Assembly: GCA_964645485.1 (NCBI GenBank)
Contig: CAZXZO010000018.1
Location: 17,723 to 41,497 of the forward strand
Length of the DNA: 23,775 bases
Origin: an uncultured Candidatus Poseidoniales archaeon
GTDB taxonomy: Archaea; Thermoplasmatota; Poseidoniia; Poseidoniales; Thalassarchaeaceae
Reading direction: 5' to 3'
In this document: positions 1 to 23,775 of the stretch, one piece after another
How positions within the stretch are numbered: position 1 is the first letter of the stretch
Layout of the letters: every line of letters starts with the position of its first letter
The notes under the pieces: generated by a model
Databases searched by the model: none
Seen by the model: the letters and a program-made list of their open reading frames with translations, nothing else
Told to the model about the DNA's origin: nothing
Position numbers and translations under genes: made by a program

Positions 1-41
1 ACCGTTGATTTGAAATCAAATTGTTACTGCGTTCAACCTAA

Positions 42-125
42 GCAGGGGTTGCCAAGCTTGGTCAACGGCGCTAGGATGAGGTCCTAGTCCTCAGTGGTTC
101 GCAGGTTCAAATCCTGCCCTCTGCA
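42..125 (+). tRNA. tRNA-Leu (anticodon GAG), intron-less, CCA not encoded
   Basis: Acceptor GCAGGGG(42-48)/CCTCTGC(118-124) plus discriminator A125; D-arm GCCAAGCTTGGTCAACGGC; anticodon stem CTAGG/CCTAG with loop ATGAGGT; long variable arm; T-arm GCAGG-TTCAAAT-CCTGC; followed by TCA rather than CCA. Confidence 0.95.
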
Positions 126-287
126 TCAAATATCACCATGCCACAACAGATTTAATCAAGGTAGGATTTGAACTCCGCGTTAAATGAGGCTGTTTATTCG
201 GAATCCATTTGACGCTGGAGTTTGATGCTGGACTGACCAACGGGAAGGAAGCATCAGACCGTTTGAAATCCTGCCCTCTGCATCAAA
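109..287 (+). repeat. 22-bp perfect direct repeat AAATCCTGCCCTCTGCATCAAA (109-130 and 266-287) duplicating the tRNA 3' end; attL/attR-like
   Basis: Both copies read directly from the sequence; identity begins in the T-loop and runs through the acceptor strand; GCCACAACA also recurs shortly after each copy (140-148, 293-301). Confidence 0.85.
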
Positions 288-372
288 ACAAAGCCACAAC
301 ACCACCCCAAATAGATATCAACTGTTCATAGAGAACGGTGTTGAATTGAAATATCACCCCACCTCGCGGTAA

Positions 373-801
373 GTGGTGAACAACCTGACTGATGGCTTGG
401 ATGTACGACTCGCCCACGGTCGACATGTGTATCTTGACTATGTCAATTTTAATCCAAATGTTGAGGAAGTTGATACTTGGGTATTATCACTACTACGCTC
501 AAGTGTGAAAGAGTGTGGGGTCAAAGAAGTACACTCTCATTGTGAGGTTTTTGATGGGGTTGAAAGTCCCCCTGGATTTGCCGCGATTGTCCTAATCGAC
601 GAGAGCCACATCACCGCTCACTGTTATTATGAAAAAGGGTGGTTGGCAGTTGATGCTTTCACTTGTGGAACACATGACCCTAATGATTTGGCTGATGTTA
701 TCCATGCCAAACTAATTGCAAAGTGTGTGAACTTGAAATTAATGAATCGTAACGTAGTTGAGCGATTTCTTCACGATGATTTATCACAAAATAAGGAGTG
801 A
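373..801 (+). CDS. speD: Pyruvoyl-dependent decarboxylase proenzyme, class 1B S-adenosylmethionine decarboxylase family (substrate uncertain)
   Basis: GRHVYLD N-terminus, self-cleavage motif IDE/SHITAH, and AVDAFTCG with the conserved Cys; 142 aa is typical of the family. Confidence 0.85.
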   Translation: MVNNLTDGLDVRLAHGRHVYLDYVNFNPNVEEVDTWVLSLLRSSVKECGVKEVHSHCEVFDGVESPPGFAAIVLIDESHITAHCYYEKGWLAVDAFTCGTHDPNDLADVIHAKLIAKCVNLKLMNRNVVERFLHDDLSQNKE

Positions 802-805
802 TTTT

Positions 806-1768
806 GTGTCTGGTGTACGTCAATTTATTGACCATAATTATCATCATTTCAATGCCGGGGCGTTAGCCGATTGTACCCGATCACTTGAGGAATTTCTGGA
901 CAAGGGTGGAAAATTAATTGTGACTTTAGCAGGTGCCATGTCAACTGCTGAAATCGGGCGCTCTTTGGCACCTGCAATCCGTGCTGGTTTAGTCCACGCT
1001 ATCTCATGTACAGGCGCAAATTTAGAAGAAGATTTGTTTAATTTAGTGGCTCATAATTCATACAAAAAGGTTGATTGGCGAAATCTAAGCGCTGAGGATG
1101 AATTGCAATTACAAAAGCAAGGTTTGAATCGAGTTACTGACACTTGTATCCCAGAGGCAGAGGCTATTCGTGTTGTAGAAAGTGCTCTTTTACAACAGTG
1201 GTTAACTGCAGAAAAAAATCAGGATACGAATCCACCCCACCAATATTTATTTGACATTCTCAATTCTGAAAATTTTGAATTTCAAGCCGACCCGAACACA
1301 AGTTGGCTGATAGCTGCTGTAGAAATGCAAATTCCGATTTTCACACCTGCTTGGGCGGATAGCACATTGGGGAATATTTTCTCTGCTCGACTAATTGATG
1401 GAACCCTCTCCAGCGACAATATTATCACAACAGATTTGGCAAGGATGGGTGACATTTCTTCTTGGTATCAAGAACAAGAATCGAAAATAGGTATTTTGCA
1501 GGTTGGTGGTGGTGTTGCTGGAGATTTCCCCGTTTGTGTGGTACCAATGTTGCGCCAAGATCTTGGAGAAGATGTTAATTTATGGGGGTGGTTCGCCCAA
1601 ATTTCTGAATCAACGCCATCTTATGGTGGTTATTCTGGCGCACCACCCAATGAGAAAATTAGTTGGGAAAAATTAGGAGTTAAAACTCCAAAATTTGTAA
1701 TTGAATCTGATGCAACTATTGTGTTACCATTAATTTTAGCGTACCTTATGGAAGGTTTAGAAAAATAA
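806..1768 (+). CDS. Deoxyhypusine synthase-like protein, bacterial (Bacteroidota-like) subtype; possible homospermidine synthase
   Basis: Motifs HFNAGAL, TLAGAMSTAE, SCTGANLEEDLFNLVAH, NRVTDTCIPE, QVGGGVAGDFPVCVVPML and GAPPNEKISWEKL (catalytic Lys position kept). Start moved from TTG 758 to GTG 806 because SD AAGGAG at 793-798 overlaps the speD stop. Confidence 0.9.
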   Translation: MSGVRQFIDHNYHHFNAGALADCTRSLEEFLDKGGKLIVTLAGAMSTAEIGRSLAPAIRAGLVHAISCTGANLEEDLFNLVAHNSYKKVDWRNLSAEDELQLQKQGLNRVTDTCIPEAEAIRVVESALLQQWLTAEKNQDTNPPHQYLFDILNSENFEFQADPNTSWLIAAVEMQIPIFTPAWADSTLGNIFSARLIDGTLSSDNIITTDLARMGDISSWYQEQESKIGILQVGGGVAGDFPVCVVPMLRQDLGEDVNLWGWFAQISESTPSYGGYSGAPPNEKISWEKLGVKTPKFVIESDATIVLPLILAYLMEGLEK

Positions 1769-1863
1769 ACTCTCCTTTTATCTCACTTTGAATACGAGTT
1801 TCCGTTTGTTGGCGGGATGTTTCCGGATTCCGAACACTTATGGTCCCCATAGCAGCCGGGAAA

Positions 1864-2664
1864 ATGATGACAGATTGGGATAGACGCAAGCGGTCGGCCG
1901 TACTCGTTCGCGAAATATCTCCAAATTTCACCAAGGCTTTAGCAAAATTTTTTGGTTCCGGACCAACTGATATTGAAGCCTCAATTAAAACCCATGACAA
2001 TTATATTGGGGTTCTTGAAGAAAATGGTTTGGAAGTGATCATCCTTCCTGGATTAGAAAACCATCCAGACTGTTGTTTTGTTGAAGATGCTGCTGTCATA
2101 ATAGATGGGGCCGCGGTAATCTGTAATCTTGGACATCCAAGTCGGCGTGGTGAGGCAGTAAGTGTTGCTGAATCTCTTTCTCAACATTTGGAGATAATAT
2201 TTATGCCAGAAAATGCAAATTTGGATGGTGGGGATGTTGTCTTTTACGACGATTATTTTCTAATCGGGCGTTCCACTAGAACAAATGAAGATGGGGTCAA
2301 ATTTATTGAGAATGTTTGCCATGACAGAGGATTCAAAACTTTTGTTTTTGACATCCCAGAAACAACACTTCATCTTTCAACAATTTGTTCTTCACCGGCC
2401 CCAGGAATATTAGTTACTGCAGAGGGACACTTGCAGCCAGAGCAATTTGATGGTCTTGATGCAGAAATTATTTGGGTACCTAATGATGAATCATATGCAG
2501 CAAACACAATTGGCTTTGAAAATGGCTGTGTAATCATTTCAGATAGTTACCCAAAAACTGCCGAATTGATGTCCCAACATGGATTCAATGTTACATGTGT
2601 TAATATGGAACACATCCGTTGTGCTGATGGTTCGCTCACTTGTTTACGGCTATTTTTCAAGTGA
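1864..2664 (+). CDS. Dimethylarginine dimethylaminohydrolase-like enzyme (amidinotransferase/pentein superfamily)
   Basis: HPDCCFVEDAAV, RRGE, LDGGDV, LHLSTI and DGSLTC give the Asp/Glu-His-Cys catalytic set of DDAH; start probably ATG 1864 or 1867. Confidence 0.85.
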   Translation: MMTDWDRRKRSAVLVREISPNFTKALAKFFGSGPTDIEASIKTHDNYIGVLEENGLEVIILPGLENHPDCCFVEDAAVIIDGAAVICNLGHPSRRGEAVSVAESLSQHLEIIFMPENANLDGGDVVFYDDYFLIGRSTRTNEDGVKFIENVCHDRGFKTFVFDIPETTLHLSTICSSPAPGILVTAEGHLQPEQFDGLDAEIIWVPNDESYAANTIGFENGCVIISDSYPKTAELMSQHGFNVTCVNMEHIRCADGSLTCLRLFFK

Positions 2665-2705
2665 AATTGTCTGCTCCACCAATCGTTGGGTTCAACAGGG
2701 AATTG

Positions 2706-4445
2706 ATGTTCGCATTGCTAATGCGCGTCAAGGCGGTGCTACTCACCTTGCTTTTTACAACCTCAATGTTTGCTGGTTGTTTAGACTCAAATGATAATGA
2801 TTTACCCGGTGCTAGTGACTTGGATGTTGGTGTTCAAACCCTAGTCGGTGGGGTTTTTCAAAACGTAAAATTCTCGGCTAGTAATGATTTATCTGTGTAT
2901 ATTCCGTATTTGATTATGAACCCTGATAGTGGTTATGTTCAAAATTCCACAATTATCGATATCAAAAAAGGAAGTTCTGTTGAAGTTTCAATTTTGGCCC
3001 CGCCACGAGCTGAAATTGCACTATTTATGATCGGTGAACTAGGGAGAGAAGATTGGCCAACAAGAGACACAAACACCTCATGGAGTACATGGATTGGTGA
3101 TGGTGGTGCTAACTCACCCTCACATGGTGGTATTACTCGTGTTGTTGGAGATAATAGTACATTTGATTCAATCAATTATTCAACTGAAAATGGAGGAAAA
3201 GTGGCTTTTCAGACATTCGCAGTGATTAGACCTTCAGCACCAGGATTTGGACCTGATGCTGGTGGAGATTTTGCTACTGGAATAATGAACGGGAGAACTG
3301 TTTACGACCGTCTTTATGAAATCACAGACCCGACTCCCGATACAACCGATGTTGACCGAAGAATGGGTTACTGGGACCGTTGGGCGGGTCAAGGAAATCC
3401 TGCATACGAAGATGCTGCGAATTACTTAGTTGCTGAATTGGAATCTTTTGGATTAGAGGTTATGAAACATCGTTTCGAATTCACAGATATATTCAACAAA
3501 CAAAATCCAGAGTCACTGAATGTTTGTGGTTACCGTTGGGGTAAAGAAGTGCCAAACGAGTGGTTAGTATTTGGTGCTCATTTCGACGTTGCTCCGCCGG
3601 CAAATAGTGCGATTCCTCTACTTGACCCGCACATCACAGGCAGCAGAACTTACGGTACCCGGGTTGGTGCTTATGACAACACTGCAGGAACCAGTATGGT
3701 TTTAGAGACTGCGAAAATGATGTCAAATTTTGATTCTCGGCGTTCCATGGTTTTCTGCCTCTGGTCAGGTGAAGAAGGTGGCAAGCGAGGAAGTGATTAT
3801 TGGACTGATTTCTATGTCAAAGAGGATAACCCTGAGGTAACTGTAACCAATTACATCAATTTGGACATGGCTGGTGTAAACTGGCCCGGGGGTGGCGGTG
3901 CACCACATGGTGACCCTGAACCAACTCCTGATGAGGATGGTTATCCTAAAGATGAGGAGGTTTGGCCAATGCGAGTCTATCTTGGTCCGACGGATTCTTA
4001 TGAAAATCTGAGCCAAAAAGAACTAGTTGGCTTGCAAGAATGGATTGGTTCTGATGCTTTGGGTGTTGAACAACAGATTGGCACCCTCACTGGCGAAGGA
4101 TTTGAAGAATCCACTTGGAAATATAATTCTTGGATCGCTTCTGACAGGCCAGAGATAATCATCTACGAAGACACCACTGCACGTTCAGACCACGCTTCAT
4201 TCCAGGATAATCTCGGAACCGTTACTATTGGGTTTGGAGGTCTTGTTGACGGTTACTGGTGCTATCACCAAGTTTGTGATACACTTGAAGAAATGGAAGA
4301 TTGGATGGATACTACAGGCAAGGATTACGGAGAAGAAAATACTGGCGTAACAAACCTGGTAAACAGCCTTGATTTCATTACATGGTGGGCTGTATACTCA
4401 TTCTTCCATCTTGATGAAGCGCCGATTGAAAATACCTTACTTTGA
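2706..4445 (+). CDS. Secreted lipoprotein M28-family zinc (amino)peptidase
   Basis: Signal and lipobox RVKAVLLTLLFTTSMFAG-C; M28 motifs GAHFD, GAYDNTAG, SGEEGG, INLDM, RSDHASF, YHQVCDT; start ATG 2706 or 2721. Confidence 0.88.
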   Translation: MFALLMRVKAVLLTLLFTTSMFAGCLDSNDNDLPGASDLDVGVQTLVGGVFQNVKFSASNDLSVYIPYLIMNPDSGYVQNSTIIDIKKGSSVEVSILAPPRAEIALFMIGELGREDWPTRDTNTSWSTWIGDGGANSPSHGGITRVVGDNSTFDSINYSTENGGKVAFQTFAVIRPSAPGFGPDAGGDFATGIMNGRTVYDRLYEITDPTPDTTDVDRRMGYWDRWAGQGNPAYEDAANYLVAELESFGLEVMKHRFEFTDIFNKQNPESLNVCGYRWGKEVPNEWLVFGAHFDVAPPANSAIPLLDPHITGSRTYGTRVGAYDNTAGTSMVLETAKMMSNFDSRRSMVFCLWSGEEGGKRGSDYWTDFYVKEDNPEVTVTNYINLDMAGVNWPGGGGAPHGDPEPTPDEDGYPKDEEVWPMRVYLGPTDSYENLSQKELVGLQEWIGSDALGVEQQIGTLTGEGFEESTWKYNSWIASDRPEIIIYEDTTARSDHASFQDNLGTVTIGFGGLVDGYWCYHQVCDTLEEMEDWMDTTGKDYGEENTGVTNLVNSLDFITWWAVYSFFHLDEAPIENTLL

Positions 4446-4451
4446 CCTAAC

Positions 4452-5318
4452 TCAAAGTGTTGGTAAGCCTGCAAGGGTAGCAACAATTGTGAAGGCATAG
4501 CCATTGAAAACTGAGACTACTAAAGCCAACGTTATTGCCATAAAAAGCCAAAAGATGGGTTCTGACCACTTTTTCACTTTAGCACCATCTAATGGGCCAA
4601 ATGGCAACATATTGAAGGCGCCAAGAATCGCATTGCCCCACATCCAGAATACAATTAGTTCAACTAATACATGGTGCTGGAAAATTGATAGGAGGAGTCC
4701 TCCCCCAATCATTCCAAAGAAAAATAAGATGATATTTGTTATCGGCCCCGCTACAGAAATTATTCCATTCTCTTTGCGACCAACTCTTCCAGCCACCATC
4801 ACTGCACCAGGGGCCATGAACACAAAACCAATAGCGAGAGCTATGAGAATTCCAATCTTTAGGCCGCGAGGGTCTGCTCGAAACTCCGCCCAGCAACCAA
4901 AATGTCGTGCCACATATTTGTGGGCTAACTCATGAAGAATGAAGGCGGGACCAAGTGCAGCAAGAGCAAAAAACATGCTAGAAATCAAACTGATAACTAA
5001 TACGCCCATTGGCAACTCTAGCATACCGAAAAGGCCGCCATGGAAAACTATGGAAATTGCAAAACTAAAAGCAAAAGTTGCCATTACTAAATCTTTTAAT
5101 TCCCGCTCAGAAAAGTGAAAAAGGGAACCTTTGTGATTAACAACTCTTGGCCCACCAACATCAAAGAAACCTTTGAGGAATGGTTCAAACGGATTTGGTT
5201 GACCGGGTTGAATAACAACTCTAACATGTTGAGGGCCGCCTGTATTTGATGGCTGATTATCATCAATCTTTGCAAAAGGGTCGTCGTCAAGACGAGATGC
5301 CCGTGGGTCCCTAGCCAT
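4452..5318 (-). CDS. M50-family (site-2) intramembrane zinc metalloprotease
   Basis: HELAH zinc motif, AGPITN, FNMLPFGPLDG, several hydrophobic helices. Confidence 0.92.
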   Translation of the reverse strand: MARDPRASRLDDDPFAKIDDNQPSNTGGPQHVRVVIQPGQPNPFEPFLKGFFDVGGPRVVNHKGSLFHFSERELKDLVMATFAFSFAISIVFHGGLFGMLELPMGVLVISLISSMFFALAALGPAFILHELAHKYVARHFGCWAEFRADPRGLKIGILIALAIGFVFMAPGAVMVAGRVGRKENGIISVAGPITNIILFFFGMIGGGLLLSIFQHHVLVELIVFWMWGNAILGAFNMLPFGPLDGAKVKKWSEPIFWLFMAITLALVVSVFNGYAFTIVATLAGLPTL

Positions 5319-5417
5319 AGTGTGGCGAATTGTTCGGGCTCTTTGAGGGTTCGCAAGCCGGGAGAGTTGAAGGGGGGGGAGTGTGTGCTAGATTTGATGT
5401 CGGGTGTTAGGAGGGCA

Positions 5418-6083
5418 ATGCTTGAGATGGGGTTGGCCACTTGTTGTGTACTATGTGATGCACCAGATGATGCGGGTTCGAATCGCTGCCGAAGGTGTAT
5501 TGCAACTCACAAAGATGTTCGAGAGAGGGTTGGGGAATTACCACCACAATCACTTGCTAGCCAGTGGTCAAAAGAATTGTTTCAGATGCTTGCAAGGCCT
5601 AGTTCATACGAACATGATGAAACACATGGTGAATGGATGACTGCTTATGCCCAACTGTTACACGGACAATCTAAGCAACCTAGAGCAGTAACTCAAGAAG
5701 ATGTTGAGGCTGCTTTTGAAACAGCAAGACAGAAGAAGAAAATGAACACATTAAGAGAAATGGCTAACCAATCTAAATGGAAAGACACTGACCCAACTGA
5801 AAAAGAATTACATGATTTATCACAAGAATTACCAACAAATATTGTTGATGATTCAGGAACAAGAACTGTCCCTAGTAAAAAAATCACTCAAATAGACCGT
5901 TCAGAGCGCCCTGGTGAAGATTATGAATTAACCGCGAGAGTACAAGCCAGTGCTGCTAGTCAAGATGCGCCTGACGATTTGAAAGATTTGATGGTTGACT
6001 TGAAAGTTGGTGAAAAGCGTGCTGAAAGAAAACAATGGAAGGACATCGTAGATGATGTTGATGATTTGTTAGATGATGATTGA
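5418..6083 (+). CDS. Hypothetical protein with N-terminal Cys cluster (CCVLC-x11-CRRC) and charged helical remainder
   Basis: Long open frame with protein-like composition filling the gap; SD AGGAGG at 5409-5414 supports ATG 5418 over the track start 5322. Confidence 0.7.
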   Translation: MLEMGLATCCVLCDAPDDAGSNRCRRCIATHKDVRERVGELPPQSLASQWSKELFQMLARPSSYEHDETHGEWMTAYAQLLHGQSKQPRAVTQEDVEAAFETARQKKKMNTLREMANQSKWKDTDPTEKELHDLSQELPTNIVDDSGTRTVPSKKITQIDRSERPGEDYELTARVQASAASQDAPDDLKDLMVDLKVGEKRAERKQWKDIVDDVDDLLDDD

Positions 6084-6110
6084 GCCGCAAGTTGATTGTA
6101 CTTTATTCAA

Positions 6111-6929
6111 CTAAAGGTTTTCTTTTGCATATCTTACACCATTCTCAAACACTGCCATGCCTTCACCTTTCCAATCTTCACTAATATCTTCACGTGTCCA
6201 AGTTGCGCCAAGCCACTTTGAATGGTTGGCTTCTGGGTGTGGCATTAGTCCGAATACTAATCCTGATGGGTCACATACACCAGCAATATTACGCATGCTA
6301 GCATTTGGACACAGAGGGTAGGATAGAGGTTCATTTGAGGCGCTAGGATATTTGTCAGCCGGGTTAATATATCGTGCCACAACTTGTTGTTGTTGTTCGT
6401 ATTGGTCTAGTACTGACTGGTCTGGAACTACGAATTTTCCTTCACCGTGCCTTACAGGTGTTCGCATACGTGTCAAACCCTTTGTCCAAACACAGGGACT
6501 CTCTGAATTGAATTCGAGGGTAACCCACCTGTCTTCATAATGACCTGAGTCATTTAGAGTTAGAGATGCTGTTTGTTGCAATGATACATCGTCGTCACCA
6601 GGCAATAATCCCATTTTCACCAACACTTGGAAACCATTGCAAATCCCAATAACGGGTTTACCGTCCTTGACAAATTGTCGTACTTGTTCCCTTATCCCAA
6701 ACCGAAGTCTGTTTCCTAGTAAACGACCACTGCCGAGGTGATCACCAAAGGAAAAACCACCAGGTATCGCCATAATATGATAGTTTTCTAACGAATCTTC
6801 GCCGTTAACCAAACTGTTGATATGAATGCGATGAGCCTTTGCTCCTGCCATGTCAAACACTGCCATAGTTTCAACATCACAGTTGATTCCAAAACCAGTG
6901 AGGACTGCTACTTGCGGGATTTCAACCAT
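6111..6929 (-). CDS. purQ: Phosphoribosylformylglycinamidine synthase glutaminase subunit PurQ
   Basis: GFGINCD, PGGFSFGDHLGSG, GICNGFQ (catalytic Cys), HGEG, GLMPHPE; ATG directly follows the purL TGA, with GGAGGTG in the last purL codons. Confidence 0.97.
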   Translation of the reverse strand: MVEIPQVAVLTGFGINCDVETMAVFDMAGAKAHRIHINSLVNGEDSLENYHIMAIPGGFSFGDHLGSGRLLGNRLRFGIREQVRQFVKDGKPVIGICNGFQVLVKMGLLPGDDDVSLQQTASLTLNDSGHYEDRWVTLEFNSESPCVWTKGLTRMRTPVRHGEGKFVVPDQSVLDQYEQQQQVVARYINPADKYPSASNEPLSYPLCPNASMRNIAGVCDPSGLVFGLMPHPEANHSKWLGATWTREDISEDWKGEGMAVFENGVRYAKENL

Positions 6930-9900
6930 TCATGCACCACCTCCATCCAAGGTTGCTTGCCAAGATTGTTTGAGTTCTACCATGCTTGCTTGAACAATGG
7001 TTTCACCTGATTTTGTGATAGTTATTTCATCACTACTAACAACTTCACCCAACCGGAAACAAGCATTACTTTCCATTGCTGCTTCGAATTCAGAACTGTG
7101 TTGTTCCTTCACACTCACTAAAATACGACCAAGGCTCTCTCCAAATAACGCGCCCCACTTGTCAAGACTGTTGTCATTATTGAATATCTCAGATATGTCA
7201 ACTCTACAACCAGAATCTGCTCCAAAACAAGCTTCCGCTAAAGCAACAGCAAAGCCACCGTCACTACAATCGTGTGCGCTAACAACTAGTTGTTGACGCA
7301 TTGCTGCAGTAAGGTCGCGATAAAGTGCAAGATTTCGTGTGGTGTCTATCGCTGGAACTCTTCCACCAATTCCACCTCCACATTCGTCTCTAAACATCGT
7401 GACTAATTCGCTTGCACCTAACTCTTGGTGAGTTTGCCCAAGTAAGTAAATGACATCACCACTATTCTTGAAATCACTTGAAACTGCTTTACGAACATCT
7501 TGGTGATTACCTAACAACGTGAACAATAATGTCGGTGGGACACTTATTTTTTCACCATTCATAATCACATCATTCTTCATCGAATCTTTACCACTTATAC
7601 AAGGTAATTGATAAGCCCTACAAACATCATCTAAAGCCCTGTTAGCACGCACTAATTGGGCGAGTTTGTATCTACCATCTGGAGTCTTTTCTGATTCAAC
7701 AGAATCAGGCCAACAGAAGTTATCTAATCCCGCCATCCTATCAAGATCAACACCAACGCAAACCGCATTTCGCACTGCTTCGTCAATACAACCAGCAACC
7801 ATCGCATAAGTGTCAATATCTGAATATCTCGGAATTATACCACAAGAAATCACAGCACCTTGTGTTTCTCCATGTATTGGTGCAATTACTGCCGCGTCCC
7901 CTGGGGCATCGTGGTTTACTCCACAAAATGGTTTGATTACTGTTTGAGCAATCACTTCATGGTCATATGAGCGCACCCACCATTCTTTTGAGGCGATGTT
8001 AGGGCGAGCAAGAAGACGAGATAGTACATCCCCCATACCCGAAGCATCGGTTTGAGGATAAGACGGTTCTGAATTGACTGGCGGTATCCATTCACTCTCA
8101 AGTTGTAATTGGGGAACACCATCGTGGAGGAATTCGATTGGCAGCAAGGCGACAGATTGCTCACCGTGTAAAATATGGAAGTCGCCTGAATCTGTGAAAG
8201 TGCCAACCGCTGTTGCTTCAACTTCATGCAAACTAGCCAATTTTTCAAATTCTTGACAATCTTCTGGTCTAACACCAACGGTCATCCTTTCTTGAGATTC
8301 TGAAACCAATATTTCCCATGAAGAAAGACCAACCTGTTTGAGCGGTACCTGTGAAAGGTCTACCCTTGCACCACCAGTTAATTCGGCCATCTCACCAATG
8401 CTACTAGAAAGCCCGCCCGCGCCATTATCTGTCGTAACTTGAAGAAGGCAATCATCTCTAGCTTTAAGGAGCATGTCAACCATCTTTTTCTGAGTAATTG
8501 GGTCGCCAATTTGGACTGCTGAAGAAGGTGATTCTTCAGTTAATTCTAGACTTGAAAACGTGGCTCCGTGTATCCCATCACTTCCAACACGCCCACCAAC
8601 CATGTAGATGACATCACCCGGGCTTGGTGTTTTATCGTGGCTTTCTCTACCATCTGCTAATCGACGAGGCATAATTCCAACCGTGCCACAATATACCAAT
8701 GGTTTGCCAAGATACCTTTCCTCAAACACTATCGCGCCGTTCACCGTTGGTATTCCTGATTCATTACCACCAGAACGCACTCCTGCATGAACGCCGCGGA
8801 ATACTCGGCTTGGATGAAATAATCCCTCTGGAATTTCTCCTTCAAAATCCGGTGGACCAAAACAAAATACATCGGTATTGGCTATCGGACGAGCTCCTAA
8901 TCCAGTTCCTAAAATATCTCTATTCACACCAACAATACCAGTCATAGCCCCACCAAATGGGTCTAATGCGCTGGGTGAATTGTGAGTTTCAGCCTTAATA
9001 CAAAGACTCCATTCAGGATTCCATTCGATTACTCCTGAATTATCGTGGAAAAGACTGAGCAACCAGTCTACTTTCTCAGCAATATCGAAAGTAGGTTTCA
9101 TGATATGAGTTTTGAATAAAGAATCGATGTGAGTATCTTCACCTGTTTCAGTATCCACGTGATGGATATTTGCTGCAAAAATTTTGTGTTTACAATGTTC
9201 AGACCAAGTCTGTGCTAGACACTCTAATTCTACATCAGTTGGGGCGCAAGGTGGTAACCCTTCTTTTTCTCTTGTTGAGCGTACCTTTGGGTCTCGAAAG
9301 TGTGCTTGTATTGTTTGCATCTCTTCTAGATTTAGTGCAAGAAGACCTTTGTCGCTTATTTCGATTAAAGAATCATCATCAACCTCTAGATCAATTGTTG
9401 TTGGTGTACCAAAAATATTCACCGGTGGTTCAGGGAAATCAAGTACGGGCCATTGGTTATTCTTACATGATTCTTGGTCAGAGATTATGGCTCTCTCAAT
9501 CATGGGGTTATGGAGTTGATTCGCAAGCCATTGACAATCTAAATTATCCGGCAGCCCATAGAAAATATACGTCATTGTAGTAGATACTTCTGCGTTCTCT
9601 GCTTCGGAAGGAAACAGGGTTTTCAAACCATCAAGCCCGGCTTGGGCTGCATTATCTGTAACTCCGGGCTTGAATCCAATTTGTATTGCAATATCGGGAT
9701 TTTGAGGGAATATTTCTTTGTCATTCAAGATGTGTTGATTAACTACTCCATGCTCAATAATTGGGTCACAAAAAAGGTCAGAAACCATCTTTTGGTGGTG
9801 TGTTTCATTGAAATTTCCTTTAACCAGATAGCCCGTAATTGAGCGTACTTCTTGGACTTCTAAGCCATGGTCAGAAGCCAATTGTCTACGGATAGATTCT

Positions 9901-9971
9901 CCTCTAGTATCCTTCAATCCTGTTAGTGATTTAGGAGTCACTTCAACTCGCTGGGGTTGTAATACCGTCAT
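6930..9971 (-). CDS. purL: FGAM synthase PurL with two fused N-terminal PurS-like domains
   Basis: AQTWSEHCKHK, KAETHNSPSALDPFGGAMTG, DNGAGGLSS, SESQERM, ISGKDSM, HDCSDGG, LFGESLGR; ~190-aa N-terminal extension with DPIIE, KPGVTDN, NPMIE; SD GAGGTG supports ATG 9971. Confidence 0.96.
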   Translation of the reverse strand: MTVLQPQRVEVTPKSLTGLKDTRGESIRRQLASDHGLEVQEVRSITGYLVKGNFNETHHQKMVSDLFCDPIIEHGVVNQHILNDKEIFPQNPDIAIQIGFKPGVTDNAAQAGLDGLKTLFPSEAENAEVSTTMTYIFYGLPDNLDCQWLANQLHNPMIERAIISDQESCKNNQWPVLDFPEPPVNIFGTPTTIDLEVDDDSLIEISDKGLLALNLEEMQTIQAHFRDPKVRSTREKEGLPPCAPTDVELECLAQTWSEHCKHKIFAANIHHVDTETGEDTHIDSLFKTHIMKPTFDIAEKVDWLLSLFHDNSGVIEWNPEWSLCIKAETHNSPSALDPFGGAMTGIVGVNRDILGTGLGARPIANTDVFCFGPPDFEGEIPEGLFHPSRVFRGVHAGVRSGGNESGIPTVNGAIVFEERYLGKPLVYCGTVGIMPRRLADGRESHDKTPSPGDVIYMVGGRVGSDGIHGATFSSLELTEESPSSAVQIGDPITQKKMVDMLLKARDDCLLQVTTDNGAGGLSSSIGEMAELTGGARVDLSQVPLKQVGLSSWEILVSESQERMTVGVRPEDCQEFEKLASLHEVEATAVGTFTDSGDFHILHGEQSVALLPIEFLHDGVPQLQLESEWIPPVNSEPSYPQTDASGMGDVLSRLLARPNIASKEWWVRSYDHEVIAQTVIKPFCGVNHDAPGDAAVIAPIHGETQGAVISCGIIPRYSDIDTYAMVAGCIDEAVRNAVCVGVDLDRMAGLDNFCWPDSVESEKTPDGRYKLAQLVRANRALDDVCRAYQLPCISGKDSMKNDVIMNGEKISVPPTLLFTLLGNHQDVRKAVSSDFKNSGDVIYLLGQTHQELGASELVTMFRDECGGGIGGRVPAIDTTRNLALYRDLTAAMRQQLVVSAHDCSDGGFAVALAEACFGADSGCRVDISEIFNNDNSLDKWGALFGESLGRILVSVKEQHSSEFEAAMESNACFRLGEVVSSDEITITKSGETIVQASMVELKQSWQATLDGGGA

Positions 9972-10034
9972 CCCGAGCACCTCTTCAGACTGTGCCGTCT
10001 TGCCGACCGTCCATCAATGAAGCGGCTGACAGAC

Positions 10035-13034
10035 TTATTCTTCTGACATATTCAAAAGTGCTTTTTTCAGATATTTTCCAGTAAATGAATTGCCGTTATT
10101 AGCGATTTCTTCTGGTGTACCAACTGCAACAATATCACCGCCGCCATCACCACCATCTGGCCCCAAATCTATCACCCAATCAGCGCATTTGATTACATCA
10201 AGATGGTGTTCGATTACGATAATTGTGTGGCCATTTGAACGAATTCTTAACAAAACGTCGACTAACTGTTCAATATCAGATAAAGCAAGCCCGGTTGTTG
10301 GTTCATCTAGAATGTAGACTGTATGACGAGTTGTGGGGCGGTGTAGTTGTGTTGCTAATTTGACTCTCTGTGCCTCACCGCCAGAAAGCGTTGTGGCTGG
10401 TTGGCCAAGCCGAATATAACCCAAACCAACATCTTGTAATGTTTTTAGAATTCGATGCAGTTTTTTGTGGCTTTCAAAGAACTGGCATGCTTCGTTTACT
10501 GTCATTTCAAGTATGTCTGAAATGCTCTTTTGTTTCCAAGTAATTTCTAGTGTTTCACGAGTATATCTTGTACCTTCACATATTTCACAAGTAACCCAAA
10601 CATCAGCCAAGAAATGCATCTCCATTTTCACTGAACCAGCACCTGAACAAGATTCACATCTACCACCTCTGACATTAAAGGAAAATTGGCCCGGTTTGTA
10701 ACCGCGTTCTTTTGCTAATGGTGTTGTGGCAAACAATTTTCGAATTTCATCAAATCCTTTTGTGTAAGTTACTGTATTAGAGCGTGGAGTCCGACCAATT
10801 GGAGATTGGTCGATGACTATTACTTTGTCAATATCATCAAAACCAGATACGCTCCCATGTTTACTTGGTGTACTATCGCTGCCATTTAATTCCCGCAATA
10901 ACACTGGAGCAAGTATATCTGAAACTAATGTTGACTTTCCAGAACCAGATACCCCAGTGACTGCAACCATACAACCGAGTGGGAATTTAACGTCTATTTG
11001 GCGTAGGTTATTTGCCTCGGCACCAACAATTTTCAGCCAATCCCCGTTAGGTTTTACTCTTGGAGATGGTATCGCAATCTTTCTTCTACCTGAAAGAAAA
11101 GCCCCTGTCAAACTTTCTTCGTGTTCAAGTAATTCTTCAATCCCGCCACTGACAAGTAATCGACCACCTTCTCGCCCTGCTCCAGGTCCAAGATCAACTA
11201 ACCAATCTGCTTGCCGTAGTGTTTCTTCATCGTGTTCAATCACCAACAATGTGTTGCCAATTTCACATAATTCGCGGAGGGTTGAGAGCAGACGTTGATT
11301 ATCTCGGGCGTGTAGCCCAATGCTAGGTTCATCTAGAACATAAGTTACCCCAGTTAACCTCGTTCCAATTTGAGAAGCAAGCCTAATTCTCTGACTCTCA
11401 CCGCCTGATAGGGTGTTTGAACGACGGTCTAATGTGAGATATTCAAGCCCCACTAAAGCCAAAAATTGAATTCTTGATTCTATTTCTTTTAGCACTTCAC
11501 GAGCAATAAAAAGGTCCCTTTTACCCAATATTTCCGATTTGGGTACTGAACCACTTGTTGACGGCTCACGAGCTAATTTAGTCCATATTTCTTGATCCGA
11601 ATCTCCAAGTCGCCATTGTTGTAAGATTGCTAGTGATTCTAAAACGGTAGATTCGGAAAGTTCGGGTAATGATAGCCCTCCAACAGTCACCGCCCTTACT
11701 GCTGGATTCAATTTTTGGCCGCCACAATCCCCACAAGGTTGGTCAACCATGTATGATTGAAGGCGGTTACGATTTCGTTCACTGTCTGTATCACGATAAG
11801 TACGCATTAGTCGATTAAAAACTCCTTCCCATGGTTTCACCATTTGGTAAACTGATCCTTTTTCGCTTTCAAATTTGAAGGTGATTTCAGTTGAGCCTGA
11901 ACCGTTCAAGATGATGTCTTTTGCGTCATCATCTAAATCTGAAAAAGGAATATTTGATTCAAATCCATATTTCTCAGCAACTTGGCACATCTGATTACGG
12001 TACCACCCTGCCATCATAGAAGATTGGAATGGTCTTACACAACCACCTTCTAAGGAGCGTTCTTCATTTATCAATAAATCATATGAAAAAGCCCTGTCAA
12101 CACCTAATCCTTGACAGGATGTGCAAGCCCCTAAGGGATTGTTAAAAGAAAATATTCGCGGGGACATTTCTGGCATAAATGAGCCGTGTGTGGGACAAGC
12201 GAATTCTTCGCTATAGGGAATTACTTCGCCTTTTTCTGTAGTTGACGAGATTGAACCATCGGGTAACTCTTCACTATTTTCACAACCAGTAATGCTCTCA
12301 ATAGCAACTGTTCCCCCGCCAAGTCGCAAACCAGATTCAACCGCTTCAGTTAATCGTTGACGGTTTTCTCGATATATTCTCAATCTATCTATTCGAATAT
12401 CTATGTCGTGGCGCAGGTTTTTTTCCAATGTTGGTGGTTCTTCAAACTCTACTTCCCTACCATTCACCTTACCAAACACGAAACCTTGTTCCACTAATTG
12501 CGTGAACAAATCTGAATGAGTTCCTTTTCGATTACGAATAGTTGGACACCAGACCGCAACCGCGTGGTTTTCCATTCGCCATTCGATGTCATCAACAATT
12601 TCTTGAACCGTACGACGGGCAACTTCTTTTCCACAATCAGGGCAGTGAGGTTTACCAACTCTAGCATAGAGAAGGCGAAGGTAATCTTGGATTTCTGTTG
12701 TCGTTGCAACTGTAGAACGGGGGTTGTGAGAACCTTGTTTTTGGTCGATGGAAATGGCTGGAGAAAGGCCTTCAATGCTATCGCAGTCTGGTTTTTTCAT
12801 TTGGCCTAGAAATTGTCTAGCATAAGAAGAAAGAGATTCCACATATCTTCTCTGTCCTTCAGCGTAAAGAGTGTCAAATGCGAGACTAGATTTTCCTGAA
12901 CCTGAAACTCCTGATACAACTACAAATCTGCCTCGGGGGATTTTCACATCGATATCGCGTAGATTGTGGGTCCTTGCGCCTCTGACGACAATCCAGCCAT
13001 CATCAAGGCGTGGTCCTGTGCTCTCATCAACCAA
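10035..13034 (-). CDS. uvrA: Excinuclease ABC subunit A
   Basis: GARTHNL, two Walker A motifs (GVSGSGKSS, GVSGSGKST), LSGGESQRIRLA and LSGGEAQRVKLA, DEPSIGLH, Zn-finger Cys pairs; TTG start with SD GGAGGTG at 13040-13046. Confidence 0.98.
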   Translation of the reverse strand: MVDESTGPRLDDGWIVVRGARTHNLRDIDVKIPRGRFVVVSGVSGSGKSSLAFDTLYAEGQRRYVESLSSYARQFLGQMKKPDCDSIEGLSPAISIDQKQGSHNPRSTVATTTEIQDYLRLLYARVGKPHCPDCGKEVARRTVQEIVDDIEWRMENHAVAVWCPTIRNRKGTHSDLFTQLVEQGFVFGKVNGREVEFEEPPTLEKNLRHDIDIRIDRLRIYRENRQRLTEAVESGLRLGGGTVAIESITGCENSEELPDGSISSTTEKGEVIPYSEEFACPTHGSFMPEMSPRIFSFNNPLGACTSCQGLGVDRAFSYDLLINEERSLEGGCVRPFQSSMMAGWYRNQMCQVAEKYGFESNIPFSDLDDDAKDIILNGSGSTEITFKFESEKGSVYQMVKPWEGVFNRLMRTYRDTDSERNRNRLQSYMVDQPCGDCGGQKLNPAVRAVTVGGLSLPELSESTVLESLAILQQWRLGDSDQEIWTKLAREPSTSGSVPKSEILGKRDLFIAREVLKEIESRIQFLALVGLEYLTLDRRSNTLSGGESQRIRLASQIGTRLTGVTYVLDEPSIGLHARDNQRLLSTLRELCEIGNTLLVIEHDEETLRQADWLVDLGPGAGREGGRLLVSGGIEELLEHEESLTGAFLSGRRKIAIPSPRVKPNGDWLKIVGAEANNLRQIDVKFPLGCMVAVTGVSGSGKSTLVSDILAPVLLRELNGSDSTPSKHGSVSGFDDIDKVIVIDQSPIGRTPRSNTVTYTKGFDEIRKLFATTPLAKERGYKPGQFSFNVRGGRCESCSGAGSVKMEMHFLADVWVTCEICEGTRYTRETLEITWKQKSISDILEMTVNEACQFFESHKKLHRILKTLQDVGLGYIRLGQPATTLSGGEAQRVKLATQLHRPTTRHTVYILDEPTTGLALSDIEQLVDVLLRIRSNGHTIIVIEHHLDVIKCADWVIDLGPDGGDGGGDIVAVGTPEEIANNGNSFTGKYLKKALLNMSEE

Positions 13035-13106
13035 TCACACACCTCCGCTAAACATGAGCGCGAGTTCACCGTTCTTGAATTGATGGTTTCAAAGTTAGAA
13101 TGAGTT

Positions 13107-14315
13107 TCATCTCAACCAAAGTGCATCAATGATGTCACCTGGTTTCCCATCAATACCACATGGAAGCAATGTCAAACCATTACAATCAATCATACTACGC
13201 AAATTACCACTGCCTTGATTTTCAGGTACTTCGGCAACCAAATTATCATCCTGCCCTCTAATTTGAATACGTCTCAATGTGATTTTATTCCCAGTTCCTT
13301 TTGCCGCATTCAATAACTTCACCTTAACTTTATCAAATAATTTAGGACCCTGAATCGAATCGTATCCGCAAGAATTAGAAATCCACGGGACTACAATTGA
13401 AAGAAACACAATTTGACTGCTGACGGGGTTACCTGGTAGACCGAATAAAGGTGTGTTTTTCCAAGTTCCAAATAACGGTGGTCCTCCTGGTTTAACGAGA
13501 ACTTTCCAGAATTTTACTTCTCCTTCTTCTTCCATTAAACGACGAACTAAGTCCCACTCACCCATACTGACTCCTCCGCTTGTAAGAATTGCATCACATT
13601 GTGAGGCTGCTAAATCGAAAACATTTCTTAAACTGTTTAGATCATCAGTGACAAATGGAAATTTGACCGGTTCACAACCCATTTCTGAAACTAAACCAAC
13701 TAGGGCTGTCGTATTTGATTCATAAATTTGGCCGGATTTTAATGGCTGTCCGGGTTCTATTAATTCATCACCTGTGCCAATAATTGCAATTTTGGGTGGT
13801 TTGATAACTGGGATTTTTGCATATCCCATCATCGCTGCCATCGCTATATGAGATGGTTTCAACTTTAATCCAGATTCTAACCCAATTTCGCCTTTTGTGA
13901 TGTTTTCTCCTTGTTTCCTTATGAAATGGGGACGGGCTGGCCCATTGATTGAAACAATTTCTCCTTCAACTACACTATCCTCTATCATTACAATAGAATC
14001 TGCGCCAAGAGGTATTGGTGCTCCAGTCATTATTCTGCATGCTTGGCCTTGTTTGACTTCAATTTGTTCTGAACTTCCTGCTGGAATTGTACCAATTATT
14101 TCTAATTTAGAATTTGGATTGATACAATCTGCTTCTTTTACTGCCCAACCATCCATTGCTGAATTATCAAAACGTGGGTCGTCAACTTTTGACTCTAATG
14201 AAGTGGCTAATACCATATTGTGAGAGTCAGATAAATTTCTGATTTCAGTTTCAAATAAAAGTGGATTTTGGTTGGCTAATGTGATCGCTTGTTCAACAGA
14301 CACACCCACCTTCAT
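13107..14315 (-). CDS. moeA: Molybdopterin molybdotransferase MoeA
   Basis: PRFDNSAMDGWAV, IMTGAPIPLGADSIVMIE, GTGDEL, TSGGVSMGEWD, KPGGP, GLPGNPVS, QGSGNL. Confidence 0.96.
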   Translation of the reverse strand: MKVGVSVEQAITLANQNPLLFETEIRNLSDSHNMVLATSLESKVDDPRFDNSAMDGWAVKEADCINPNSKLEIIGTIPAGSSEQIEVKQGQACRIMTGAPIPLGADSIVMIEDSVVEGEIVSINGPARPHFIRKQGENITKGEIGLESGLKLKPSHIAMAAMMGYAKIPVIKPPKIAIIGTGDELIEPGQPLKSGQIYESNTTALVGLVSEMGCEPVKFPFVTDDLNSLRNVFDLAASQCDAILTSGGVSMGEWDLVRRLMEEEGEVKFWKVLVKPGGPPLFGTWKNTPLFGLPGNPVSSQIVFLSIVVPWISNSCGYDSIQGPKLFDKVKVKLLNAAKGTGNKITLRRIQIRGQDDNLVAEVPENQGSGNLRSMIDCNGLTLLPCGIDGKPGDIIDALWLR

Positions 14316-14388
14316 GGTTCTCGGAGCGTGTGGTTGGCCTTGAGTTAGTCGCCGAACATATCAAAAATAAATGAGAGGAGGGAAAAAT

Positions 14389-15153
14389 GTGAGTAGTGTA
14401 GAATTTGGCCTTTTATTGATTGGCCTTTTCATTATGGCAGTTTTATACTCCAGTGTTGGCCATGGTGGGGCATCTGGTTATCTTGCAATTATGTCTTTGA
14501 CATCTTATGGATTGAATGAAAGTGTTTGGTTAAAACAACATGCTTGGTTCTTAAATCTCATAGTTGCAAGTCTTGCTTTTTATTATTACAGGAAGGAAGG
14601 TTTCCATGATTTTAAATTGACAATTCCGTTTATTATTGCAAGTATTCCTATGGCATTTATTGGTGGATTTTTATTAATTGATGCAACTGTATATGATTTA
14701 CTACTTTCAATAACACTAGTGTTAGCGGCTTGGAGATTATATGGCTCGATGGCATATGATGAAGAGGTAACAACAAAGATTCCAACTTTTCAACAAGCTG
14801 CCCCCTGGGGTGTAGGAATTGGTTTAGTTAGTGGAATAGTTGGTGTGGGAGGTGGTATTTTTCTTTCCCCAATAGTTCTGTTGAAAAAATGGGCTTCACC
14901 AAAATCAGTAGCCGCTACATCTGCAATTTTTATCTTAGTGAATTCACTTGCTGGATTGGCTGGAGCAGGGATGTCAGGCCAGTTAAATTTAGATTTTGAA
15001 ATATTGGTTGCTTTTGCATTTGTTGTTTTAGTTGGTGGCATTATTGGTTCAATTTATGGTTCAAAGATTTCATCTGAATCAAAAATCCAAAAATTGCTAG
15101 TATGCGTAATACTAATTGCCGCATCTAAGCGAATTTTTGGTTTACTAATTTAA
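14389..15153 (+). CDS. TauE/SafE (TSUP) family sulfur-compound transporter
   Basis: YSSVGHGGASGY and GLVSGIVGVGGGIFLSP repeat motifs, about 8 hydrophobic helices; SD GAGGAGG at 14374-14380 favours GTG 14389. Confidence 0.88.
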   Translation: MSSVEFGLLLIGLFIMAVLYSSVGHGGASGYLAIMSLTSYGLNESVWLKQHAWFLNLIVASLAFYYYRKEGFHDFKLTIPFIIASIPMAFIGGFLLIDATVYDLLLSITLVLAAWRLYGSMAYDEEVTTKIPTFQQAAPWGVGIGLVSGIVGVGGGIFLSPIVLLKKWASPKSVAATSAIFILVNSLAGLAGAGMSGQLNLDFEILVAFAFVVLVGGIIGSIYGSKISSESKIQKLLVCVILIAASKRIFGLLI

Positions 15154-15157
15154 TAAA

Positions 15158-15460
15158 TTAGAAACCGATTTCATCTTCGTGTCCACATTCTGGATGGGCA
15201 CACAAAACTTTGTATTTGTCTGTTTTTGGCCGAGGTATTTTATTCATTGAACCACACAAACTACACTGGTGCTCAATCTCCTTAACTTCCTCAACATTAG
15301 ATACTCCGTCAAGAACCCTACCAGTATTTTGGGTTGACCAACCTACTTTATCCATGTAACTTTCTTCACCCTTCATTTTTTTACTTCGAAGGGTCAATTT
15401 CATCTTTCGGCGGCGGCGTTTTGGTTTCCCTGCCTTCTTTCCAGTTGGTTTCTTTGCCAT
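15158..15460 (-). CDS. Small hypothetical protein: Lys/Arg-rich N-terminal tail plus C-terminal zinc ribbon (CSLC...CAHPEC)
   Basis: Open frame filling the gap between convergent genes, GGAG upstream, four spaced Cys; start TTG 15469 or ATG 15460. Confidence 0.7.
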   Translation of the reverse strand: MAKKPTGKKAGKPKRRRRKMKLTLRSKKMKGEESYMDKVGWSTQNTGRVLDGVSNVEEVKEIEHQCSLCGSMNKIPRPKTDKYKVLCAHPECGHEDEIGF

Positions 15461-15522
15461 CTTAACCAATTACTCCACAAGGCCTGTCCTATTAGATAAT
15501 TGGTATAGAAAGAACGAATATA

Positions 15523-16836
15523 TTAGATGATATATGAGCGGCAATTATCTGGTTGGTGAACTACCATTTCTTCACTTTCCAACTCTTTTTTTAATAATTC
15601 TTGGCCATCATCCTGATTTCCATGGAATAAAATCACCTCAGAAGCATCAACATCTTTTGCAAACTTCACTAAAAGAGAATGGTCTGCATGATTGGAAAAA
15701 GAGAATTGATCCACCTCTAAATTGATGTCAACTAATTTGCCAAAAATTTTCAAGCGAGAGGAATCTAAAATTTGTCTCCCACCACTGCCTTCAGCTTGGT
15801 AACCAGTTAGTAAGATTGCATTTCTTTGGTCATGCCTCAATCGATTAAGATACCAATGAGCAGGGCCACCATCTAACATACCACTAGTAGTTACGATAAC
15901 ATCTGCATCAATGGCTTTCTTTCTATCAGATTTACTTGATACTAATCTGGCCCAGCGTTTAATTTTTCTAAACTTTTCAGAATCTCTAATGTAATCTGGA
16001 TAGTCAAGATAATGATTAAGAATACGTTTTCCCATCCCATCATAATGGACATCTAAATCAAGATTACTTTCCCATAAATGACTGAGCATATCCTGGCCTC
16101 TCCCATTAGCAAAAGAAGGAATTAAACAAGTCCCACCTCTCTCTACAACTTCCACGACTCGATTAATGAAACGTTGAATCTCACTTTCACGGTCGGGTTG
16201 ATTTCTACCAGCATATGTTGATTCAAGGAATAAAATATCACTTTGAATTGCTTTAGCACCAATAACGCAAGGAGATGACCTTGTATCTATATCTCCTGAC
16301 CACAATAAATTTCGATCACCAAATTGTATTTCCACCATAGCAGCGCCAGGAATATGACCGGCAGGCAAAAACCTCCATTTCCATTCACCATGGTCGACCC
16401 ATTCATCAAAGGAATGAGTTACTATTTGGTCAAGGGCCTCTTCTAAATCTCTTTTATCCCAAGGAAGTGGTTGCCCTTCAATTGAACTCACTTTGTAAGT
16501 ATCTCTCCAAATCATTTCAAGAACTGCAGCTGTTAACTCTGTACAATGTAATTTTGCTCCATGAGACGCTACCACCCACGGTGCAAGCCCAACATGATCA
16601 ATATGAGAATGAGTCAAAATTACATCTGAAACAGGTGGGCCTTCTTCTGGATAAGTTGGGGGTTTTTTCGGGACAAAACCATAATCAATTTGTAATCTAG
16701 TTCCCGAACTATCTTCAAGAATACATCCCACATTACCAACTTCTTCACCGCCTCCAAGAAAATGATAACGTAGTTTACCTTTCTCAACCGGGCTAGAATC
16801 ATAATTCGTTGTTGAGCCAGGAGTGTAAAGAACCAT
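15523..16836 (-). CDS. MBL-fold beta-CASP ribonuclease without KH domains (aCPSF2/aCPSF1b-like)
   Basis: FLGGGEEVG, THSHIDH, AGHIPG, ESTY, TSGMLDGGP, TGYQAEGSGG, FSNHAD; start uncertain (ATG 16836 chosen, track gives 16953). Confidence 0.9.
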   Translation of the reverse strand: MVLYTPGSTTNYDSSPVEKGKLRYHFLGGGEEVGNVGCILEDSSGTRLQIDYGFVPKKPPTYPEEGPPVSDVILTHSHIDHVGLAPWVVASHGAKLHCTELTAAVLEMIWRDTYKVSSIEGQPLPWDKRDLEEALDQIVTHSFDEWVDHGEWKWRFLPAGHIPGAAMVEIQFGDRNLLWSGDIDTRSSPCVIGAKAIQSDILFLESTYAGRNQPDRESEIQRFINRVVEVVERGGTCLIPSFANGRGQDMLSHLWESNLDLDVHYDGMGKRILNHYLDYPDYIRDSEKFRKIKRWARLVSSKSDRKKAIDADVIVTTSGMLDGGPAHWYLNRLRHDQRNAILLTGYQAEGSGGRQILDSSRLKIFGKLVDINLEVDQFSFSNHADHSLLVKFAKDVDASEVILFHGNQDDGQELLKKELESEEMVVHQPDNCRSYII

Positions 16837-17076
16837 GATAACAAATTTCCGTAACTTCGATGTTTCATCAACCTTGGGTAAAGATGGGATAGGGTCCCCC
16901 TTGATTCCAGTAGAAAAATAAAATAGAGATTTGGAGATGGAAAAATCAAACAATAATCGGACTAACTATTATGTCCTGTCCGCGTTCTGACTTGAACACG
17001 TATTGCTTTTAGCACAAATCATCACACTAAATTTTGTATTGCTTTTTTTTTCTAAAGTTGCAGTGGAAAGAAAGGG

Positions 17077-17316
17077 GTGGGTAACATCATTGAAAATGCA
17101 GGGTCTCTTCGAGTTCATGTGGCACGTATACCAGACACACTATTTGTTGTCGATGAAACTCGTTGTTTCGGTTGTGCTGCTTGTATTGCTTTGTGCCCAG
17201 TGGATGCATTAATTTTGGATGAACTTCTTGTGATCGTTGATGAACCTACATGTACTCATTGCGAACTCTGTATCCCTTCTTGTCCTGTCTTTGCATTATC
17301 TCTAGAAAAGGAATAG
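17077..17316 (+). CDS. 2x[4Fe-4S] dicluster ferredoxin
   Basis: CFGCAACIALCP and CTHCELCIPSCP; start uncertain. Confidence 0.92.
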   Translation: MGNIIENAGSLRVHVARIPDTLFVVDETRCFGCAACIALCPVDALILDELLVIVDEPTCTHCELCIPSCPVFALSLEKE

Positions 17317-17326
17317 TTGTGGTTGT

Positions 17327-17962
17327 ATGAGGGTAGCAATTATTGGAGCCAATCTCACAGGGTTAGCTCTTGCTCATTTATTACACAAAGAGAATTACGA
17401 TGATTTTTCAATTTATATTTTAGATGAAAGAGCGGAAATCGGTTTTCCTTGTTTAGGCTCAGGGCTTCTTGTAAATTCTAATAAATGGCTTGATATTTTG
17501 AATATCTGGCTAATTTCTCCAACATATACATCCAAATTTAATCAAAATATTGGATTATCTTTTAGACGAGACTGGTTAGAAAAAGACCTCGCTTTATCCT
17601 TAGTTAGTAAGGGTATTAAAATCGATGTTCGAACAACGGTTGTTAGTCAATCTGAAACAACCTTATCTTTGGTAGGAGTTGGTGGAAAATCTACGACCTG
17701 GGAAGGAGATTTAGTAATTGATTGCACAAGAGAATCAACATCCATTCCTATTGGGGCGATTTCGCAATCACCTCAATCTAAAGGATGGCAAAGAAGTGAT
17801 GGTACTTGGGAAGGGTGGTATGCACAATTACCCACAGAATTTACCATTTTACAAATACTCAACGCCAACTCATCATCTACTGAAGAAAACACCATTGATT
17901 TTTCATTAGAATTAGCAAAAAACAAATTTGAAAAAATTTCCAACGCTTATCTCAATAGGTAA
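17327..17962 (+). CDS. Short, divergent FAD-dependent oxidoreductase resembling the N-terminal part of geranylgeranyl reductase
   Basis: MRVAIIGANLTG (degenerate GxGxxG), DERAEIGFP, RRDWLEKDLA...GIKIDVRTTV echo GGR segments; only 211 aa. Confidence 0.6.
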   Translation: MRVAIIGANLTGLALAHLLHKENYDDFSIYILDERAEIGFPCLGSGLLVNSNKWLDILNIWLISPTYTSKFNQNIGLSFRRDWLEKDLALSLVSKGIKIDVRTTVVSQSETTLSLVGVGGKSTTWEGDLVIDCTRESTSIPIGAISQSPQSKGWQRSDGTWEGWYAQLPTEFTILQILNANSSSTEENTIDFSLELAKNKFEKISNAYLNR

Positions 17963-17995
17963 TGCAAAAGGACAAGCCACTCCTCGGGTGGTTCA

Positions 17996-18808
17996 ATGTG
18001 GTCTTCTTCTGAGTCAAGTCTGTTAGATTATGTTTCTAATAATGAGACTGCTAGACACATCATTTTGATTGATCCTGATTCCCAAACTAGTGATGAGGCT
18101 GCTAAAAGATGTGTTGCTGCAGTTATTGCTGGAAGTAGAATGATCTTTGTTGGAGGTTCAACTGGAACAGATAGTAATAATGTTCATGAAACAGTGAAGG
18201 CGATTCAAGAAACTCTGGAATTATGTTCATGGAATGCATCACAAGATTCGACAGCCTATTCCAAAATGTGGGAAGTCCCAGTCATTTTATTTCCAGCAGC
18301 AGCAAATGCATTTTCTCCATCAGCAGATGGAATCACTTTCATGATGTTGATGAATAGTAGGACACCAAAATTTCTAATTAAAGAGCAATTAAAAGGTGCC
18401 ACACCGATTAAACAAGCAAATGTAATTCCAATATCAATGGGTTATGTTGTTTGCTCTCCTGGTGGCAAAGTAGGAGAAGTCGGTCAAGCAAATTTGATTG
18501 CAGAGGATGATATTGAACTTATCACAAGTTATGCTATATGTGCTGAATCATATGGATTTTCTACAATTTATTTAGAAGCAGGAAGTGGCTCGAAACAACC
18601 AGTTTCTGCAGAATTAATTCGAGCAGTCCGCCAATCTTGTAATCTAACGATTCTAGTTGGTGGCGGAATAAAAGATGGAAAAACAGCGAGAATAGCCGTT
18701 GAAGCAGGAGCTGACTGGATAGTAACTGGAAATTTAACAGAGGAGTTTTCAAATTCTCACGAACTTCAAACGACCCTTCAAACTTTCATTTCAGAAATGA
18801 CCTTGTGA
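17996..18808 (+). CDS. Geranylgeranylglyceryl phosphate synthase (GGGPS, PcrB-like TIM barrel)
   Basis: HIILIDPD, IFVGGSTG, PVILFP, YLEAGSG, VGGGIK, IVTGN. Confidence 0.93.
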   Translation: MWSSSESSLLDYVSNNETARHIILIDPDSQTSDEAAKRCVAAVIAGSRMIFVGGSTGTDSNNVHETVKAIQETLELCSWNASQDSTAYSKMWEVPVILFPAAANAFSPSADGITFMMLMNSRTPKFLIKEQLKGATPIKQANVIPISMGYVVCSPGGKVGEVGQANLIAEDDIELITSYAICAESYGFSTIYLEAGSGSKQPVSAELIRAVRQSCNLTILVGGGIKDGKTARIAVEAGADWIVTGNLTEEFSNSHELQTTLQTFISEMTL

Positions 18809-18821
18809 ACTAAATTATTCA

Positions 18822-19985
18822 TCAATCAAGTTCATCAATATCTTTCAAAGCCGGAGCGGCAGAACCACCCGGCGCACTTCCAACACCAGGTTCTAGAATT
18901 GTATCATCCTCTTCTTTCCCCAAAACATCTCGTCTTGCTTTGGTTTGTTCATGTGCTCTCAAAACACCCAGAGAATCTTGGAATGCCCCACTAACGACTC
19001 CCCTTGTTCTTTCTGATTTACGTAAGCCATCAACCTCAGCAGCCATTCTTTCATGTACTTCTTCTAAACTCTTTAACTCAGCAGTTCGGTCTGATAAACC
19101 ACCTTCAATATCACTGATGGTTAGCTGCATTTGTTGGATTCTTTCGTCTCTTTCAAATACGTCTCTATGTAATCTTCTCTCTCTTCTTCGTAGAGCCTCA
19201 TATTCTCTATTTCTCTCAAGTAATCTACGTTTTAATTCTTCAATTTGTTCGACAAGGTAATCATGTTCTGCGGAAATAGAACGTGGCCCGTCCATCATTC
19301 TCTGCATTTGCCCATCTAACTCTTTGAGGCGAAGATCCCTTTGTTCAAGCAAAGATTTTGTTTGAGTTACCATTTCTCGAAGTTTGTCTCTTTCTTCTGA
19401 AACAGTATTATTTTCAATCTGTTCTGCTTCTATTTTCCGATGAGCATCTTCCAGTTCACGGTTCAAATTTCGGACTTCATCAGCAGTGATTGAAGTTAAA
19501 CCCGCTTCCGCTGCTTTCTCCAATGCCTCTACCAATTGGTCTAACTTTCCTTCTAATTCACCTATGATGTTTGCTTGTGATTCAACTTTTTCTGAAAGTT
19601 GACCCTCATTACGTTCTAATTCATCTATTCTAATTGCTCCGACAGAGTTAGAAATCGCTTCTTTTTCTCTTTTTATGTCATCAAGCATTCTTTCAAGATG
19701 GATAATTCTTGCTTCCCGTTCCCGTAAATCCTCATCTAATTTCATCAATCGTGCCCTATCGGGCGCGCCCAATTCCTCGCGTTCTGATAAATCGAGTTCC
19801 ATAACCCGGTTTCTTTGATTTGAACTTGCTAATTCTTTGTTTGCCGAAGCCAACTCTTCCCAGGCAGTAATTACTTCATCAACAAGTTGTTCTTGTCCAT
19901 ATCCTGACAACATACCTGCCAGTGCAGCGCGGTCCACATCATCTCTAGAAGTGGCTTTTCCATTAGTGGTCTCAGCTCGCCCCAT
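18822..19985 (-). CDS. Long coiled-coil protein with short head and acidic, Gly/Pro-rich tail
   Basis: E/R/L/K-rich heptad-like sequence over ~280 aa; no Walker motif or TM segment visible; start ATG 19985 or TTG 19991. Confidence 0.85.
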   Translation of the reverse strand: MGRAETTNGKATSRDDVDRAALAGMLSGYGQEQLVDEVITAWEELASANKELASSNQRNRVMELDLSEREELGAPDRARLMKLDEDLREREARIIHLERMLDDIKREKEAISNSVGAIRIDELERNEGQLSEKVESQANIIGELEGKLDQLVEALEKAAEAGLTSITADEVRNLNRELEDAHRKIEAEQIENNTVSEERDKLREMVTQTKSLLEQRDLRLKELDGQMQRMMDGPRSISAEHDYLVEQIEELKRRLLERNREYEALRRRERRLHRDVFERDERIQQMQLTISDIEGGLSDRTAELKSLEEVHERMAAEVDGLRKSERTRGVVSGAFQDSLGVLRAHEQTKARRDVLGKEEDDTILEPGVGSAPGGSAAPALKDIDELD

Positions 19986-20015
19986 GCTCAATCAAACACC
20001 CTATCGCAAGAGGAC

Positions 20016-20066
20016 CATTCTTGAACCTTCACCTTGTCACTAGTCAAAGCAAGTCATTCTTGAACC
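20016..20066 (-). repeat. 12-bp direct repeat CATTCTTGAACC (20016-20027, 20055-20066); possible tandem promoter or operator
   Basis: Both copies read directly in the 100-bp gap between the actin stop and the coiled-coil start. Confidence 0.6.
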
Positions 20067-20090
20067 CTTTTCTGGGCCACCAAATCACCC

Positions 20091-21095
20091 TCAACTAATT
20101 GCAGTGTACTGGTCATCAGGCATTACCATTGACAGTTTTAATGCCCCATCTGCAACTCTTGCCATTGGATCATCAGCACACCAAACACGAACATCACCAA
20201 TATCTGCTAGTTCATCAGCCACACGGTCTGCCAAACCATCGATTAAGGAGCCGCCACCTGAAAGAATTATGTTATTTCGTAGCAATGATTGATACTCTGG
20301 GTCAGCATCAGAAACAATTCCTTTTATTGTCCTTACGAGATGAGGAACTAACTCCTCACAAGCGATTTGAATCAAGTCGCCGACATCAACAACTTGCTTC
20401 TTTCCATCTACTGAAAGTTCGACCATCTGTTCTTTTTCATCTCCACCAACATATGAACCCGCTTCTTTCCATTGACGGACCATGTCTTTTGTTAGTTGAG
20501 CACCTGTGAATTTCTTTGCAACTAATTCCATTAATCGCTCATCAATCCAATCTCCAGCTTCGCTGATTGTAACTTGGTCATCTTCACTAGGGAATGTACC
20601 GTAGATTCGAGCAACATCGGTTGTACCTGCACCAATATCAACAACAATACTACCACCAATTTCATCAAGACCAAATGCGACTGCAAATGGTTCGCTAACA
20701 ACCATAATTGCATTTACCTGGCCTCTTAGAACGCTGACCAAATTACTCTTGTCAACGAATGAAATGTGAGATGGTGAGCATATTACACCGAAAACCTCGT
20801 CGTATTCTTCAGGGTCAACCGCTTCAACCAAGTGTGTCACAAACGATTTTGCTGCTGCCAAATTATTTTCATCATCTTGGGCAACTCCTGCTGAAAGTGG
20901 ATAATATAGATTACATGCTAATTTATTTTTCAGCGCATCTCCGCCAAACAAGGTATCTCTTTTCAAGAAATTACGAGCGATAGGATCCTTAGGTTTTCCA
21001 ACCACTGTTAATACACTTTCATTCGTTCCATTCGACGCAGCAATTGTCGATTGAAATGTTCCTAAATCTATTCCGATGTACAGTCTTTCACTCAT
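20091..21095 (-). CDS. Actin-fold ATPase of the MamK/salactin type
   Basis: Phosphate-1 GIDLGT, connect-1 VSEPFAVA, phosphate-2 VDIGAGTTD, adenosine LSGGGSLIDGL; SD AGGTGA (21101-21106) supports ATG 21095. Confidence 0.92.
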   Translation of the reverse strand: MSERLYIGIDLGTFQSTIAASNGTNESVLTVVGKPKDPIARNFLKRDTLFGGDALKNKLACNLYYPLSAGVAQDDENNLAAAKSFVTHLVEAVDPEEYDEVFGVICSPSHISFVDKSNLVSVLRGQVNAIMVVSEPFAVAFGLDEIGGSIVVDIGAGTTDVARIYGTFPSEDDQVTISEAGDWIDERLMELVAKKFTGAQLTKDMVRQWKEAGSYVGGDEKEQMVELSVDGKKQVVDVGDLIQIACEELVPHLVRTIKGIVSDADPEYQSLLRNNIILSGGGSLIDGLADRVADELADIGDVRVWCADDPMARVADGALKLSMVMPDDQYTAIS

Positions 21096-23547
21096 AGTCG
21101 TCACCTACACGCGGTGCTACCGCTATCGGCAGGGAGTCGCTATCATGGTTTGAAGGTTCACCTTCGGTAATAATTTCATCAACCACTATTTGAGAAGAAA
21201 TTTTATGCCTCTCAACTAGGATTAATCCAGCTGAAATTAATATTATTATAGCCATCATAATGAACCAATATTTACCTAGAGAATCGTCACCCTGCTCCCC
21301 ATTTCCATTCTCATTTAGGGATACTACTAACCACGGGGTGCTTGTTTCAACAGAACTTCTCTCAACACCCTTCACCGCTAATGCAAATCCAATTCTATCA
21401 CCATTCAACCCAACTCCACCTTTCTCAGGCCCGATGTTTATTTGATGAGCGAGAATTTGAACTTCAACAAATCCAATTCCATCAAGATTTGCCGACGGAA
21501 TATGGACGCCTTCGATAGTCTCAATATTTTCTTTCACCCCTTCTCCAGTCATATCATTGCCTAAGAAGATTTGACCATCAGGTAAAGTTACGACGAGATC
21601 TAAATCATCGCGTGAATCAATATTAGGGGCAGAGTTCCAAACAAGCCTAACATCGAAATCAACACCAGGAACAATTGGCATTTTCCAAACCACACTTTCT
21701 GATGATGACAAGAATGGCCCAGCAGCCCCTGCTCCTCCCCAATTATGATTAGAGACTGAATCAAGCGGGTTTTCATCAACCCAATCATCAATCATACTTT
21801 TCCAGTTGTTGTCAATCAATTGGAATGAATCATGTATCCAAATATTTGCTGATGGGTCAACTGTAGAATTATTCATTTGGTTATTGATATAAGCAAAATC
21901 AACTAGGTTGGATAGATTTGGCCGCCCCCATCCTTGTTGGTTATCTGGTGCTACCCCAAGGGTCAACTCTGCTTGCCGCCCTCCTTCAAGTGAGTTAGCA
22001 CTCAATACCATCAACGCCCTGATAAGTGGGCCTGACGGAGTAAACCCTTGAGCCAAAGAGAGATTTCCTTCACTCAAATTTCCTTCAACCGATTCTGCCC
22101 AATCAGGCCTTAATGAATTCGAAGAAACAATATTTTTGCTTTCATTTCCTCCAACCCAACCATCTTCCACCATTTGTTGTATAACAGCAGCGAATGCTGC
22201 TGCTTGTGGAGTCGCCATCGAAGTTCCCGTCGAACTCTTCCAGCCATCATTATTAGAATCATGAACACCATCTCCTTTAGCCGAAATCACTGTTTCGCCA
22301 GGGACAACAATAGTGACTCCCAATCTCCCTTGAGCAGTTTCTTGTCTTGGAGAGAGAGTCCACAAATCATCAGTCCCATCTTTAGCGGCGGCACCAACAG
22401 AAACAACATTCAATCCATTTGCAGGTTCCAAAACCTCATCTCCCGTGTTTCCCGGAGCAACAAAAGAAACCGACCAAGGTACTGAAAATAACCAAGTATC
22501 AAATTTACTTGTCCGAAGCGTGTATTCTGTACTATCATCCCCCCAAGAATCTGAGCGTATTACACTACCATGTGAACTAGCTTCCCAAAATAATTCACCA
22601 ATATCGGGTATTTGCCAACCATCATCATCTACAACATCTTCAATCACCAGACGAGCCCCATGGGCAATTGAAGTTCCTTCTCCAGGAGTTGCGTTTGTCC
22701 AATCACCATTTCTTTCTGAGGAAACTTCCCAAATTGAACGACAAGCCAAACTCCCCGCTATGTGAGTTCCATGTTGATAATTTTGATTATTTGGTGAATC
22801 CCAATCATCTATTGTTCCATTGAAATAAACAATTTTTCTATGATTTATCCCCGGTGTGCCTGTTGCATTATTCCATTCACTTCCTGAAGCCCCTGGTTCA
22901 GTAGCCTCACGGAAGCAAGCATGGTCGCGGTCAATTCCTGAATCCGCGTTAGTAATTATTACTCCAGTTCCATCCAATCCAAACAACCAAGCGGGTTGCC
23001 CAGTAACATTTCCGTGTTGCATTATTGCTGCCGCAACATCATTTCTTCCCACTGTTTCTAGCACCGGTTCAACCCAATGTATGCCGTGTATAATTTCAAC
23101 AAATTGCCACCAATTTTCAAAATCATTACTTGGTGTGATTTGAATTATTTCCGAGAGAGGTGATCCCTGCATCGGTGAGAAAATTGTAATTGGATTCAAA
23201 CCAATCATATTCAAGACAGTTTTAATTTCCTCCTTTTCATTCACTTCTAATCTTGGTTCAAGAATAACGATGTAATTTTGATATTCATCATTCAAACCCC
23301 TATATTCAGCAATTTTTTGGGGTATTTCATCTTTATCAATAGGTCCCCAGACTAGCATTTCATTAGCACTTAATTGACGTAAAGGAATAAATCCCTCTTC
23401 CACTAAATCGTGCCAATTATCTACATCCAATGGGGTATCAGACTGAAATATTACTTCGCCAAATTCTTGTTGTTCAGTATGTGGCATTGGTGGAAGTGGG
23501 AATATGAAAAACACTGCAAGAAAAACAACACTAGCCCCCCTCGCCAT
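21088..23547 (-). CDS. Secreted, C-terminally membrane-anchored S8 subtilisin-like protease (Kp43-like)
   Basis: N-terminal hydrophobic signal; triad ADSGID / HGTHIAGS / GTSMATP, oxyanion APGN; LVWN...DDLDLVV C-terminal domain; TM helix YWFIMMAIIILISAGLILV; SD GGAGGTGA at 23555-23562. Confidence 0.93.
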   Translation of the reverse strand: MARGASVVFLAVFFIFPLPPMPHTEQQEFGEVIFQSDTPLDVDNWHDLVEEGFIPLRQLSANEMLVWGPIDKDEIPQKIAEYRGLNDEYQNYIVILEPRLEVNEKEEIKTVLNMIGLNPITIFSPMQGSPLSEIIQITPSNDFENWWQFVEIIHGIHWVEPVLETVGRNDVAAAIMQHGNVTGQPAWLFGLDGTGVIITNADSGIDRDHACFREATEPGASGSEWNNATGTPGINHRKIVYFNGTIDDWDSPNNQNYQHGTHIAGSLACRSIWEVSSERNGDWTNATPGEGTSIAHGARLVIEDVVDDDGWQIPDIGELFWEASSHGSVIRSDSWGDDSTEYTLRTSKFDTWLFSVPWSVSFVAPGNTGDEVLEPANGLNVVSVGAAAKDGTDDLWTLSPRQETAQGRLGVTIVVPGETVISAKGDGVHDSNNDGWKSSTGTSMATPQAAAFAAVIQQMVEDGWVGGNESKNIVSSNSLRPDWAESVEGNLSEGNLSLAQGFTPSGPLIRALMVLSANSLEGGRQAELTLGVAPDNQQGWGRPNLSNLVDFAYINNQMNNSTVDPSANIWIHDSFQLIDNNWKSMIDDWVDENPLDSVSNHNWGGAGAAGPFLSSSESVVWKMPIVPGVDFDVRLVWNSAPNIDSRDDLDLVVTLPDGQIFLGNDMTGEGVKENIETIEGVHIPSANLDGIGFVEVQILAHQINIGPEKGGVGLNGDRIGFALAVKGVERSSVETSTPWLVVSLNENGNGEQGDDSLGKYWFIMMAIIILISAGLILVERHKISSQIVVDEIITEGEPSNHDSDSLPIAVAPRVGDDYE

Positions 23548-23569
23548 GATTTTGTCACCTCCCGTCGCG

Positions 23570-23576
23570 TTTAAGA
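23570..23576 (+). promoter_or_regulatory. TATA-like box for the ribosomal protein LX gene (probably leaderless)
   Basis: TTTAAGA lies 24-30 nt upstream of ATG 23600, with no clear SD in between. Confidence 0.45.
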
Positions 23577-23599
23577 CGACAACCCAAGTCGGCGGCTCA

Positions 23600-23775
23600 A
23601 TGAAGGCTTATCGAGTAGTGGGTAAATTCCCCAATGGAAAAGTAATCCAACAATTTTCACAAGACGTGGTGGCTAATGATGAAGATGAAGCAAGGCATCG
23701 AGTTGAATCATCATTTGGGAGCAGGCACAGAGTCAGCCGCCGAGCAATCAAAATTGCAAGTATCGAACAGATTGA
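23600..23775 (+). CDS. rpl18a: 50S ribosomal protein L18Ae/LX, truncated by the window end (not in the ORF track)
   Basis: My translation: MKAYRVVGKFPNGKVIQQFSQDVVANDEDEARHRVESSFGSRHRVSRRAIKIASIEQI, matching the LX pattern (A..E.EA...V.S..GS.H.V.R..I.I). Confidence 0.9.
   Translation, partial: MKAYRVVGKFPNGKVIQQFSQDVVANDEDEARHRVESSFGSRHRVSRRAIKIASIEQI

Follow-up and report, generated by a model that had tools for sequence, protein, structure and literature searches.

In a locus of a Thalassarchaeaceae (MGIIb) archaeon the gene for a MamK-like actin stands between those of a membrane-anchored subtilase and a rod-shaped coiled-coil protein, and we favour, with moderate confidence, the reading that the actin and the coiled-coil protein are a co-regulated cytoskeletal pair of the Poseidoniales and that the protease is a passenger. 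The pairing of a MamK-like actin with a rod-shaped coiled-coil protein in Marine Group II is previously undescribed, and no published work on the cell biology of Poseidoniales at this level was found in the literature searched.

Gene content of the locus

The window, the whole stretch of 23,775 nt that was analysed, carries three minus-strand genes in a row, for an S8 subtilase, a MamK-like actin and a coiled-coil protein (Table 1), and calling them anew from the open reading frames returned the arrangement reported in an earlier sequence-only reading. The overlap of the protease stop codon with the actin ATG is real as well (ATGAGTGA at 21095-21088, 8 nt), and the SD, GGTGA at 21105-21101, lies 5 nt 5' of the actin ATG and within the final protease codons.

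Table 1. Coordinates of the genes and upstream elements of the locus
Feature	Positions	Strand	Start and product	Remarks
Protease ORF	21088-23547	-	819 aa	KP-43-like S8 subtilase
Actin ORF	20091-21104	-	ATG at 21095; 334 aa from ATG	MamK-like, paralog 1
Coiled-coil ORF	18822-19991	-	ATG at 19985; recorded product 387 aa	
Actin 5' leader	21096-21165	-		Here within the last ~23 protease codons
Leader motif TGAACCTTCA	21160-21151	-		In actin 5' leader
Leader hairpin GCGG-TAGCA-CCGC	21123-21111	-		In actin 5' leader
Actin/coiled-coil spacer	19992-20090	-		Carries motif AAGGTGAAGGTTCAAGAATGG at 20035-20015
Second, partial motif copy GGTTCAAGAATG	20066-20055			In actin/coiled-coil spacer

A shared element upstream of the actin and coiled-coil genes

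The 8-nt element AAGGTTCA upstream of the coiled-coil gene is the reverse complement of TGAACCTT, the motif of the actin leader. With at most one mismatch allowed, all 76 distinct regions 5' of the coiled-coil gene carry AAGGTTCA (5% of shuffles), and 52 of 76 distinct actin leaders carry TGAACCTT (3% of shuffles). At both genes the distance from motif to start codon is fixed, and in this genome the two sites are the sole copies of the motif just upstream of substantial genes; the protease gene has no such shared 8-nt motif upstream. The coiled-coil gene had been suspected to possess a promoter of its own, and a conserved upstream element is confirmed there, which is also retained in genomes that lack the actin. 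With a leader before each gene and the 8-nt element common to both, the two are probably co-regulated without forming a strict operon. The element may act as a promoter, as an operator or at the RNA level. Judged from its letters, the ACCUU within the shared motif could pair with the SD AAGGU; a whole-genome search for a promoter consensus gave an output dominated by the SD signal.

The architecture of the actin leader is kept across the order, as 76 distinct leaders align almost without gaps. Its small hairpin is paired in 87% of cells as compared to 29-56% with the partners slid, and two of the pairs show compensatory changes. It is these pair counts alone that speak for the hairpin, the folding energy over the 76 leaders (mean z -0.14 versus shuffles) not being significant.

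The actin and the coiled-coil protein

The description of the actin as MamK-like is well founded, MamK being by far its closest solved relative (5JYG/5LJV, 225 bits, E 1e-65), ahead of BeeR with 134 and MreB with 54 bits. The NCBIfam MamK profile (NF040964) matches over positions 1-329 of 335 with 337.2 bits (E 9.5e-101), a score that does not reach the curated MamK cut-off of 400 bits, and the profiles of BeeR, MreB and ParM follow with 207, 79 and 16.8 bits. The nucleotide-binding motifs GIDLGT (phosphate 1), DIGAGTTD (phosphate 2) and SGGGS (adenosine) are invariant in the order-wide alignment, and the actins of Poseidoniales share 65-98% identity. The setting is not that of a magnetosome cluster: around the actin lie the S8 protease and coiled-coil genes together with L18Ae, GGGPS and further housekeeping genes, and the window contains no magnetosome genes.

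MamK with its adaptors (MamJ, MamY, McaA/McaB) follows the same plan, in which the gene of an actin-like filament protein has an acidic or coiled-coil partner, and coiled-coil Mad proteins are MamK adaptors in Desulfovibrio magneticus (PMC12748827). Different from the MamK of magnetotactic bacteria, however, the actin described here scores below the curated cut-off, belongs to a planktonic archaeal host and has a partner that is non-homologous to the known adaptors. The haloarchaeal salactin, which has been placed nearest to MamK (PMC10746226), and volactin are archaeal actin-fold proteins too and give weak Pfam matches (Salactin 39.5 bits; Volactin 31.9 bits, under the Volactin cut-off); the charged N-terminal tail of salactin is missing in the actin here, whereas it is present in the nearest relatives of this actin outside Poseidoniales. 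At a separate locus lies another actin paralog beside a zinc-ribbon gene, and both likely belong to the same system; the system is present in each of the 50 sampled Poseidoniaceae.

For the coiled-coil protein neither a Pfam family nor a PDB sequence match nor a PDB Foldseek match of the rod model was found, and its homologues are named only 'hypothetical' or 'chromosome segregation ATPase'. In the AlphaFold2 model (mean pLDDT 82.6) three long helices (residues 31-160, 168-232 and 237-355), separated by two short breaks, lead into a disordered linker, and a short peptide makes up the C-terminus. Alignments show the breaks to be conserved, at AGLTSIT and EGPRS, as is the acidic C-terminal peptide, PGG.A.PAL.DIDEL. 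The predicted rod, alpha-helical and segmented by short conserved linkers, thus resembles that of crescentin-type coiled-coil-rich (IF-like) proteins, with which the protein nevertheless has no match in sequence or fold. Kinship with the genes downstream of actins in other Thermoplasmatota was considered and rejected (hhalign probability 0.1%).

Conservation of the locus and its loss in one clade

The order protease, actin, coiled-coil gene, whose conservation the sequence-only reading had proposed as a check, is kept beyond close relatives, in 29 of 30 loci from three families and in nearly all of 80 more Poseidoniales contigs. L18Ae and GGGPS, which flank the three genes and are unrelated to them, are equally syntenic, and synteny alone therefore proves little. 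In at least eight lineages a plastocyanin-like, a methyltransferase or another S8 gene parts the actin from the coiled-coil gene, so that their pairing needs no adjacency and remains unproven. The protease/actin junction is uninterrupted in 56 of 56 clean loci, whereas the other junctions of the block are interrupted in some; its gap exceeds 300 nt in 1 of 57 loci, that one containing Ns, as compared to 3/49, 7/79 and 22/59 at the others. Outside the order, the MamK-like actins of other Thermoplasmatota have no protease directly upstream and are preceded by other genes. An apparent gene loss in one genome (G024) is an appearance only, as its contig breaks beside GGGPS.

A true loss is seen in one streamlined clade of Thalassarchaeaceae, which is without the protease, both actins and the zinc-ribbon neighbour and whose coiled-coil protein has also lost its conserved C-terminal two thirds. 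The clade is supported at 98/93 on the GGGPS tree, and its losses, at two unlinked loci, count as a single evolutionary event; no protease orthologue was found elsewhere in its genomes. The actin/coiled-coil system is thus dispensable, since one streamlined lineage dropped it. Reduced to 164 N-terminal residues, the coiled-coil protein persists with its motif in genomes without actin, and hence at least this part of the protein works independently. A link to motility was considered and rejected, archaellin being absent from three actin-bearing genera (g1, g3 and g11) and present in an actin-less one (g16).

The protease and its overlap with the actin gene

The match to Peptidase_S8 (Pfam PF00082; residues 193-473, 79.5 bits with a cut-off of 21.8) and the triad motifs DSG near residue 202, HGT near 259 and GTSMA near 441 place the protease in the S8 family, and most orthologues retain the triad motifs. 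An N-terminal hydrophobic signal-like helix is followed by the catalytic domain, a C-terminal beta domain, a transmembrane helix and a tail. In the closest solved structures, those of the KP-43 and SubHal subtilases (PDB 1WMD/5FAX), a beta domain likewise follows the S8 catalytic domain, to which the protease here adds a C-terminal transmembrane anchor (hydrophobic helix at about residues 760-778) and, in this genus only, a 41-aa acidic tail starting ERHK. The earlier prediction of a C-terminal membrane helix applies to every orthologue examined, whereas that of an acidic tail of about 40 residues is right for this protein and wrong as a general feature, such tails being confined to the genus and its nearest kin. 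Tails range from 4 to 54 aa among the orthologues and are often just 4-8 aa long outside this genus; no motif is common to them, and several in Poseidoniaceae have a P-F motif and an acidic end.

Translational coupling, which the overlap had seemed to imply, is not supported by the comparison of loci. In a coupled operon we would look for a stop/start overlap that is conserved among orthologous loci, but it occurs in 10 loci only, from this genus and its nearest kin, and 49 of 62 loci have a spacer of 40-200 nt. Within this genus the region that encodes both tail and leader shows 76% nucleotide identity as compared to 51% for the preceding 600 nt, and its invariant columns are distributed evenly among codon positions. 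On such grounds, which are those of sequence comparison, the conservation of the tail looks like a nucleotide-level constraint on the actin leader. We infer that the protease frame of this genus came to run on through the conserved actin leader with its motif TGAACCTT, small hairpin and SD, from which the 8-nt overlap as well as the acidic tail would result. The locus thus illustrates that an upstream frame which reads through a conserved leader can mimic a cytoplasmic "tail" and a signal of "translational coupling".

Discussion

But is the protease a member of the system, as was proposed when the three genes were joined into a single apparatus? Its cytoplasmic tail would then hold the protease on actin filaments, with the coiled-coil protein as their scaffold, and proteolytic sites would thereby be positioned on the surface. 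Of all junctions in the block that between protease and actin is the tightest, and the protease was lost alongside the actin in the streamlined clade; the uninterrupted junction and the joint loss therefore leave room for a real link, and the ubiquitous transmembrane helix and the P-F motif with acidic end in several Poseidoniaceae tails speak for such a tether. However, in many orthologues a mere 4-8 residues follow the helix, the long tail here would be read-through of the actin leader with an overlap restricted to this genus, and one contiguous deletion could have removed both genes. Moreover, the motif is not shared by the protease gene, and a search of 1.84 billion representatives returned no S8-actin (Rosetta-stone) fusion but long forms with disordered or coiled-coil N-terminal extensions. 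We therefore regard the tether as very improbable. Hardly to be expected, too, is that the actin/coiled-coil filaments organise the surface protease or other envelope complexes into a cytoskeleton-positioned extracellular digestion site; if true, it would mean cytoskeleton-positioned digestion in the most abundant planktonic archaea. The proposed three-part system is thus supported only in part: the actin and the coiled-coil protein probably belong together, and the protease probably does not belong with them. The caveat of the sequence-only reading that the protease link could be incidental proves the better reading, given the variable spacers and tails, the equal synteny of the flanks and the non-protease genes found in its place outside the order. 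The protease is probably a long-standing conserved neighbour and not part of the module, and may be an extracellular feeding protease inherited within the same syntenic block.

All three genes could be functionally unrelated neighbours kept together by slow rearrangement in Poseidoniales, the motif being coincidental or an ordinary promoter element. This would agree with the flanking housekeeping genes, with the insertions that part actin and coiled-coil gene in several lineages and with the persistence of the N-terminal coiled-coil part without actin. We nonetheless judge it unlikely: the 8-mer is conserved 5' of both genes throughout the order and before no other substantial gene in the genome, and the coiled-coil protein lost its strongly conserved C-terminal two thirds in exactly the clade that lacks both actins. 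The pair might also serve DNA segregation in the manner of ParM or Alp7, acting on the chromosome or on a mobile element. The standard design of type II segregation is an actin-like filament plus an adaptor, and there are weak Pfam matches to the Alp7A C-terminal domain, limited to related long forms and not seen in the actin here. Then again, throughout the order both genes belong to the core chromosome and sit in a housekeeping block, the ParM profile scores only 16.8 bits against the actin, the coiled-coil protein has no DNA-binding domain recognisable by Pfam, PDB sequence search or the AlphaFold2 model, and an unsystematic look noticed no centromere-like repeat array near the genes. Such a machine seems to us quite improbable.

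We thus return to the co-regulated cytoskeletal pair. The actin would polymerise into MamK-type filaments, which the rod protein may bundle, anchor or regulate via its highly conserved central and C-terminal parts, and the role in the cell could be control of shape or size, or internal positioning. The clean deletion in the streamlined clade offers a natural comparison of cells with and without the system for cryo-ET or microscopy. Still uncultured, Poseidoniales rank among the most abundant archaea in the surface ocean, and a two-actin system that is conserved and comes with dedicated partners and a regulatory motif of its own gives a concrete entry into their cell organisation.

Conservation of the gene block

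The actin and coiled-coil genes of the window are a real, conserved module, of which the literature searched holds no description, and the S8 protease gene preceding them is most likely a passenger. The sequence-only reading had joined all three into one system; of this proposal the trio of minus-strand reading frames, present as described, and the conserved actin/coiled-coil module stand, whereas membership of the protease is not borne out, its overlap with the actin gene and its tail being genus-limited. The synteny check suggested with that reading revealed the order protease, actin, coiled-coil in 29 of 30 loci spanning three families and, among 80 additional contigs, in nearly all. The same loci also retain L18Ae, divergent from the protease gene, and, running towards the coiled-coil gene, GGGPS with a GGR-like gene; the conserved block is wider than the trio, and synteny therefore cannot tell function from inheritance. 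One contig with the locus (L107), filed under 'Candidatus Microthrix', looks misbinned.

Gaps of more than 300 nt occur at 3 of 49 L18Ae/protease, 1 of 57 protease/actin, 7 of 79 actin/coiled-coil and 22 of 59 coiled-coil/GGGPS junctions, the sole protease/actin case containing Ns, and in one more genome an 8.4-kb insert lies between the actin and coiled-coil genes. The inserts are unrelated genes that encode, among others, plastocyanin-like proteins, a methyltransferase and another S8. The tight protease/actin junction is a hint, and the only positive one, at protease involvement.

Coordinates of the features discussed (L, comparison loci or contigs; G, genomes, G000 being that of the window; C, contig of a genome)
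Feature	Location	Strand	Remark
S8 protease gene	21088-23547	-	Pfam S8 subtilase match
Protease stop codon TGA	21090-21088	-	
Actin start codon ATG	21095-21093	-	
Actin SD	21105-21101	-	
Coiled-coil gene	18822-19985	-	
Interval between protease and L18Ae starts	23548-23600		real L18Ae ATG near 23601
Actin 2 with upstream zinc-ribbon gene	L038:6654-8803		G000, contig C7
Actin 2 in two pieces	G026:C1:1175450-1176447		complete genome
Actin copy in sister family	G098:C38:1048-2055		
Tandem MamK-like actins	L124:6001-12322		close relative outside Poseidoniales
Intact 164-aa ORF	L120:7952-8446; also L121, L122, L126-L128		actin-less Thalassarchaeaceae

The protease and the actin leader

The protease is an S8 subtilase (79.5 bits, Pfam) with DSG, HGT and GTSMA motifs all in place, and its closest solved relatives are KP-43 and SubHal. 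The topology first proposed, a C-terminal hydrophobic helix followed by an acidic tail (41 aa), is present together with an N-terminal hydrophobic leader. An orthologue of just 448 aa in L095 (same genome as L016) is without the GTSxA serine motif and retains the transmembrane helix and a short tail; in a pattern search the motif was also missing from L096, L101 and L105. Since the divergent protease and L18Ae starts lie only about 53 nt apart, their promoters must overlap or sit within the neighbouring gene.

In the window the protease stop and actin start do overlap (ATGAGTGA), with the actin SD (GGTGA) where it had been placed. The translational coupling read from this arrangement does not generalise: the overlap is found in 10 loci, of the window's genus and its nearest kin, and 49 loci have a spacer, of 40-200 nt, which upholds the caveat that the protease link could be incidental. 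Nor is the tail of about 40 residues a common feature, as cytoplasmic tails measure 4-8 residues in many lineages, reach 54 at most and share no motif. The spacer carries an actin leader whose alignment across the order is nearly free of gaps and in which TGAACCTT (about -66 to -59) is followed by a small hairpin and then by the SD and the ATG. The hairpin is paired in 87% of cells against 29-56% in slid controls, with compensatory changes in two pairs; its folding energies are not better than those of shuffles. In the window's genus the protease frame continues through this leader, GEPSNH being encoded by GGTGAACCTTCAAACCAT. Among members of the genus, nucleotide identity is 76% over the final 72 nt of the protease gene and 51% over the 600 nt before them. 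Invariant columns fall evenly on the three codon positions (11, 13 and 9 of 23), and the pattern fits a constraint on nucleotides, not protein. Overlap and acidic tail are most likely by-products that arose in one genus when the protease frame read through the leader.

At about -38 the coiled-coil gene has AAGGTTCAAG, which is the actin-leader core in reverse-complement orientation. With at most one mismatch it occurs in 76 of 76 distinct coiled-coil upstream regions (5% of shuffles), in line with the earlier caveat that this gene may have a promoter of its own; the actin-leader core is found in 52 of 76 (3% of shuffles). In G000 these two genes are the only substantial ones with a copy just 5' of them. 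That the element is common to both and absent upstream of the protease gene supports co-regulation of the actin and coiled-coil genes, each from its own leader, via this candidate cis element.

The actins and the coiled-coil protein

The actin scores 337 bits against NCBIfam MamK (under the cut-off of 400), 207 against BeeR and 79 against MreB, and in a PDB search MamK (E 1e-65) ranks well above BeeR and MreB. Directly after the actin stop in L051-L063, L071, L095 and others comes a GC-rich stem-loop such as GGACCCCATAGGGGTCC or GCAGACCCCTAGGGGGTCTG; differing in sequence among lineages and weak in the window, it may mark a transcript end or processing site. The same genome encodes, on a different contig, actin 2, which is 47% identical to actin 1. 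The gene just before it codes for a 349-aa protein that belongs to no Pfam family and has zinc-ribbon-like Cys pairs at both its N and C termini; this gene and that of actin 2 adjoin in 5 of 5 genomes checked, from two families. The two pieces of actin 2 in one complete genome are adjacent, a frameshift or sequencing error.

Both paralogs are present in 50 of 50 sampled Poseidoniaceae versus 8 of 25 sampled Thalassarchaeaceae. A sister family in the class has them in 1 of 43 genomes, where the copy is 87% identical to that of the window's genus and probably reflects a misbinned contig. Of about 200 genomes sampled from the rest of Thermoplasmatota, 7 encode MamK-like actins at 38-45% identity. 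The closest representatives outside the order (40-45%) often have a long N-terminal extension that is disordered or coiled-coil, and not a protease domain. In L124 one of two tandem actins has such an extension (375 aa), and three Roadblock/LC7 genes and a small Ras/Arf-like GTPase gene follow; in L125, L140 and L141 (another Thermoplasmatota family and one metagenome contig) the actin lies within a chemotaxis operon (CheA, CheD, actin, a 320-340 aa protein, CheC). A link to motility was rejected, as archaellin presence does not follow actin presence. In other Thermoplasmatota the upstream gene encodes a DNA ligase, an Ig/LTD surface protein or an Rce1-like protein, and the downstream gene often a coiled-coil protein not homologous to that of the window.

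The window's coiled-coil protein matched no known family by profile or PDB sequence search. Its AlphaFold2 model (pLDDT 82.6), to which Foldseek found nothing similar, has three long helices with breaks at the conserved AGLTSIT and EGPRS, then a disordered linker and a conserved acidic C-terminal peptide; in the alignment, conservation is strongest in the central and C-terminal region.

Loss in a streamlined clade

Both actins are absent from Thalassarchaeaceae genera with small genomes (1.3-1.6 Mb, 88-97% complete), which form one clade in the GGGPS tree (98/93) and hence indicate one lineage-level loss. At the orthologous site L18Ae is followed by a 164-aa ORF and GGGPS. The ORF, with AAGGTTCAAG retained upstream, matches only the N-terminal ~160 residues of the coiled-coil protein, a part that may have a role independent of actin. 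The rest of these genomes yielded no protease orthologue; the protease could have been lost together with actin 1 in a single deletion. The zinc-ribbon protein is likewise missing (0 of 5 genomes of the clade), and the deletions, at two loci that are not linked, suggest that actin 1, the C-terminal portion of the coiled-coil protein, actin 2 and the zinc-ribbon protein form a functional set.

Follow-up and report, generated by a model that had tools for sequence, protein, structure and literature searches.

Gene content of the locus

The window analysed here, a stretch of 23,775 nucleotides from a metagenome-assembled genome of the Poseidoniales (Marine Group II, MGII), contains on the reverse strand a gene for a 334-residue MamK-like actin-fold ATPase (20091..21095), hereafter actin B, recognised by a MamK hidden Markov model (HMM), by matches to MamK in the PDB, and by an AF2 model and its Foldseek matches. 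The open reading frame extends from a GTG (20091..21104), but translation is likely to start at the ATG at 21095, because a Shine-Dalgarno-like GGTGA (21101..21105, reverse strand) lies five nucleotides ahead of it and homologs in the databases are 334 residues long. This GGTGA, which lies within the coding sequence of the preceding gene, also precedes the actin B starts at other loci. The preceding gene (21088..23547, reverse strand) encodes a membrane-anchored S8 subtilase (Peptidase_S8, 79.5 bits) with a D/H/S triad, an N-terminal signal or transmembrane segment and a C-terminal transmembrane segment. The following gene (18822..19985, reverse strand; listed as an open reading frame from a TTG at 19991) encodes a coiled-coil protein of 387 residues from the ATG at 19985. 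The window also encodes a SpeD-like protein, deoxyhypusine synthase, an M28 peptidase, PurQ, PurL, UvrA, MoeA, TauE, a beta-CASP protein and GGGPS.

No mreC, mreD or mam gene is among the open reading frames of the window, as the preliminary description of this DNA had stated, and neither MamI nor MamP was found in the genome of origin (82% complete); as a control, MamI was detected in Magnetospirillum sp. UT-4 and in one Magnetococcus genome. The database homologs of actin B are labelled Poseidoniales, Thalassarchaeaceae or Marine Group II, so the archaeal, non-magnetosome context first proposed for the gene stands. A literature search found no publication describing a Poseidoniales MamK-like actin, in agreement with the earlier view that the clade is little studied.

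Family identity of actin B

Actin B is confirmed to be a MamK-type actin-like protein, a new member of the MamK-like family with a putative function. The MamK model NF040964 aligns to it from position 1 to position 329 of 335 and scores 337.2 bits, which is under the cut-off of 400; the same model gives 368 bits for a paralog in the same genome (actin A, below) and 508 bits for a canonical representative. Among NCBIfam models the scores descend from MamK (337) through BeeR (207), MreB (79) and salactin (46) to ParM (17) and crenactin (16). A phmmer search of PDB chains placed the MamK structures 5jyg, 5ljv and 5ljw in the first three positions (E 1.5e-65, 225 bits), and BLASTP with the MamK of Magnetospirillum sp. 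UT-4 gave 38% identity over 330 residues with two gaps (E 2e-75), a similarity far beyond chance. The phmmer alignment is a single co-linear stretch (query residues 3-328 to MamK residues 10-336), and every block of similarity that the preliminary description had quoted is present in it: VVGKPKDPI (VVGYPKDVI in MamK), YPLSAGV (YPLQDGV), VVSEPFAVAFGLD (VVSEPFMVGYGLD), the identical VDIGAGTTD, GTFPSEDDQVT..AGDWIDERL (GTVPGPEDQVT..AGNYVDERL), ACEELVP (ACEALMP), PEYQ, GGGS and GALKL (GALRL). The fold agrees: the AF2 model (pLDDT 92) has as its best Foldseek match the MamK filament subunit 5ljv_A (TM 0.94/0.96, rmsd 1.4 A), followed by BeeR (TM 0.90), with MreB at about 0.80.

Public records name the protein a rod shape-determining protein, and its best Pfam family is MreB_Mbl (82 bits), since MamK is not represented among the Pfam families. 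That the database label is correct, and that actin B is an MreB-type protein guiding envelope synthesis, is nevertheless very improbable, and membership of the MreB family is already contradicted. Of the MreB models, TIGR00904 scores 69 bits (cut-off 366) and PRK13927 scores 79 bits (cut-off 293); the MreB sequences lie across a fully supported branch of the tree (below); the model fits MreB less closely than MamK; and mreC and mreD are missing from the window. At the positions of GTAN and EEPMAAAIG in MreB, actin B has DLGTFQS and SEPFAVAFG, so that the reported lack of MreB signatures is borne out. To our knowledge, Poseidoniales lack the murein wall that MreB would guide. Actin B could still conceivably have a part in cell shape.

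Assignment to a joint MamK/salactin clade, as first suggested, is supported for MamK but not for salactin. The salactin model NF053533 scores 46 bits, with a cut-off of 400, and the Pfam family Salactin (PF25229) reaches 39.6 bits, which passes its gathering score of 27.1 but falls short of the 81.9 bits of MreB_Mbl; there is no room for a salactin-type charged tail, since the protein begins four residues ahead of its first strand. The BeeR model NF053558 scores 207 bits against a cut-off of 530, and the N-terminal extension typical of BeeR is absent. Other families score lower still: ParM has 16.8 bits, crenactin 16.2 bits and DnaK/HscA 18-24 bits, where the cut-offs lie between 417 and 822. 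The best 150 representative relatives of actin B are all of MamK or BeeR type. Profile search, PDB search, tree and fold thus agree with the original reading that the protein is MamK-like rather than MreB, ParM, crenactin or Hsp70-like.

The motifs listed for the actin fold are phosphate 1, connect 1 (xEPx), phosphate 2 (DxGxG), adenosine (GG) and connect 2 (PMC10653835). All five are present in actin B, as DLGT (phosphate 1), SEPF (connect 1), VDIGAGTTD (phosphate 2), SGGGS (adenosine) and the glycine of DGALKL (connect 2), and actin B would most likely bind ATP and polymerise into cytoplasmic filaments. It is highly doubtful that actin B is instead a non-polymerising ATPase of MamK-like descent, acting as an enzyme or a chaperone. 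The phosphate-1 loop, DLGTF instead of DLGTS in both Poseidoniales paralogs, is unusual for the family and could be taken in that sense, and the polymerisation of actin B is a prediction; but its closest characterised relatives, MamK and BeeR, polymerise with ATP (PMC5597319, PMC11929497), the filament-state MamK subunit is the structure that the model fits best, and Hsp70 and sugar-kinase models give no more than 25 bits. Two other positions deserve mention. In actin B a cysteine replaces a near-invariant glycine (VICSP), and MamK residue A278, which is changed to aspartate in the non-polymerising mutant A278D (5ljw), aligns with S270 of actin B and with an aspartate of the paralog; across the family this column holds D, E, N, Q, S or P.

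Phylogeny

Trees were built with IQ-TREE under a careful search setting and rooted on five bacterial MreB sequences, which are split from all others with support of 100/100. Actin B falls within a broad MamK-like radiation, outside the clade of magnetosome MamK proteins (Magnetospirillum, Magnetococcus, Nitrospirota and others), which excludes it with support of 99/100. BeeR-like sequences form a separate clade (96/99) and the first branch within the family. The A and B copies of Poseidoniales each form a clade supported at 100/100, and the two clades are sisters (100/97; 99/98 in a second tree). Their sister in turn is a bacterial clade of KSB1-type actins (98/92), the closest beyond Poseidoniales (43-45% identity; for example MBN1348044.1); the grouping of the Poseidoniales copies with other archaeal clades is weak. 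Since the short bacterial actins nest within a clade of fusion proteins and A and B are sisters in the second tree, the duplications in Poseidoniales and in bacteria are independent. Joint transfer of the Poseidoniales pair with a bacterial tandem pair is rejected by the tree.

Two sister paralogs and their loss in streamlined genera

The genome of origin has two sister actin paralogs, A and B, which are 46% identical and occupy separate loci. Actin A is encoded on another contig behind a gene for a double zinc-ribbon protein, which precedes it in 29 of 29 loci. The duplication predates the split of the Poseidoniales families and belongs to the ancestor of the order. Of 121 Poseidoniales genomes, 76 have members of the actin family, almost invariably two of them: in all 59 genomes of the family coded f3, in both of f2, and in 14 of the 59 of f1. 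Across the order, identity to the copy in the window is 66-90% for actin B and 43-69% for the neighbouring GGGPS.

Both actins were not found in streamlined genera of the Thalassarchaeaceae. At the syntenic site of these genera, beside GGGPS, an open reading frame of about 160 codons is left, which corresponds to helix 1 of the coiled-coil protein. The absence of both modules from these genera indicates that the actin system is dispensable. The streamlined genera may be a single clade, so the loss of the two modules together may reflect few events. A link to motility was considered and set aside, since the pattern of archaellin (PF01917) in the same 121 genomes differs from that of the actins: genera g1-g3 have actins but lack archaellin, and in genera g9 and g13 it is the reverse. 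The preliminary description mentioned neither the second paralog nor the dedicated partner genes, nor the loss of the actins from streamlined genera.

A coiled-coil protein and a palindrome shared with actin B

All 20 loci compared, which come from three families, have the coiled-coil gene after actin B on the same strand; full-length orthologs occur only in genomes with actin B, always adjoining it. Because conserved gene order also takes in GGGPS, beta-CASP and MoeA, which are housekeeping genes and unrelated, synteny by itself is weak evidence of a functional connection. The coiled-coil protein also has invariant blocks, AGLTS in a linker and GPRSxSAEHDYLVEQ...RRRERRLHxDVFERDER at about residues 233-282, which are unusual for a generic coiled coil, and AF2 predicts three long helices followed by an acidic disordered tail. 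It has no matches in Pfam and none in the PDB below E 0.26; NCBIfam gives only weak matches to coiled-coil models, far under their cut-offs (the best is SMC, 32.5 bits against 567). Homology to the coiled coil that is fused to bacterial actins of the sister clade was rejected (hhalign probability 1.8%), as was homology to the downstream partner of actins from other Thermoplasmatota (probability 0.1%). A feature search of an atlas returned for this protein just generic crescentin-like coiled coils (0.92), which is a lead and not a finding. The product of the downstream gene, a segmented protein specific to the order, most likely works with actin B and may bind its filament.

A palindrome, GTGAACCTTCAA (21150..21161, reverse strand), lies 66 nt upstream of the start of actin B, within the 3' end of the S8 open reading frame. 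A version with an inverted centre, GTGAAGGTTCAAG (20020..20032, reverse strand), lies upstream of the coiled-coil gene, and a second copy, GGTTCAAGAATG (20055-20066), is in the spacer between actin B and the coiled-coil gene. Of 21 Poseidoniales loci, 16 have the motif with at most one mismatch at 53-67 nt ahead of actin B, and nine have it, at the same tolerance, upstream of the coiled-coil gene; inspection by eye showed a form with two mismatches, GGGAAAGTTCAAG or GCGAAAGTTCAAG, upstream of the coiled-coil gene in several others. None of the 21 loci has a T5+ tract between the two genes. As each gene has a version of TGAA-SS-TTCA ahead of its start, the two are probably switched together by one dimeric regulator. 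In the whole genome there are 31 copies of the palindrome in the form TGAASSTTSAA, most of them inside genes, and about 15 chance copies are estimated for the narrower TGAASSTTCA; a genome-wide regulon was sought and not found, the copy number being near chance with no enrichment. Only its conserved position argues for a function of the palindrome.

The arrangement of an actin gene, then a partner gene, with a repeated upstream site resembles parC-parM-parR, and DNA segregation of the ParMRC or salactin kind, in which the actin would push or pull DNA, with the coiled-coil protein as an adaptor and the palindrome as a centromere-like site, has to be weighed. The motif ahead of both genes and the additional copy of it in the spacer fit such a system, and a distant relative, salactin, affects DNA partitioning under low phosphate (PMC10746226). 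The partner, however, is an all-helical rod of 387 residues with no recognisable DNA-binding domain and no relatives in Pfam or the PDB, the sites are single palindromes with no iteron arrays, the locus is chromosomal, with housekeeping genes around it, and belongs to no plasmid or provirus, and many healthy lineages of the same family do without the system. We regard DNA segregation as improbable; the connection to DNA partitioning drawn in the preliminary description receives no support from anything seen here.

The upstream S8 protease

The S8 protease is a constant upstream neighbour of actin B, and its membership of the system is doubtful. The 20 loci, from three families, all have its gene immediately ahead of actin B in the same orientation, and in the genus of the window its stop codon overlaps the start of actin B (ATGAGTGA). 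Within the Thalassarchaeaceae its ortholog is found only in genera that keep actin B (0 of 36 genomes of streamlined genera), and at the streamlined syntenic site it has been deleted along with actin B. These observations would suit a three-gene transmembrane system, in which an actin B filament and the coiled coil position or cluster the extracellular protease through its cytoplasmic tail; we consider this unlikely, though not negligibly so. Adjacency counts against the pattern of loss as evidence, as one deletion would remove both genes whatever their function. The shared motif is missing upstream of S8 in all 21 loci, and in 18 of the 21 there are 69-181 nt of spacer between S8 and actin B. 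T5+ tracts are of the kind that ends archaeal transcripts, and seven of these spacers have such a tract, followed by the actin's own motif. The tail of the protease beyond its C-terminal transmembrane segment is 4-48 residues long and unconserved, and in the genus of the window the tail peptide EGEPSNH is the translation of the regulatory motif.

Proposed function and significance

We think it probable that actin B is an ATPase of the MamK family that forms filaments and works with its coiled-coil neighbour, that the two genes are co-regulated, and that they are one of two sister modules. The actin A and actin B modules would together make up a two-module, lineage-specific cytoskeleton, unrelated to magnetosomes. 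The best guess at its role is that it positions some large structure of the cell or serves as a scaffold for it, or else controls cell shape or size. More speculatively, most of Marine Group II may have a private cytoskeleton of two filaments, one of actin A and a zinc-ribbon adaptor, the other of actin B and a rod resembling intermediate filaments, under a dedicated palindrome-binding regulator. This cytoskeleton would determine the shape or size of the cell or the position of a large structure in it, and its wholesale loss would mark streamlined ecotypes of the Thalassarchaeaceae. If this tentative proposal is true, having or lacking the cytoskeleton is an ecological trait, in an archaeal group that ranks among the most abundant in the ocean.

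Few archaea of the surface ocean are as abundant as Poseidoniales. We know of no cultured member, and as a result almost nothing is known of their cell biology; a strongly conserved pair of actins with dedicated partners, which lend themselves to heterologous expression, offers a concrete way in. The genera with and without the system offer a clean contrast, a natural experiment on filament function. The MamK family emerges not as a magnetosome speciality but as a broad family of filament proteins, found in many bacteria that are not magnetic and, among archaea, in several lineages (ANME-2 and other Thermoplasmatota), and a systematic mis-annotation of MamK-like actins as MreB in public records is exposed.

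Comparison with known systems

MamK is the magnetosome actin of magnetotactic bacteria, with the adaptors MamJ, MamY and McaA/McaB. Actin B resembles it in full-length co-linearity, in the 38% of identical residues and in the ATP-binding motifs, and likewise adjoins a gene for an acidic or coiled-coil protein that is a possible adaptor. It differs from magnetosome MamK in its archaeal host, in the lack of mam genes in the window, in its position outside the magnetosome clade and in its score under the cut-off, and its partner is unrelated to any known partner of MamK.

Deep-branching magnetotactic bacteria have MamK and Mad28, also two actin-like paralogs per genome alongside coiled-coil Mad proteins (PMC12748827, PMC10653835). 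Mad28 and MamK share only 15-17% identity, and Mad28 has a clade to itself (PMC10653835), whereas the Poseidoniales paralogs are close sisters (46% identity) at separate loci with no organelle genes nearby.

BeeR of Verrucomicrobiota (PDB 8r2n) is a three-stranded tubular actin with a hallmark N-terminal extension of 30-50 residues (PMC11929497). Like actin B, it is a MamK-related actin in a non-magnetotactic host, and it is the second-best match in the PDB (E 1e-37) as well as in fold; unlike BeeR, actin B begins without the extension, and the BeeR-like clade is separate.

Salactin of Haloarchaea has MamK as its nearest subfamily (PMC10746226), so that the relatedness of salactin to MamK, asserted in the preliminary description, is correct. 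Actin B shares with salactin an archaeal and chromosomal setting. It differs in having no charged, disordered N-terminal tail, and salactin occurs in Methanotecta, not in Thermoplasmatota.

The KSB1-type actins, the nearest relatives in the tree, are also linked to a coiled coil and also duplicated, with their copies in tandem. Their coiled coil, unlike the separately encoded partner of actin B, is fused to the N-terminal side of the actin, with a long disordered linker between them, and lacks homology to the archaeal protein; the KSB1 cluster, unlike the actin B locus, includes genes for Roadblock/LC7 and Ras-like GTPase proteins.

Identity of the actin gene

The longest open reading frame of actin B, the gene under study, begins at a GTG codon on the minus strand of the window (20091..21104), and an ATG lies three codons inside it, at 21095, preceded by GGTGA (21105-21101, minus strand, read directly). 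Its database homologs are mostly 334 aa long, the length from the ATG, and 20091-21095 (minus strand) is therefore the likely gene. In a phmmer search of all PDB chains, the three best matches to actin B were MamK structures (5jyg, 5ljv, 5ljw; E 1.5e-65, 225 bits), aligned in one co-linear stretch (residues 3-328 of the query with 10-336 of MamK), followed by the Verrucomicrobiota tubular actin BeeR (8r2n, 1e-37), MreB (1e-13) and eukaryotic actins (about 1e-7). BLASTP against MamK taken from the genome of Magnetospirillum sp. UT-4 gives 38% identity over 330 residues. Among NCBIfam models, that of MamK scores highest at 337 bits, which is below its cut-off of 400 bits, ahead of BeeR (207), MreB (79 and 69), salactin (46), ParM (17) and crenactin (16). 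The public label "rod shape-determining protein MreB" is attributed to Pfam, which has no MamK family, so that MreB_Mbl is its best match (82 bits).

An AlphaFold2 model built from a 41-sequence alignment (mean pLDDT 92, pTM 0.88) matches first, by Foldseek, the filament-state MamK subunit 5ljv_A (TM 0.94/0.96, rmsd 1.4 A), then BeeR (0.90) and MreB and actins (about 0.80). The MamK-type actin fold of actin B is intact, every nucleotide-binding motif is present, and the protein is under strong purifying selection across the order. The full-length likeness to MamK asserted in the preliminary description is thus borne out by sequence and structure matches, and every peptide block quoted there is present in the alignment of actin B with MamK; of the proposed MamK/salactin clade, the MamK-like half stands at 337 bits and the salactin half falls at 46. 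The phosphate-1 loop reads DLGTF in both Poseidoniales copies, whereas the rest of the family has DLGTS (alignment A1 of the family).

The setting is archaeal and not magnetosomal, as had been proposed. The closest homologs come from sources named Candidatus Thalassarchaeaceae, Candidatus Poseidoniales and marine group II, and the rest of the window, located on contig 18 of a 1.94-Mb assembly, consists of housekeeping genes (SpeD-like, deoxyhypusine synthase, PurQ, PurL, UvrA, MoeA, TauE, beta-CASP nuclease and GGGPS). Neither MamI nor MamP markers were found in this 82%-complete genome; MamI was found in the Magnetospirillum and Magnetococcus control genomes. At the start of the window (373-2664, plus strand), a SpeD-like pyruvoyl enzyme, a deoxyhypusine-synthase-like enzyme and a DDAH/arginine-deiminase-like hydrolase are encoded in the same orientation.

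Two paralogs and their phylogeny

The same genome carries a second MamK-family gene, copy A, on contig 7 (368 bits with the MamK model), 46% identical to actin B. The family is present in 76 of 121 sampled Poseidoniales genomes, almost always in two copies; by family, the actin occurs in 59/59, 2/2 and, in the window's own family, 14/59 genomes. Phylogenetic analysis (IQ-TREE, careful setting, 87 sequences) was rooted with five MreB sequences as outgroup and anchored with MamK of named magnetotactic bacteria, MamK-like proteins of named non-magnetic bacteria and NCBIfam-labelled BeeR-like representatives. MreB separates at 100/100, so that the tree, like the profile search that the preliminary description had proposed alongside it, places the protein in the MamK-like family and apart from MreB. 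BeeR-like sequences form the first branch, and the magnetosome MamK clade (99/100) contains no archaeal proteins. Copies A and B are each monophyletic (100/100) and are sisters (100/97); a bacterial clade is sister to both together (98/92), and ANME-2 and other Thermoplasmatota join in a weakly supported group (81/86). All three Poseidoniales families are represented in each copy, and therefore the A/B duplication is older than the family split. The stem branches of both copies are long (0.6-0.8), and divergence within each is low.

In copy A (L001:1486-2508), an Asp occupies the position to which the non-polymerising A278D mutation of MamK maps, in a column that is variable across the family. 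One assembly (G004) holds two complete loci of protease, actin B, coiled coil and GGGPS (L053 and L054), with actins from different parts of the B clade; a mixed bin is more likely than a real duplication, because the estimated contamination is 6%.

Neighbours of the actin genes

Gene order is the same in 20/20 loci from all three families: an S8 protease gene, actin B and a gene for a coiled-coil protein (18822-19985, minus strand, in the window) on one strand, and GGGPS on the opposite strand. No genome that lacks actin B has a full-length ortholog of the coiled-coil protein, and in the others the ortholog always adjoins actin B, with E values no worse than 1e-96 wherever the contig is complete; relatives were found in neither Pfam nor the PDB. 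In the AlphaFold prediction the protein has three long helices (31-161, 168-231 and 237-355) and an acidic disordered tail. The two breaks between helices are the invariant motifs AGLTS and GPRS, and a block of about 50 residues past the second break is invariant throughout the order (SAEHDYLVEQ...RRRERRLHxDVFERDER). Such invariance would be unexpected for a generic coiled coil and probably marks a binding surface; we infer that the protein binds actin B. Copy A has a different constant neighbour, a 349-aa protein whose two ends each carry a zinc ribbon and whose gene lies upstream on the same strand in 29/29 loci; a membrane protein gene 3' of copy A is less constant. Like MamK and BeeR, actin B probably polymerises with ATP, and the rod-shaped partner would bind along the filament, cap it or link it to cargo.

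A palindromic motif, GTGAACCTTCAA (21161-21150, minus strand), lies 66 nt 5' of the actin B ATG, and a second, GTGAAGGTTCAAG (20032-20020, minus strand), lies 5' of the coiled-coil gene. The core of the first, TGAACCTTCA, is the reverse complement of that of the second, TGAAGGTTCA, so that the two are versions of a TGAA-NN-TTCA palindrome that differ by a flipped centre. Allowing one mismatch at most, it is found 53-67 nt 5' of actin B in 16/21 loci and 5' of the coiled-coil gene in 9/21, a two-mismatch form being visible by eye in several of the remainder. ATAGGG, general in upstream regions of this genome about 20-30 nt ahead of the start codon, follows just past the palindrome before the coiled-coil gene (20004-19999, minus strand), which puts the palindrome at a position expected of a regulator site. 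The palindrome shows no genome-wide enrichment; the case for its function is made by its conserved position. The spacer before the coiled-coil gene has another copy of GGTTCAAGAATG (20055-20066, minus strand), 39 nt 5' of the one inside the palindrome, and therefore contains a short direct repeat. The actin B and coiled-coil genes are probably both under one dimeric regulator.

Evidence on whether the S8 protease is a third member of this system points both ways. It adjoins actin B in all 20 loci, its ortholog occurs in the six Thalassarchaeaceae genera with actin B but in none of 36 genomes searched from the seven genera without it, and at the syntenic site in the latter protease and actin were lost together. 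However, the motif (at most one mismatch) was found 5' of S8 in none of 21 loci, the S8-actin B spacer measures 69-181 nt in 18 of the 21, seven of these with a tract of five or more T, and the cytoplasmic tail past the C-terminal transmembrane helix is short (4-48 aa) and unconserved. The orthologs all have an N-terminal signal or transmembrane segment and a C-terminal transmembrane helix, and most have the D-H-S triad. In the window's genus the S8 frame merely continues through the actin regulatory region (21091-21165, minus strand), its last 25 or so codons being translated palindrome and spacer: the tail peptide EGEPSNH is the palindrome in translation, and the S8 stop overlaps the actin B ATG. 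Conservation of this peptide thus reflects constraint on the DNA rather than protein function. Membership of the protease is given a minority chance, and it is rated a long-standing neighbour of actin B.

Loss in streamlined genera

Neither actin copy was found in any of 43 genomes from seven Thalassarchaeaceae genera with genome sizes of 1.2-1.7 Mb, and the full-length coiled-coil gene and the S8 ortholog are likewise missing from these genera; the actin system is therefore dispensable. Modules A and B, at separate loci, vanish from the same lineages. Five actin-less genomes keep, beside GGGPS, an intact open reading frame of about 160 aa (L060:7952-8446, L061:7970-8458, L062:7926-8393, L063:7993-8487 and L064:8016-8516), which matches helix 1 of the coiled-coil protein at 33-35% identity; the fragment is either functional in its own right or a remnant in slow decay. 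A link to motility was rejected, as the actin pattern does not track the archaellum.

Relation to other MamK-like actins

When 1.84 billion representative proteins were searched exhaustively, only 123 clusters fell below E 1e-30, and MamK or BeeR was the best-scoring model for all labelled relatives. Named members include Nitrospira, Gemmatimonadota, Planctomycetota, Rokubacteria, KSB1 and ANME-2 archaea, and seven more Thermoplasmatota with large genomes have copies, four of them above the MamK cut-off; thus MamK-like actins are widespread outside magnetotactic bacteria, where their existence had already been stated in the BeeR paper (PMC11929497). Among these Thermoplasmatota, one family (L038:528-3698 and L039:30-3539) has the actin inside a chemotaxis cluster, with CheD immediately 5' of it, CheC and a CheA/CheW-type gene nearby, and a conserved, uncharacterised 318-341-aa protein downstream. 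Three others (L033:2700-3992, L034:91-1380 and L035:1-1329) have actins above the cut-off (424-435 bits), followed by a conserved protein of about 430 aa that belongs to no Pfam family and for which homology to the coiled-coil partner of Poseidoniales was not detected.

The sister clade of the Poseidoniales actins comprises proteins of 500-1230 aa, one from a KSB1 bacterium, in which a long disordered linker joins a conserved N-terminal coiled coil to a MamK-family actin at the C-terminus. Homology of this fused coiled coil to the archaeal partner was rejected; the repeated pairing of the actin lineage with coiled coils is suggestive. On two contigs (L152:4864-13315 and L153:7001-13322) downstream of the fusion gene come another, short actin (429 bits, above the MamK cut-off), three Roadblock/LC7 genes, the first of PatA_N/Roadblock type, and an Arf/Ras-like GTPase gene, an arrangement that resembles an uncharacterised module of an actin with MglA/MglB-like polarity proteins. 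The short actin nests within the fusion clade, so the bacterial and archaeal duplications arose independently.

Full-text literature searches found no paper on MamK or MreB in Marine Group II or Poseidoniales, and none on archaeal MamK-like actins apart from the distant kinship of salactin. Actin B is of interest chiefly for its host organisms and dedicated partners. It adds a genuine, well-conserved member from an archaeal order to the MamK-like actin family, one that is neither salactin, nor MreB, nor magnetosomal; on present evidence it is no new kind of system.
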